Origin: an uncultured Alphaproteobacteria bacterium
GTDB lineage: Bacteria; Pseudomonadota; Alphaproteobacteria; Rhodobacterales; Rhodobacteraceae
Assembly: GCA_902625475.1 (NCBI GenBank)
Contig: CACOBR010000005.1
Coordinates: 9,738 to 73,737 of the forward strand
Direction of reading: 5' to 3'
Length of the DNA: 64,000 bases
Of this stretch, positions 1 through 64,000 are shown in pieces; positions within the stretch are counted from its first letter, which is position 1, and each line of letters opens with the position of its first letter. The translations under genes were made by a program, and so were the position numbers. The notes beneath the pieces were generated by a model, which was given only the letters and a program-made list of their open reading frames with translations, was not told the DNA's origin and ran no database searches.

Positions 1-2355
1 TTTAAAATTTATCTCTAATGTTTCTCTATTGTATCTTTTACCTTTGCAACTTTCACAAGTAACATAAACATCAGGTAAAAAATGCATTTCAATTTTGATC
101 AAACCATCACCCTTACATGCCTCACATCTACCACCTTTTACATTAAAAGAAAATCTACCTGGAGAATAGCCTCTTGCTCTAGACTCCGGCAATCCAGAAA
201 ACCATTCCCTTATGGGAGAAAAAGCACCTGTATAAGTAGCCGGATTAGATCTAGGAGTTCTTCCAATAGGTGACTGATCAATATCTATGACTTTATCTAA
301 ATACTCTATACCATTGATATATTTACATTTTGCTGGGATTGTTCTGGAGGAGTTTATTCTAGAACTTACAGTTTTAAACAAAGTTTCAATTACAAGTGTG
401 GACTTACCCCCACCTGATACACCAGTTACACAAGTAAACGTACCCAAAGGAAAAGCAATGCTAATGTTTTTTAAATTATTCCCAGATGCCTCAATTATTT
501 CGAGAAATAATCCATTACCTTTTTTTCTTACTTTAGGAATATCAACCTTTTTTTCACCTGATAAATATTTACCAGTAATTGACTTTGGTGATTTGCTTAT
601 ATCTTTTGAATTACCTTCTGCTACTACTAAACCTCCATTGACACCAGCTCCAGGACCAATATCTACTATATGATCCGCCTCCATCATTGCCTCAAAATCG
701 TGTTCAACTACTATTATAGTATTACCTTGATCCCTTAAGTTCTTTAATGTTTTTAATAATCTTTCATTGTCTCTTTGATGCAATCCAATTGATGGCTCGT
801 CCAAAACATATAATACACCAGTTAATCCTGAACCTATTTGGCTAGCTAATCTTATTCTTTGACTCTCGCCTCCTGAAAGGGTCCCAGACTTTCTATTTAG
901 TGTTAAATAGTCTAAACCAACATTTTTTAAAAATTGCAATCTCTCTTTAATTTCTTTAATAATAGATTCAGCAATTTTATTTTGTTGATTGCTCAATTTA
1001 CTACTGATTGTTTCAAATTTAATTAAAAGTTCTTTTATTGATAATTCCACCATTTCACCAATGTGGAGACCATCAATTTTGACTGCTAATGCTTCCGAAT
1101 TTAATCTATATCCATCACAGATTTCGCACTGTCTCTCATTTTTATATCTCTCAAATTCATCCCTAAACCAATTACTAGTTGTTTCTCGACTACGTCTTTC
1201 AAGATTAGGAATAATTCCTTCAAATGGCCTATTAACATCATAAATCCTCCCATTATCATCATATCTAAACTTTATTATTTTTCCTTTTGATCCATATAAA
1301 AACAAGGTTTGAATTTCTTGGTCTAATTTATCCCATGGGGTACTTAAAGAAAAATTATAGGCTTTTGATAATGATAACAAAGTTTGTGTAATATAGGGTG
1401 AAAAAGATTTGGACCAAGGCACTATCGCACCCTTTGATAAACTTAAAGAAGTATTCGGTACAATTAAACTTTCATCAAAATAATCTTCAATACCAAGACC
1501 GTCACATTTTTTACATGCTCCGATAGGTGCATTAAAGGAAAACAACCTTGGTTCAATCTCAGCGATCGTAAAACCAGATACAGGACATGAAAAATTTTCT
1601 GAAAAAACTATTCGATTGTTTTTTTTAGTTTCTGACAATATTTCAACATATGCAATACCATCAGACAGATCTAATGCTGTCCTCATACTGTCAGATAATC
1701 TTGTCTGAATTCCATCTTTAAGAATTAAACGATCTACTACAACCTCAATATTATGTCTTAATTTTTTATCTAAAACTGGTAAATCATCTAATTCATAAAG
1801 TTTTTCATCTATTTTTACTCTTTGAAATCCTTTTTTTTGAAGTTCCAATAACTCTTTCTTATATTCTCCTTTTCTATCTCTTACAATTGGAGCCAAAATG
1901 AAAATTTTTTCATTTTCTTCTAAACCCATAATTTGATCAACCATGTCAGATGGTTGTTGAGCTTTGATTGGAAGACCTGTAGCTGGACTATAAGGCACCC
2001 CCACTCTTGCATATAATAATCTTAAGTAATCATAAATTTCTGTAACTGTCCCAACAGTTGACCTCGGATTTTTACTTGTAGTTTTTTGTTCAATAGCTAT
2101 TGCTGGTGATAGACCACTTATTTGATCGACATCAGGTTTGTGCATTGTGTCTAAAAATTGTCTCGCATATGCACTTAAACTTTCTACATATCGTCTTTGT
2201 CCCTCAGCATAAATAGTATCAAAAGCAAGACTAGATTTCCCAGATCCTGATAATCCAGTAATTATAATAAATTTATTTCTTGGAAGCGACACATTAATTG
2301 ACTTTAAATTATGTTCTCTAGCTCCATTAATAACAATATTTTGTTGATCAATCAT
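1..2355 (-). CDS. uvrA: Excinuclease ABC subunit A (UvrA); C-terminal end lies outside the window
   Basis: It is missing from the ORF track because it runs off the window edge. Reverse-strand translation from the ATG at 2355-2353 reads [68 protein letters not shown], the UvrA N-terminus with Walker [10 protein letters not shown]. Around 790-900 the same frame reads [36 protein letters not shown] (ABC signature plus Walker B). Position 2355 down to 1 is exactly 785 codons. Confidence 0.95.
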
Positions 2356-2511
2356 ATAAAATTAAGCCTTCCTTTATAGGATTAGAGACATTAGACGTAA
2401 TTAAATACATATTCATAAATAAAAATTATTAAATACATAAATTTAAAATTTATGGTTTAATTTCAATTAAAAAAAATCTATCCTCGTCTTATTTATTTTA
2501 TGGAGGAATAA

Positions 2512-2973
2512 ATGGCAGGAAGTGTAAACAAGGTTATTATAATGGGAAATTTAGGGAAAGATCCAGAAATTAGAAACTTTCCTAATGGTGGGCGAGTTTG
2601 TAATTTTTCAGTTGCTACTTCAGAAACTTGGAGAGATAAAAATTCTGGTGAAAAACAGGAAAGAACCCAATGGCATAATATTTCAATTTTATCAGAACCC
2701 CTAGTTAACATAGCTGAAAGATTCTTAAAAAAGGGATCAAAAGTTTATCTAGAAGGCCAACTTGAAACAAGAAAATGGCAAGATAACTCAGGCTCAGATA
2801 GATACAGTACTGAAATAGTTCTTAGACCCTATAAGGGTGAAATTACATTGATCGACAATAGAGCAGATTCAAATATGACAAATGAACCTATCAGTAATAA
2901 TCAAATGGATGAAATTCAAGAAAATAGCTTAAGTCCAAATGTAGATGACTTTGATGATGAAATACCATTCTAA
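2512..2973 (+). CDS. ssb: Single-stranded DNA-binding protein
   Basis: 153 aa. It has an OB-fold N-terminus ([17 protein letters not shown]...TQWHNISI...[14 protein letters not shown]) and the acidic C-terminal tail DDFDDEIPF typical of bacterial SSB. It is divergent from uvrA. Confidence 0.95.
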
Positions 2974-3097
2974 CTAAAGCAAAATGTTATTGTTAAGTAA
3001 ACATTTTACTATCATATTACAACATATTGTACTAAAATGTTAAAACCCTAATATTATTTAAAGTTCAAATCCAAACACTATTAATTCAAAAATTTTT

Positions 3098-5800
3098 ATG
3101 GAAGATAATCCTAATACAAAAGAAGATAAAAATCCCTTAGAAAGCGTTAAAATCCAGGATGAAATGCGTAGTTCTTATTTAGATTACGCCATGAGTGTTA
3201 TAGTAAGCCGAGCTATTCCTGATTTAAGAGACGGTCTTAAGCCTGTCCATAGAAGAATCCTATATGCTATGCATGAAACTGGTAATACTCCTGATAAGGC
3301 ATATCGAAAGTCTGCAAGACCAGTTGGTGACGTAATGGGAAAATATCACCCACACGGAGACAGCGCTATATATGATGCTTTAGTAAGGATGGCTCAACAA
3401 TTTTCAATGGGTGAAGTACTAATAGACGGTCAAGGCAACTTTGGCTCGATAGATGGTGATTCAGCTGCGGCAATGCGTTATACAGAAGTAAAATTAGCAC
3501 CAATTACAAATAATATACTTACAGATATAGAAAAAGATACCGTAGATTTTCAAGATAATTATGACGGGAAAGATCTTGAACCTAATGTATTACCTGCTCA
3601 ATTTCCAAATTTATTTTTGAATGGTGCAAGTGGTATTGCTGTAGGAATGGCAACAAACATTCCTCCTCATAACTTGAAAGAATTAATTCAAGCTACAAAG
3701 AAATTAATTAATGAACCCAATTGTAGTCTTGAAGATTTATTTCAAATTGTTCCAGGACCTGATTTTCCTACTGGTGGATTAATTCTTGGTTATGGAGGTG
3801 CAAGAAAAGCGTATGCAGAAGGAAAAGGCTCTATATTGATAAGAGCAAAAACAAATATAGAAACCATAAGGCAGGATAGATCAGCCATAATTGTTTCTGA
3901 AATTCCATATCAAGTAAATAAATCAAATTTAATAGAAAAAATAGCTGATTTAGCAAAAAATAAAAAAATTGATGGTATTTCACACATACAAGATGAATCT
4001 GATAGGTTTGGTATTCGTATAGTAATAGAATTAAAACGAGACGCTACCGCTGAAGTAGTCTTAAATCAGTTGTATAGGTTTACGCCTCTTCAAACTAGTT
4101 TTGGATGCAATTTATTAGCTCTTAATAAAGGTAAACCAGAACAATTGAACCTCAAAATGTATTTGGAAGAATTTATAGAATTTCGAGTTGAAATTGTTAC
4201 AAAAAGAACAGAATTTGATCTAAGAAAAAATAGAGATAGAAGTCATCTCTTATGTGGTTTAGCAGTAGCAGTTTCTAATATTGACAAAATTGTAAATCTT
4301 ATAAGAAATTCAAGTGATGGAATAGAAGCCAAAAATAATCTTATGAAAACAAGATGGCCTTCACAGGAAATAGTAGAATATTTAGAATTAATAGATGATC
4401 CATCACACAAAATTAATGATGATGGCACATATAATTTAACAGAAAATCAGTCAAAAGCTATCTTAGATTTAAGGCTGCAAAGATTAACTGCTTTAGGAAT
4501 TAAAGAAATTACAGAAGAATTAGTTCAACTTTCAAAGAATATAAAATCATATTTAGAAATTTTAGAATCTAGAGAAAAAATACTGGATATAGTAAATGAA
4601 GAACTTACAGCCATTTCAGAAAAATATGGGAAGGAAAGGCAATCAGAAATTATTGATTTTGAAGGGGATACTGAAGACGAAGATTTAATTGAAAAAGACG
4701 AAATGGTTGTTAGTGTCACCGCTGGAGGATACATCAAAAGAACTTCTCTATCTGAATATAGAGCTCAAAATCGTGGTGGTAAAGGTTTACAAGGAATGAA
4801 CCCTAAAGACGAGGATGTAGTTACAAATTTATTTGTAGCAAATACACACACCCCACTTCTATTTTTTTCAACTGACGGAATAGTATATAAAATAAAGACC
4901 TGGAGACTTCCAATTGGTGGGAGAAACTCACGAGGAAAAGCGATTATAAATATCTTACCCATAAATTCAGGTAAATCAGTTGCTGCAATTATGCCAGTTG
5001 ATGCACCAGAAGAAACATGGGATGACTTACAGATATTTTTTGCAACCTCAACTGGAAGTGTGCGTCGAAATGCTCTTTCTGATTTCACAAAAGTACAATC
5101 TAATGGAAAAATTGCAATGAAATTACCCGAAAATACTAACCTTGTAGGTGTTAGGATATGCTCTGATAATGATGATGTATTGTTAAATTCATCTAAAGGA
5201 AAAGCTATTAGATTTGCTGTTTCAGATGTAAGAGTTTTTAAAGGAAGAGATTCTACTGGAGTAAGAGGTATGAAACTTTCCAAAAATGATTTTGTAGTTT
5301 CAATGGCAATTATAAGGCATGTTAAAGTTACTTCAGAAGAACGATATTCATATTTTAAAATGCGTAGAGCAATAACAGGTGAGGAAAGTGTTGAAGAAAC
5401 TCAATTTGATACAAGTGAAAAAATGATTACTATTTCAAAAGACAGATATGCAGAACTATCTGCTTCTGAAGAATGGATCCTTACATTAACGTCCTCAGGC
5501 TTTGGCAAAAGATCATCTGCACTTGAATTTAGAGTTTCTGGTAGAGGCGGACAAGGTATTACAGCTGCTAATCTTTTAAAAAGAGAGGATACAATCGTTG
5601 CAGCTTTTCCAGTAGAAGATGATGACCAAATTATGCTGATGACTTCAACAGGTAAAGCTATTAGATGTCCAGTATCTGGAATTTCAAGACAGTCAAGAAC
5701 TGCGTCTGGAGTTAAGGTATTTGACACAGCAAATGATGAAAAAGTTGTATCTGTTGCATGGATAGCTGAAAATAATGATGAAGATGATCCAAGTAACTAA
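3098..5800 (+). CDS. gyrA: DNA gyrase subunit A
   Basis: 900 aa. Motifs seen: [31 protein letters not shown], and [11 protein letters not shown] with the catalytic Tyr. C-terminal beta-pinwheel repeats are present. Confidence 0.97.
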
Positions 5801-5829
5801 AGAAATATCTTATTTAAAAAAATTTTCTT

Positions 5830-7188
5830 ATGACCTCTCATAATATAAACGTTGTTGGGGCTGGTTTAGCAGGGTGTGAAACAGCATGGCAATTATCTAA
5901 AAAAGGATATTGTGTAAATTTATATGAAATGCGTCCACAAAAAAAGACCGAGGCACATAAAACAGATAAATTTGCTGAATTAGTTTGTTCAAATTCGTTT
6001 AGGTCAAGTGACCATGAAAAGAACGCAGTAGGACAACTAAAATGGGAATTAAACAAAGCAAATAGTTTTATTTTAGAAAATGCAAATTTAAACTCTGTAC
6101 CCGCGGGTGGTGCATTAGCTATTGACCGTGAAAAATTTTCATCTGATATCACTGAAAAGATATATTCAAATCAAAATATAAAAATTTTTAAGGAAGAAGT
6201 TAAAAATATTACAGATTTTAAAGATCCTACAGTAATTGCAACAGGACCACTAACGTCCGATAAATTAAGCAACCAAATAATTGCTATTACTAATTCTGAA
6301 AACCTTGCTTTTTTTGATGCTATTGCACCTATTGTTTATTTAGAAAGTATAGATATGAAAAAAGCTTGGTTTCAATCAAGGTATGATAAAGGAAATGATG
6401 AAAACGATAGAAAAGCTTATCTAAATTGCCCACTAAATGAAATACAATATAAACAATTTATTGATGATATTCTAATTTCTTCTAAAATTGATTTTAAAGA
6501 TTGGGAAAAAAATACTCCATATTTTCAATCATGTTTACCAATAGAAATTATGGCAGAAAGTGGAATAGAAACTCTTAGATTTGGGCCTATGAAACCAGTT
6601 GGGTTAAGAAATCCGCACAAAAACAATGAAAGGCCACACGCTGTTGTGCAGCTTAGACCCGATAACAAAGAAAAAACATTATATAACATGGTTGGTTTTC
6701 AAACAAAAATGAAATATGCCTCACAAGTTGAAGTATTTAAAAAAATTCCTGGTATGGAAAATGTTCAATTTGCAAGACTAGGTGGTATCCATCGAAATAC
6801 TTTTATCAATACACCACACTTATTATCAAATGAATTAAGTTTAAAAAATGCCTCCAATATTTATTTTGCTGGACAAATTACAGGAGTTGAAGGTTATGTA
6901 GAAAGTACCGCAATTGGCCTTTTAGTTTCTTATTTTATAGATCAGAAAATCAAAAATAAAAAACCTATTATACCTCCACCCACTACTGCAATTGGAAGTC
7001 TCTATCATCATTTACTTTTCAAAAACGATTTTGTTGAATTTCAACCTATGAATGTTAATTTTGGTTTATTTCAAGAATTACCAAAAATTAAAGGACCTAA
7101 ATTAAAAAAAGAAGTAAAAAAAGTAGCCTTTACATCAAAAGCAAAAGAAGATTGGACAAATTGGATATCAGCTATAAACTTTTTTTGA
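5830..7188 (+). CDS. trmFO: Methylenetetrahydrofolate--tRNA-(uracil-5-)-methyltransferase TrmFO (Gid)
   Basis: 452 aa. It has an N-terminal FAD fold (NVVGAGLAGCETAWQL), the ELVCSNSFRS motif and FAGQITGVEGYVES. Confidence 0.92.
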   Translation: MTSHNINVVGAGLAGCETAWQLSKKGYCVNLYEMRPQKKTEAHKTDKFAELVCSNSFRSSDHEKNAVGQLKWELNKANSFILENANLNSVPAGGALAIDREKFSSDITEKIYSNQNIKIFKEEVKNITDFKDPTVIATGPLTSDKLSNQIIAITNSENLAFFDAIAPIVYLESIDMKKAWFQSRYDKGNDENDRKAYLNCPLNEIQYKQFIDDILISSKIDFKDWEKNTPYFQSCLPIEIMAESGIETLRFGPMKPVGLRNPHKNNERPHAVVQLRPDNKEKTLYNMVGFQTKMKYASQVEVFKKIPGMENVQFARLGGIHRNTFINTPHLLSNELSLKNASNIYFAGQITGVEGYVESTAIGLLVSYFIDQKIKNKKPIIPPPTTAIGSLYHHLLFKNDFVEFQPMNVNFGLFQELPKIKGPKLKKEVKKVAFTSKAKEDWTNWISAINFF

Positions 7189-7205
7189 TACCTAATTAAT
7201 CCTAA

Positions 7206-8063
7206 TTGTTTTTTATCATGATTATATCTAGATTTGCACCTTCACCAACAGGTTTTTTACATTTAGGACATGCTTATTCTGCATTACTGGCTTTTCAACT
7301 TGCTAAAACCAGTAATGGTTTATTTAAATTGAGAATAGAAGATATAGATTTAACTAGATGTAAAAAAATTTATCATAATAAAATCTATTATGATCTTAAT
7401 TGGTTAGGAGTTAAATGGGAAAAGGATGTATTTGTTCAATCGGATAGAATTAACATCTATAAAAATTACATAAATTTCCTAGACGATAGAGGTTTAATTT
7501 ATGGATGTGAGTGTTCTCGATCAGACATAAATAATGCTTTATTAGCTTTAGATAAACCTTTTAAATATCCCAATGCAGTAACTTATCCAGGAACATGTAG
7601 GAAAAAAAAATTAGATATTTGGAGCAATAATATAAGAATAAATATTGATAAAATTAACCATCACCTTGGTAGTCAAACTTTGTCATTTAATGAAAAAGGT
7701 TTGGGACCAAATGGTGAAAAAGGTATTCAACAATTTGATTTACAGTGGTTCAAAAAAAATCTTGGTGATATTGTAATAGCAAGAAGAGATATAAGAACAT
7801 CATATCATTTAGCTTCAACAATAGATGATTTTCATCAAAATATATCACTTGTGACTAGAGGAAACGACCTTTTTTATGACACTCCAATACACGTTTTGCT
7901 TCAAAAATTATTTAACTTCAAAATTCCTAATTTTTATCATCATAAATTAATAAATGATCAAAACGGGAATAAATTATCAAAATCAAAAAATTCTGAAAGT
8001 TTAAACCAATTAAGAGAAAAAGGAATGAGTTTAGATGAAATAAAATCATTAATTGAGCAATAA
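7206..8063 (+). CDS. gluQ: tRNA glutamyl-Q(34) synthetase (GluQRS, truncated GluRS paralog)
   Basis: 285 aa. It has the class I aaRS HIGH-like motif RFAPSPTGFLHLGHAYSAL and the KMSKS-like KLSKS, and no anticodon-binding domain. The track start at 7206 is TTG; the ATG at 7218 (MIISRFAPSPTG) is an equally plausible start. Confidence 0.85.
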   Translation: MFFIMIISRFAPSPTGFLHLGHAYSALLAFQLAKTSNGLFKLRIEDIDLTRCKKIYHNKIYYDLNWLGVKWEKDVFVQSDRINIYKNYINFLDDRGLIYGCECSRSDINNALLALDKPFKYPNAVTYPGTCRKKKLDIWSNNIRINIDKINHHLGSQTLSFNEKGLGPNGEKGIQQFDLQWFKKNLGDIVIARRDIRTSYHLASTIDDFHQNISLVTRGNDLFYDTPIHVLLQKLFNFKIPNFYHHKLINDQNGNKLSKSKNSESLNQLREKGMSLDEIKSLIEQ

Positions 8064-8230
8064 AAAATTTACTTAAATAATATTTTTAAATATTAATCGT
8101 TTTACATCATAAAAAAGTTAATATTCTAAATAAAGTTATAGGACAACTTGTCTGGTTTTATTTCTTTTCATGTTTTATATAAGTAAGTTAACTAATTAAA
8201 TGTTGTTATAAACTTTTTTTTTAAATCTCT

Positions 8231-8644
8231 ATGAAACTTTATTCTGAAAAAATATTAAAGCTTGCAACAGAAATACCTCATGTTGGAAAACTTTATAACG
8301 CAGAAAAAGAAATTAGTCTCAGAACTCCAATATGCGGTTCGAAGGTATCAATATATATCAATTTTGAAAATGGTATTATTAAAGAATATATGCAAGAAAT
8401 CAAAGCATGCGCTTTAGGCCAAGCTTCAGCCTCTATATTTGGATCAAATGCTATTGGTCAAAATTATACTTCTGTTACTAAATTATTTAACAGTGTAAAA
8501 AATATGCTTGAAAATAATGGAGATACACCTTTTAAACCCTTTGAGAAATATGAATTATTGAGACCAGCATATGAATTTAAAAATAGGCATGATTCCATAT
8601 TATTGGTTCTAGAAGCTGCTAAAAAAGCTTTCAAAATACATTAA
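8231..8644 (+). CDS. NifU/IscU-like N-terminal-domain Fe-S scaffold-like protein
   Basis: 137 aa. Cys-containing motifs (PICGSKV, IKACALGQASAS) match the NifU_N/SufU-like fold. The exact subfamily was not resolved. Confidence 0.7.
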   Translation: MKLYSEKILKLATEIPHVGKLYNAEKEISLRTPICGSKVSIYINFENGIIKEYMQEIKACALGQASASIFGSNAIGQNYTSVTKLFNSVKNMLENNGDTPFKPFEKYELLRPAYEFKNRHDSILLVLEAAKKAFKIH

Positions 8645-8651
8645 AAAAATT

Positions 8652-8846
8652 TTAAAAATTTTGAAATATGAAAAATATCAAATAATTTATTATAAAAATA
8701 AAAATACTGTAAGCTGAACCAAATAAAACTAGTTTGAGAAGGTTTAAAAAATAATTAAACATACCGGCATAAAGTTTTGTTCTTGTTTTGTTCTTTAATA
8801 ACTTACATTCTTTTTTAGAGACTGCAAGTATTTTATCCTGTTTCAA
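8652..8846 (-). CDS. Possible small membrane protein (64 aa), uncertain
   Basis: This ORF fills an otherwise long 188-nt convergent spacer. It has a basic N-terminus and a hydrophobic C-terminal segment (LVLFGSAYSIFIFIINYLIFFIF). It overlaps the recG stop by 14 nt. I see no recognisable family and it could be spurious. Confidence 0.25.
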   Translation of the reverse strand: MKQDKILAVSKKECKLLKNKTRTKLYAGMFNYFLNLLKLVLFGSAYSIFIFIINYLIFFIFQNF

Positions 8847-10926
8847 GAAGTGACAGCGACTTATCTCTATTCATCAGATGTAAAAGAATTCTTATATTTT
8901 CACCATCTTTAGATTTAAGATTTTTATTATTTTTTATAATTTCACTTGCATCCTCGTGTGCATAATAAAGTAAATCTTTGTCAAATTCTAAATTTGCAAT
9001 TTTAAACTTTGGGATACCTGATTGCTGTGGTCCAATAGGATTTCCTCCACCACGCATTAATAAATCTTTTTCTGCAATATCAAATCCATTATCAAATTTT
9101 CTTAAGACCTCCAACCTTTCTTTACCTTGATCGCTGACATTTTTTGAGTAGATTAAAATACAATTTGATTTTTTTTCTCCCCTACCGACTCTTCCCCTTA
9201 ATTGGTGTAACTGTGCTAATCCAAACCTTTCTGCAGCTTCAATTATTATTACATTTGCATTGGGCACATCTATTCCTACTTCAATTACTGTTGTTGCCAA
9301 AAGAATTTGAATACTTCCAGCCATGAATGACGTCATTATGTAACTTTTTTGCTCCTCTGACATTTTACCATGCAAAGTTTCAATTTTGATATTTGGAAGA
9401 AATTTATTGAGTATAGAAAGTCTTTTTTCAATTGCTACCAATTCAGATTTTTCACCATCTTCTATTAATGGGCATACCCAATATGCCTGTGCTCCATTAT
9501 TACAAATTTCAAATAATCTAGAAATAAGTTTGTCTATTTTTTTTTCAGAAATAATAGATGTGTCTATTTTTTTTCTATTTAATGGTTTATCAATTATTTT
9601 CGAAATATCCATATCTCCATAGTTTGCAAGTTCTAATGTTCTTGGAATTGGAGTAGCTGTCATTACCAATATATCTAAATTTTCACCTTTTTGTATAAGG
9701 TCGTGGCGTTGTTTTACACCAAACTTATGTTGTTCATCGATAATAACCAATTCAAGTTTTTTAAACAGAACCCCTTTTTGGAAAAGTGCGTGAGTACCAA
9801 TGATTAAATCTGCTTTACCTGATTTAATGATTTCTAGAGTTTCTTTTTTCTCTTTAGTTTTCATTTTACCTGTTAATAAAACAGTATTAATTCCAGCATC
9901 TTTTGTATATTGAAGAAAATTAAAAAAATGTTGATTAGCTAATATGTCAGTGGGAACCATTAAGGCGGATTGACCTCTATTTTCAGCAACTAATATCATT
10001 GCAAATAATGCAACTAATGTTTTACCCGAACCGACATCTCCTTGGATCAATCTGTACATTCTATCAGTTTTCGATAGATCAGATTGAATTTCAGCAATAC
10101 ATAATTCTTGAGATTTTGTTAAAGAAAAGGGTAATTTCTTCCTAATCAAAGTGGAAATTCTATGAGTTGAAATTCTTCTTTTTTTTTTATTTTTTTTTGA
10201 GAAATTTCTTGCTATTAACAAACTCAGTTGATGACTTAATAGCTCATCATAAGCTAGTCTTAATCTAAAATTAGAGTTTAGAGATATGTCATTTATTGTT
10301 TTTGGAGCATGTATTCTTTTTAAACTACTGGCATGATCTGTCCAATTCATAGCGTTGAGTCTTTTTTTACAAACCCATTCATATGAATTAATTGATTTTG
10401 GTAATAATTGAAGAATTTGATTCACACAATTAAAAAATACTTTTTGAGATATGCCTTTTGTTAGAGAATAAATAGGTTCAATTTCTGGAATTTTATCTAA
10501 ATCATTTATTGTCTCTATGTAATCAGGATGAATAATTTGAAAATTATCCATATATTTTTGTAATTTTCCTGATACAAATCGTTCTTGATTAATAGGTAAA
10601 TTTCTTTTGATCCAATCATTTTTTGCATTAAAAAAAATTAAATTTATTTTATTAAATCCATCGGTTACTTCGATACTAATTGGTCCTTTAAAATTTTTAA
10701 AATTATGCTTAATTACTCTTATCTTTAAAATGACTGTTTCATTTTCATTAAAATCATTAACTATTTCTAGATGTTTTCTAATTTTTAAACTTGTGGGAAA
10801 AGAATACAGAAAATCTAAAGGTTTAAATATGCCCAGTTTATGTAAATTGAAAATTGATTTTGAGCCAATTCCTTTTAAATTTTCTAATTTCCCAAATAAT
10901 GGAAATAAAAGATGAGGTCTAAACAT
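8833..10926 (-). CDS. recG: ATP-dependent DNA helicase RecG
   Basis: 697 aa. It has an N-terminal wedge domain and helicase motifs GDVGSGKT (I), DEQHKFGV (II) and QLRGRVGRG (VI). Confidence 0.95.
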   Translation of the reverse strand: MFRPHLLFPLFGKLENLKGIGSKSIFNLHKLGIFKPLDFLYSFPTSLKIRKHLEIVNDFNENETVILKIRVIKHNFKNFKGPISIEVTDGFNKINLIFFNAKNDWIKRNLPINQERFVSGKLQKYMDNFQIIHPDYIETINDLDKIPEIEPIYSLTKGISQKVFFNCVNQILQLLPKSINSYEWVCKKRLNAMNWTDHASSLKRIHAPKTINDISLNSNFRLRLAYDELLSHQLSLLIARNFSKKNKKKRRISTHRISTLIRKKLPFSLTKSQELCIAEIQSDLSKTDRMYRLIQGDVGSGKTLVALFAMILVAENRGQSALMVPTDILANQHFFNFLQYTKDAGINTVLLTGKMKTKEKKETLEIIKSGKADLIIGTHALFQKGVLFKKLELVIIDEQHKFGVKQRHDLIQKGENLDILVMTATPIPRTLELANYGDMDISKIIDKPLNRKKIDTSIISEKKIDKLISRLFEICNNGAQAYWVCPLIEDGEKSELVAIEKRLSILNKFLPNIKIETLHGKMSEEQKSYIMTSFMAGSIQILLATTVIEVGIDVPNANVIIIEAAERFGLAQLHQLRGRVGRGEKKSNCILIYSKNVSDQGKERLEVLRKFDNGFDIAEKDLLMRGGGNPIGPQQSGIPKFKIANLEFDKDLLYYAHEDASEIIKNNKNLKSKDGENIRILLHLMNRDKSLSLLETG

Positions 10927-10967
10927 TTATAAAAAGCTTCCTAATGAAATATCTACAATAAAAGGAA

Positions 10968-13109
<2,142 letters not shown>

Positions 13110-13115
13110 TTAAAC

Positions 13116-13130
13116 ATTGCAAATTGCAAT
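13116..13130. promoter_or_regulatory. Inverted repeat ATTGCAA-A-TTGCAAT in the divergent ligA/mnmA spacer
   Basis: Read directly from the sequence: perfect 7-bp arms around one central base. It is short and AT-rich, so chance is plausible. Confidence 0.15.
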
Positions 13131-13217
13131 AATTGATTTAATTAACAATTCAATATGTGATTTATATTATAATATTTTATTTTCTATAACTTTTACTTTA
13201 TAACATTTTTTTTAATT

Positions 13218-14336
13218 ATGAATTCATTAGGAATAAATAAAGAACCAAAAAATACAAGAGTGGTTGTTGCAATGTCTGGTGGTGTTGATAGTTCTGTGGT
13301 AGCAGCAAAATTAAAAGCAGAAGGATATGATGTTATCGGAATTACAATGCAATTATATTCTGGTAATGTATCTAATTATAAACCTGGCAAATGTTGTGGA
13401 GGTGTGGATATAAACGATGCTATCAAAGTCTCAAGAGACTTTGATTTTCCTCATTATGTATTTGATTATGAAGACGAATTTAAAAAAAATGTCATTGACG
13501 ATTTTACAAATTCTTATGTTAATGGACTTACTCCTGTTCCATGTATACGTTGTAATGAAACTGTAAAGTTTTCAAATCTTCTCGATGCAGCTAGAAATTT
13601 AAATGCAGACTGCATGGCTACAGGTCATTATGTAAGAAGAAAATTAGGCTTGAATGGTATTGAGTTACATACTGCACTTGATAATAAAAAGGACCAAAGT
13701 TATTTCTTATTTGCGACTACACTTAAACAGTTGGAATTTTTGAGATTTCCACTTGGGGATTACAAATCAAAAGAAACAACTAGATCTTTAGCCGAAAATC
13801 TAGGTCTTAAAGTTGCTAACAAACCTGATAGCCAAGATATTTGTTTTATTACAAAAGGTAAATATTTTGATTTTATACAAAATACAACAAGTGAGTATAT
13901 AAAAGAAGGACCAATATATGACAAAGAAGGACAAAAATTAGGTACACATAAAGGTATCGTAAATTATACAATAGGCCAAAGAAAAGGTTTAGGCATATCT
14001 TCAACTCGTCCTCTTTACGTTACTAAAATTGATGTTAAATCAAACTCAATAATTGTTGGTTATAAATCTGATCTGGTTGGAGAAAAGTTTAAAATTAATA
14101 ATATAAATTGGTTAGGTCATGAAAATTTTAATGATTGCCCTAAAAATGGTTTTTTAGTAGATGTAAAAGTTAGATCAACAAGACCACCTAAAAGTGCTGA
14201 AATATATCCTTTAGATAAAAAAAATGGATTAGTTACTTTAAAGGACCACGAAGAAGCAATTGCACCAGGTCAAGCCTGCGTATTTTATGAACAAAATTCT
14301 TCAAGAGTACTAGGTGGAGGATGGATTACTAATTAA
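13218..14336 (+). CDS. mnmA: tRNA 2-thiouridine(34) synthase MnmA
   Basis: 372 aa. It has the PP-loop VVVAMSGGVDSSV, a catalytic Cys region (PCIRCN) and KDQSYFL. Confidence 0.95.
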   Translation: MNSLGINKEPKNTRVVVAMSGGVDSSVVAAKLKAEGYDVIGITMQLYSGNVSNYKPGKCCGGVDINDAIKVSRDFDFPHYVFDYEDEFKKNVIDDFTNSYVNGLTPVPCIRCNETVKFSNLLDAARNLNADCMATGHYVRRKLGLNGIELHTALDNKKDQSYFLFATTLKQLEFLRFPLGDYKSKETTRSLAENLGLKVANKPDSQDICFITKGKYFDFIQNTTSEYIKEGPIYDKEGQKLGTHKGIVNYTIGQRKGLGISSTRPLYVTKIDVKSNSIIVGYKSDLVGEKFKINNINWLGHENFNDCPKNGFLVDVKVRSTRPPKSAEIYPLDKKNGLVTLKDHEEAIAPGQACVFYEQNSSRVLGGGWITN

Positions 14337-14356
14337 TTAAATAAAGGTTAACAGAA

Positions 14357-15133
14357 ATGTTATTAGTTATATCACCAGCAAAAAAATTAGATTTTTCACC
14401 AGTAGAAATCGAAAATAACTTATCGAAGCCTCTTTTTCAAAAAGACGCTACAAATTTAGCTAATGTAGCATCAAAATTAAGTAAATTGGAGTTAAAACAA
14501 TTAATGTCAATTTCTGATAAATTAGCTGATTTAAATTTTCAAAGATTCCAAAGTTTTAAAAATAATCCAACTGAAATATCTACTAAAGCTGCAGCATTTG
14601 CTTTTAACGGTGATACTTACATAGGGTTGAATATAATGGAATTCTCTAAATTAGATTTAGATTTTTCTCAAAAACACTTAAGAATTTTGTCTGGTTTATA
14701 TGGTTTACTTCGCCCCCTCGATTTAATTCAACCATATAGGCTTGAAATGGGAAGTAACTTAAAAAATAATAGAGGCCATAATTTATACCAATATTGGAGT
14801 GATATTGTTTCAAACAACCTAAATTTGGATCTTGAAAAATCTAAATATAAAAAAATTATAAATTTAGCATCCGTTGAGTATTCAAAAGTTATAAACACTA
14901 AAATAATAAGGGCCGATATTATTAACCCCCAATTTTTAGAAGAAAAAAATAATACTTTAAAAAATATTAGTTTTTTTTCTAAGAAAGCTAGAGGTAGTAT
15001 GGCTAGATTTATATTAAAAAATAAAATACTAAATCACTCTGAAATTAAGGATTTTAATTATGATCGCTATAAATTTAACCCTTCTTTATCTTCTGAATTG
15101 AAGCCTATATTCACAAGAAAATCATTATCTTAA
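14357..15133 (+). CDS. yaaA: YaaA-family (UPF0246/DUF328) peroxide-stress protein
   Basis: 258 aa. The N-terminus MLLVISPAKKLDF and the motif LRILSGLYGLLRPLD are characteristic of the YaaA family. Confidence 0.85.
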   Translation: MLLVISPAKKLDFSPVEIENNLSKPLFQKDATNLANVASKLSKLELKQLMSISDKLADLNFQRFQSFKNNPTEISTKAAAFAFNGDTYIGLNIMEFSKLDLDFSQKHLRILSGLYGLLRPLDLIQPYRLEMGSNLKNNRGHNLYQYWSDIVSNNLNLDLEKSKYKKIINLASVEYSKVINTKIIRADIINPQFLEEKNNTLKNISFFSKKARGSMARFILKNKILNHSEIKDFNYDRYKFNPSLSSELKPIFTRKSLS

Positions 15134-15152
15134 AAAGAATAGTTAATTAAAA

Positions 15153-16529
15153 ATGAATTTAGAAAAAACTTTAAAAAGGTTGGACCAAACAAGGGATGAG
15201 TCTGTATCCAGACTATCTGAACTTCTTAAGTTCAAATCGATATCTACGAATAGTAAATACAAGATTGATTGTATTTCTACAGCGAAATGGCTTGTAAATG
15301 AACTTAATAATATAGGTTTTAATGCTTCATTAAGAGAAACTACAGGAAATCCTATGGTTGTTGCTCACACTACCAAATCAAAAGGAGACTTTTTATTTTA
15401 TGGACATTATGATGTTCAACCTGTTGATCCTTTGAAAGAATGGGAGGATGATCCCTTTGAACCTAAAATTAAATCAATTTCAGGTGAGAAAGTTATTGTG
15501 GCTAGAGGAGCATCTGATGATAAAGGACAACTCATGACCTTTATTGAAGCGTGTAGAGCAATAAATTATGTAAATAATTCATTTCCTATTAACTTATCCA
15601 TTCTTCTAGAAGGAGAAGAAGAAACATCATCTCCTTCTCTTGTTCCATTTCTTAAAAAGAATACCTCTGAGTTAAAGTGTAAATATGCTTTAGTATGTGA
15701 TACTGGTATGTGGGATAAAAAAACTCCCTCTATTACCTGTTCTTTAAGAGGTATGTTATCTGAAGAGATTAGCATTAAAGGGCCTAATCGAGATTTACAT
15801 TCTGGCATTTATGGTGGAGCAGTTAACAACCCATTGAAAGTAATGTCTGATTTGTTATCTAGTTTACACGATAAAGATGGAAAAGTAGATATACCTTACT
15901 TTTACAATGGAGTAGATGCTGTTTCTAAAGAGTTAAAAAAAGAGTGGAAAAAACTTAGCTTCTCAGAAGAAACCTTTTTAAAAAATTTGGGAATGTCTAA
16001 ATCTTTTGGTGAGAAAAATTATTCATTACTAGAAAAATTATGGGGTAGACCTACCTGCGAAATTAATGGTATATGGGGCGGCTATATTGAAGAGGGATTC
16101 AAAACAGTTATTCCATCAGAGGCTCATGCCAAAATTTCATTTAGACTGGTGGGAGATCAAGACCCAGAGGAAATAAGGTTAAATTTTCGAAAAAAGCTGA
16201 TGAACGATTTACCAGTAGATTTTGAAATAAAATTCAGCAACCATAAAGGCTCTAAAGCAACTCAATTCCCACTTAATGATGAAATTATAAATAAAGCTCA
16301 AAAAGCCCTTTCAGACGAATGGAACGCTAAAACCATATTCGAAGGAGGTGGCGGTTCCATACCAATAGTACAACACTTTAAGAATATATTAGATATGGAT
16401 ACCTTACTTGTAGGATTTGCCCTTGATGACGATAATATCCATTCTCCTAATGAAAAATATAATCTCAAAAGCTTCTACAAAGGTGCACGAAGCTGGGTTA
16501 GAATAATTGATGAAATTGCTAAAAACTAA
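15153..16529 (+). CDS. M20-family metallopeptidase (dipeptidase-like)
   Basis: 458 aa. It has M20 metal/catalytic motifs (GHYDVQPVD, RGASDDKGQ, EGEEE) and the dimerisation-domain length typical of M20 dipeptidases. Confidence 0.85.
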   Translation: MNLEKTLKRLDQTRDESVSRLSELLKFKSISTNSKYKIDCISTAKWLVNELNNIGFNASLRETTGNPMVVAHTTKSKGDFLFYGHYDVQPVDPLKEWEDDPFEPKIKSISGEKVIVARGASDDKGQLMTFIEACRAINYVNNSFPINLSILLEGEEETSSPSLVPFLKKNTSELKCKYALVCDTGMWDKKTPSITCSLRGMLSEEISIKGPNRDLHSGIYGGAVNNPLKVMSDLLSSLHDKDGKVDIPYFYNGVDAVSKELKKEWKKLSFSEETFLKNLGMSKSFGEKNYSLLEKLWGRPTCEINGIWGGYIEEGFKTVIPSEAHAKISFRLVGDQDPEEIRLNFRKKLMNDLPVDFEIKFSNHKGSKATQFPLNDEIINKAQKALSDEWNAKTIFEGGGGSIPIVQHFKNILDMDTLLVGFALDDDNIHSPNEKYNLKSFYKGARSWVRIIDEIAKN

Positions 16530-16555
16530 AATATAAAGAAACTTCCATTAGAGAT

Positions 16556-16590
16556 ATTTTATAAAGATTTAATTAATTTTATAAAGATTT
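16556..16590. repeat. Two perfect 15-bp direct repeats ATTTTATAAAGATTT with 20-nt period
   Basis: Read directly: copies at 16556-16570 and 16576-16590, in the 72-nt convergent spacer between the M20 peptidase and the methyltransferase. Confidence 0.6.
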
Positions 16591-16601
16591 TAGAAAGTTT
16601 T

Positions 16602-17438
16602 TTATTTTTTTGCAGAAACTCTTATACCTGCTAATTTTCCTCCACTTAAGTACCTCATGGCAAATGAATAAAAGTAAAGCATGTTTTGAACTATAATTTT
16701 ATTATGTACTCTAGTATGTCTATCAATATTATCCTGATAATTTTTATGCCTATCTCTAGTAAATTTAATCCAACTACTAGTCATATCTTCAATAAATATA
16801 TTTGAAAAACCAGCTACTTTTAGATCTGTTTCATATTGAGATAAACTTACTAAGTAATTCGCAAAAAAATCATTTGAAAGTTCTAATTTTTCATTATCAT
16901 CGAATGGTTTAAAAAATGCAAAATCTTCAACATAGAAATGACCATTGGGTTTTAATAAATTTAAACAATTGTTTAGTAATTTTTTTCTGTCAGGAATATG
17001 GTATAAAGCTAGCCAACTAACTACTATAGTATAATTATTTTCGGGAAAACCTAATTTTAAAAAATCACCACATATGTGTTCAACTTTACTATCTAGATTG
17101 CATCTTTTTGTAAGATAAACAGCAGCATCATTATGATCTTCTTGAAGTTCAACTGCAGTAATATTAGCACCAGTTTTTTTTGCTAAATATCTAGCTGGCC
17201 CACCTAATCCAGAACCAATTTCTAATATTTTAGACTTATCATTAATATTAAATTTTTTTATTGCAAAATCAATAGCTTGCGTACCATGATAATGCAACTG
17301 GTCAAAAGAAGACAATTCATTTACTGACAATTGTCCACTAGTTTCTTTACCTAATTCCCTTAATTCATTATAAACCCTATCAACAAAGTTGTACAACTTC
17401 ATTGATTTGATATTGTAATTTTTCATATTTGAGACCAA
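16602..17438 (-). CDS. Class I SAM-dependent methyltransferase (SDMT/PEAMT-like architecture)
   Basis: 278 aa. The SAM motif I is ILEIGSGLGGPARYLA, preceded by FDQLHYHG, and a long C-terminal substrate domain follows. Its length and layout resemble small-molecule N-methyltransferases. The substrate is unknown. Confidence 0.8.
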   Translation of the reverse strand: MVSNMKNYNIKSMKLYNFVDRVYNELRELGKETSGQLSVNELSSFDQLHYHGTQAIDFAIKKFNINDKSKILEIGSGLGGPARYLAKKTGANITAVELQEDHNDAAVYLTKRCNLDSKVEHICGDFLKLGFPENNYTIVVSWLALYHIPDRKKLLNNCLNLLKPNGHFYVEDFAFFKPFDDNEKLELSNDFFANYLVSLSQYETDLKVAGFSNIFIEDMTSSWIKFTRDRHKNYQDNIDRHTRVHNKIIVQNMLYFYSFAMRYLSGGKLAGIRVSAKK

Positions 17439-17536
17439 TTAATATTCCTAACAATGGTAAAGTTACTTTTTTTCTTTTGATTCTTACACCAAAATATTTT
17501 TATACTTTAAACATAATTAAATTTAGAAAGTTATAA

Positions 17537-18163
17537 ATGACAAATTTTGAGGAAAACACTGCTTTAATAATAATAGATATTCAAAATGATTTTTGTCCAG
17601 GTGGCGCTCTTGCGGTAAGAGAAGGAAATGAGATTGTAGAAGTTGCAAATAAATTACAAGAAAAATTTAAAGTAAAAATTGCTACTCAGGATTGGCATCC
17701 ACCTAATCATTCATCTTTTGCTTCTAATCATTTGGATAAGTTACCTTTTTCAACTACTGAAATGTTTTACGGTACTCAAGTATTGTGGCCAGATCACTGT
17801 ATACAAGGAAAAAAGGGGGCAGAATTTCATCCAAAACTAATGACAAAAAGTACAAACTTAATCATTAGAAAAGGTTTTAAAACTGAAATAGATAGTTATT
17901 CTGCTTTTTTTGATAATGATCATAAAACACCAACTGGATTAGGTGGATATCTGAAGGCAAGAGGAATAGATTCTATTTATCTTTGCGGATTAGCTTTAGA
18001 TTTTTGTGTTTATTTTTCGGCAATTGACGGAGTTGATTTAGATTTTAAAGTATATGTGGTAAAAGATGCTTGCCGAGCCATTGACTTAGACGGATCACTT
18101 GAAATGGCAATTAATGACATGAAAAATAAAGGAGTTAATTTAGTTGTCTCCAATGAGTTATAA
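17537..18163 (+). CDS. pncA: Nicotinamidase/pyrazinamidase (isochorismatase fold)
   Basis: 208 aa. Motifs seen: ALIIIDIQNDFCPGGALAV, QDWHPPNH, and LCGLALDFCV with the catalytic Cys. Confidence 0.88.
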   Translation: MTNFEENTALIIIDIQNDFCPGGALAVREGNEIVEVANKLQEKFKVKIATQDWHPPNHSSFASNHLDKLPFSTTEMFYGTQVLWPDHCIQGKKGAEFHPKLMTKSTNLIIRKGFKTEIDSYSAFFDNDHKTPTGLGGYLKARGIDSIYLCGLALDFCVYFSAIDGVDLDFKVYVVKDACRAIDLDGSLEMAINDMKNKGVNLVVSNEL

Positions 18164-18165
18164 AT

Positions 18166-18867
18166 TTATAATCCTATAAAACTATATATTTTTTTTAATG
18201 TTGTTTTGTTTTTTAATTCTTTTGAAGATGCAGAAAATATTTTCGAACCATTTTCAATAATTATTACTTCATCTGCAACTGGTAAAATTGCCTCTACTCT
18301 TTGTTCAACAAGCAGTATGGAAACTCCTTGGTTTTTAAGCTCTAGAATACTCTTTCTTATCAAAGATATCATTGACGGTTGTAATCCTTCAGTAGGTTCG
18401 TCCAATAGTAATAAGTTTGGCTCAATACAGAGAGCTCTCGCTAAAGCTAGCATTTGTTGCTCACCTCCAGACAGTGTTCCAGAAATTTGGTTAATTCTCT
18501 CTTTAAGTTTTGGGAACATATTAAGAACTTTTTCCTTAGTTTTCTCTCCTTTTCTTCTTGTCAAAAGACCTATTTCTAAGTTTTCTTCAACAGTTAATTC
18601 CGAAAAAAGTCTTCTGCCTTGAGGGACATATCCAATACCTTTTTTAGGAATAAAGTGCGCAGAAACTCCTGACAATTTCACGTCATTAAACAGTATTAAT
18701 CCTTTTGTGTGATCTACCAAACCCATAATTGATTTGAGAATAGTTGTTTTACCAGCACCATTTCTACCAAGAAGACAAAGAACTTGACCTTGATTTAAAT
18801 TAAATGAAATTTCATTTAAAATTTTTATATTAGCATAATATGATGCTAAATTATCAACGACTAGCAT
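18166..18867 (-). CDS. HAAT-family ABC transporter ATP-binding protein (LivF-like)
   Basis: 233 aa. It has Walker A GRNGAGKTT, signature LSGGEQQ and Walker B LLLDEP. It is the last gene of the 5-gene operon. Confidence 0.9.
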   Translation of the reverse strand: MLVVDNLASYYANIKILNEISFNLNQGQVLCLLGRNGAGKTTILKSIMGLVDHTKGLILFNDVKLSGVSAHFIPKKGIGYVPQGRRLFSELTVEENLEIGLLTRRKGEKTKEKVLNMFPKLKERINQISGTLSGGEQQMLALARALCIEPNLLLLDEPTEGLQPSMISLIRKSILELKNQGVSILLVEQRVEAILPVADEVIIIENGSKIFSASSKELKNKTTLKKIYSFIGL

Positions 18868-19583
18868 TAATCCCCCAAATATGCTTTTTGAACTAAAGGA
18901 TCACTTTGTATTGAATGTTTATCTCCCTCTGAAATAATTTTTCCAAAATGAAGTACTGTTATTTTGTCAGCAATTGACATTACAACATCCATATTGTGTT
19001 CTATCAATAAAACAGTCATAGTCTCAGAGAAATCTTTAATAAGTTTTTTAAAATTTTCAATTTCTACATCTGACAGTCCTTGTGTTGGTTCGTCTAAAAT
19101 TAATAACTTTGGTCTCTGTGCCATTCCCATCGCTAATTCTAGTAACCTTTGATGTCCATAACTTAAGTCACCACTTCTTTGGTAAACTCTATCTAAAAGA
19201 TCAACTTTATTTAAAACTTCAGATATAATACTTCTTTCTTCTTTATTTCTCCTATTTTTTATTGATAAAGCAACATTTTCATAAACAGTTAAATTAGAAA
19301 AAATTGAAGTAATTTGAAAAGTATATCCAATACCACTAGAAATCCTGTTATAAACAGGAAGATTTGAAATGTCTGATCCATTAAAAAAAACTTTACCATT
19401 AGATGCTCTTATCCTTCCACAAAGCAGTGATACAAAAGTTGTTTTCCCTGCACCGTTAGGACCAATTAAAGCTCTAATTTCATTTTTATTTATCTTAAAG
19501 TTTACTTTATCTACAGCAGTAATACCTTGAAAATTCTTACTCAAATTTTCTGTATACAATAATTCATCATTTAAGCTATCCAT
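18867..19583 (-). CDS. HAAT-family ABC transporter ATP-binding protein (LivG-like)
   Basis: 238 aa. It has Walker A GPNGAGKTT, the LSYGHQR signature variant and Walker B LILDEP. Its stop abuts the start of the downstream ATPase gene. Confidence 0.9.
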   Translation of the reverse strand: MDSLNDELLYTENLSKNFQGITAVDKVNFKINKNEIRALIGPNGAGKTTFVSLLCGRIRASNGKVFFNGSDISNLPVYNRISSGIGYTFQITSIFSNLTVYENVALSIKNRRNKEERSIISEVLNKVDLLDRVYQRSGDLSYGHQRLLELAMGMAQRPKLLILDEPTQGLSDVEIENFKKLIKDFSETMTVLLIEHNMDVVMSIADKITVLHFGKIISEGDKHSIQSDPLVQKAYLGD

Positions 19584-20512
19584 TTATAAAACCTATATCT
19601 TAATTCTCCCAATATACCACGTCTTGCAAATAAAGTTACAAATAGAAGAGCAACACCTACAATTATCATATAGGCATCAGTAATATCGCTTGCATAATCA
19701 ATTAAATAAAACATAAAAATTGCCCCTATAAGTGGTCCTAAAACTGTTCCTGCCCCTCCGATTAAGACCCATAACAGAGGGAAAATTGAATACGAAACAG
19801 CTGCAAAACTAGCACCCACATATCCAAATAAAATACCATAAGATGCACCTGCCAAACCAGAAATAGTTCCAGAAATAATTATGGAAAATAATTTATACAA
19901 TTTGACATTATAACCTAGCATCAGAGCTCGCTCACTATTTTCTCTAATTGCTACTAAAACTCTACCAAACGGACTTTTTGCTATCCACAAATTAGTCAAC
20001 ATACATAGAGAAAAAATTAAAAGAGCAGAATAATATCTAATTGTGGGATTAGATAAATCCATTGAAAGAAAAACTCTACTAGATTGTTGAATAACAAATC
20101 CTTCATCACCTCTTGTAATACTACCAAAATATAAAATACTTAAATAAGCAATTTGAGAAAACATTAAGGTTACTATCATGAAGGAAACGCCTATTGTTCT
20201 TAAAGCAAGAAAACCTATTATCAAGGAAATCAATGCAGAAATGCAAATAGCAAGTAATAAAGATTGCTCAATATTATAATCTAAATGATAAATTGAAAGA
20301 CCTGAGGCATAAAGACCTGCTGAAAAAAATAAAGCATGCCCCAAGCTCAAAAGCCCTGTGTAACCAAATAAAATATTATAACCCACACCATAAGCTGCTA
20401 GAACTAAAATTCTAGCAAAATTACCTTGGTGATATTCAGAAAAAATTCCTAACATTTCAAATAAAAAAAGGGTTGCTAAGGCACTTAGATGAAGAATTAT
20501 ATTTTTTCTCAT
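19571..20512 (-). CDS. HAAT-family ABC transporter permease (LivM-like)
   Basis: 313 aa and polytopic, with the BPD_transp_2-like pattern GYTGLLSLGHALFF. It overlaps its neighbours by 13 and 4 nt. Confidence 0.88.
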   Translation of the reverse strand: MRKNIILHLSALATLFLFEMLGIFSEYHQGNFARILVLAAYGVGYNILFGYTGLLSLGHALFFSAGLYASGLSIYHLDYNIEQSLLLAICISALISLIIGFLALRTIGVSFMIVTLMFSQIAYLSILYFGSITRGDEGFVIQQSSRVFLSMDLSNPTIRYYSALLIFSLCMLTNLWIAKSPFGRVLVAIRENSERALMLGYNVKLYKLFSIIISGTISGLAGASYGILFGYVGASFAAVSYSIFPLLWVLIGGAGTVLGPLIGAIFMFYLIDYASDITDAYMIIVGVALLFVTLFARRGILGELRYRFYKWIA

Positions 20513-21390
20513 GTTTTAGTCGTTCCAAATAATCCATTTGGCTTGATGATTAATACCACTACAACTAATAAAGTTGCTAAAATCTTTGCTATATTTGGTG
20601 AAAAAAATACAGAAATTATTCCATCACTCATACCAATTAATATAGCTGCTGCTACAGTTCCTTTTAGACTTCCTAAACCACCAATGATAACTACAATAAA
20701 TGCAAGTAACAGAGGCTCACCACCCATTAAATAGTGAGCCTGTTGAATAGGTACTATTAATACTGCTCCTACTGCTGCTATAGCCGCTCCCAACCCAAAA
20801 ACTATATTATATACTCTAGATATCGGTATCCCGAATGCTTGAGCAATTTCGCTATCTAATTGTGTGGCTCTTAAAATTAGTCCAAATTTCGTTTTAGTCA
20901 TTACTAACCATATAGTAATCAGAAGTATTATAGCTGATAAAATAACAAAAAATTTATATGCTGAAAAACCAAACCAATATAAATCTAATCTTATATTAAA
21001 TGGTTGTTCTACTGGTCTTGCATCAGGACCAAAAGTCATTAATGCAAATTGCTGTATGATATATAATATTCCAATTGTTGCAATTATTGTTGCTTCAGGA
21101 TCATATTTTAAATGCCTTAAAATCAACCAGTCACTAAAAACAGCCGTAATTCCAACAATAAAGGGAACTACTAATAAAGCTAATAAAAAACCAATCGCAG
21201 GGTTACCTGAAACTAAGCTTGATACCCACCATGTAATTATAGCACCAAGCATGAAAAACTCTCCATGGGCAACGTTTACTATCCTCATAACCCCAAATAC
21301 TAGACTTAATCCTAAAGCTATAAGTGATAAAACAGCCGCATGCACCAAGCCTTCTAAAGAGGCGAAGAGTAAATAAGGCCCTAACTCCAT
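20509..21390 (-). CDS. HAAT-family ABC transporter permease (LivH-like)
   Basis: 293 aa and polytopic, with the motif RIVNVAHGEFFMLGA. Confidence 0.88.
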   Translation of the reverse strand: MELGPYLLFASLEGLVHAAVLSLIALGLSLVFGVMRIVNVAHGEFFMLGAIITWWVSSLVSGNPAIGFLLALLVVPFIVGITAVFSDWLILRHLKYDPEATIIATIGILYIIQQFALMTFGPDARPVEQPFNIRLDLYWFGFSAYKFFVILSAIILLITIWLVMTKTKFGLILRATQLDSEIAQAFGIPISRVYNIVFGLGAAIAAVGAVLIVPIQQAHYLMGGEPLLLAFIVVIIGGLGSLKGTVAAAILIGMSDGIISVFFSPNIAKILATLLVVVVLIIKPNGLFGTTKT

Positions 21391-21410
21391 TATAATTTTT
21401 GACTATAACA

Positions 21411-22697
21411 CTAAAATGATTGTTTAGTATAATCAACTTCGTCAGGATAAAATGTGTCTTCAATAGATGTAGTATGAGCAAGAACTAGTTTACCATTAGT
21501 CATTTTAGTAATGTATTGATGACCAAATGTTTGATGTGTCTTTCCATTAAATATTTTTGCCCCTTGTGGATGAGCTTGAGACAACGGCATATTTTTCATA
21601 CTTTCAACGGCTTCTATTAACTTAGATCTATCTTTAACATTTGAATATCCCGATTCTTCCATCCCCTTTTTAATTATATGTAATGTTTCCCAGCATCCAA
21701 ACATATGTGCGTAAGTGGAAACATCTTTAGGGTCTGAAACTGATGCACCGTTTTTATCGACACCTACGGCGCTTCTATAAAATTGATCATGATCTGTCTG
21801 GTTATCTTGAGCGTATCTAGGGTTTCCCTCCCAAAAATAACTACCATCTAAAAATTCTAACCCAGGAGTGTTTAAATCAACAGCTTCAACACTATCGATA
21901 AAACCAAAAAGTTTAGGACCTTTAGATCCATAAAATTCTCCTAATTCCTTAACAAATGTTAAAACTGCAGGACCTACCATAACATGATAAAGGACTTCTG
22001 TATCTCTTGGTATTTTTGGAAAATATTTAGAAAAGCTGGATTCTGTTGGCGGAATTGGGACTTTAGCAATTATTTCACCACCTCGGGCTTCAAATGCTGC
22101 TGAAAAATAATCCCTATGATCATGACCAAAAGCAAAATCTGGATAAACCATAGTTACTTTTTTACCTAAATTATCTTTCACGAAAGGTGCCATGGCTTGT
22201 ACCTGACTCTTTACATCCGTAATTCCTGGCTGAAGCGTATATCTATTAAGCATACCTGATGCTACATGATGACCTTCAGAAACAACAAAATATGGTAATT
22301 TTAGTTCACCAGCTCTTGGGGCTGAACCGATAACAACATGAGAAAAAAGAGTACCAAAAGCAACATCACAATTGTGTTGATTAGCAAATTTTTCAAGAGC
22401 TTCAGCACCTCTCTTTGGATCTGTTCCATCATCTTCTGATATAATCTCAACTGGGCGACCATTTATACCACCTGAATCATTAATAATTTTTACAGCTGCT
22501 TGAGTTGTTCTGTCGTACCATCTTCCATATGCTGCACCTATACCAGTTCTGTGAACTTGGAAACCTATTCTTATTGGTGCAGAACTTGACGCCTGACTAT
22601 AGTTTACAAAACCAGGCATAACCGCAACAGTTCCTGCAGCAGCAACACTTTTCATTAATTTTCTTCTAGAAAAATTATTTTTTGAATTTTTTTTCAT
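21411..22697 (-). CDS. Periplasmic substrate-binding protein of the HAAT (Leu/Ile/Val/amide-type) family with Tat-like signal
   Basis: 428 aa. It has an N-terminal SRRKLMK twin-arginine motif plus a hydrophobic stretch ending in ASS, and type-I PBP-like length. It is the first gene of the transporter operon. The ligand is not inferable. Confidence 0.85.
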   Translation of the reverse strand: MKKNSKNNFSRRKLMKSVAAAGTVAVMPGFVNYSQASSSAPIRIGFQVHRTGIGAAYGRWYDRTTQAAVKIINDSGGINGRPVEIISEDDGTDPKRGAEALEKFANQHNCDVAFGTLFSHVVIGSAPRAGELKLPYFVVSEGHHVASGMLNRYTLQPGITDVKSQVQAMAPFVKDNLGKKVTMVYPDFAFGHDHRDYFSAAFEARGGEIIAKVPIPPTESSFSKYFPKIPRDTEVLYHVMVGPAVLTFVKELGEFYGSKGPKLFGFIDSVEAVDLNTPGLEFLDGSYFWEGNPRYAQDNQTDHDQFYRSAVGVDKNGASVSDPKDVSTYAHMFGCWETLHIIKKGMEESGYSNVKDRSKLIEAVESMKNMPLSQAHPQGAKIFNGKTHQTFGHQYITKMTNGKLVLAHTTSIEDTFYPDEVDYTKQSF

Positions 22698-22781
22698 CTC
22701 TTAATTCCGTTTGATTATAAATAGGACACTTTTCTAATAAAATACAAAAATAATTTCTTGTCTAGTTATAATAAAATATTT

Positions 22782-24197
22782 TTAACCAACCGAAGGTGTA
22801 GAAAGTATCCACAAACCTAAAAAAGTGTAACAAATCATAAAAATACTTATTGGGAATTGACTAATAAGAAGCGATGATTTTGATTTTAAATATTTTTCAC
22901 TTATTGAATGAGCTAATAAAACCGCAATTACATGTCCAAATACAATAGCAAACGCTTGAATTAACCAAATTATTCTTACAGTTTCAATACTATTAAAAAA
23001 ACTAGTAGTCACATGAATATTAGCCGTACCAAAGTAATTTGATCCGTTATTTAAAGGATCAGAAAGAACTTTATAAAAATATTGAATATTTACTAAAAAG
23101 GTAGTTAAGTAGTGAGCGATATGATAAGCAATTGCTATAGGCAATAAAGCTATAGAATTAATACCTATAATTTTATTAAATTCAATTTCTTCATTGATAA
23201 ATTTGTGACCTAAATAAATAGTCAATAGAAAAATAAAAAATAAAAAAATTGCAAATGCTAATAAACCAATTGAATTTTGAAAAATAACAGAGGATCTACC
23301 ATGAAATTCTAATGGATTGATATTGATAATTTTAAACCAAAAAAAAGTTTCATTTAATCCATCAAATGATAGTGTTGCTAAAATTATAGCTAAGAATAAA
23401 ACAGTTAAAGGTGGTAAATAATTAATATGAGTTAATTGAGATCCAAAAAAGCCAAAATAAGCTTTTCTATTTTCAAACCAAAACAAGGATAATTTTGATA
23501 ACTTACCAAAAAAAACAGAGAAACATTCCCCTCTTTTTAGCCATTCTATTCCAAACAACCAAATACAAAAAAAATTTAACAAAAAATACAAACATACTAC
23601 AGTAGCTAACCTGTCTGGATCATCAGGAGCTATATCTACAAGCATGAATAATGAAAAAAGAAGAAATAACAAAGATGGTATTAAATAAGTTAAATTATTG
23701 TCTAATTTAAAAATAAAATTATTTTTGAATAAAATCTTCCCAATACCATACCAAGGATTTAAAAAGGACCATATGTTTCCAAATATCATTTGAGCTAAAG
23801 GCATAACTAAAAACCAAACTGACCAAATGAAAAGCGAAAGAGGATTAACTAATGGATCTCTTGAACCTGTAAAACCCAAGACAATTAAAATAATTAAAAG
23901 AAAAAAACTTATTAAACTCATAACAACTTTAATTGAGTTTAAATCAATTAAAGAAATAAAATTAAAACGTTTAAGAAAATTTATTTCATAAGTTCTGAAG
24001 AGTATACCAATAAATGCTTTTGGTGAAATATAGGTAATTAAAATAGTTAAAACTAAAACAGATATTCCAGCAGGAATATAAATTTCTGTAGGTAACAACA
24101 ATGTTAATGCTCTTTCCGACACATGGGCATAAGAAATTTCGAAACTCAATAATAATATTAAGAAAAATAATGCGATATTTATTATCATAAATCTCAT
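22782..24197 (-). CDS. Uncharacterised polytopic membrane protein (about 12 predicted TM segments)
   Basis: 471 aa and highly hydrophobic. It has an N-terminal signal-like segment ending SYA|HVSERALTLLLPT. I recognise no family. Confidence 0.7.
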   Translation of the reverse strand: MRFMIINIALFFLILLLSFEISYAHVSERALTLLLPTEIYIPAGISVLVLTILITYISPKAFIGILFRTYEINFLKRFNFISLIDLNSIKVVMSLISFFLLIILIVLGFTGSRDPLVNPLSLFIWSVWFLVMPLAQMIFGNIWSFLNPWYGIGKILFKNNFIFKLDNNLTYLIPSLLFLLFSLFMLVDIAPDDPDRLATVVCLYFLLNFFCIWLFGIEWLKRGECFSVFFGKLSKLSLFWFENRKAYFGFFGSQLTHINYLPPLTVLFLAIILATLSFDGLNETFFWFKIININPLEFHGRSSVIFQNSIGLLAFAIFLFFIFLLTIYLGHKFINEEIEFNKIIGINSIALLPIAIAYHIAHYLTTFLVNIQYFYKVLSDPLNNGSNYFGTANIHVTTSFFNSIETVRIIWLIQAFAIVFGHVIAVLLAHSISEKYLKSKSSLLISQFPISIFMICYTFLGLWILSTPSVG

Positions 24198-24265
24198 ATC
24201 TCGAAATGTATCTTAAATTTAATACTATTAATTTTTTTTTAAAATTAATTTATTAATAAAATTAT

Positions 24266-24523
24266 TTAGGTGTGTGTTCTTTTATCTCTTTTTCTTCTTT
24301 CTGCACGATATCCACCAGACAGACCTTCTAAAAGAACCCTAGTCATTGGATGGGTGGGATTGGATAATGAATATTTTTCGTGAAGAGTTTTAATTGCGAG
24401 ATTTATATCAAGTTTTGAATCAATATCTAAAACCCAACCAAAAAAAATTGAACGACACTCTATATCACTTATATCATTGATTTTAAATGACTCACTTATA
24501 AGTTTTTTAGGATCATAATCCAT
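24266..24523 (-). CDS. Small hypothetical protein with basic C-terminal tail
   Basis: 85 aa, ending in GGYRAERRKRDKRTHT. It lies 9 nt downstream of glnE on the same strand. I recognise no family. Confidence 0.5.
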   Translation of the reverse strand: MDYDPKKLISESFKINDISDIECRSIFFGWVLDIDSKLDINLAIKTLHEKYSLSNPTHPMTRVLLEGLSGGYRAERRKRDKRTHT

Positions 24524-24532
24524 AGTCGTGTA

Positions 24533-27424
24533 CTATTTTAATTTTTTATCAAATAAATTGGCAATATATATAGATTTCTGCTTAAGTAAAAAATATAAAT
24601 CATTTAAATTTTTAACTTTTTCATAGTTAATTGATTTATAAAAGTTTTCAATCAAATATTGTAATCCATAATTTGATAAAATTTGTTTATTATCGATCTT
24701 ATCAGACATAATACAAATTACTTGCTGATAGTTAAAAAATAAATCATAAATCAAAGAAACTTCTTTAAACTCATCTTCATTAAAAAAGCTAGCTCTGAAC
24801 AATACCACAATTAATTTTTTTGGAGATTGCTGATTTTTTTTATAACCAATATTCATTAAGAGCATTCCCATCTGTATAAGAAGTTCTAATTCTTGAAATC
24901 CTCCTCTACCATATTTTATATCTGGTGGATTAAATTCTTTACTATAATTTTTATGTAAGGTCATACGCATATTTTGAGTTTGTTTTTTTATCTCATTTTT
25001 GGGAAAAGTTTTATTATCAAATATTTTAAACAATATTTTATTTAATTTACTACTTGTCTTAGTATCACCCGCAATTGTCCTAGCTCTTGATAGTGCCATA
25101 TATTCCCAAACCCATGCTTTATTTAATTGATAATTTAAAAATGAACTTATTGATGTAGCAACAGGTCCTTTTCTGCCTGATGGCCGAAGTCTCATATCAA
25201 CATTATATAATTTTCCTTCTTCTGTTAAAGAAGTAAAAGCAGATACAAGAGCTTGAGTAAATCTTGCAAAATAAATCTCTAAAGAATTATAATTTTGATT
25301 TTTTATTTTATATTTCACAAATGGATCATAAATTAATATGAGATCAAGATCAGAAAAAAAATTCATTTCACTAGAACCTAATTTTCCCATACCTAAAACA
25401 CATGGTAAATGATTCACAGGATATCCATAACGTGGTTTTAAATTTTTCTTAATTACAGGTAATAAGATTTCTACACAAATTTCTGCAGTATCTGAAAAAT
25501 AGTTTGATGCTTTAAAACAATTAATTTTGCCTAACATTAAATGTATACTAATCTGGAATTTTCTTTCTTTAACAAATCTTCTTAACTCATTAATAATAAA
25601 TTCAAAATCGTTTTTATATTTTAATCTTAATTTCAGCTCTTTAGCCATCTTGTCTTTTGAAGAAATATAATCCAGAAATTTTTTGGATACTAACAAATCA
25701 AGTAATTCAACATTATTTGATAATTTTTGAGAAATTAAGTTTGAACTATTTAAAATAATTAATAAAGTTTTAATCAGTGTTGGGTTATTTTCTAAAAGTG
25801 GGAAAAGCTGTGATCCTGTTGATATATTTTTAAAAAAAACTTCTAATTTCCCAATTAATTGAGTTTGATGATTAAATTGTTGTATTTCTTTAACAAATAA
25901 TGGTGTAAGAGCGGTAAATGATCTTAAGGTACTAAGATTTCTAAAAATCTGGTTGTTTTTTAAAGAATTAATTTCACTATGAAGAGAGTTGTCATTATTT
26001 AATTTTCTATCAAATTTGTTTTTTTTATTATTCAAAGGGCTTACATGAAAAAATGTTTTATTATGTACTTTTCTAAATTTCAAATTAGAAAAAAAATCAT
26101 CGGTTAGAGTTTTTACTGCTTTTAATTTATTCAATAATAGATCCCTGAAGTTTATATAGTCATTAAAACCCATAAGTGAGGCTAATTGTTTAAATTTTAT
26201 TGATTTTTCATTAGGTAAATTTTGTGTTTGGGTATTATTAATAATCTGTAATCGATTTTCTGTAGTACGTAACAAAATATAAGCATCCACTAAAGTTTCA
26301 AATGATCGATTATCAAGCCAACCAAATTCTTTAAGCTTTTTTAGTATTAAGAGAGTGTTTGCCCCTCTTAATTCTTTTTGTCTACCAGCTACTACTAACT
26401 GGTAGGTTTGAGTAAAGAGCTCAATATCTCTAATTCCACCAAGGCCAATTTTAATATTATAACCACTTAAATTAAATAATTTTAAATGAGTGGAATTTAA
26501 TTTCATTTTTTCTCTTAAGTTTTTTACATCATCAATAGCTGCATAATCAAAATGATTTCTCCAAATAAAGGAGGAAATTTTACTCATAAACTCTTTACCC
26601 TTAAGTATATTTCCACTTACTGGCCTAGCTTTGATAAAAGCCATTCTTTCCCAAGTACGTCCCAAGTTTTGATAATAACTTTCGGCAAAATTTGTATCTG
26701 TTACAATAGGTGTAGAGGAAGGATCTGGCCTTAATCTTAGGTCAACTCTATATATAAAATCCCCAGTTGATGTATCTGTTAAAATACGCACAAGTTTTCT
26801 AAATTTTTTTATGATTTTTTGTTTAGCTTCAAACTGATCATTAATCTTTTTATTTTCAAAAGTATTAAAAAAAATAATATCAATGTCGGATGAATAATTA
26901 AGTTCATATGAACCCATTTTACCCATAGCAAGAATAAAAAAACTTATAGAACGATTTATATTTTTATTATCTAAAACACTACGATATTCTCCTTTTTCAT
27001 AAATTATAGATTTAGATAATACTGATAAAATAAAATCAGCTACATACGTCAAAATTAGTGAGACGTGATCTAATGACAAATAACCTGAAATATCAAATAT
27101 TGATGTAATTAAGAAAATTCGCCTCTTTATCAATCTACACTCTTTTACTAAATCATCTAAATTAAAAGCTCGAACATCAAGAATTAAATCATTTATAATG
27201 TCATTCAAACACTTTTCTTTAATTCTATGAAGCCACTGTGTTTCACTTTTAGATATTCTTTGCAGATAAGGACTCAAATTCCCTATTTCTTCTAAAAAAT
27301 CAAAAAATTTAATTTCATTATAATGTTTAGAATTTGTATTTTTATATTTATTTATATCATAAAAATCAATATTACCGTCTAATTGCGATAATTTAATTTT
27401 GGGTAAATTAGAAAGTAAAATCAT
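24533..27424 (-). CDS. glnE: Bifunctional glutamine synthetase adenylyltransferase/adenylyl-removing enzyme
   Basis: 963 aa with two tandem nucleotidyltransferase modules (GKMGSYELNYSSDIDIIF and GKLGSSEMNFFSDLDLILIY), each followed by the DxRLRP motif (RVDLRLRPD, NVDMRLRPSG). Confidence 0.88.
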   Translation of the reverse strand: MILLSNLPKIKLSQLDGNIDFYDINKYKNTNSKHYNEIKFFDFLEEIGNLSPYLQRISKSETQWLHRIKEKCLNDIINDLILDVRAFNLDDLVKECRLIKRRIFLITSIFDISGYLSLDHVSLILTYVADFILSVLSKSIIYEKGEYRSVLDNKNINRSISFFILAMGKMGSYELNYSSDIDIIFFNTFENKKINDQFEAKQKIIKKFRKLVRILTDTSTGDFIYRVDLRLRPDPSSTPIVTDTNFAESYYQNLGRTWERMAFIKARPVSGNILKGKEFMSKISSFIWRNHFDYAAIDDVKNLREKMKLNSTHLKLFNLSGYNIKIGLGGIRDIELFTQTYQLVVAGRQKELRGANTLLILKKLKEFGWLDNRSFETLVDAYILLRTTENRLQIINNTQTQNLPNEKSIKFKQLASLMGFNDYINFRDLLLNKLKAVKTLTDDFFSNLKFRKVHNKTFFHVSPLNNKKNKFDRKLNNDNSLHSEINSLKNNQIFRNLSTLRSFTALTPLFVKEIQQFNHQTQLIGKLEVFFKNISTGSQLFPLLENNPTLIKTLLIILNSSNLISQKLSNNVELLDLLVSKKFLDYISSKDKMAKELKLRLKYKNDFEFIINELRRFVKERKFQISIHLMLGKINCFKASNYFSDTAEICVEILLPVIKKNLKPRYGYPVNHLPCVLGMGKLGSSEMNFFSDLDLILIYDPFVKYKIKNQNYNSLEIYFARFTQALVSAFTSLTEEGKLYNVDMRLRPSGRKGPVATSISSFLNYQLNKAWVWEYMALSRARTIAGDTKTSSKLNKILFKIFDNKTFPKNEIKKQTQNMRMTLHKNYSKEFNPPDIKYGRGGFQELELLIQMGMLLMNIGYKKNQQSPKKLIVVLFRASFFNEDEFKEVSLIYDLFFNYQQVICIMSDKIDNKQILSNYGLQYLIENFYKSINYEKVKNLNDLYFLLKQKSIYIANLFDKKLK

Positions 27425-27488
27425 TAACTTATAACACTAAACAATATTAAAGTTATACTTGATAAAAAAATAAAAAAAATGTAATTTT

Positions 27489-27947
27489 TTATTTTTTAAT
27501 AAATGCTTCTAATTTTTTTAAGTCTGTAGCGGAATGTTTTTTTGAGATTTCATCTCTTTTAGGTCTATTAAAATAAACTCTAAAAGTAATCATCAATACT
27601 GATATAATAAAAAGAATTGGTCCAGATATCCATAAAAATATAGTTGAACCAGAAAATGTTGGATTTAATAGAACGTATTCACCATAACGTTTAACTATAA
27701 AACCTTTTACTTGTTTATTTGTATCACCTAGAAGAATTCTTTCTCTTACTAATAACCTTAAATCTTTTGCAAGCTCTGCATTAGAACTATCAATATTTTC
27801 ATTTTGACATACTAAACATCTAAGATCTTTTGAAATTAGCCTAGCTCTCTCTTCTAAAGTTTGATTTTCTAAAATTTCATCTGGTTCTACGGCTAATGAA
27901 ACTACCGGACAAAAAATCAAAAATATAAACAATAAGAATTTTTTCAT
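27489..27947 (-). CDS. ccmH: Cytochrome c-type biogenesis protein CcmH/CycL
   Basis: 152 aa. It has a signal peptide, the LRCLVCQNENIDSSNAELAKDLR motif and a C-terminal TM segment. Confidence 0.9.
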   Translation of the reverse strand: MKKFLLFIFLIFCPVVSLAVEPDEILENQTLEERARLISKDLRCLVCQNENIDSSNAELAKDLRLLVRERILLGDTNKQVKGFIVKRYGEYVLLNPTFSGSTIFLWISGPILFIISVLMITFRVYFNRPKRDEISKKHSATDLKKLEAFIKK

Positions 27948-27951
27948 AATA

Positions 27952-29919
27952 TCAAACTAAATGTTCTTTTCTTGATGCTATTCCAATCCTTAATTTTTTA
28001 TCAACAACACTTAAAATACCTCCTAATGATAAAATAAACGCACCAAGCCATATCCAATTTACAAAAGGCTTTATATAAGTCCTAATGACCCACCCAGATT
28101 TATTTTGTTCTGATCCCAATACTACATATATATCTCTGGTTAAACCGTTATCAATAGCTGCTTCTGTAGTAGTAATAGATTGAGTTGGGAAGAATCTTTT
28201 TTCAGGTTTTAACGTTGTGATGTAATTATTTTTTTTGTCTAAAACATCCAAAAGACCCATTGTTGATACATAATTTGGACCATTTTTATTAATAACATTA
28301 TTTAGGGTAAATTTATAGGATCCAGCAGAATATGTATCCCCTATTTTCACAACTCTTATATCTTCAATTTCCCAAGCTGTTATACTTGATATTCCAAAAA
28401 TAATTATACCAAAACCAGAATGTGCAATTATTTTACCCCAATCGGATGCACGCATATGTAAAATTCGGTACAAAACAAGACTGTAATTTGTTGAGAATAT
28501 CCTATTCTTAACGAAGAATTCACTCCATGCTCCAAAAATAACCCATACAGACAAAACAATCCCAATAGGAGCTATTAGATTATTTTTTTGCTGCATCTCA
28601 TACACAATAATTCCAACAAATATCGAAAATACGAAAATTGGTAATAAAACGATTAAATAATTTGAATTAAAGGATTTACGCCAAGGTAGAACTGCTCCTA
28701 AGGGTAAAATCATAGCTAGCAATACCATGAAAGGTGTAAAGGCTTTATTGAAAAAAGGTGCACCTACCGATATTTTCTCACCAATTAAGGTTTCAATCAA
28801 TAATGGCCATAAAGTTCCTATGAAAACTACAACAGTTGATACCATTAAAAGTAGATTGTTAGATATAAGTGCACTTTCACGGCTAACTAATGAAAATGTA
28901 ACATTTTTGGATAATTCAGAAGCTCTTAAAGAAAATAAAACTAAAGCTACTCCTACTATTAAAGATATCATAAATAAAAGCCAAACTCCTCTTGTAGGAT
29001 CATTGGCAAAGGAATGAACTGAAGTTAGTATTCCTGAACGAACTATAAATGTTCCTATTAATGAGAACGAAAAGGCAATAATTGCCAGTAAAATGGTCCA
29101 GTTTTTTAGAGTATCCCTTTTTTCTGTAACAAGAGCAGAATGAAGCAGAGCAACTGAAGTAAGCCAAGGCATGAATGAAGCATTTTCAACGGGATCCCAA
29201 AACCACCAACCACCCCAACCTAACTCATAATAAGCCCACCAACTACCAAGCGCTATTCCAATTGTTAAAAAAATCCAAGCAACTAAAGTCCAAGGCCTTA
29301 CCCATCTTGCCCAAACCGAGTCAATTTTTCCAATAATAAGTGCTGCAACAGAAAAACTAAATGCTACTGATAAACCTACATAACCTAAATATAAAAAAGG
29401 AGGATGGAATGCTAATCCAGGATCCTGTAGAATAGGATTCAAACCCTTTCCTTCATTGAAAAACAAATCAGTCCTTTCAAAAGGATTTGAAGTAAATATT
29501 AAAAAACATAAAAAAAGAAATAAAATACTGGTTTGCACTCCGATAGCCACATTTTTAAATGAATTATCCAAATGTTTTCCGAACCATGATATTAAAGCTC
29601 CAAAAAAAGAAAGTAACAAAACCCATAATAGTAATGAGCCTTCGTGATTACCCCATGTCCCGGTAACTTTATATAATAATGGCTTTAAAGTATGTGAATT
29701 TTGCAAAACAATAATTAAAGAAAAATCAGAAATTAAAAAACCATAAACAAGAGAAGAAAAAGAAATTAAAAGAAAAACAAAAATTACAGAAGAAAGATTA
29801 AATGTTAATCTTTCAAAATTTTCCCATTTATAAATATAACCTAATGATGATGTCAGCAAGGTTATGCTTGAGAGGGTTAAAGCTAATAATAAAGATAAAT
29901 GTCCTATTTCAATTATCAT
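27952..29919 (-). CDS. ccmF: Cytochrome c heme lyase subunit CcmF
   Basis: 655 aa and polytopic, with the WWD motif region WGGWWFWDPVEN. Confidence 0.95.
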   Translation of the reverse strand: MIIEIGHLSLLLALTLSSITLLTSSLGYIYKWENFERLTFNLSSVIFVFLLISFSSLVYGFLISDFSLIIVLQNSHTLKPLLYKVTGTWGNHEGSLLLWVLLLSFFGALISWFGKHLDNSFKNVAIGVQTSILFLFLCFLIFTSNPFERTDLFFNEGKGLNPILQDPGLAFHPPFLYLGYVGLSVAFSFSVAALIIGKIDSVWARWVRPWTLVAWIFLTIGIALGSWWAYYELGWGGWWFWDPVENASFMPWLTSVALLHSALVTEKRDTLKNWTILLAIIAFSFSLIGTFIVRSGILTSVHSFANDPTRGVWLLFMISLIVGVALVLFSLRASELSKNVTFSLVSRESALISNNLLLMVSTVVVFIGTLWPLLIETLIGEKISVGAPFFNKAFTPFMVLLAMILPLGAVLPWRKSFNSNYLIVLLPIFVFSIFVGIIVYEMQQKNNLIAPIGIVLSVWVIFGAWSEFFVKNRIFSTNYSLVLYRILHMRASDWGKIIAHSGFGIIIFGISSITAWEIEDIRVVKIGDTYSAGSYKFTLNNVINKNGPNYVSTMGLLDVLDKKNNYITTLKPEKRFFPTQSITTTEAAIDNGLTRDIYVVLGSEQNKSGWVIRTYIKPFVNWIWLGAFILSLGGILSVVDKKLRIGIASRKEHLV

Positions 29920-29930
29920 AAAATTATCTA

Positions 29931-30377
29931 TTATTTTTCAGGCTCAACATAAAGACCGTCCTGTTTTAAAATATCGATTACTTCTTTTGGTAAATAACTT
30001 TCATCATGTTTGGCAAGTATTTCTTCTGCGACAAAAACTCCATTTATATATTTACCTGATGCAATTACACCCTGGTTTTCAGCGAATAAATCAGGCAATA
30101 TTCCCTCAAATGAGGTTGGAATTGAGTTCTGGTTATCAGTGATATTAAAGGAAATTTTTTTTCCAGAAGACTTGACTAAACTCGAGTCTTCAACCAGACC
30201 ACCTAACCTGAATTTAATCTTTTCAGATATATCAGAACTCAAAACTTGAGTAGGTGATTTATAATATTCGATACCGTCCTTCAAAGAAAAACCTATTATC
30301 AATGAAGCTACAGAAATCATAAAAATAGCCAAAATAAGCCATCTTATTCTTTGTTTCTTTTTTGAAATCATAGCCAA
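29931..30377 (-). CDS. ccmE: Cytochrome c maturation heme chaperone CcmE
   Basis: 148 aa. It has an N-terminal anchor, an OB fold and the heme-binding HxxxY motif (AKHDESY). Confidence 0.93.
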   Translation of the reverse strand: MAMISKKKQRIRWLILAIFMISVASLIIGFSLKDGIEYYKSPTQVLSSDISEKIKFRLGGLVEDSSLVKSSGKKISFNITDNQNSIPTSFEGILPDLFAENQGVIASGKYINGVFVAEEILAKHDESYLPKEVIDILKQDGLYVEPEK

Positions 30378-31400
30378 TCAAGGATAAATTGGAGGGGTTA
30401 AAAGACCTAGAGATTCATCCAAATTGAACATTAAATTAGCATTTTGTATTGCTTGACCTGAAGATCCCTTAATTAAATTATCTAATGTTGAAAGTAAAAT
30501 TACAGTATCAGGACTACTAGACTCGCAAACTGATATATTACAGAAATTTGATCCGCGTACATCTTTAGTAGATATTAAAGTATTCAATGGCATGACATTT
30601 ATAAACTTTTCATATTCGTATTTTTTATATAGTGTGTCATAAATTTTATTTAAGCTACCTTTGACATAAATTGTTGTTAAAATACCTCGATTTTGAGGTA
30701 ACAAATGAGGTGTGAAAGTTATTCTTATATTTTTTCCTGAAAAATTAAATAATTCTTGATCAAATTCTGCGAGATGCCTGTGTTTTTTTATATTATAAGG
30801 AGAATATCCTTCAGATACTTCACTATGAATAATTGATTCAGACGCTTTTCTACCAGCTCCAGATACCCCAGTTGCAAGATTAATAATAATATCATCAAAA
30901 TCAATGACTGCATTTGAGACTAAAGGGAGAATAGGATATAATCCTGCTGCTGAATTACATCCTGTGCAAGCTACATGATTAGAAATTTTAATATCACTTC
31001 TATAAAATTCAGTTAATCCATAAATAAACTTAACTAGCATTTCTGGACAAGGATGATCCACCCCATACCACTTTTTATAATCAATTGAAGAGTTAAGCCT
31101 AAAATCCGCAGATAAGTCAATTACTTTAATATTTGTTGGTATATTATTGATTATATATGCACTTTTAGTATGTGGTAATGCGCAAAATACAGCATCGATT
31201 TCTTCATAATTAATCTCTGAAACTGATAATAAATTAGGTAATTTTAAATATTGCAAACCAGGATAAACATCACCAAATTTCATTCCTGACTTTGAATCAC
31301 CAGAAAGGTACACTATTTCAAATTTGGGGTGCATAGAAATAAGTCTTACTAGCTCAAGTCCAGTATAGCCACTAGCACCAAGAATAGCTACTTTAAACAA
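30378..31400 (-). CDS. argC: N-acetyl-gamma-glutamyl-phosphate reductase
   Basis: 340 aa. It has the N-terminal NAD-binding motif VAILGASGYTGLELVRL and the catalytic Cys region (VACTGCNSAA). Its stop codon directly abuts the ccmE start codon. Confidence 0.92.
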   Translation of the reverse strand: MFKVAILGASGYTGLELVRLISMHPKFEIVYLSGDSKSGMKFGDVYPGLQYLKLPNLLSVSEINYEEIDAVFCALPHTKSAYIINNIPTNIKVIDLSADFRLNSSIDYKKWYGVDHPCPEMLVKFIYGLTEFYRSDIKISNHVACTGCNSAAGLYPILPLVSNAVIDFDDIIINLATGVSGAGRKASESIIHSEVSEGYSPYNIKKHRHLAEFDQELFNFSGKNIRITFTPHLLPQNRGILTTIYVKGSLNKIYDTLYKKYEYEKFINVMPLNTLISTKDVRGSNFCNISVCESSSPDTVILLSTLDNLIKGSSGQAIQNANLMFNLDESLGLLTPPIYP

Positions 31401-31430
31401 TTGTATTCCTTTTTATATTGGAGATATAAA

Positions 31431-32378
31431 TTATGCGTCAAAATCAAATCCTTCATCATAATTCTTACTTTGATCAGGTGATAATTTATATGTTTCAGTT
31501 CTTAAAAATTGCATTAAATCATCTGCATTATCTTTAAATTTATTAATATCTTTAGTATCAAAAGCTTTACCAATAACAACCGAAACTTTATCGTTTGTTC
31601 TTTTACCAAATTCGTTGATAAGAAGTGCCATTCTTAAATTATAATGTAAATGGCTCGCAATTTGAAAAATACGACTATTACTTCCTTTAAAGTATATAGG
31701 AATAACTTTAGCTCCTGATTTAGCTATTAATCTTGCTGTAAACTTTCTCCAACTTGGATCCATTGCTTTTCCGAATGGTTTTAAGGAAGTAGAAACAGTT
31801 CCTCCTGGAAAAATACCAACACATCCACCATTAATTAAATAATTTATAGCTTTTTTTCGTGTTTCTATATTTTTAGAAATGCCTTCTCTTGTCTCGTCAA
31901 AATTTATAGGTAAAATAATATCATCAAGATCTTTAGCTTTTTTAAAAATTCTATGCGCTAAAATTCTAAAATCTTTTCTTGTAGTTGATAATATATGGCC
32001 TAATAACAAACCATCTAAAATTCCATATGGATGGTTTGCCACTACAACCACTGGACCTTTTTTTGGTATATTATCAAGCGATCCATCCAATATATTTAGA
32101 CTAATTTTATACTTTTCAAGTATTACTTCCCAAAAATCTCTTCCTAGAGCTACTTCATTTTCATAATTCTTTGCTTTCTTAATAAGACGAAGTCTTCCAG
32201 TCATATTTTCAATCGACCTAATAACTGCCCTTCCTGCTTTACTTTTTGCAGAACTTGCATACGAAATATCTCTGGCTACTTCTTTTTTCACTTCAAAACC
32301 TATAATTAAAAAAAGACTTGATAATAATATTATATTTAAATGATAACCAAATTTATAATAATAGATTAAAATATTCAA
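31431..32378 (-). CDS. Lysophospholipid (PlsC-family) acyltransferase
   Basis: 315 aa. It has an N-terminal TM segment, the HX4D motif (ANHPYGILDG) and FPGGTVS (motif III/IV). This is the type often paired with OlsB-like N-acyltransferases. Confidence 0.8.
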   Translation of the reverse strand: MNILIYYYKFGYHLNIILLSSLFLIIGFEVKKEVARDISYASSAKSKAGRAVIRSIENMTGRLRLIKKAKNYENEVALGRDFWEVILEKYKISLNILDGSLDNIPKKGPVVVVANHPYGILDGLLLGHILSTTRKDFRILAHRIFKKAKDLDDIILPINFDETREGISKNIETRKKAINYLINGGCVGIFPGGTVSTSLKPFGKAMDPSWRKFTARLIAKSGAKVIPIYFKGSNSRIFQIASHLHYNLRMALLINEFGKRTNDKVSVVIGKAFDTKDINKFKDNADDLMQFLRTETYKLSPDQSKNYDEGFDFDA

Positions 32379-32486
32379 GATATAGCATATATAAGAAATA
32401 TATTATAGCTTATGGCTGATCATACTTTTAGTTAAAGGAATACAAAAATTAAACAATTCTTTTTTTTAATAGTAATTTCCCTAATT

Positions 32487-32834
32487 ATGATACTTATCAT
32501 AGTTTCAAATTGGCAAAATTTGAAAGATGGATTTAAAAAACCTGAATTAATTATTGCCAAAGTAACTCTTAACAATGAATGTTCTATATTATCTGATGCT
32601 TTTGTTGTTATTCATCAAAAAACAAAAAGAATATTTAACTTTTCTAATAACCTTGCAAGGATCAAACTTTACGAAAATGATATGATCAGACTAGCTATTT
32701 CACCTAAATACCCCGATTACATATATAATGGTGATTTTTTTAAAGCGAAAAAAGAAATTACACTTACTGCAAATTGTGAGACAGATCCTAGAATGAAGTC
32801 AATATTTAATTCAATGCGTGACCAATTCAAATAG
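32487..32834 (+). CDS. Hypothetical small protein, probably membrane-anchored with an upstream non-ATG start
   Basis: 115 aa from the ATG. The frame is open for 17 more codons upstream, and 13 of them (from the ATT at 32448) complete a K-rich plus hydrophobic signal-anchor (KQFFFLIVISLIMILIIVS). AAAGGA lies 8 nt before the ATT at 32448. See the finding. Confidence 0.55.
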   Translation: MILIIVSNWQNLKDGFKKPELIIAKVTLNNECSILSDAFVVIHQKTKRIFNFSNNLARIKLYENDMIRLAISPKYPDYIYNGDFFKAKKEITLTANCETDPRMKSIFNSMRDQFK

Positions 32835-32984
32835 GTAAATAATTTAGAAAAGTAGTTAAATAAAATTTCTAATTGAAGAAATGAAAATTACATCTAGTAA
32901 AAAACTTTTTTATTATTTAAAAGAAGATATGAGTATATCTTATTTACGTATTTTTTTGTAAGAAAAAAATAATTTTAGGTAATT

Positions 32985-34277
32985 ATGATTGATATTGCAT
33001 CTAGAGTTTATAATCATAATTGGAAAATTGACCCGATAGTCAGATCTTTACTAGATATTGACTTTTATAAACTTTTGATGGCCCAATTTGTATTAAGAAA
33101 CTCACCAAATGTAACTGTTGAATTTTCAGTTATCAATAGATCAAATAAAATACCACTAACTAAATTAATTGATGAACAGGAATTAATAGAACAACTTGAT
33201 AACATAAAGAATTTATCCTTAACTAGGGGAGAAAGTACTTGGCTTAGGGGAAACTCCTTTTATGGAAAACACGCCATTTTTAGACCAGAATTTATTAACT
33301 GGTTAGAAAAATTAAAATTACCAGATTATCACCTAGAGAAAAAAGGAGATCAATTTGAAATCAAGTTTAAAGGTTTATGGCCAGAGGTCATGTTTTGGGA
33401 AGTACCAGTTTTATCTGTTATTACCGAGTTAAGATCTAGAGCTATATTGAAAAATATGGGTCGTTTTGATTTACAAATTTTATATGCTAGAGCAATGACG
33501 AAATTATGGGAAAAAATTGAAAAATTTAAAGCTTATAATGATATCAGAATTGCAGACTTTGGAACAAGAAGAAGACATAGTTTTTTATGGCAGGATTGGT
33601 GCATTCACGCAATGATGGAAGGTTTAGATAAGAGATTTATAGGCACCTCTAATTGCTTAATTGCAATGAGAAGAGATTTAGAAGCTATTGGAACAAATGC
33701 TCATGAGCTTCCTATGATTTATTCAGCTCTTTCAAAAGAAGAAAAAGACTTAAAAAATGCTCAATATGACGTTTTAGAAAAATGGCACAAAGAGCATGAT
33801 GGTAATTTAAGAGTAATTTTACCTGATACTTATGGATTAGAAAATTTTTTTAAAAACTCCCCAAAATGGTTAGCCTCATGGACGGGGATAAGGATAGATT
33901 CTGGAGATCTAGAAAAAAATGCAGAACTTGCAATTAATTGGTGGAAAAAAGAGGGGGAAGATATAAAAAAGAAACTTTTAATATTTTCAGATGGGTTAGA
34001 TACTGAAAAAATTATTTACTTGCACAAAAGATTTTCTAATGAGATCCAGGTAGGATTTGGTTGGGGAACTCTTTTAACTAATGATTTTAGGGGATTGTCA
34101 AATAACTCTACATTGGATCCATTCTCTATTGTTTGCAAAGCAACATCTGCAAATGGAAAACCAACAGTAAAATTGTCAGACAATAAATACAAAACAATGG
34201 GACCTCCTAAAGAAATTCAAAAATATAGAGAAATCTTTGAATTAAAAAAACAAAATGAAAACCATTTATTAGTATAA
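32985..34277 (+). CDS. pncB: Nicotinate phosphoribosyltransferase
   Basis: 430 aa. It has the PncB-type N-terminus (LLDIDFYKLLMAQ), FGTRRRHS and GTNAHELPM motifs. Confidence 0.9.
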   Translation: MIDIASRVYNHNWKIDPIVRSLLDIDFYKLLMAQFVLRNSPNVTVEFSVINRSNKIPLTKLIDEQELIEQLDNIKNLSLTRGESTWLRGNSFYGKHAIFRPEFINWLEKLKLPDYHLEKKGDQFEIKFKGLWPEVMFWEVPVLSVITELRSRAILKNMGRFDLQILYARAMTKLWEKIEKFKAYNDIRIADFGTRRRHSFLWQDWCIHAMMEGLDKRFIGTSNCLIAMRRDLEAIGTNAHELPMIYSALSKEEKDLKNAQYDVLEKWHKEHDGNLRVILPDTYGLENFFKNSPKWLASWTGIRIDSGDLEKNAELAINWWKKEGEDIKKKLLIFSDGLDTEKIIYLHKRFSNEIQVGFGWGTLLTNDFRGLSNNSTLDPFSIVCKATSANGKPTVKLSDNKYKTMGPPKEIQKYREIFELKKQNENHLLV

Positions 34278-34289
34278 AAAATGAAACAT

Positions 34290-34931
34290 TTATTTATTTT
34301 CTTTAAATAAGAGGACCAAACTAATTCGGTCATTTTCATTTTTTGAAAAACAAAAACTTTTTTCAGAGTAAGAAAATTTGTTTACAATACTATAATTACC
34401 TAAATCACAAAACATTTTGTAGTAATTTTCTTTATAACTCTTTAATCCTTTGAAATGAGAATATTCATTTTCGTAAGAGTTATGAGGATCAAAATCAATT
34501 ATAGACAAAAACTTACCTGATTTTAAAATCTGATCTGCCTGTTTGATTACATCATTAATTTTATTTCTTGAGACAAGATATAAACAAAATCCAAAATGAA
34601 CTAAATCAAATTTATTATTAAAAAAAGATAAATCATCTGCAGTAGCGACGGTATAACTACATTTTTGGTTATATTTTTTGTTTGCAAAATCTACAGCAGT
34701 TTTACTAGGATCTACTCCTTGACCTAAAGCATTAAGCTGCCAGCATAATTGAGCCAATTTATTTCCAGCACCAGACCCTATTTCTAAAATATTATTTATG
34801 TCATTTTGAAATGGCATCAACCAATTACAGAGTAATGATATCTCTATAGAATTCTCTTCTAATTTTTTTAAATTTCGTAAAAACCATTTGTTACCTTCAC
34901 TTTTTCTAAAAGCAAGTTCTTGATTTTTCAT
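34290..34931 (-). CDS. Class I SAM-dependent methyltransferase
   Basis: 213 aa. It has motif I ILEIGSGAGNKL and the post-I acidic residue in GVDPS. The substrate is unknown. Confidence 0.75.
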   Translation of the reverse strand: MKNQELAFRKSEGNKWFLRNLKKLEENSIEISLLCNWLMPFQNDINNILEIGSGAGNKLAQLCWQLNALGQGVDPSKTAVDFANKKYNQKCSYTVATADDLSFFNNKFDLVHFGFCLYLVSRNKINDVIKQADQILKSGKFLSIIDFDPHNSYENEYSHFKGLKSYKENYYKMFCDLGNYSIVNKFSYSEKSFCFSKNENDRISLVLLFKENK

Positions 34932-34966
34932 ATTATAAATTATGTTGGATTTAATTTGTGATATTT

Positions 34967-35464
34967 TTAACGCTTTGAAAATTGGAAACTTCTTCTTGCT
35001 TTAGGTTTGCCATATTTCTTTCTTTCTACCACTCTACTATCTCTTGTGATAAAACCTGCATTTTTTAATAATGGTCGTAAAGTGGGCTCAAATAAACTAA
35101 GAGCCTTGGAAATTCCGTGCTTTAATGCACCTGCTTGACCCGATAAACCTCCGCCCTTAACGGTCGCTTTAATATCAAATTCTCCCTCTACTTTCGCAAC
35201 AGAAAAAGGTTGGTTTACAAGCATTTGTAAAACTGGTCTTGCAAAATACTTCCCCATATCTTTTCCATTAACTAATATAACACCAGCACCTTTTTTTATC
35301 CAAACTCGTGCTACAGCATCTTTTCTTTTGCCAGTAGCATATGATCGTCCCAGATCATCTTTTAATGAAACACTCTCTTTAACCTCTGAAGTTTCTATAT
35401 CTGCAACAGCATCTTTTTCTTTAAGTTCTTTTAAGTCCTCTAGAGATTTTTTTTCTTCTTTCAT
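34967..35464 (-). CDS. rpsI: 30S ribosomal protein S9
   Basis: 165 aa. It has the S9 core ([13 protein letters not shown]...[10 protein letters not shown]...[22 protein letters not shown]) with an acidic N-terminal extension. Confidence 0.95.
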
Positions 35465-35467
35465 ATT

Positions 35468-35941
35468 TTAACTTCTCTTAACGTTTTTAAAATTCATTTC
35501 TTTTACATTGATTGGGGATGGATCTTGAGCTTCATGTGGATGAGAATTGCCATTATATACTCTAAGGTTTGTTAGTTGACGTTTTGCTAATGGTCCCTTT
35601 GGCAACATTCTTTTAACTGCCTTCATTAAAACTCTTTCGGGGAATTTTCCGTCAAGTATATCAGAAGCTTTTCTGGATTTTATGCCACCAGGATAACCTG
35701 TATGCCAATAATATGTTTTATCTTCTCTTTTTTTACCAGTTAATTCAACCTTTTCAGCATTAACTACTATAACATTATCACCCATATCCATGTGTGGTGT
35801 GTAGCTAGGTTTATGCTTGCCTCTCAAGTACTTAGCAATTAGAGAAGCTAATCTACCTAATACCAGACCATCGGCATCAATAACCAACCATTTTTTCTTT
35901 ATTTCAGATGGTTTTATACTAAATGTTTTGTTAATAGTCAT
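35468..35941 (-). CDS. rplM: 50S ribosomal protein L13
   Basis: The L13 core reads [40 protein letters not shown] place the start at the internal ATG (35941, MTINKTF...), which gives a typical L13 length. The ORF track extends it to 36013 with 24 extra residues that look non-homologous. Confidence 0.92.
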
Positions 35942-36052
35942 AATTTGTTGATACTCATTGTAGGTAGATTTTATTTTCTTACTACCTTTTAAGAAATTTT
36001 TTAAATTCGTCAATAATAATCGTCAGTATTTAAAAAATAATTTTTATTTAAG

Positions 36053-36469
36053 CTAATTATTTGAAATTGAATAAGTAAAAAGTGCATGAGCAAAAATAAC
36101 TTTTTTATCCTCTGATAAAATTTCAACATCTCCTACAACTATTCTTTTGCCCAATTTTTTTATTTTTGAAATACCAATTAAATTTGATAGTAATGGTTTA
36201 TTTAAAAAATTAATGGAAACATTTATTTCAACGGATTTCTCACTTAATTTAATAGATCCCATAACAGCTACATAAAAAGATATATCTGCTAGTTTGAACA
36301 TAGAAGGACCAGAAATTGTATTTCCAGGTCTTAAATTATTTTTATTTGATAAAAGTTTTACTTCACTGTAACAATTTTTGATATCTAAAATTTGATATGT
36401 TTCAGAAAACTGGGGGAAAATCTCCTTCAGTTTTTTACTAATCTCTTTAATTGATATTTCTTTATTCAT
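36053..36469 (-). CDS. Hotdog-fold thioesterase (PaaI/4HBT-like)
   Basis: 138 aa. The pattern RPGNTISGPSMFKLADISFYVAV followed by a C-terminal beta-sheet region (KKLGKRIVVGDVEI) fits the PaaI-type thioesterase fold. Certainty is moderate. Confidence 0.6.
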   Translation of the reverse strand: MNKEISIKEISKKLKEIFPQFSETYQILDIKNCYSEVKLLSNKNNLRPGNTISGPSMFKLADISFYVAVMGSIKLSEKSVEINVSINFLNKPLLSNLIGISKIKKLGKRIVVGDVEILSEDKKVIFAHALFTYSISNN

Positions 36470-36523
36470 TTCTTATTATAAACTTATCATTAAAAAGAGA
36501 ATTAATATAATCTGGAGATATCT

Positions 36524-37312
36524 ATGAGTGACATTCTTTTACATGAAGTCAAGGATAAAACTGAAATTATTACATTTAATAATCCTGAAAAGTTAAATGT
36601 TTTATCTGACCGAATGCTTGAGTTATTAACAAAAGCATTAGAAAAAGCATCTAGAAACTCAGAAACAAAAGTAGTAATCATAAAATCTACCGGAAAAGCT
36701 TTCTGTGCTGGTCATGATTTAAAGGAAATGCAAAAAGCAAGAAATTCTTCAGATAATGGATTAAGTTATTTTAAGGACCTTTTTCATAGATGTTCTAAGG
36801 TTATGCTTGCTATAAATAAACTTCCTAAACCAGTGATAGCTGAGGTGCAAGGGATTGCAACTGCTGCTGGTTGCCAACTGGTTGCTACATGTGACATTGC
36901 TGTAGCGTCCAAAAATGCAAGTTTTGGAGTAAATGGTGTAAATATTGGACTTTTTTGCTCAACACCTATGGTTGCATTATCCAGGAATATTAGCAGAAAG
37001 AAAACTTTTGAAATGCTTGTAACTGGAGATTTTCTTGATGCATATCAAGCTTATGAAGCAGGATTAATTAATCATGTTACTATAGAAAATGAATTAGAAG
37101 ATAAGTCAAAAGAAATTGCTTCTAAAATTACAGAAAAGTTTAAAAGAGTAGTTAAAATTGGGAAAGAAGCTTTTTATAAACAGGCTGAAATGAGCGTTGA
37201 ACAAGCCTATGAGTATACCGCTAATGTCATGGCAGAAAACATGATTTATGAGGAAACAGATGAGGGCATTTCTGCTTTCATTGAAAAAAGAACACCAGAG
37301 TGGATTGAATGA
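36524..37312 (+). CDS. Enoyl-CoA hydratase/isomerase (crotonase) family protein
   Basis: 262 aa. It has crotonase motifs (KAFCAGHDLKEM, the oxyanion-hole region, and AEVQGIATAAGCQLV). Confidence 0.88.
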   Translation: MSDILLHEVKDKTEIITFNNPEKLNVLSDRMLELLTKALEKASRNSETKVVIIKSTGKAFCAGHDLKEMQKARNSSDNGLSYFKDLFHRCSKVMLAINKLPKPVIAEVQGIATAAGCQLVATCDIAVASKNASFGVNGVNIGLFCSTPMVALSRNISRKKTFEMLVTGDFLDAYQAYEAGLINHVTIENELEDKSKEIASKITEKFKRVVKIGKEAFYKQAEMSVEQAYEYTANVMAENMIYEETDEGISAFIEKRTPEWIE

Positions 37313-37332
37313 TTATAAGCAAAATAATTAAA

Positions 37333-38487
37333 TTAAATTCTTACCAAAAATAAATTAAATCTTAAATTTAGTGTTCCTAATAAAAGCAATACTGCAAATA
37401 GCTGATGTAAAACTCCTAAATAAATCGGAACAGCATTAACAACTGCAAGAATTCCTATCACAACTTGAAAAATAATTAGCAATATTAACAAATTATAATT
37501 TTGTCTAATTTTTTTATTAGGTGTTTTTTTCAGTCTATCTAATATCCAAATCAATATGCCAAATACAAATAAAAAATAACCCATCATTCTATGGTTAAAT
37601 TGAACTGTTGCAGGATTTTCAAAAAAATTTAAAAATTTAGGATCCAGATAAAAAATATCCTCAGGAAGGAAATTATTATCCATTAAAGGCCACTCATTAT
37701 AACTTTTACCAGCATCAATACCAGAAACTAATGCGCCCAAAGTTATTTGAAGAAAAATACTAAAAAAAAATATTGTAATTAAAAGTTCTTCTTTAGAAAA
37801 ATTCTTTAAAATAGTTGAGAAACTAATATTCTCAGTCCAATTATTATTAACCTTAATTAATAAAAATATTAATGAAGTAATTATCAAAGCTAAGTTAAGA
37901 TGAATTGCTAATCTGTAAGAAGCAACATCAAGTAAACCTGCTTCCTTATCAAGACCGGACTTGACCATCCACCATCCTATTACAGCTTGTAATAATCCTA
38001 GACAGCCTAAAGTAAGAAACGATATTTTTAATAACTTTGGTAATTTTGAAAAAGCTAATAGATAAATGAAGCCAAAAAACCAAAATAATCCAATTAGACG
38101 GCCAAATTGTCTATGTCCCCATTCCCACCAATAAATGACTTTGAATTCCGTCAAGTCCATATTAAAATTTTGAATTTTAAACTCGTTTGTCAATTTATAC
38201 TGATCAAATGCTAAAATCCATTCTGAGTTTGATAATGGTGGAATAGCACCAATTATGGGTTCCCAATTAGTTATTGAAAGCCCAGAATCAGTTAATCTGG
38301 TCAGACCGCCTATTAAAATCATGAGTAATAACAAAAAAAGAAGGCCTAACAACCAAAATTGAACGAGTTTCACATTATGTTCAGGTTTATGTATTTTAGT
38401 AATAGTTTTATTCATATTATTATTATATACATGTTTTTTTATAATTTTATTGCGTCCTACAGACGCATAAAATTTTGGATTAAGCAA
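37333..38487 (-). CDS. ctaA: Heme A synthase (COX15/CtaA)
   Basis: 384 aa, polytopic, with conserved His residues (WGHRQ, AIHLNLA, FNHRMMGY). The track start is a TTG at 38487; the ATG at 38415 (MNKTITK...) is an alternative. Confidence 0.85.
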   Translation of the reverse strand: MLNPKFYASVGRNKIIKKHVYNNNMNKTITKIHKPEHNVKLVQFWLLGLLFLLLLMILIGGLTRLTDSGLSITNWEPIIGAIPPLSNSEWILAFDQYKLTNEFKIQNFNMDLTEFKVIYWWEWGHRQFGRLIGLFWFFGFIYLLAFSKLPKLLKISFLTLGCLGLLQAVIGWWMVKSGLDKEAGLLDVASYRLAIHLNLALIITSLIFLLIKVNNNWTENISFSTILKNFSKEELLITIFFFSIFLQITLGALVSGIDAGKSYNEWPLMDNNFLPEDIFYLDPKFLNFFENPATVQFNHRMMGYFLFVFGILIWILDRLKKTPNKKIRQNYNLLILLIIFQVVIGILAVVNAVPIYLGVLHQLFAVLLLLGTLNLRFNLFLVRI

Positions 38488-38499
38488 CTTGAGACATTT

Positions 38500-39234
38500 T
38501 TATCTATCTTTATCTAAGGCCTTTATTATACCGAATAAGGTTTTTAAGTTTGGTTTTGTAAGCTCTAAACCATGAAAAAGATTATCAATATTAAGATTCA
38601 AACTATCAACCTTATCATCAGGCCAAAAATAACCTTTTTTTTGTAGTTGAGATTTCAATTTTAAAACAAATTTTTCAATATGAAACTTTTTTACATATTT
38701 AAATTTATTAATTTCTTCTGTTTTTTCTGCACCATTATTTTTAGAATTCTTGAACCATTCATATGAAATTATTCCAACAGCATGAGATAAATTTAAGGAT
38801 TTAAATTTTTCACTCACTGGTATTGAAATTATTGCATTAGAACAAGATATCTCTTTTTTATTTAATCCTGCTCTTTCCGAACCGAATAATATTCCAACTG
38901 AATTTCCCTCTTTTATGAGCTTTTTTGCATATTTAACACCTTCTTCGGGATTAAAAATTTCTTTAGAGTATTTTCTAGAACGAATCGTGGTAGAAAATAC
39001 AAAATTCAAATCATGAATAGAATCATTCAAATTTGAGTATATGATAGCATTGTCAATTAAACTCCCACCACCTGATGATACAGTAGCTGCTTTTTTATTT
39101 GGCCAACCATCTCTTGGTGAAATTAAACGCAAATTTTGTAAGCCAAAATTATACATTATTCTAGCAGTAGCACCTATATTCTCTCCTAATTGAGGTCTTG
39201 ATAGAATAATATGTGGTTTTGACATTATATCCAA
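38500..39234 (-). CDS. trmJ: SpoU/TrmH-family RNA 2'-O-methyltransferase, TrmJ-like (group 1)
   Basis: 244 aa. It has SPOUT motifs (LSRPQLGENIGATARIMYNFG, ILFGSERAGL, IPVSEKFKSLNLSHAVGI). Confidence 0.82.
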   Translation of the reverse strand: MDIMSKPHIILSRPQLGENIGATARIMYNFGLQNLRLISPRDGWPNKKAATVSSGGGSLIDNAIIYSNLNDSIHDLNFVFSTTIRSRKYSKEIFNPEEGVKYAKKLIKEGNSVGILFGSERAGLNKKEISCSNAIISIPVSEKFKSLNLSHAVGIISYEWFKNSKNNGAEKTEEINKFKYVKKFHIEKFVLKLKSQLQKKGYFWPDDKVDSLNLNIDNLFHGLELTKPNLKTLFGIIKALDKDR

Positions 39235-39246
39235 AAAAAAACTTGT

Positions 39247-39266
39247 ATCATGTTTATAAACATGAT
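39247..39266. promoter_or_regulatory. Perfect 20-bp palindrome ATCATGTTTATAAACATGAT (candidate operator) in the divergent trmJ/icd spacer
   Basis: Read directly: the 10-bp arms are exact reverse complements with no spacer. It lies 13 nt from the trmJ-like start and about 100 nt upstream of icd. Confidence 0.3.
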
Positions 39267-39315
39267 GTTAGATAATACAATTCAAAACTTATTAAATTTT
39301 TAGTTTACTCTCAAT

Positions 39316-39341
39316 ATTATATTAATTCATTATATTAATTC
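39316..39341. repeat. Tandem direct repeat, 2 x ATTATATTAATTC (13 bp)
   Basis: Read directly: copies at 39316-39328 and 39329-39341, ending 22 nt upstream of the icd ATG. Confidence 0.6.
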
Positions 39342-39363
39342 GTCAAAATTTGGATAATTAAAA

Positions 39364-40575
39364 ATGCAAAACAAAATAAAGATTGAAAACCCAATTATTG
39401 AATTAGATGGGGATGAGATGACCAGGATTATCTGGAAAATTATTAAAGACAAGTTAATACTACCTTTCTTAGACATAGATTTACATTATTATGACTTAGG
39501 CATTGAAGAGAGAGATAGCACCAATGATGAGGTTACTATCAAAGCTGCTAATGCTATAAAAAAGTATGGAGTAGGAGTTAAATGTGCCACAATTACTCCT
39601 GATGAAGCAAGAGTTGAAGAATTTAATTTAAAGAAAATGTGGAAATCTCCTAATGGTACAATAAGAAACATATTAGGAGGTGTAGTTTTTAGAGGTCCAA
39701 TCATTTGCAAAAACGTACCACGTTTAGTGCCTGGATGGACATCTCCCATAATTATTGGCAGACATGCATACGGAGACCAATATAAAGCAACTGATTTCAC
39801 TTTTCCAGGGAAAGGAAAACTTTCAATTAAGTTCGAAGGTAAAGATGGTAATATTATTGAAAAAGAAGTTTTTAATGCACCATCTAGTGGCATAGCTCTT
39901 GGCATGTATAATCTTGATAGTTCCATTATTGACTTTGCTAGGGCTTCTTTTAATTATGGATTAAAGCTGGGATGGCCGGTTTATTTATCTACAAAAAATA
40001 CTATTCTTAAAGCTTATGATGGTAGATTTAAGGATTTATTCCAAAAAGTTTTTGACGAAGAATTTAAAGAAAAATTTGAAACAAAAAAAATTGTATACGA
40101 ACATAGATTAATTGATGATATGGTAGCTTCAGCTTTAAAGTGGTCAGGATCATTTGTATGGGCTTGTAAGAACTACGATGGAGATGTTCAATCAGATACT
40201 GTTGCTCAAGGTTTTGGTTCATTAGGATTAATGACAAGTCAATTAATGACTCCAGATGGAAAAATTCTTGAAGCAGAGGCAGCTCATGGAACAGTAACAA
40301 GACATTATAGGGAACATCAAAAAGGAAAGGAAACGTCCACTAATTCAATAGCATCAATTTATGCTTGGACAGGTGGACTAAAACATAGAGCTAAATTAGA
40401 TAATAATAAGTTACTTGAAGATTTTGCTCTTAAACTTGAAAAAGTTGTAATTAAAACTGTTGAAAATGGGTCAATGACAAAAGATTTAGCTATATTGGTT
40501 GGAAAAGAACAAAATTGGCTCAATACATATCAATTTATTGAACAGGTGGAAAAAAATTTAATCATGGAATGCTAG
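39364..40575 (+). CDS. icd: NADP-dependent isocitrate dehydrogenase (homodimeric, eukaryote-like subtype)
   Basis: 403 aa. Motifs seen: [33 protein letters not shown], and DGDVQSD with metal ligands. Confidence 0.95.
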
Positions 40576-40588
40576 TTTTTCCTATGAT

Positions 40589-43252
40589 TTATTTTTCTTT
40601 AATATAAGATTCAATTTTAGATATTAATTTTTCTATATTTAATATTTCATTACCTCCCCCTTGTGCAAAGTCTGATCGGCCGCCTCCTTTTCCATTAGTT
40701 AATTGGTTTAAAATTTTTACAATATCTTGAGCTGAGTATTTAGCGGTTATGTTATCAGTTAATCCAACCGTATAGATAGTTTTTTTATCATGATTAGATA
40801 AATTTAAGATAATACCTTGATCAAACTTATGCTTGTATTCATCCGTCAAAGACCTCATCTCTTTTATTTGCAAATTGTCTAATTTGTTAACAACAAATGA
40901 TATACCATTTATGATCTTGATATTATTATCATGCCCCAAATCAGAGTTGGATGGTTTACTTTTCTTTAGTTGGTCTATTTTCTGAGTTAATGTTTTCTTT
41001 TCAGTTAATAAAGAGTTTAACCTTTCGTCTACTGCTTCAATTGGAATTTTTAAGATCGAAGTAATTTGATCTATATATAATCTATTTAATTGCAAATATT
41101 TTATAGAGTTCATCCCTGTGAGAGCTTCAATTCTACGAACACCTGAACTAGAAGCCATTTCCGATTTTATTATAAAAGATCCTATCATGCCAGTTCTATG
41201 TACATGAGTTCCTCCACAAAGCTCCATGGAGAACCTTTCTCTTAAAGAAGAAGAGTTTGCATCCCGAAAAGAATTAAAACCCATCAATACCACTCTTACT
41301 TCATTTTCGTATTTTTCACCAAAAAGTGCCTGAGCTCCTATTTTTTTTGCTTCTTCTAAATCCATTACCCTTGTATCCACTATTGTATCTTCTAGGATAT
41401 GTTTATTTACAATTTGTTCTACTTTTTGTAAATCATTCGTAGAAATTGGCTTATTACTTGAAAAATCAAATCTTAATCTTTTAGAATCATTCAAAGATCC
41501 TCTTTGATTTACTTGAACACCAACTATATCTTTTAATGCTTGATGCATTAAATGAGTTGCTGAATGATTGGCTGCTATTGATTTTCTTCTATTTGCATCA
41601 ACAACTAGTTCTACTAAATCACCATTGTAAATTTTCCCCTTACTGACAATTATTTTATGAACCATCAAACCTGATATTTTTCTTACTTTTTCAATTTTCG
41701 CTTCGAAATTTTCATTACTAATTCTACCAGTATCAGAAACTTGACCTCCACTTTCTGCATAAAAAGGTGATTGATTGAAAATCAACTCTGCAGATTTATC
41801 ATTTTCAATTTTATCTGCAACATTTCCATCTATAACAATTGCAAGTATTTTAGCTTGCAAATTTAAAGAATTGTAACCAAGAAATTCAGTAGGATCTAAG
41901 TTATTGGCTAAATCGATCCATACTTGTTCAATTATTTTTTCTCCGGAACCTATCCATGCATTTCTTGCTAGTAGTTTTTGTTTATCCATTGATAAATTAA
42001 AACTTTCGATATCAACTTCTATATCAATATCTCTGACCGCGTCTTGAGTCAGATCAATCGGGAAACCATACGTGTCATATAATTTAAAAGCCACATCACC
42101 AGATAATTTTTCTCCCTTATTTAACCTACTTATTTCCTTATCCAATAACTTTAAGCCTCTATCCAAAGTGGATTTAAATTTGATTTCTTCATTTAGTAAA
42201 CTCTCTTCAATTAATTGTTTTGCTTCAATCAATTCTGGAAATGCCGCTCCCATTTCTCGTGTTAAAGATGCAACCATTTTATAAAGCATAGGCTCTTTAA
42301 CTCCCAAAAAATGTATATGCCTCATAGCCCTTCTCATTATTCTTCTTAAAACATATCCTCTTCCATCATTAGTGGGAAAAATACCTTCAGCTATTAAAAA
42401 TGATATAGACCTAATATGATCAGCAATTACTCTATGATGAATATTATACTTTCCATTCACTTTTTGACTTGAGAGATTTGCAGATTCATCAATAAGTGCT
42501 TTCATTAAGTCAGTATTATAGTTATCGTGGGTATTTTGAAGAACTGCGCCCATTCTTTCTAATCCCATTCCAGTATCGATAGAGGGTCTAGGAAGATCTT
42601 CTCTTTTATCGTTATCTAACTGGTCATACTGCATAAAAACTAGATTCCAAATTTCAACAAATCGATCACCATCTTCATTTGGGGAACCAGGAGGACCTCC
42701 AGCAATACCAGAACCATGGTCAAAAAATATCTCTGAGCATGGTCCACAAGGACCAGTTGCTCCCATCGACCAAAAATTATCACTAGATTTAATTTTAATA
42801 ATTTGAGAATCAGAAAGACCAGCATATTTTTTCCAAATATCCATTGCATCATTATCTGTATGAAAAACAGTAACCAATAATCTATTTTTGGGTAAAGAAA
42901 ATTCTTTTGTAATTAAATCCCAAGCTAGGGGTATGGCTGTTTCTTTGAAATAATTTCCAAAGGAAAAATTTCCTAACATTTCAAAAAAAGTATGATGCCT
43001 GGATGTATATCCTACATTATCTAAGTCATTATGCTTTCCACCTGCTCTTAGACATTTTTGACTTGTTACAGCTTTATTATATGAACGACTTTCAAGCCCT
43101 GTAAAAACATTTTTAAATTGAACCATTCCAGAGTTAGTGAACATCAAAGTTGGGTCATTACTAGGAACAAGTGTAGAGCTTTTAACTTCCTCATGCCCGT
43201 GTCTTTTAAAATAATTGATAAAAGTAGATCTAATTTCAGCTAAGCCTGTCAT
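40589..43252 (-). CDS. alaS: Alanine--tRNA ligase
   Basis: 887 aa. The N-terminus reads IRSTFINYFKRHGHEEV, followed by FTNSGMVQFK. The editing domain has HSATHLMHQAL and CGGTHV, and a C-terminal DHHA1-like domain is present. Confidence 0.97.
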   Translation of the reverse strand: MTGLAEIRSTFINYFKRHGHEEVKSSTLVPSNDPTLMFTNSGMVQFKNVFTGLESRSYNKAVTSQKCLRAGGKHNDLDNVGYTSRHHTFFEMLGNFSFGNYFKETAIPLAWDLITKEFSLPKNRLLVTVFHTDNDAMDIWKKYAGLSDSQIIKIKSSDNFWSMGATGPCGPCSEIFFDHGSGIAGGPPGSPNEDGDRFVEIWNLVFMQYDQLDNDKREDLPRPSIDTGMGLERMGAVLQNTHDNYNTDLMKALIDESANLSSQKVNGKYNIHHRVIADHIRSISFLIAEGIFPTNDGRGYVLRRIMRRAMRHIHFLGVKEPMLYKMVASLTREMGAAFPELIEAKQLIEESLLNEEIKFKSTLDRGLKLLDKEISRLNKGEKLSGDVAFKLYDTYGFPIDLTQDAVRDIDIEVDIESFNLSMDKQKLLARNAWIGSGEKIIEQVWIDLANNLDPTEFLGYNSLNLQAKILAIVIDGNVADKIENDKSAELIFNQSPFYAESGGQVSDTGRISNENFEAKIEKVRKISGLMVHKIIVSKGKIYNGDLVELVVDANRRKSIAANHSATHLMHQALKDIVGVQVNQRGSLNDSKRLRFDFSSNKPISTNDLQKVEQIVNKHILEDTIVDTRVMDLEEAKKIGAQALFGEKYENEVRVVLMGFNSFRDANSSSLRERFSMELCGGTHVHRTGMIGSFIIKSEMASSSGVRRIEALTGMNSIKYLQLNRLYIDQITSILKIPIEAVDERLNSLLTEKKTLTQKIDQLKKSKPSNSDLGHDNNIKIINGISFVVNKLDNLQIKEMRSLTDEYKHKFDQGIILNLSNHDKKTIYTVGLTDNITAKYSAQDIVKILNQLTNGKGGGRSDFAQGGGNEILNIEKLISKIESYIKEK

Positions 43253-43319
43253 AAATTTTCATTTAAATAATAATTTTCACTAAATTTATATTACATGTAT
43301 TTAACATAAACTAAATCTC

Positions 43320-44393
43320 TTAATTATTTTCCCTTGAAGAAGTATCTTCAATCAAATTCGTAACAGAATTATTATTTAAACCATTAGCAACTCTTATTTT
43401 ATCTTCAATTTCTTGAGCAATATCAAAATTTTCCATTAAAAATTTCTTTGCATTTTCCCTACCTTGACCAATTCTTTCATCTCCATAAGAAAACCAAGCG
43501 CCAGATTTTTCTATAATATCAAATTTTACTCCTAAATCAATGATTTCACCTACTTTTGATATTCCTTCCCCATACATAATATCGAATTCAACCTGCTTAA
43601 ATGGTGGGGATACTTTATTCTTAACAACCTTTACTCTAGTTGAATTACCTATAACTTCATCACGATCTTTAAGTGCACCAATTCTTCTAATATCTAGTCT
43701 GACAGAAGCATAGAATTTCAAAGCATTACCACCAGTTGTTGTTTCAGGACTACCAAACATAACACCAATTTTCATTCTTATCTGATTGATAAAAATTACC
43801 ATACAGTTAGATCTACTAATTGATCCTGTAAGTTTCCTCATTGCTTGGCTCATTAATCTTGCTTGCGCTCCAACTTGAGCATCGCCCATATCACCTTCTA
43901 ACTCTGAACGTGGTGTTAGAGCTGCAACAGAATCCACCACAACTAAAGAAACTGCTCCAGATCTGACTAATGTTTCAGTTATTTCTAAAGCTTGCTCCCC
44001 AGTATCTGGCTGAGAAATTAATAACTCGTCCAAATTTACCCCAAGTTTTTTTGCATAACCAGGATCTAAAGCATGTTCAGCATCTACAAAAGCACATATT
44101 CCTTCTTTTTTTTGCTCTTCAGCAACTACATGTAAGGCTAATGTAGTTTTTCCTGAGCTTTCAGGTCCATAAATTTCAACAATTCTTCCTTTTGGAAGTC
44201 CTCCAATGCCTAAAGCAATATCTAAACTAATTGATCCTGTAGAAATAGCTTCAATATCTATAACAGGATTATCTTGACCAAGTTTCATAATTGAACCTTT
44301 GCCAAAATTTCTTTCAATTTGAGAAAGGGCTGTTTCGAGTGCTTTTTCTTTATCCATTGATACTCTTTCTGATAAGTTTACTAACTTTGTCAT
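43320..44393 (-). CDS. recA: Recombinase RecA
   Basis: 357 aa. It has Walker [10 protein letters not shown], and the L1/L2 and FINQIR motifs. The likely true start is the second Met (MDKEKALE..., ATG at 44357), since RecA normally starts near this motif. Confidence 0.97.
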
Positions 44394-44475
44394 ATTTAAT
44401 TCCTTATTTCATATCTTTGTTTATCTAGCAACAACACAAAAAAATAAATTATAAAAACCATATTTAATCTATTAT

Positions 44476-44490
44476 GTTCACTATATGTTC
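44476..44490 (-). promoter_or_regulatory. GTTC-N7-GTTC direct repeat (alphaproteobacterial LexA/SOS-box-like) upstream of recA
   Basis: Read directly: GTTCactatatGTTC, which is GAAC-N7-GAAC on the recA strand. It lies 83 nt upstream of the first possible recA start and 119 nt upstream of the second. It matches the direct-repeat SOS box described for Rhizobiales, Rhodobacterales and Caulobacterales. Confidence 0.45.
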
Positions 44491-44521
44491 TTATATGAAT
44501 TATGGATTTATTCAAGAAATT

Positions 44522-45736
44522 TTAATTATCTTTTTTAAGAATAGCAAAAAAAAATCCATCACTAGCATTTATTGGGTGGTACAAATGTTTGTTAACAATT
44601 GAAAATTTTTGATTATTCATCAGAAATTTTTTTACAACCAACTCTCCCTCGTCTTCTAACAATGAGCAAACAACATATATCAAAAAGCCACTTTTTTTTA
44701 AATAGCTACATGAATTTTTCATGATTTCATATTGATTTTTACTTAAGTTTTTTATTTTTTGGTCATTTATTTCCCATTTTGTTTTTGGATCCCTTCTCCA
44801 TGTACCAGTTCCAGAGCATGGCGCATCAATGAAAACAATATCAAAAAAATTTTCATATTTATTTAAGCTGATAGAATCAATAATTTTTATTCTAGCTCCA
44901 GCTCTATTTGATCTAAATAATAGGTTACTTAATTTTAAGGAATTTATGTCATGAGCAAATATATCTGCATTGTTTTTTAGCTTTGAAGCGATTGCTAAAG
45001 ATTTGCCGCCACTTCCTGCACAGAAATCTAATATTTTTTTTCCTATTGAAATTTCATCAACTTCTGTAGTTAACTGAGAAGATAAATCTTGTAATTCAAC
45101 GTTACCTAGTTGATAACTTGTCGATTTTTTCAAAAATTGCTCACCACTTTTAATTCTAAGAGCATTTTTTGAAGCAGAACAATATTCACATAAAATGTTT
45201 TCTTTTTCTAGAATTGATTTTTCGTCTTTTAAATTTGTTTTTAAATTATTTATCCTTAAATAAACAGGTGCTCTTTCTAAAAAAAGTTTCATTACTTTGT
45301 CAAAATCATTTCCTAATGTTGTTTTAAGTTTTTTTTCCAAAAATTCTGGATAACTTAATAAAATATTTTTAGGAGCTTTTTTGATGTAGTCATTTATTTT
45401 GTTTAGAATCAATAATTCCTTATTTTTTAAAGGTGGTGAAAAATATTTATTATCAACAATATCAGACAATGCAAATGTATCTCTTTTATAAATATAGAGA
45501 TAAGAAAGAACTAAAATTCGACCATTTTCAGAATAATCATTAATTTGAAAAGGATAAAATAGAATAAGCCTTTTTCTTAAAACATCAAAAATTATGTCTC
45601 TGATACTTCTTCTATCATTGGATCCAGCAAAACGGTTATTTTCAAACCATTCTTTAAGTGCTTTTTCTATTGGGATACCATTAATATAATTGTCTAATAT
45701 GTCTATTGCAGCACATGCACGAGAAATTTGTAACAT
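44522..45736 (-). CDS. rsmB: 16S rRNA (cytosine-C5)-methyltransferase, RsmB/Sun family
   Basis: 404 aa. It has an N-terminal NusB-like region, a SAM fold (ILDFCAGSGGKS) and the catalytic motifs DAPCSGTGTWRRDP and LIYVVCS. Confidence 0.85.
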   Translation of the reverse strand: MLQISRACAAIDILDNYINGIPIEKALKEWFENNRFAGSNDRRSIRDIIFDVLRKRLILFYPFQINDYSENGRILVLSYLYIYKRDTFALSDIVDNKYFSPPLKNKELLILNKINDYIKKAPKNILLSYPEFLEKKLKTTLGNDFDKVMKLFLERAPVYLRINNLKTNLKDEKSILEKENILCEYCSASKNALRIKSGEQFLKKSTSYQLGNVELQDLSSQLTTEVDEISIGKKILDFCAGSGGKSLAIASKLKNNADIFAHDINSLKLSNLLFRSNRAGARIKIIDSISLNKYENFFDIVFIDAPCSGTGTWRRDPKTKWEINDQKIKNLSKNQYEIMKNSCSYLKKSGFLIYVVCSLLEDEGELVVKKFLMNNQKFSIVNKHLYHPINASDGFFFAILKKDN

Positions 45737-45762
45737 AAGAATTATTATAAATTAAGACGATA

Positions 45763-46233
45763 CTAATTATTGCTATAGTTTGGAGATTCATTTGTTATCC
45801 TTACGTCATTTACATGACTTTCAGACAAACCAGATCCTGTAATTTTAATAAACTTACAGTCTTTCTTCAGTAGTTTTATATTTTCATTACCAGTGTAACC
45901 CATTAAAGCCTTTAACCCACCAACTAATTGATAATTAATTTTATTTAATGAACCTTTGTATGGAATCTGTCCCTCTATTCCTTCAGGTATAAGTTTATCA
46001 GCTTGTATATCTTTTTGAAAATATCTATCAGCAGATCCCCAAGCCATAGCACCTATAGAACCCATTCCTCTGTAGTTTTTAAAACTCCTTCCTTGGTATA
46101 AAGTTATTTCTACAGGAGACTCATCTGTACCTGCTAATAAGGAGCCAAACATCGCACAAGAGGCACCAGAAGCTATTGATTTTGAAAGTACAAGTAGAAC
46201 ATCATCAAAAGTTATAGCATTTTCTAATTCCAT
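45763..46233 (-). pseudogene. guaB: Internally deleted IMP dehydrogenase (guaB) remnant, in-frame 156-aa ORF
   Basis: Residues 1-15 ([15 protein letters not shown]) are the conserved GuaB N-terminus. Residue ~17 onward ([47 protein letters not shown]...[13 protein letters not shown]...[17 protein letters not shown]) aligns with the last ~140 residues of E. coli GuaB. The CBS pair, most of the TIM barrel and the catalytic-Cys loop (GSICTT-type) are absent. The junction is at about 46186-46191. Confidence 0.75.
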
Positions 46234-46276
46234 TTGATTAAAACCTTTACATTTTAAAGTTAAGTTTTGTTAATAA

Positions 46277-47017
46277 TTATTCTTTTTTAAAATTTAAAGC
46301 TACAACATATTTTTCAGAACTGTCTGATCTACTTGATTTAGGTTTGAAATTATAAACTTTATTAAATTTTCTTTTTAATATGTTTTGTAGCTCCATTTCT
46401 GCACCACCAGCAAGAACCTTTGCAACAAAATTTCCACCTTCATTTAAATAATCAAAAGAAAAAAAAGCTGCTGATTCACATAAAGCCATTATTCTTAAAT
46501 GATCTGATTTTTTATGACCTGTTGAGTTACTAGCCATATCAGAAATTACATTTTCAACTTTATATATTAATATTTTATTTATTTTTTCTTCAAAATCATT
46601 GTCTAAAAAATCAAGCACCATTATCTCTGCACCCTGTATAGATAAAGTAGGCTTTAAATCAATTCCAATAACCCGCCCCTTCTTACTCTTTAAATTATCA
46701 TGATTTGAATTTGTTTTTTCAACTGCAACTTGTGTCCACCCACCTGGAGCACAACCTAAATCAATCACAGTATCGCCAGATTTAAAAATATTAAATTTTT
46801 CGTTTATTTCTAATAATTTAAAGGCAGCTCTTGATCGATAACCCTTTTCTTTAGCTAATTTAACATAAGGGTCATTCAATTGTCTTCTTAACCAATTTGT
46901 AGAGGATAACTTTCTACCTTTAGCAGTCTTAACATTTACTTTTAAGGAAAGATCAGTGTTTTTTTTAAAGTTTTTGCCTTTACTTTCTTTTTGTTTTATT
47001 GAATTTTTACTTCTCAT
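46277..47017 (-). CDS. rlmE: 23S rRNA (uridine2552-2'-O)-methyltransferase RlmE (FtsJ/RrmJ)
   Basis: 246 aa. Motifs seen: WLRRQLNDPYV, YRSRAAFKLLE, DLGCAPGGWTQV and VISDMA. Confidence 0.92.
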   Translation of the reverse strand: MRSKNSIKQKESKGKNFKKNTDLSLKVNVKTAKGRKLSSTNWLRRQLNDPYVKLAKEKGYRSRAAFKLLEINEKFNIFKSGDTVIDLGCAPGGWTQVAVEKTNSNHDNLKSKKGRVIGIDLKPTLSIQGAEIMVLDFLDNDFEEKINKILIYKVENVISDMASNSTGHKKSDHLRIMALCESAAFFSFDYLNEGGNFVAKVLAGGAEMELQNILKRKFNKVYNFKPKSSRSDSSEKYVVALNFKKE

Positions 47018-47021
47018 TTTT

Positions 47022-48143
47022 TTATTTAAAATGATTATCAGCTGACATTAATGAATATAAAATGCCTTCTCTTAATCCACGGTCTGCTACTTTCATACTG
47101 CAAGCAGGCCAAATTCTCATTAAAGTCTGCATAATTGCCGACCCTGACATTATTAGATCAGCTCTGTCCCTGCCAATCCCTGGTTCTTTTTTCCTACCTT
47201 CAGGTCCTAGATACAAAAATTTTTTTATAACATTATCAATATCAGAAGAGGAAAGGTTTAATCCATCAACTTTTAGCCTATCATATCTTCTTAATCCTAA
47301 ATGAACTGCTCCCAAAGTGGTTACAGTACCAGAAGTGCCAATTATTTGAAGTTCATTTGTAAGGTCAATTTGATTATAATTTAGATATGGTAAAAAATTT
47401 TCAATCTTTTGCTCGAAATCACAAGACATCAGAGCAAATCTTGCACCATCATCGTCAACATCAGAAAAACGTTCCAGCAAAGTTGCAACGCCCAAAGGTA
47501 CTGAAATCCAATCTACAATTTTTACAAAATCTTTGTTGGATTTTTCAAATTTTGATTTATTACTATTTTTAATCCCTAATTGTAATTTTAGCATTTCAGT
47601 TATCCGATTTTCTTTTGCTACTTCTGATAAATCCATCCAAACCAATTCGGTAGAACCTCCTCCAATATCAACAATAAGAACATGAGAAAAGTTTGGATCA
47701 AAAAGCGGTGCACAACTTATAACAGCCAATCTTGCTTCTTCCTCAGGTTTGATTAATTCTAATGAAAGGCCTGTTTCTTTTTTAACTTTTGTTAAAAAGC
47801 TTTTACCATTTTTGGAACGTCTGCATGCCTCTGTAGCAACAAGTCTTGAATTTCTGACTCCAAATTTTTTTAATTTTTTTGCACAAACGTGTAAAGCTTG
47901 TAGTGCCCTACTGATACCTGCCTGTGAAAGTTCACCTGTCCTTTCTAAATCTAACCCTAATCTTATTGATTTCGAAAAAGCATCTACAATTTCAAATCTT
48001 GAACCTGTTGGTCGGGCTATTAACATCCTGCAACTATTGGTACCTAAATCTAAAGCTGCATATAATTTTTTCTTATTATCGTTAACCTTTTTAAAATCAA
48101 AATTTTTATCGACCAACTTAGGATCTAAACCTAAGTCTTCCAT
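47022..48143 (-). CDS. ppx: Ppx/GppA-family exopolyphosphatase/guanosine pentaphosphatase (short form)
   Basis: 373 aa. It has ASKHA phosphate motifs (AALDLGTNSCRMLIA, VDIGGGSTELV). Confidence 0.88.
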   Translation of the reverse strand: MEDLGLDPKLVDKNFDFKKVNDNKKKLYAALDLGTNSCRMLIARPTGSRFEIVDAFSKSIRLGLDLERTGELSQAGISRALQALHVCAKKLKKFGVRNSRLVATEACRRSKNGKSFLTKVKKETGLSLELIKPEEEARLAVISCAPLFDPNFSHVLIVDIGGGSTELVWMDLSEVAKENRITEMLKLQLGIKNSNKSKFEKSNKDFVKIVDWISVPLGVATLLERFSDVDDDGARFALMSCDFEQKIENFLPYLNYNQIDLTNELQIIGTSGTVTTLGAVHLGLRRYDRLKVDGLNLSSSDIDNVIKKFLYLGPEGRKKEPGIGRDRADLIMSGSAIMQTLMRIWPACSMKVADRGLREGILYSLMSADNHFK

Positions 48144-48349
48144 TATAATCCTCTCAAAAATAGTGATAGCTTTTATCGGCTGAAACTATTTGTTTTTTTT
48201 ATGATAATATAAACTATCTCGATTAACAACTTTTAATACTTATTTTAATCAATGTCGGAATATTATTTCAAGCAGTCGATTTTATGTTATCTAAATTTTA
48301 GAATAACCTATTTATTCAAATAAATGAGATAACTGAATTGGAATTTTAG

Positions 48350-49297
48350 ATGACAAAAACAATAGTAGAAAGTTCATCAAAAACAGTAACTATTGGACTG
48401 GACGAACCATTTTGCATAATAGGTGAAAGAATTAATCCGACCGGAAGAAAAAAATTAGCTTTAGAGTTGGAGGATGGAAATTTTGAAACTGTTATTAGAG
48501 ATGCATTAGAACAAGTAAAATCAGGTGCTAATATTTTAGATATTAATGCTGGGGTTGTTTATAATTCTAATCCTAACCCTAACGAAACTGAACCAGTTTT
48601 GATGAAAAAGTTATTAGAAGTTGTACAAGATTTAGTAGATGTTCCATTATGTATAGATAGTTCAGTCCCAAGTGCTCTAGAAGAAGGTTTAAAAACGGCA
48701 AAGGGCAGACCTTTGTTAAATTCTGTTACAGGAGAGGAAGAAAGATTAGAAAGTATTTTGCCTCTTGTAAAAAAATATAATGTACCAGTAGTAGCAATAT
48801 CCAACGATGATACAGGTATATCAGAAGACCCCAAAATTAGATTTAAAGTAGCAAAAAAAATAGTTGAAAGAGCCTCCGATTTTGGAATACCGTCAAACGA
48901 TATCATAGTTGATCCACTAGTAATGCCAATTGGTGCGATGCCAACGGCTGGACAGCAAGTATTTGAATTAGTAAAGAAATTAAAAGAAGAACTGAAGGTT
49001 AATACTACCTGCGGAGCTTCTAATATTTCTTTTGGTTTACCAAATAGACATTCCATAAATTCAACATTTCTTCCTATGGCGATTGCTTCTGGTATGTCGA
49101 GTGCAATAATGAATCCTACGAATCCAGACGAATTAAACGCGATTTATGCTGCTAACCTACTAATGAATAGAGATAAAAATGGTTTTAATTGGATAAAAAG
49201 AAACAGAGTTACTACTCAAAAAAATAACATTGAGCAAAATAAAGATGAAAATCAAGAGGGTAATAGAATTAGACGGAGAAATAGAAGAAGATCATAA
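48350..49297 (+). CDS. Pterin-binding (MetH/AcsE/MtrH-type) methyltetrahydrofolate methyltransferase domain protein with Arg-rich C-terminal tail
   Basis: 315 aa. It aligns motif by motif with the MetH pterin-binding barrel: IIGERINPTGRKK, ANILDINAG, PLCIDSS, LLNSV, IIVDPLV, CGASNISFGLP, MNP. It ends in a low-complexity basic tail (NRIRRRNRRRS). Confidence 0.8.
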   Translation: MTKTIVESSSKTVTIGLDEPFCIIGERINPTGRKKLALELEDGNFETVIRDALEQVKSGANILDINAGVVYNSNPNPNETEPVLMKKLLEVVQDLVDVPLCIDSSVPSALEEGLKTAKGRPLLNSVTGEEERLESILPLVKKYNVPVVAISNDDTGISEDPKIRFKVAKKIVERASDFGIPSNDIIVDPLVMPIGAMPTAGQQVFELVKKLKEELKVNTTCGASNISFGLPNRHSINSTFLPMAIASGMSSAIMNPTNPDELNAIYAANLLMNRDKNGFNWIKRNRVTTQKNNIEQNKDENQEGNRIRRRNRRRS

Positions 49298-49332
49298 TGA
49301 GGTAAATTTCTAGATAATTTTATTGGCAAGAG

Positions 49333-51369
49333 ATGGTTTCAAAGATAAATAATTCAGTTTCAATATCTTCAGAAAAAAATCACTCAGTAGTTTTCACTCC
49401 GTCTGGGCTGAGGGGTATTGTTAAAAGTGGGGTAAGTGTATTAGACGCTGCTAGGCAATTAGGAGTTGATTTAGACAGTGTATGTGGTGGTAGAGGAATA
49501 TGTACAAAATGTAAGGTTAAACCATCTTTTGGTAATTTTTCCAAATTTGATATAATAGCTGAAGAAAATAATTTAAGTAATTTCACAGAAATTGAAAAAA
49601 AATCAAAAGAAAAAAATAGAATTGCTTTTAATGAGAGACTTGGATGCCAAGCTAAAATTACAGGTGATATTATCATTGATATCCCTGAAGAAAGCCAGGT
49701 TCATAAACAAGTTATTAGAAAAAGAATTGAACTTAAAGATATAGACATTCACCCTACAACTCAACTTTATTATGTCGAAGTTGAGGAACCTGATATGCAT
49801 AATCCATCAGGAGACCTTCAAAGATTGAACGATTCACTAAATAAGCAATGGGGTATTTTGAACACAAAAATTTGCTTAAAAGTTTTAAAAAACCTTCAAT
49901 ACAATTTACGTAAAGGAAAATGGTGTGTGACATGTGCTATTTTCAAAGAAACTAATGAAATAATTAATATATGGCCTGGTTTTTTAGATTCTAATCTTTA
50001 TGGAATTGCTATAGATTTAGGATCAACTACTATTGCAGCTCATATTTGTGACTTAAGCACGGGTGAAATAATTAATTCGTCAGGTATAATGAATCCTCAA
50101 ATAAGATTTGGTGAAGATCTTATGAGTAGAGTGAGTTTTTCAATGATGAATGAAGATGGCACAGAAAAACTTAAGGATGCAGTACAAGAAACACTTAACC
50201 AGCTATGCAAAACGTTGATCAAAGGAAGCAAGATTGATCAGAAACTTGTAGTAGAACTTTCGATTGTATGTAATCCAGTTATGCATCATTTACTGCTTGG
50301 AATAAATCCTATAGAACTAGGCCAGGCTCCTTTTGCATTAGCTACTTCCAATTCACTTTATTTCAAAAGCGAGGAATTAGGACTTAATTGTTTGCAGAAT
50401 GCAACCATTTTTATTTTGCCATGTATTGCTGGACATGTTGGAGCAGATGCTGCAGCTGTTGTATTATCAGAAGCCCCAAATGAATCTAAAGAAACTGTTC
50501 TTATTATTGACGTTGGTACTAATGCTGAACTTATATTGGGAAATAAATATGAATTATACGCTTGTTCATCTCCAACCGGACCTGCATTTGAAGGTGCTCA
50601 AATATCATCTGGTCAAAGAGCAGCTCCAGGAGCTATTGAAAAAGTAAAAATTGATCCAAACACAAAAAATCCAATTTTTAAGGTTATAGGAAGTGATTAT
50701 TGGTCAGATGAAGTAGAATTTCAAAATTTTATAAAAAATCAACCAATTACAGGCATTTGTGGATCTGGAATTATTGAAGCAATTGCAGAGATGAGAATTA
50801 ATGGCATATTAGATAAATCGGGATTGATTGGATCAAGTATAGAAACTGGTTCAAAACGAAGTATTATTGATGGGAGGACCTATAGTTATTTGTTATATGA
50901 GGACAAAAATAATAAAGAAAATAAAATAAAAATTACAAATGCAGATGTCAGAGCAATACAATTAGCAAAAGCAGCACTTTTTGCAGGATCTAAATTATTA
51001 ATGGATGAGATGAAAATTAAAAAAGTTGATAAAATAGTTTTAGCTGGAGCATTTGGTGCACATATATCAACAAAACACGCTATGATACTAGGTATGATAC
51101 CAGATTGTAACTTAAAAAATGTAATATCAGCTGGTAATGCCGCTGGAGCAGGTGCAATAATAGCACTTTTAAACAAAAACTCTCGATCAAAAATTACTAA
51201 AATTGTAAAAAAAATTAACAAAATTGAGACTGCAATGGCTCCAAAATTTCAAGAATATTTTGTTTCTGCATCGGGTATACCAAACTCGATGTTTTCTTTT
51301 CCAGAACTTGATAAAGTCGTAAAATTACCTGAAGTTAATTTTAACAAAAAGAAACGATTGAGAAAATAA
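49333..51369 (+). CDS. RACo/RamA-like corrinoid reductive activase ([2Fe-2S] ferredoxin domain + ASKHA/DUF4445 ATPase domain)
   Basis: 678 aa. It has an N-terminal plant-type ferredoxin Cys pattern (CGGRGICTKCKV ... LGCQAKI). The C-terminal half carries ASKHA phosphate-1 and phosphate-2 motifs (GIAIDLGSTTIAAH, LIIDVGTNAELIL) and GICGSGIIEAI. It lies 35 nt downstream of the pterin-binding gene. Confidence 0.8.
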   Translation: MVSKINNSVSISSEKNHSVVFTPSGLRGIVKSGVSVLDAARQLGVDLDSVCGGRGICTKCKVKPSFGNFSKFDIIAEENNLSNFTEIEKKSKEKNRIAFNERLGCQAKITGDIIIDIPEESQVHKQVIRKRIELKDIDIHPTTQLYYVEVEEPDMHNPSGDLQRLNDSLNKQWGILNTKICLKVLKNLQYNLRKGKWCVTCAIFKETNEIINIWPGFLDSNLYGIAIDLGSTTIAAHICDLSTGEIINSSGIMNPQIRFGEDLMSRVSFSMMNEDGTEKLKDAVQETLNQLCKTLIKGSKIDQKLVVELSIVCNPVMHHLLLGINPIELGQAPFALATSNSLYFKSEELGLNCLQNATIFILPCIAGHVGADAAAVVLSEAPNESKETVLIIDVGTNAELILGNKYELYACSSPTGPAFEGAQISSGQRAAPGAIEKVKIDPNTKNPIFKVIGSDYWSDEVEFQNFIKNQPITGICGSGIIEAIAEMRINGILDKSGLIGSSIETGSKRSIIDGRTYSYLLYEDKNNKENKIKITNADVRAIQLAKAALFAGSKLLMDEMKIKKVDKIVLAGAFGAHISTKHAMILGMIPDCNLKNVISAGNAAGAGAIIALLNKNSRSKITKIVKKINKIETAMAPKFQEYFVSASGIPNSMFSFPELDKVVKLPEVNFNKKKRLRK

Positions 51370-51435
51370 AATAGGACAAAATAAACAGAAATGATAAGGT
51401 GTATTTATAATTAAAGAGATGAAGGGAAGATTTTT

Positions 51436-51840
51436 TTGATTAAGACATTCAGATTAATATATAAGTCTATACCTTTTGGATATGATCAAAATATATTAAA
51501 TGGAATATTATCTGACGCAATAAACTATAATAAAAAAAATAATATCACTGGTGCTTTAGTTTGTAGAGATGATATTTATTTACAACTACTTGAGGGTCCA
51601 GAGCAAGCAGTAAATTATACTTACCAAAAAATATTAGATGACGACAGACACTTAGAAGTTGAACTTTTAATTAAGGAGCATTGTAATAAAAGAATTTTTC
51701 CGAAATGGAATATGAAGCATGATCCTGCTAAAACCTGGTTTTGGAATAAGGAAGAAGTAAGATCAGGAGTTTTTACAACTTTAAGTAAAAGTAAAATAAT
51801 AGCAGTTTTTGAAAAAATCGCTAAGGAAATAAACAACTAG
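51436..51840 (+). CDS. Stand-alone BLUF-domain blue-light (FAD) photoreceptor
   Basis: 134 aa. The BLUF signature has all photocycle residues in register with AppA/PixD-type BLUF: Tyr in FRLIYKS, ITGALV, Gln in YLQLLEG, DDRH, and the W-x-M pair in FPKWNMK. It has a TTG start with AAGGGA 8-10 nt upstream. Confidence 0.85.
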   Translation: MIKTFRLIYKSIPFGYDQNILNGILSDAINYNKKNNITGALVCRDDIYLQLLEGPEQAVNYTYQKILDDDRHLEVELLIKEHCNKRIFPKWNMKHDPAKTWFWNKEEVRSGVFTTLSKSKIIAVFEKIAKEINN

Positions 51841-51842
51841 CT

Positions 51843-51876
51843 GCTAGGAAAAGTGACTTAGCAATAAACTTTTTTT
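51843..51876 (+). terminator. Possible weak intrinsic terminator after the BLUF gene
   Basis: It has a 6-bp stem (GCTAGG / CTTAGC, including one G-U pair) and an 8-nt loop. A T7 run begins 7 nt after the stem. The geometry is suboptimal. Confidence 0.25.
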
Positions 51877-52003
51877 AAATAATATAAAAATAAAAAGTGG
51901 ATAAATTTGTCTTTTATAATTAAATCTGCAAAATTTAGTTTATTTTTTGTAAAATTTAAACTTATAATATAATCAATTACTATGTTGGTGAGGACACTAT
52001 ATT

Positions 52004-52732
52004 ATGGATATAAATTCTAAATTAAAATTAAAGATTAAATCTAATAGAAAAGCTATTTTCGAATTAGATGCAAAAATTGAAGAAAATAGATCTAAAATTG
52101 AAGAATTAAGGTCTTCGTCAGAAAGAGATAATGCTTCAATAGCTAGAAATTACACTGCTGCATTTTATGGGAATCATCATTTAACTAATAGAAATACAGA
52201 AGAAATTTTTAAAAATAGAATAGCCATTCTCAATAATATGGAAGTTGAGGGCGAGATTGAAGTAAGTTTTAGAGAAACAATGATTAATATGGCAAATATT
52301 GATTATTTCTCTCATAGGGCAGAAGTTAATCAAGAAATAATTGATATCAATCAAAAATTATCCGAAATAAATTCTTTACTTATTGAAATAAACAGAGCAA
52401 TCATGGCAAGAAATGAAAAATCAGTAAAATTTAATAGAAAAAATTTAGATATAAACAAAAAATTTTTAGATGGTGAATTTCACCCTTCAAAAGCTACCTT
52501 AACAGCAAATAATAAAAGATCTAAAGATAATGAAGAAAGATGTTTAAAGCTATCTAAAGCTGCTGACAGAAATAAAAATAAAATTGAAAAATTAAAAAAA
52601 CTAGGACAGGAAAATGCTGCTAATGTCTTAAAAAACTCAATTGAAATTTCAAAGAGAAGAAGTCAAATTACAGAAAATCAAGAAGAAGTAATATCTGACC
52701 AAAAACTCATTGCAAGTACAATTTTTAATTAG
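52004..52732 (+). CDS. Hypothetical coiled-coil protein (orphan)
   Basis: 242 aa, very K/E/N-rich with heptad-like stretches at both ends. It has no TM or signal segment and no motif I recognise. It is flanked by 163-nt and 109-nt spacers, so it probably has its own promoter. Confidence 0.55.
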   Translation: MDINSKLKLKIKSNRKAIFELDAKIEENRSKIEELRSSSERDNASIARNYTAAFYGNHHLTNRNTEEIFKNRIAILNNMEVEGEIEVSFRETMINMANIDYFSHRAEVNQEIIDINQKLSEINSLLIEINRAIMARNEKSVKFNRKNLDINKKFLDGEFHPSKATLTANNKRSKDNEERCLKLSKAADRNKNKIEKLKKLGQENAANVLKNSIEISKRRSQITENQEEVISDQKLIASTIFN

Positions 52733-52841
52733 TCAAATTATTTTATTTTAGAATCAGAATTCTAATGCTGATATAATAGTCAATATTTTTTTCTTAATAA
52801 TATTAAGTTTTTAAAAATACTAAACTTTTGGAATTACTTCA

Positions 52842-53567
52842 ATGTCTTATGTTTTAAAGACTGCTGAAAATACAAATGACATAAAATTATCTCAATTATT
52901 TAGAAGCAAAATTTTTAGAAAGTCAAAAAGTATATGTGATAATGATGAATTAGATCAAAGATGTATCCATTATCTAATTTTTGATAAATTCAATTCTTAC
53001 AAATTAGTATGTGTTTTTCGTGTTTACCTTATACATAATACTAATCAACTTTGTAATTCCTATTCCCATAAGTTTTACAAACTTAATAATTTAAAAAAAA
53101 TCCAGGATCCAATGCTTGAACTAGGTAGATTTTGTGTTGATCCAAATTATAGAGATCCAAAAATTATCATGACTGCATGGTCTGCAATCAGAAAACTAGT
53201 TGAAAAAAATAAGATTAAATTTCTTTTTGGATGTTCAAGTTTTATTGGTACTAGTATAGATAGATATTTGGATTGTTTTAAATTTTTGAAAACAAAATAT
53301 ATAGCACCAAAAAAATATAATCTTTATGTAAAGGCACCTAAAGTTTTTGAATTTGATAATCTTATAAATTTAAACAATTTTTGCCTTAAAAAAGCGAAAA
53401 AAAATCTTCCCCCTCTTCTTTCCTTCTATTTGAATTTAGGTGGTTGGGTGTCTGATCATGTTGTCATTGATTACGATTTAGGAACTATGCATGTATTTAC
53501 CGGGTTAGAAGTTAAAGAAATACCAGAAAAAAGACTTAATTTCTTAAAAAAAATAAATTTAAATTGA
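52842..53567 (+). CDS. olsB: OlsB-like (hemolysin-like GNAT) amino-acid N-acyltransferase for aminolipid synthesis
   Basis: 241 aa. The pattern RSKIF....D.DELDQRCIHYLIFD, LELGRFCVDPNYR, LFGCSSF, LPPLLSFYLNLGGWV matches the OlsB/GlsB-type acyl-ACP:amino acid N-acyltransferase family as I remember it. Confidence 0.7.
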   Translation: MSYVLKTAENTNDIKLSQLFRSKIFRKSKSICDNDELDQRCIHYLIFDKFNSYKLVCVFRVYLIHNTNQLCNSYSHKFYKLNNLKKIQDPMLELGRFCVDPNYRDPKIIMTAWSAIRKLVEKNKIKFLFGCSSFIGTSIDRYLDCFKFLKTKYIAPKKYNLYVKAPKVFEFDNLINLNNFCLKKAKKNLPPLLSFYLNLGGWVSDHVVIDYDLGTMHVFTGLEVKEIPEKRLNFLKKINLN

Positions 53568-53822
53568 CTTTCCCATATAAATATTTGAGCAGATTTATGA
53601 AAAAATTTATGAAATAAAAGAAAATATATCAATACTAGAGCACCAGTCCCTGAAAACTATGAAGAAATTTTTAATATATTATAAAGTCTAATAAAATTTT
53701 TTAGAAATCATAAAGTAAAATAATTTCCACTTAATGGCAAATAATAAGAATTGTATCCATATAGCTTTACTTAATCTGTAATTTTTGCCAAGATTTAATA
53801 AATCATTTATTGGGAGGAAATT

Positions 53823-54839
53823 ATGATTTTATTTAAACTTTTGAACTTGAAACTTCGGTTATTAAGTCTATTGATTCTATTTGTATTTTTTTCATTTTCA
53901 TTAAATGCTGCAGAATATACTGGTAGATTATCCATGCATTGGAATGATAAACATCACTGTACTAAGCACGCGCAAATGTTTGTTGACGAAGTTTTCGAAA
54001 AATCTAATGGGAGACTTAAAATCGAAGTTTTTCATTCTGGTCAATTGTTTGGTATAAGAGAGATTATGGGAGGTATCACTTCAGGAGCTGTTGATTTAGG
54101 TGGTGTAGTAGGAGTTGTTGGTTTTCCAAAAATTAATAAAAACTTTAATGTTGCAACTATACCAGGTTTATTTGACTCTTTTCAACAACAACGAGAATTT
54201 TTTCAAAAGTCAGAAAAGGGAGCAGAAATTTGGGGTGATTTATTAAAGAAAACAAATTCTAAATTAGTAATGTATAATCCTGTTGGACCTGTGATGACAT
54301 TCAGTGGAGCTCGAGAATTGACTGGCGTTGATGCTATGAAAGATTTAAAAGCCAGAAGATTAATAGGCGCTGAAGAACCTATGTGGAAAGCATATGGTGC
54401 GAAAATTGTTGGATTAAAAACTAGTGAAGTTTATACTGCGCTTCAAACAGGTATGATTGATACAATAAATACTCCACCACAAAGTATTAGAGCATATAGT
54501 TGGTGGGAATTTTTAAAATTTGGTCAAAGACCTTATCAATATTTTGCAGATGCATATATAATGGCAAATAATGACTGGTTTAATAAATTACCAAGCGATT
54601 TACAAAAAATTGTTTTAGAAGCTGGTAAAAAATTTGGAGATGTTTCTACTGATAAAATTATTGGAGTTGGTGAAGAAGTAATTTCTGAATTTGAATCTAG
54701 AGGTGGGAAAATGACAACTTTAACTGGAGCCGAAAAAGTAAAATTTGATAACCTTATGACAGAAAAAGTATTACCAGCCATGATGGATAAATTTGATGCT
54801 GATGCTCTAAAGGCAGCTGAGACTTTTACATCAAATTAA
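53823..54839 (+). CDS. TRAP transporter substrate-binding protein (DctP family)
   Basis: 338 aa with a signal peptide (ending SLNA|AEY) and DctP-type length. It is followed by the small and large TRAP membrane subunits. A GGGAGGA SD lies 5 nt upstream of the ATG. Confidence 0.88.
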   Translation: MILFKLLNLKLRLLSLLILFVFFSFSLNAAEYTGRLSMHWNDKHHCTKHAQMFVDEVFEKSNGRLKIEVFHSGQLFGIREIMGGITSGAVDLGGVVGVVGFPKINKNFNVATIPGLFDSFQQQREFFQKSEKGAEIWGDLLKKTNSKLVMYNPVGPVMTFSGARELTGVDAMKDLKARRLIGAEEPMWKAYGAKIVGLKTSEVYTALQTGMIDTINTPPQSIRAYSWWEFLKFGQRPYQYFADAYIMANNDWFNKLPSDLQKIVLEAGKKFGDVSTDKIIGVGEEVISEFESRGGKMTTLTGAEKVKFDNLMTEKVLPAMMDKFDADALKAAETFTSN

Positions 54840-54872
54840 ATCTATTTAATATAAAATTATTCAACAATTACA

Positions 54873-55385
54873 ATGAATAATATCCTTCTGCCATTGCAAT
54901 TTATAAATGCAGTTTTAAGCAAAATTACATTTTTCATTGCAATGGCAATAGTTTGTATAATGGTATTAGCCTTATCAGCTAGTGCATTAACAAGATATAT
55001 TTCTGGTCATGGTTTTGACTGGTTTATAGAATTACCTCCTGCCTTGGTAAGCTGGTTAGTTTTTCCTATGCTTGGCCCCTTATTAAAAACAGGAAACCAT
55101 ATAGAGGTTGATTTTGTAAGTACAATTATTTCCAACAAGAAAATAAAATATATAAAATTTTTTGTTTATTTAATAAGTTTAATTTCGTCATTTATTTTCT
55201 TTAAGGCAGGATTGGATGCAACAGTTTTATTTTATAATCTAGGCCAAATGATGGAACTAGAGATAGATGTCCCTATTTGGATAATGTTCTTATCATTTCC
55301 AGTTGGTTTTATAATAATGGGGTTATTTTCGTTAGAATTACTCCTGCAAACATTAAATGAAATATACAAAGATAGATTTAATTGA
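54873..55385 (+). CDS. TRAP transporter small permease (DctQ family)
   Basis: 170 aa with 4 predicted TM segments, positioned between the DctP-like and DctM-like genes. Confidence 0.85.
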   Translation: MNNILLPLQFINAVLSKITFFIAMAIVCIMVLALSASALTRYISGHGFDWFIELPPALVSWLVFPMLGPLLKTGNHIEVDFVSTIISNKKIKYIKFFVYLISLISSFIFFKAGLDATVLFYNLGQMMELEIDVPIWIMFLSFPVGFIIMGLFSLELLLQTLNEIYKDRFN

Positions 55386-56656
55386 TGTTTACTTTTGCGT
55401 TAATATTTTCATTTATTTTGTTATTCTTGTCAGTACCAATTTTTTTAGTTTTTGGGTTAGGTAGTTCAATTGCAGCCATTTGGGGATTGAATTTACCATG
55501 GTCTACACTTATCCAAATGGCCTTCGAGTCTATGAACAAACACGTTTTGATTGCAGTTCCATTGTTTGTATTCTCAGGAATGGTAATGTTAAGAGGTGGA
55601 GCTGCTAATAGATTGGTCAATTTTGCAACATCTCTTGTAGGACATTTACCTGGTGGACTTGGAATTGCAATGGTTCTAGCTATGGGATTTTTTGCTGCTT
55701 TTTGTGGTTCTATCTTAGCTGCAATTACAGCAGTAGGAACAATTATGATGCCTAAAATGATAGAGGCAGGTTATCCTAAACCTTTTGTAATTGTTTTAGC
55801 CGCTTCAGCAGCTTTACTAGAAGCATTAATACCACCATCAAATGCAGCTATTTTGTATAGTGCATTAACATATGTTCCAGTTTCGCAGACATTTGCAGCA
55901 GGTGTCATACCTGGTTTGATTTTGCTATTATTTATGATAATTCTTGTGTTATTCAAATGTCGGAACGTACAAAGATATAAACCTGCAACAAATTATGAAA
56001 AACTAGTACTGGGTGTAAAAGCCTTTCCAGCACTATTAACTCCACTAATAATTTTAGGAGGGATTTATGGTGGTTTTTTAACACCTTCAGAATCCGCAGC
56101 TGTTTCTGGAATATGGGCAATTTTTATGGGTTTTGTTATTTATAGAGAACTAAAGATCAAATCTTTACTACAAAGTGTAAAAGATACAGCAATTACAACT
56201 GCTGTAATATTTTCTATTATAGCAATGGCAACATTCTTAAGTAAAGTATTTACTTATACACAGTTTCCACAATTTATTATTAAATCAATAACGGAAATGG
56301 GCGTAGGTTTAAATTTCTTTTGGTTTGCTATGGCTTTAATATGTTTGATTTTAGGAACATTCATCGAAATTGTGCCCGTTTTTTATCTTACAATTCCAAT
56401 ATTTACAGCGATTATTTTATCGTTTGATCAAAGCTTAATTCATCTTTATGTTGTATTTGTTGCCTTTGCTGGAATAGGTATGATTACACCGCCAGTTTGT
56501 GTTGGTATTTATACATCAGCCAGTGTCATTAAGGAGAATCCTGGAAAAGCATTTAAAGAAGTACCATTATTTACAGTCGTAGGTATTTTGTATGGTATTA
56601 TAATGATACTATTCCCAAGTTTATCAACATGGCTGCCAGCATATCTTTCAGGTTAA
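55382..56656 (+). CDS. TRAP transporter large permease (DctM family)
   Basis: 424 aa and polytopic, with DctM-like motifs (PLFVFSGMVM..GG, IPPS). The ATG at 55385 overlaps the dctQ stop (TGATG) and is the more likely start than the TTG at 55382. Confidence 0.92.
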   Translation: MMFTFALIFSFILLFLSVPIFLVFGLGSSIAAIWGLNLPWSTLIQMAFESMNKHVLIAVPLFVFSGMVMLRGGAANRLVNFATSLVGHLPGGLGIAMVLAMGFFAAFCGSILAAITAVGTIMMPKMIEAGYPKPFVIVLAASAALLEALIPPSNAAILYSALTYVPVSQTFAAGVIPGLILLLFMIILVLFKCRNVQRYKPATNYEKLVLGVKAFPALLTPLIILGGIYGGFLTPSESAAVSGIWAIFMGFVIYRELKIKSLLQSVKDTAITTAVIFSIIAMATFLSKVFTYTQFPQFIIKSITEMGVGLNFFWFAMALICLILGTFIEIVPVFYLTIPIFTAIILSFDQSLIHLYVVFVAFAGIGMITPPVCVGIYTSASVIKENPGKAFKEVPLFTVVGILYGIIMILFPSLSTWLPAYLSG

Positions 56657-56663
56657 AAATTTT

Positions 56664-57524
56664 TTAACCTGATTTAGCCCAATCCCAATAAAGTTCTCTC
56701 GTTCTTTTGGTGATAGGCCCATTCTGATAATTGGTATCATTAAAGGCTTTTACTGGGGTTACTTTCATCATATTTCCGGACATAAAAACTTCATCAGCTT
56801 CAGAAACATCTTTAAATGATATTACCTTCTCATGAACTTTATAACCATCCGCTTTTAAATTCGAAATGTGCCTATTTCTAGTAATTCCAGCAAGAAAAGT
56901 ACCATTTGGAATAGGTGTAAAAACTTCGCCATCCTTTACGATAAAAATATTAGCTGTAGCAGTTTCAGCAACATTACCCATTATATCTCCAACTAATGCA
57001 TTTGAAAAACCCTTTGATCTTGCTTCTGCTAACATCCTTGCATTGTTTGGATACAAGCATCCAGCTTTTGCATTTACAACATTGTCTTCCAGAACAGGTC
57101 TTCTAAAACTTGTTGTTGTAAGTGTTGCAGCTAAATTTGGGTCAGCCATTGGAATATCTTCTAAACATATTGCAAATCCTGTGACTCCTTTCTTAGGAAC
57201 TATTGCTAAATCTCCACCTTCTATTGCCCAATACATAGGTCTTATATAAATAGCTTGACCTGAATTATATTTTTTAATTCCATCCATAATTATATCTACC
57301 ATTTCTTCTGAAGAAACAGTAGGAGTAATCATCATTGATTCTGCCGAGTGATTTACCCTGTCACAATGAGCTTTCAGATCAGGAGCTACACCATCTACAT
57401 ATCTTGCACCATCAAACACACTACTGCCTAACCATGACCCATGGTCAGCAGCTTTCATCACATATTTATCTTGAGAATGCCATGATCCTTCAAAAAAAGT
57501 TCTTACATTTAAACCAGTAGCCAT
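56664..57524 (-). CDS. ilvE: Class IV (branched-chain amino acid/D-amino acid type) aminotransferase
   Basis: 286 aa. It has the fold-type IV pattern: SSVFDGARY, IRPMYW, the catalytic Lys region (NAKAGCLYPNN), ANIFIVKDGEVFTP, LAGITR and GNMMKVTPV. Confidence 0.85.
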   Translation of the reverse strand: MATGLNVRTFFEGSWHSQDKYVMKAADHGSWLGSSVFDGARYVDGVAPDLKAHCDRVNHSAESMMITPTVSSEEMVDIIMDGIKKYNSGQAIYIRPMYWAIEGGDLAIVPKKGVTGFAICLEDIPMADPNLAATLTTTSFRRPVLEDNVVNAKAGCLYPNNARMLAEARSKGFSNALVGDIMGNVAETATANIFIVKDGEVFTPIPNGTFLAGITRNRHISNLKADGYKVHEKVISFKDVSEADEVFMSGNMMKVTPVKAFNDTNYQNGPITKRTRELYWDWAKSG

Positions 57525-57534
57525 ACAAATTCCT

Positions 57535-57581
57535 ATAAAAAAATAAATGTAATTAGACCTTAAGAGCCTAATTACATTTAT
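57535..57581 (-). terminator. Hairpin with perfect 15-bp stem and 11-nt loop followed (minus strand) by UUUUAU; terminator of the upstream membrane-protein gene and/or leader structure of the aminotransferase
   Basis: Read directly: 57541-57555 AATAAATGTAATTAG and 57567-57581 CTAATTACATTTATT are exact reverse complements. On the minus strand the hairpin is followed by TTTTATAGGAATTTGTATG, which is a U-run, an AGGA SD and the aminotransferase ATG at 57524. Confidence 0.45.
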
Positions 57582-57621
57582 TCAATATGCTATTTAATAA
57601 AAAAGATTCAGAGAGTTTAAA

Positions 57622-58035
57622 TTACATGTAAATCTTATCAGATAACCCCCAAATCAAACCTGCATTAACAACTGTAAAAATAGCAGGGGCTATATAACCT
57701 TCAGCTGTATATTTTACTCCTTCCATCTCAGCCACATCTGATTTAACTGACATATAACCGAGAACTGTAAAAATTAAACTCTGTATAAAAAGTATGTAAA
57801 AAAATACCCATGTACCTTCAGGACCTCCACGATAAATAATATATAAACCCATTAAAAATGTAGTTAATACAAAGGAACCTGCCAACCTTGCTGGTAACAA
57901 AGCAGACCTATGGATTCCGTATTTCTCCATAAAATTTTCAGTGTTTAATACAGACTGGTAGGCGTAAAATCCTCCACCTGCAAGATTTAATAAATAAATT
58001 ATAAATAAAAACCACCCGTTAAAAGCCTCAATCAT
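57622..58035 (-). CDS. Small integral membrane protein (4 predicted TM), uncharacterised
   Basis: 137 aa and hydrophobic throughout. I am not confident of any family assignment. Confidence 0.6.
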   Translation of the reverse strand: MIEAFNGWFLFIIYLLNLAGGGFYAYQSVLNTENFMEKYGIHRSALLPARLAGSFVLTTFLMGLYIIYRGGPEGTWVFFYILFIQSLIFTVLGYMSVKSDVAEMEGVKYTAEGYIAPAIFTVVNAGLIWGLSDKIYM

Positions 58036-58147
58036 TTTAATTCTCCTGTAATATTTTTTATTTTCTTAAACAATTTATAGTTGATATAATAAAATTATAT
58101 TAATCTATAGACAAGTTTTTACTTTTATATCTTACTTTACGTCAATT

Positions 58148-58774
58148 ATGATACTAATTAAAAATAAAATGTTAAGCTTTATTTTACTTATTTTAATTAT
58201 AATATCGTTACTTATTTTTGGATTCTGGGTATTAGTACCAAAATTCTTAGAAACTCCAAAATTTACTATTCTGGAAAAAAACAAATACCTGCAAATTAGA
58301 AAATATGATGAAATGACCTTAGCTAAAATAATCACAAATGGAGAAAGATATGATGGACTAAGAAAAGGGTTTATACCACTTGCTCGATACATAGGTGCAA
58401 AGGAAAGGGATGGACCAAAAATATCTATGACAGCTCCCGTTATGCAACAAAAAAAGGGATATAATAATTGGGAAATTTCATTTTTTATGCCTTCAAAATT
58501 TAAAGAAAATCAGTTGCCTATTTCTAAAAATGATAATATTGAAATAACAACAATTCCCTCATTAATTTTAGCTGTTATCACTTTTAATGGTATTGCAAAC
58601 ACAGAATTATTAGAAAAAAAACTCTCAAAATTAATGAAAGGAATTGAGGAAATTAATTATAAAAAAATTCCAGAAACTGAACCTATATATTCTTATTATA
58701 ATGATCCATCCACACCAGGCTTCTTGAGAAAAAATGAAATAATGATACCAGTTGAAGCAGTAAAAAATAATTAA
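58148..58774 (+). CDS. SOUL/HBP-family heme-binding-like protein with N-terminal anchor
   Basis: 208 aa. It has SOUL-family motifs: YLQIRKYDEMTLAK (cf. Y-E-I-R-x-Y), GFIPLARYIGAKERDGPKISMTAPV, and C-terminal YYNDPSTPGFLRKNEIMIPV. Confidence 0.78.
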   Translation: MILIKNKMLSFILLILIIISLLIFGFWVLVPKFLETPKFTILEKNKYLQIRKYDEMTLAKIITNGERYDGLRKGFIPLARYIGAKERDGPKISMTAPVMQQKKGYNNWEISFFMPSKFKENQLPISKNDNIEITTIPSLILAVITFNGIANTELLEKKLSKLMKGIEEINYKKIPETEPIYSYYNDPSTPGFLRKNEIMIPVEAVKNN

Positions 58775-58866
58775 TTATAGAAACTATATCTTCATTATTT
58801 AAATTTTGTTGATTTTTTTTTTTCATATTATAACCTTTATCTATCTATCAAATTAGACACAGCTTA

Positions 58867-60213
58867 TTGATCAAAATGAATAAGTATTTTAGAGATAACC
58901 GAAAAATAAATCCAACAGAGATTAATCTTAAATTAGAATCAGAAAATAATGAAAATAAAATAGAAATAGGTCCTACCAAACTAGCAATTTCAGAATGGGA
59001 GAAATTAGATTTAGAACTTCCTAACTTAAGTAAAATGAGAGCTTACAGATGGAATAGGCTAGTTGAGCATATTAATGAAAGAGAATATGCAGGTTTATTA
59101 CTATTTGATCCTCTGAATATTAGATATGCCACAGATAGTACTAATATGCAAATCTGGAATATGCATAACCCCTTTCGTGCAGTTCTAGTGTGTGCAGATG
59201 GTTATATGGTAATATGGGATTATAAAAATTCACCTTTTTTAAGTAAATTCAATCCATTAGTCAAAGAACAACGGCATGGTGCTGATTTATTTTATTTTGC
59301 AAGAGGCGATAAATCAAATTTGGCAGCTAATAAATTTTCTAATGAAATTAGAGTATTATTATCTGATCACTCAGGAAATAATAAAAGGCTAGCAGTGGAC
59401 AAAATTATGGTAAATGGATTAAAAGCACTAGAGGCGCAAGGTTTTGAAATTAAAGAAGGTGAAGAACTTACAGAAAAAGCACGTTCAATTAAAGGTCATG
59501 ATGAGATTTTAGCTATGAGATGTGCTTCTGCTGCATGTGAAAATAGTGTTTATCTAATGGAACAATTTGCTAGAAATAATGTCCCAAAAGAACAAGTGAG
59601 TGAGGATGAAATTTGGGCAATTTTACATGCTGAGAATATAAAAAGAGGTGGTGAATGGATAGAAACTAGATTACTAGCCTCAGGGCCTAGAACTAACCCT
59701 TGGTTTCAGGAATGCGGACCAAGAATACCTAAAAATAACGAAATTATTGCATTTGATACTGATTTAGTCGGGAGTTATGGCATTTGTGTAGATATAAGTA
59801 GGACATGGTGGATTGGAGACAAAAAACCAAGGACTGATATGATTTATGCCATGAACCACGGTCTTCAACATATTATGACTAATATGGAGATGTTAAAACC
59901 TGGGGTTTCAATGGAAGAATTAACTCATAAAGCACATATACTTGATCCTATTTATCAAAAAGGAAAGTATGGGGTTCTAATGCATGGAGTTGGTTTATGT
60001 GATGAATGGCCTTCTATAACTTATCCAGATGGATTTGTAGAAGGAGCATATAATTATCCTCTAGAAGAAGGTATGGTTCTTTGCGTTGAAGCTTTAGTAA
60101 GTCCAGAAAACGGTGATTTTTCCATAAAATTAGAAGATCAAGTACTAATAACATCAGATGGTTATGAAAATTTAACAAAATATCCATTTGATGATAGACT
60201 ATTGGGAAATTAA
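58867..60213 (+). CDS. dddP: DddP-like DMSP lyase (M24 metallopeptidase/creatinase fold)
   Basis: 448 aa from the TTG; the ATG at 58876 (MNKYFRD...) is likely the true start. It has a pita-bread fold with the ligand set D-x-D (AFDTDL), D ten residues later (CVDIS), H (LMHGVG), E (CVEAL) and E (KLEDQ). It also has W (MQIWN), Y (WDYK), Y (GKYGV) and D (LCDEW). From the TTG start these sit at a constant +2 offset from the residue numbers I recall for the Ruegeria lacuscaerulensis DddP structure. That comparison is from memory and needs an alignment. Confidence 0.72.
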   Translation: MIKMNKYFRDNRKINPTEINLKLESENNENKIEIGPTKLAISEWEKLDLELPNLSKMRAYRWNRLVEHINEREYAGLLLFDPLNIRYATDSTNMQIWNMHNPFRAVLVCADGYMVIWDYKNSPFLSKFNPLVKEQRHGADLFYFARGDKSNLAANKFSNEIRVLLSDHSGNNKRLAVDKIMVNGLKALEAQGFEIKEGEELTEKARSIKGHDEILAMRCASAACENSVYLMEQFARNNVPKEQVSEDEIWAILHAENIKRGGEWIETRLLASGPRTNPWFQECGPRIPKNNEIIAFDTDLVGSYGICVDISRTWWIGDKKPRTDMIYAMNHGLQHIMTNMEMLKPGVSMEELTHKAHILDPIYQKGKYGVLMHGVGLCDEWPSITYPDGFVEGAYNYPLEEGMVLCVEALVSPENGDFSIKLEDQVLITSDGYENLTKYPFDDRLLGN

Positions 60214-60216
60214 TAA

Positions 60217-60822
60217 ATGGTATCAAAAAAAGTAAAATTTACAGAAATGAAGGATGGCGACAAAGAAGATTACTTATTATTGAAAGAACTTGAGAAATCA
60301 TATATTTCAATGACTTCTGATAGAATTATTGAGGAATTAAAAAGACAAGGTAAAATTTCATTAGAAGGCTATCAAATAACTCGTTTAGAACACGGACTTC
60401 AATCAGGTACCAGAGCTTTTAGAGATGGTGCTGATATTGATTGGATTATAGGTGCCTTATTACATGATATTGGGGATGGTCTAGCCCCACAAAATCATGA
60501 TCGAATGTCAGCAGAAGTTATTCGACCTTTTGTCAGAGAAGAAGTTTCATGGGTAGTTGAACATCATGGTATTTTTCAAATGATTTATTATGCTCATCAT
60601 TATGGATGGGATAAAAATGCTAGAGATAAATTTAAAGATAATATCTATTATAAATCATGCTCAGATTTTTGTGAAAGATGGGATCAAAGTTGTTTTGATC
60701 CGAATTATAATTATGAACCTATAGAATTTTTTGAACCAATGATAAGAGAAGTTTTTAAAAGGAAAGCTTACGATCCTGCAAATATAAAGTCTAACCAAGT
60801 TTTTGGATTACCTCTTATCTAA
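60217..60822 (+). CDS. HD-domain protein, COG4341/PhnZ-like (possible mixed-valent diiron oxygenase)
   Basis: 201 aa. It has H...HD with 24-residue spacing (RLEHGLQ ... ALLHDIGD) and further His pairs (VEHHG, YAHHYG). The size and layout resemble the PhnZ/TmpB/MIOX-type HD oxygenases rather than long phosphohydrolases. It starts 3 nt after the dddP-like stop. Confidence 0.7.
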   Translation: MVSKKVKFTEMKDGDKEDYLLLKELEKSYISMTSDRIIEELKRQGKISLEGYQITRLEHGLQSGTRAFRDGADIDWIIGALLHDIGDGLAPQNHDRMSAEVIRPFVREEVSWVVEHHGIFQMIYYAHHYGWDKNARDKFKDNIYYKSCSDFCERWDQSCFDPNYNYEPIEFFEPMIREVFKRKAYDPANIKSNQVFGLPLI

Positions 60823-60864
60823 CAATCAAATTTTTTTTTAAAACTATAACTTATTAAAATTATT

Positions 60865-61809
60865 TTGAATTATAAAAATATCAGTCCCTCAGTATTAAAG
60901 TTTATTGAAGAAGCAAACGAATTATTTCCTCAAAAGCCCTATGAGTTAGGAGCTAAAAAATCTAGAGAGATATTTGCAAAACATTCTAAAAGTTTAGAAC
61001 TAAAAAGAACTAAGGATATTTCAGTAATTAATGACTTCTTTCTATCTGATGGCAGAAAAATAAAAATAAGAATTTATACACCTAATAGTAAAAAGGTTAG
61101 TTCTACAGGACTGATTTATATACACGGTGGAGGCTGGGTCATGGGAGATCTAGACTCCCATGACAAAGTATGCGTTGATTTATCAATAAATTGTAATATG
61201 AATGTAATCTCTATTGATTATTCACTATCACCAGAAAATCCCTATCCTGTTGCTTTAAACCAATGCTTTTCTATTTATTTACAATATCTAAGTGGATCTA
61301 ATTTATTTAAAAAACTGGATTTAAACAATTTATTAATTGCGGGGGATTCAGCTGGTGGTAATTTAACCGCTTCATTAATTTTAAAAATCAAAAAAGAAAA
61401 ATTGCCATTACCAAAGGGACAAATCCTTATTTATCCATGCCTTTCAACAGATTTTAATTCACCAGCTTATAAAAAATTTTCAAATGCACCAATTTTAGAT
61501 AGAAAGACAATGATTTGGTTTTGGAAAAATTATTTAGGAAAAAATAAGGAAAATCCAATTGCGGTTCCTGAATTAGAAGAAGATTTAACAAATTTGCCAG
61601 ATACAATTATTTGTACTGCTGAAATAGACCCCTTAGCGTCTGATGGGATTAAATTTGTAAAAAAACTTGAAGATAATTCAGTTAATGTTAGTCATATAGT
61701 GGCAAAAAATTTAGTTCATGGTTTCATTAGGTTTAGAGAAAAAAATTCTCCATCTGAACACTATTTCCAATTAATTTGCAAAAATATAATAAAAATAATT
61801 GAAAAATAA
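60865..61809 (+). CDS. Alpha/beta-hydrolase, family IV (hormone-sensitive-lipase-like) esterase
   Basis: 314 aa. It has the oxyanion HGGGW motif, the nucleophile elbow GDSAGG, acid D (EIDPL) and His (LVHGF). It has a TTG start 42 nt after the HD gene. Confidence 0.85.
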   Translation: MNYKNISPSVLKFIEEANELFPQKPYELGAKKSREIFAKHSKSLELKRTKDISVINDFFLSDGRKIKIRIYTPNSKKVSSTGLIYIHGGGWVMGDLDSHDKVCVDLSINCNMNVISIDYSLSPENPYPVALNQCFSIYLQYLSGSNLFKKLDLNNLLIAGDSAGGNLTASLILKIKKEKLPLPKGQILIYPCLSTDFNSPAYKKFSNAPILDRKTMIWFWKNYLGKNKENPIAVPELEEDLTNLPDTIICTAEIDPLASDGIKFVKKLEDNSVNVSHIVAKNLVHGFIRFREKNSPSEHYFQLICKNIIKIIEK

Positions 61810-61817
61810 TATTTCAT

Positions 61818-62138
61818 TTAGTTTATATTCAAATCTGTAGAGGTAATTTCAGATTCATAATTATAGATAAAAACACCAGAAAAGTTACTTTCTTTATACA
61901 CAAAAGTCTTTTTTAGATCTGAGAAAAAATCCTGTGAATTTTCTTCAAAATTCTTTAAATCCAGACTTGTTTCAAATTTAAGATGTATAGCAACACTTCC
62001 ACATTGTCCTATTGATATATTGAGAGAGCGTATATTAAATTTTATTATTTTTTTTCCTAAAGCTTCTGAGCAAAAAGTAGCAGCTACTTTTGCTTCACTT
62101 AATCCCTGAAATTTATAATTATAAATTTTTGCGTACAT
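61818..62138 (-). CDS. Small hypothetical protein
   Basis: 106 aa with no recognisable motif. Its start lies 2 nt after the stop of the upstream GAF gene, so the two are probably co-transcribed. Confidence 0.5.
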   Translation of the reverse strand: MYAKIYNYKFQGLSEAKVAATFCSEALGKKIIKFNIRSLNISIGQCGSVAIHLKFETSLDLKNFEENSQDFFSDLKKTFVYKESNFSGVFIYNYESEITSTDLNIN

Positions 62139-62140
62139 TG

Positions 62141-62974
62141 TTATTTTAACTCTGCAAACATATTATCAATCAGATTTTCAGCTTGGTTACCGCTGAGCTT
62201 AATTTTTTTCATGGGTTTAGTTCTTAATTTCATGTTTGACAATAATTCTCTACCTTTAGTAGATAGTTCAACACTAGATCCTACTTTAACACAAATACCT
62301 TTCTCAATAAGTTTTAATGCATCACTTGAACTTACCTTTAAATTTGAAGTGATTGACATAAATGATTCAAAGTCTTGTATAGATAGTTCATTATCATATT
62401 TTCTAAAATTTATTAATGAATTGAGTATCTTTTCAGAGGTAATTTCTTTTTGCTCAATTCTCAAATCCAATAATAAGGCAATATTAGCAGTAATTTTTTT
62501 TAATAAATCAACCTGATTGGTATCTAAAGATTTAGGAGTTTTATTTAGCATACATAGAGTACCTAAAGCATAATTATCTTTATTTATCACAGGAAAACCA
62601 GCATAACCTAAAGTTCCAGAACCATCCAATATTCTTGGGTGACTTTTCCAAGTAGGATGCTTACTCATGTCACTAATGAGTAAAGGTTCACTATCTAAAA
62701 TTACATATGAACAAACATTTAATGAATCTCTGGCATATTTTTGCCCGTTCCTATCTTCTTCATATCCTGTAGAAGAAATAGGGCATTGAAAATCTAAGTC
62801 ATAAAGACTAAAACTTGCTTTATCAAATCCAGACACATCTTTAGCTAAATCTGAATAAATTTGAAATAGTTCCGGTTCAGGACTATCTATTAGACCAGTG
62901 CTTATTACTGTTTTAGCTCTTATTTCTTCATTAAACGGTCTAGGGGCTAATTCTAATGACATTATGTACTCCAA
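62141..62974 (-). CDS. GAF-domain protein with C-terminal winged-helix-like domain (one-component regulator candidate)
   Basis: 277 aa. The N-terminal GAF domain is of the P-x-NE-x-x-R type (RPFNEEIRAK...PELFQIYSDLA...GYAGFPV...LGTLCMLNKTPKSL). The C-terminal ~90 aa contain LIEKGICVKVGSSVELSTKGRELL, a wHTH-like wing. Confidence 0.72.
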   Translation of the reverse strand: MEYIMSLELAPRPFNEEIRAKTVISTGLIDSPEPELFQIYSDLAKDVSGFDKASFSLYDLDFQCPISSTGYEEDRNGQKYARDSLNVCSYVILDSEPLLISDMSKHPTWKSHPRILDGSGTLGYAGFPVINKDNYALGTLCMLNKTPKSLDTNQVDLLKKITANIALLLDLRIEQKEITSEKILNSLINFRKYDNELSIQDFESFMSITSNLKVSSSDALKLIEKGICVKVGSSVELSTKGRELLSNMKLRTKPMKKIKLSGNQAENLIDNMFAELK

Positions 62975-63049
62975 TAATACAAATAATTATTCAATTAGAT
63001 ATAAATAAGTCAATACTCAGTTTAAAATTAAATAAATTACTTAAGGTAA

Positions 63050-64000
63050 TCAATTTAAATAAATTAAAGCATTAGCAATTTTTTTTGCACTAAATCTAAC
63101 AGGATCAGTTACTGGTAAGTTCAGTTTATCCTCCATCTTACTTATTTCATTAATAGCAGAGGCATGGTCATAACCTCTTGTATCTAATGCAACAGCTTTA
63201 ACTTTTGCTGTTGGAAATGAGTTTAGACCAGTAACTAGCTGTTCATTTAAACTAATTACTTGCTCCAATGGAGGTATTAATATTTTAGTTTCACTTTCAA
63301 CAACTCTCAACCCAAGACGATGACAAAGTACTAATGCTGTTGGACAACTTCCTCTCATCAGAGGAAGGGTAGCAGTACTGCCTGGATTTAATAATGAACC
63401 CTGCCCTTCAATGATTAAATATTCATTATTTTTGTATTTAAGTACCATTTCCTCCACTGCACCACTTGCATAATCTACTTTATAAGCATCCAAAGGTATT
63501 CCATTCCCTGAAATACAAATTCCCGTTTGACCAGTTGCTAAAAATACTGCATCTTTAGCTTTGGCCTTTAGAGAATTTGTTAACTCCAAGCCAGTAGTCA
63601 TTTTACCAACTGCCATGTCAGTACCAATCATAAGTATTCTTTGGTTGGAAAGGAATGAAGCTCGAGCAGCTCCAATCCTAGGTTTATTATATATAGGATT
63701 TCTTATATCCCAAATCCACTGATTAGGTCCTAATTTATCAGAAAATATGTCAGTTACACTATCATGCAAACCATTCACCACAGAAAGACCTTTTTCAATG
63801 GATTGACCAATGATCTTTATCCAACTTTCTGGAAGTCTCCCACCAGATGGCGCTGTTCCTAATAATAATACTTCTGCACCAAATTTAAATGCTTCGTCAA
63901 TATTTTCTAAAATTGGTATATCTTTATCTATATTACATACTTCAGAAACTGACTTTCCTGCTTTACTACTATCAATTACACAAGTAATTGGATTAAGACT
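63050..64000 (-). CDS. DUF1611-family protein (DgcN-like); N-terminus outside window
   Basis: The track ORF begins at an internal GTG (63781), but the frame stays open to position 64000. Upstream it reads ...EVLLLGTAPSGGRLPESWIKIIGQSIEKGLSVVNGLHD. A P-loop-like MIGTDMAVGKMTT and IIEGQGSL follow. This is the DUF1611 architecture. Confidence 0.78.
   Translation of the reverse strand, partial: SLNPITCVIDSSKAGKSVSEVCNIDKDIPILENIDEAFKFGAEVLLLGTAPSGGRLPESWIKIIGQSIEKGLSVVNGLHDSVTDIFSDKLGPNQWIWDIRNPIYNKPRIGAARASFLSNQRILMIGTDMAVGKMTTGLELTNSLKAKAKDAVFLATGQTGICISGNGIPLDAYKVDYASGAVEEMVLKYKNNEYLIIEGQGSLLNPGSTATLPLMRGSCPTALVLCHRLGLRVVESETKILIPPLEQVISLNEQLVTGLNSFPTAKVKAVALDTRGYDHASAINEISKMEDKLNLPVTDPVRFSAKKIANALIYLN

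Follow-up and report, generated by a model that had tools for sequence, protein, structure and literature searches.

An adjacent mtgD–ramA pair in a very AT-rich pelagic roseobacter relative probably encodes two modules of a cobalamin-dependent split methyltransferase

Genetic work in Phaeobacter inhibens has shown a split methionine synthase that operates with a RamA-like protein (Price 2018, PMC5764234). In this organism, methionine prototrophy requires PGA1_c16040, PGA1_c13350, PGA1_c13370, the RamA-like PGA1_c15200, and DUF1638 (PMC5764234). In Ruegeria pomeroyi, mutants in mtgC or mtgD are auxotrophic for methionine and unable to use glycine betaine, and MtgC and MtgD serve both methionine synthesis and demethylation, which are not alternative roles (Mausz 2025, PMC12478193). 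N-osmolytes induce RamA and DUF1638 in R. pomeroyi, and MetF2, the protein most induced under these conditions, is proposed to oxidize the methyl-H4folate derived from demethylation (PMC12478193). The same study reports that SPO1863 and SPO1862 are adjacent, that streamlined roseobacter single-cell genomes carry MtgC and often MtgB2 and MetF2 too (Dataset S2), and that proteobacterial MtgC has an origin separate from that of the anaerobic Firmicute system.

The 64 kb stretch of DNA analyzed here (the window) contains two co-directional genes on the + strand. According to our ORF map, mtgD occupies 48350–49297 (315 aa) and a gene for a RamA-like, RACo-type activase (ramA) occupies 49333–51369 (678 aa), with a spacer of 35 nt between them (49298–49332); this bears out the layout and coordinates given by a first-pass annotation of the same DNA. 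Most likely, the products of mtgD and ramA are two of the modules that make up the cobalamin-dependent split methyltransferase of Rhodobacterales. This assignment is based on the domains and their intact catalytic residues, on purifying selection, on synteny-based orthology, and on the clustering of the pair with mtgC, DUF1638, and MTHFR genes in other genomes. The pair is largely ordinary, because MtgD and the RamA-like protein are parts of a system already described in marine roseobacters. SPO1863/SPO2041 of R. pomeroyi and PGA1_c16040/PGA1_c15200 of P. inhibens likewise combine a stand-alone pterin module with a ferredoxin+DUF4445 (RACo-type) activase, their partner genes are non-adjacent as in the window, and the host is a member of the Rhodobacterales in each case. 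However, mtgD and ramA lie far apart by locus-tag numbering in those two organisms, whereas they are neighbors in the window.

MtgD is a stand-alone protein with a single Pterin_bind domain (PF00809, E 7e-30) and an overlapping CdhD match, and it lacks Hcy, B12, and AdoMet domains. It scores 393.6 bits against NCBIfam PRK07535, [quoted passage not shown] (cut-off 259). The nearest solved structure is Desulfitobacterium hafniense MtgA (PDB 4O0Q, E 3e-43, residues 21–284; also 4O1E and 4O1F), which comes from the anaerobic glycine-betaine MtgB/MtgC/MtgA system of a Firmicute and is about 40 % identical to the window MtgD. As far as it is described by way of PMC12478193, the reaction of this MtgA is a methyl-corrinoid:THF methyl transfer, the same type as that predicted for MtgD. 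Classical MetH (E. coli, T. maritima, and human MTR) has a homologous pterin-binding barrel (MtgD vs. PDB 1Q7M, E 1e-39), but it carries the Hcy, folate, B12, and AdoMet-reactivation domains on one polypeptide, whereas the folate module of the window stands alone. MetH is reactivated by its AdoMet domain, whereas the split system uses an ATP-dependent RACo-type protein. A classical MetH was rejected for the window gene, since TIGR02082 matches MtgD at model positions 326–641 only (148 bits, cut-off 1011) and PRK09490 scores 102 bits against a cut-off of 1497. The residues D103, N124, D188, and N225, held in the motifs CIDS, LNSV, VDPL, and SNISFG, are invariant in all 83 homologues compared (83/83), and we take them to be equivalent to D75, N96, D160, and N199 of MeTr. 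Identity of MtgD to the syntenic Rhodobacteraceae genes is 72–81 %, and mtgD has a dN/dS of 0.07–0.10.

The activase shares the four-part architecture of RACo from Carboxydothermus hydrogenoformans (3ZYY, 4C1N), with Fer2 (E 2e-5), RACo_linker (PF17650, E 1.5e-27), Raco_middle (PF17651, E 2.6e-48), and RACo_C_ter (PF14574, ASKHA, E 3e-84), and aligns with 3ZYY over its full length (residues 17–658, E 9e-86). Its N-terminal [2Fe-2S] ferredoxin domain, the Fer2 match, spans 49387..49707 on the + strand (residues ~19–125) and includes Cys51, Cys57, Cys60, and Cys105, which align with the RACo cysteines and are invariant in 28/28 homologues. The RACo middle and ASKHA ATPase domain (49999..51306, + strand, residues ~223–658) contains the phosphate-binding motifs DLGSTT (228) and DVGTNAE (393) as well as GICGSG (474), and D228, D393, and G395 are also invariant in 28/28. 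The substrate of RACo differs, being CoFeSP of the acetyl-CoA pathway, and the window activase scores under the AcsV cut-off. The protein is 55–67 % identical to the RamA-like genes found behind mtgD in Rhodobacteraceae, with a dN/dS of 0.10–0.15. Archaeal RamA proper, which has a C-terminal ferredoxin-type [4Fe-4S] domain and not an N-terminal [2Fe-2S] one, was rejected, as TIGR04270 yields 128.9 bits against a cut-off of 500 and its match is confined to the ASKHA part (residues 223–645). The label "RamA-like" is thus one of function, not of family membership. Both domain assignments of the first-pass annotation, a folate-binding barrel and a [2Fe-2S]/ASKHA activase, are therefore correct (PF00809/PRK07535; Fer2 with RACo linker, middle, and C-ter), and the pterin-binding, Fe-S, and ATP-binding residues are all intact.

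In the proposed mechanism, the TIM barrel of MtgD would shuttle methyl groups between methyl-tetrahydrofolate and the cobalt bound by MtgC, a small corrinoid protein. The activase would deliver an electron via its [2Fe-2S] cluster, using ATP at the ASKHA domain, and so return inactive Co(II) on the corrinoid protein to Co(I). If the characterized relatives are a guide, MtgC/MtgD with the homocysteine module MtgE would act as a methionine synthase, and with the MttB-family MtgB as a demethylase of glycine betaine or other quaternary amines feeding methyl-H4folate. Two roles had been suggested from the DNA letters, a split methionine synthase with RamA-like reactivation and the THF-side half of an MttB-superfamily demethylation pathway; the former matches the P. 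inhibens genetics (Price 2018, PMC5764234) and the latter what is reported for the same proteins in R. pomeroyi (Mausz 2025, PMC12478193).

Upstream, mtgD (+) is divergent from ppx (−) across 206 nt (48144..48349, ORF map), and this ppx-side chromosomal context is that of many Rhodobacteraceae. In most other Rhodobacteraceae this gap is occupied by two genes, one of PF13769 and one metF2-like, whereas both are absent beside mtgD in the window lineage, at about 30 % G+C. These two genes in front of Rhodobacteraceae mtgD match the SPO1863–SPO1862 adjacency, which ties mtgD to SPO1863; from synteny and the published description, the window mtgD appears to be the ortholog of SPO1863/PGA1_c16040. 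A promoter is presumably located inside the gap, for which a promoter scan was uninformative, the DNA being too AT-rich. Rfam searches (gathering threshold and E<=1) found no riboswitch in the gap, and no cobalamin or SAM riboswitch across the whole window. The 35-nt spacer has no terminator-like site, so mtgD and ramA are probably on one transcript. Purifying selection is strong on both genes (dN/dS 0.07–0.15) and comparable to that on alaS, ppx, and recA.

Elsewhere, the pair is found in fuller clusters. In Sinorhizobium meliloti (CP090106.1) the order is bmt...MttB-MtgC-DUF1638...PF13769-MTHFR-MtgD-hyp-ASKHA; mtgD is followed by a RamA-like gene on the same strand, with 67 % (MtgD) and 49 % (RamA) identity to the window. 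All modules lie within 20 kb there, with a small ORF between mtgD and the activase gene, whereas the window has the pair only. A marine scaffold (L101) has mtgC-DUF1638-PF13769-DUF5981-MTHFR-Pterin_bind-RACo in a single row, and in another contig (L064) mtgC and mtgD are 5.6 kb apart.

As the first-pass annotation had stated, genes for the B12-binding protein and the substrate methyltransferase are not nearby. We found no PF02310/PF02607, PF06253, or PF02574 gene on reading the ORFs of the 64 kb window by eye, no match to the B12 motif DxHxxG...SxL...GG in a scan of the window, and no B12-binding, MttB, or Hcy-methyltransferase gene within 10 kb to the right of the window end in syntenic contigs. 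This local lack is expected, because the system is standard in roseobacters and its genes are normally scattered. We infer that mtgC, DUF1638, mtgE, and mtgB probably lie elsewhere in the host genome, as in Ruegeria and Phaeobacter; the MtgC hub of this lineage, the direction or directions of methyl flow, and the supply of B12 belong to the same inference.

The system could run in one direction only, with methionine synthesis (MtgC+MtgD+MtgE) retained and the MttB-type demethylation branch lost, or the converse. The absence of the metF2-like gene from the locus in the window lineage points this way, but metF2 may sit elsewhere in the genome, the window is uninformative on MtgB or MtgE, and streamlined roseobacter single-cell genomes often keep MtgB2 and MetF2 (PMC12478193, Dataset S2). 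We consider such a loss unlikely, though it deserves some weight.

It is improbable that the pair is an orphan, left after genome reduction removed MtgC, MtgE, and DUF1638, with MtgD and the activase serving free cobalamin or some other corrinoid carrier, such as a B12 protein that is fused or unrelated. In two contigs with Rhodobacteraceae-like gene order (L099 and L100), mtgC-DUF1638, with or without mtgE, stands beside ligA-recG or mnmA-M20; the window has recG, ligA, mnmA, and M20 at 8.8–16.5 kb and, unlike these contigs, lacks mtgC, mtgE, and DUF1638 there. The missing PF13769–metF2 pair beside mtgD also fits an orphan, as does the outcome of two designed probes, which did not retrieve a 30 % GC roseobacter-type MtgC; however, for so conserved a protein these probes are insensitive, all matches being tied at ~315 bits. 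The gene positions of the system vary widely among genomes, which makes a missing gene at a single site weak evidence. Further, without a corrinoid substrate it is difficult to account for dN/dS values of 0.07–0.15 with all catalytic residues intact, the oligo-Arg tail of MtgD is retained at 30 % GC, and other streamlined roseobacter single-cell genomes have kept MtgC (PMC12478193). The site that holds mtgC in two other contigs and lacks it here is nevertheless a small lead.

The split methyltransferase of Rhodobacterales also fits the host. The first-pass annotation had placed the DNA in a SAR11-type background, in which a corrinoid module would be a surprise, SAR11 being viewed as devoid of B12 enzymes. 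Acquisition of the module by a SAR11/Pelagibacterales genome is barely credible: it is suggested only by the low G+C (29.6 %) and the streamlined general look, and is contradicted by nine-gene synteny with Rhodobacteraceae MAGs at 65–92 % protein identity. The order icd-alaS-recA-rsmB-guaB-rlmE-ppx|mtgD-ramA is common to the window and Rhodobacteraceae MAGs of 37 % GC (L001/L002), with identities of 89 % for RecA, 92 % for DctM, and 80–81 % for MtgD, and the core rlmE-ppx|mtgD(-ramA) recurs in cultured Actibacterium, Nioella, Rhodovulum, Pseudooceanicola, and others. The closest contigs among species-representative genomes are all Rhodobacteraceae/Paracoccaceae with multi-gene synteny; RecA is 80–89 % identical to contigs of these families, and its 90 % cluster includes "RecA [Rhodobacterales bacterium]". 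A DddP equivalog (824 bits) is present 7.5 kb downstream of ramA. Judging from gene order and sequence identity, the host is a very AT-rich pelagic roseobacter relative, not SAR11, and its genome is probably streamlined. Because the SAR11 premise is wrong, the surprise falls with it, and a B12 module in SAR11 is not implied. Marine assemblies, those of Tara included, supply many of the >120 protein clusters (85–97 % identity) that represent the window lineage. The carriers of cobalamin-dependent MtgD/RamA machinery thereby gain a pelagic roseobacter-like lineage that is abundant and extremely AT-rich, which bears on the question of which surface-ocean organisms consume glycine betaine and vitamin B12.

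A Wood–Ljungdahl AcsE/AcsV pair, or the non-corrinoid use of both folds (e.g., a DHPS-like enzyme with a generic ASKHA ATPase) raised as a third role by the first-pass annotation, can be given almost no credence: AcsE-like and AcsV-like models are among the best NCBIfam E-values, but scores stay far below the cut-offs (AcsV, NF040756, 411 vs. 800; CODH_ACS_meth, NF040758, 130 vs. 370; DHPS, 27 vs. 163), the window has no CODH/ACS genes, and the homologues are found in clusters with MtgC, DUF1638, MttB, and MTHFR rather than CODH/ACS.

MtgD ends in a low-complexity linker and an oligo-Arg tail (...NRIRRRNRRRS; 49211..49294, + strand, residues ~288–315), which falls outside the region aligned to solved structures. 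The tail had been noticed as unusual; it is indeed present, but 84 of 85 homologues from other genomes, and 120/120 proteins of the window lineage, have at least four Arg within the final 15 residues. The activase has a basic C-terminal tail as well (...NKKKRLRK; 51337..51366, + strand), an extra relative to RACo 3ZYY, which terminates at the alignment end. Tentatively, the Arg-rich tail could belong to a docking code, based on complementary charges, for the split enzyme, an idea that is unmentioned in Price 2018, in Mausz 2025, and in a full-text literature search. In the sequences inspected, all proteins that have to reach the corrinoid hub carry a flexible linker with an oligo-Arg/oligo-Lys tail, C-terminal on MtgD, MtgE, and the RamA-like activase and N-terminal on MtgB, and the N-terminus of the MtgC hub is an oligo-Asp/Glu stretch. 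The basic tails opposite this acidic N-terminus may act as a tether. They would stand in for the covalent inter-domain linkers of MetH and hold alternative partners loosely near one B12 carrier, for which the partners would compete; if true, this suggests what keeps a split B12 enzyme with several partners together. The Arg-richness of the MtgD tail at 30 % G+C may reflect selection on the tail. Among RamA-like homologues, 28/30 have at least four Arg/Lys within the final 15 residues, as oligo-Arg in high-GC genomes, and in S. meliloti Arg-rich tails are found on MtgD, RamA, and Bmt.

The first-pass annotation had placed two adjacent genes here, encoding a MetH/AcsE-type pterin-binding barrel and a [2Fe-2S]/ASKHA reductive activase. 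In the ORF map, mtgD (48350–49297, + strand, 315 aa), which encodes the pterin-binding module, and ramA (49333–51369, + strand, 678 aa), which encodes a RACo-type activase, are co-directional with a gap of 35 nt, so coordinates, direction and spacing all match that claim. Pfam, NCBIfam and solved-structure matches bear out both assignments. MtgD matches Pfam Pterin_bind (E 7e-30) and scores 393.6 bits against the NCBIfam methyltetrahydrofolate:corrinoid methyltransferase model, passing its cut-off of 259; the MetH model covers it in the folate domain only, at a score far under the cut-off. The nearest solved structure is that of MtgA from Desulfitobacterium hafniense (4O0Q, E 3e-43), a methyl-corrinoid:THF methyltransferase; T. 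maritima MetH, in its folate domain, and MeTr come next. The activase has the full RACo architecture in Pfam (Fer2, RACo_linker, Raco_middle, and RACo_C_ter) and aligns end to end with RACo 3ZYY (E 9e-86).

The pterin-binding Asp and Asn residues of MtgD (D103, N124, D188, and N225) do not vary in 83 homologues. Among 28 homologues of the activase, the cluster cysteines (C51, C57, C60, and C105) and the ASKHA phosphate motifs are likewise invariant. In comparisons with relatives whose proteins are 95%, 85%, and 80% identical, mtgD has a dN/dS of 0.05–0.10 and ramA one of 0.10–0.15, a range equal to that of alaS, ppx, and recA. From their domains, invariant key residues and low dN/dS, mtgD and ramA are genuine genes, predicted to be functional.

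Fitness profiling of Phaeobacter inhibens has shown that its methionine is made by a B12-dependent synthase in three parts, namely a homocysteine module (PGA1_c13370), a pterin module (PGA1_c16040), and a corrinoid protein (PGA1_c13350), and that reactivation of B12 also requires a “RamA-like” protein (ferredoxin+DUF4445) together with one of the DUF1638 family (Price et al., 2018, PMC5764234). In Ruegeria pomeroyi, the small corrinoid protein MtgC, which acts as the hub, and MtgD are needed both for methionine synthesis and, with MttB-family MtgB proteins, for glycine-betaine demethylation, and N-osmolytes induce RamA and DUF1638 (Mausz et al., 2025, PMC12478193). The genes of this system are dispersed in roseobacters and clustered in other bacteria (Mausz et al., 2025).

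Our comparison loci agree with both studies. In high-GC Rhodobacteraceae, a PF13769 gene and a metF2-like gene precede mtgD, an arrangement corresponding to the SPO1863/SPO1862 neighbourhood of R. pomeroyi. In other roseobacters, metF2 was expected to separate mtgD from ramA, but the intervening genes are unrelated (DUF6778 and others) and metF2 sits upstream of mtgD. A marine scaffold of 47% GC (L101) carries mtgC-DUF1638-PF13769-DUF5981-MTHFR-Pterin_bind-RACo in a single row, and in an Amaricoccus-like locus mtgC lies 5.6 kb from mtgD. The order in S. meliloti is bmt ... MttB-family, cobalamin-binding protein, DUF1638 ... PF13769, MTHFR, MtgD, small ORF, ASKHA protein. From the literature and the gene order in these loci, the window pair is thus very probably the MtgD and RamA-like modules of the known split system, of which it would be a very AT-rich new instance.

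The earlier reading of the pair as parts of a split B12-dependent methyltransferase is therefore supported by the literature and the comparison loci, but the surprise attached to it, a SAR11-type background, is not supported. The best 80 loci for MtgD, taken as one genome per species, come only from Rhodobacteraceae/Paracoccaceae (66%–81% identity). When the window neighbours were compared with these loci by tblastn, the order icd-alaS-recA-rsmB-guaB-rlmE-ppx|mtgD-ramA-BLUF-(242 aa)-dctPQM proved common to the window and to Rhodobacteraceae MAGs of 37% GC, with identities of 89% for RecA and 92% for DctM. The rlmE-ppx|mtgD core is also found in cultured Actibacterium, Nioella, Pseudooceanicola, Rhodovulum, and others, where the RamA-like gene usually lies 0–8 kb downstream. 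The 90% cluster holding the window RecA also holds “RecA [Rhodobacterales bacterium],” and an MtgD annotated from a Rhodobacterales MAG is 86% identical to that of the window. The DMSP lyase DddP (58867–60213, +) is recognized at the equivalog level (NF043017, 824 bits, cut-off 600). Synteny, identities, RecA cluster name and DddP all contradict a SAR11 background.

The G+C content of the window (29.6%) is below that of every species-representative locus retrieved. Exact-protein look-ups returned no identical record for the window MtgD, SSB, or GyrA. The lineage is abundant: the best 120 database matches to MtgD are all 85%–97% identical and many come from Tara or other marine assemblies; one of them lies on a 979-kb contig with the gene order of the window.

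We read every window ORF of at least 120 aa. None is a B12-binding, MttB-family, or homocysteine-methyltransferase gene; what the window encodes includes housekeeping functions, cytochrome c maturation, an ABC transporter, and a TRAP transporter. A scan of the 64-kb window for the motif DxHxxG...SxL...GG gave no match, and no relevant partner gene was present in the next 10 kb of syntenic Tara scaffolds. The claim that no corrinoid protein or substrate methyltransferase lies nearby is thus upheld, and such a lack of neighbouring partners is the usual condition in roseobacters.

The alternative is that the lineage has truly lost the MtgC hub while keeping MtgD and the activase. In its favor, the PF13769 (“Virulence_fact”) gene and the divergent MTHFR-like, metF2-type gene that lie between ppx and mtgD in most Rhodobacteraceae (L003–L079) are missing from the window lineage, where the gap spans 48144–48349, and from its nearest relatives (L001/L002, 37% GC); in all of these the gap is just ~200–270 nt. 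Moreover, in two contigs of 50% and 70% G+C (L099 and L100), mtgC-DUF1638 adjoins mnmA-M20 or ligA-recG, in L099 together with the homocysteine module gene mtgE, whereas the corresponding window row of recG, ligA, mnmA, yaaA, and M20 (8231–16529 compared; recG, ligA, mnmA, and M20 at 8.8–16.5 kb) lacks mtgC, mtgE, and DUF1638. Against it, purifying selection is strong on both genes, neither protein has a known role without a corrinoid partner, the location of the hub gene varies between genomes, and other streamlined roseobacter single-cell genomes have MtgC (Dataset S2 of Mausz et al., 2025). We consider a true loss very improbable and favor the split system with its hub encoded at a distance.

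Searches for the MtgC of this lineage yielded no candidate that could be assigned to it. An AT-biased DNA probe, back-translated from GD[IV]HD[IV]GKN-39 codons-SAL[LMI]TTTMP[YF]M and run on metagenome contigs, had a single match, a 38% GC mtgC-DUF1638 fragment (L086) that we rejected, being only ~60% identical to roseobacter-type MtgC; the same motif had no match in viral contigs. A protein search with the Amaricoccus-like MtgC returned close high-GC relatives only. We also built a synthetic AT-biased profile, keeping the invariant columns of 19 diverse sequences and sampling the remainder from a high-GC-to-low-GC substitution table. Validated on MtgD, this design ranks the window lineage first when trained on 30 or more diverse sequences. 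For MtgC, at least 120 matches tied at ~315 bits, and none of those listed fell on a long contig known from the lineage. Among the matches followed up, chosen as AT-rich or belonging to large clusters, L097 and L102–L105 (40%–42% GC) and L101 were not taken as the window lineage. A Tara scaffold of 30% G+C (L098) with the row yciB-mtgC-PF13769-metF2-mtgD' was also rejected, as it belongs to a different, very AT-rich marine lineage. Identity to the window MtgD is 61% for its MtgD', which is of a second MtgD type also seen in L101, and its MetF2 shares only 35%–38% with that of Rhodobacteraceae.

With the SAR11 premise gone, the interest lies in the predicted hub of this lineage and in a pattern of charged tails, surveyed in the window, L087, L099, L101, L094, L095, and proteins P0152–P0391. 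The oligo-Arg tail of MtgD (49211–49294, +) had been called unusual, but at least 4 Arg occur in the final 15 residues of 84/85 homologues from other genomes and of all 120 window-lineage proteins among the best matches. The activase ends in a basic tail (...NKKKRLRK; 51337–51366, +), an extension that RACo 3ZYY lacks, and 28 of 30 RamA-like C-termini carry an oligo-Arg/Lys tail. Both MtgE C-termini read are Arg-rich (...PRRRRRRG and ...RERRRRA), as is the N-terminus of MtgB (3/3 inspected). Conversely, the first 20 residues of MtgC-type proteins contain a median of 8 Asp/Glu and no Arg/Lys (n = 226). Judging from these sequences, the tails could possibly tether the alternative partners to the B12 hub electrostatically. 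The pattern is unmentioned in Price et al. (2018), Mausz et al. (2025), and the papers reached by a full-text literature search.

Rfam searches of the full 64 kb at gathering thresholds returned no riboswitch and zero RNA families (tRNA, rRNA, or riboswitch), and promoter and terminator scans of the window gave no usable result. A BLUF blue-light sensor gene (51436–51840, +) starts 66 nt after the activase gene; the B12 system is light-sensitive. This adjacency is retained in L001, L002, and L081–L083, and the higher-GC Rhodobacteraceae loci showed no BLUF gene downstream of ramA. In the window, BLUF is followed by a gene for a 242-aa protein (52004–52732, +) that looks coiled-coil, belongs to no Pfam or NCBIfam family, is 80%–98% identical among relatives and, with a dN/dS of 0.05–0.07, is under tighter constraint than its neighbours. 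An OlsB-like ornithine N-acyltransferase gene (52842–53567, +; 117 bits, under the curated cut-off of 350) and a hemolysin/acyltransferase-like ORF (31431–32378, −), assigned from its sequence, would together suggest aminolipid synthesis. Further along, dddP is followed by a gene for an HD-domain protein and then by an esterase gene. Finally, guaB (IMP dehydrogenase; 45763–46233, −) is present in a short form of 156 aa, whose first 15 and last 141 residues are 79%–82% identical to the matching parts of a 485-aa orthologue (L082). About 328 internal residues, comprising the catalytic barrel and the CBS pair, are absent in frame, and an “AKS/SKS” microhomology marks the junction; the gap is either a true deletion or an artefact of assembly or amplification.
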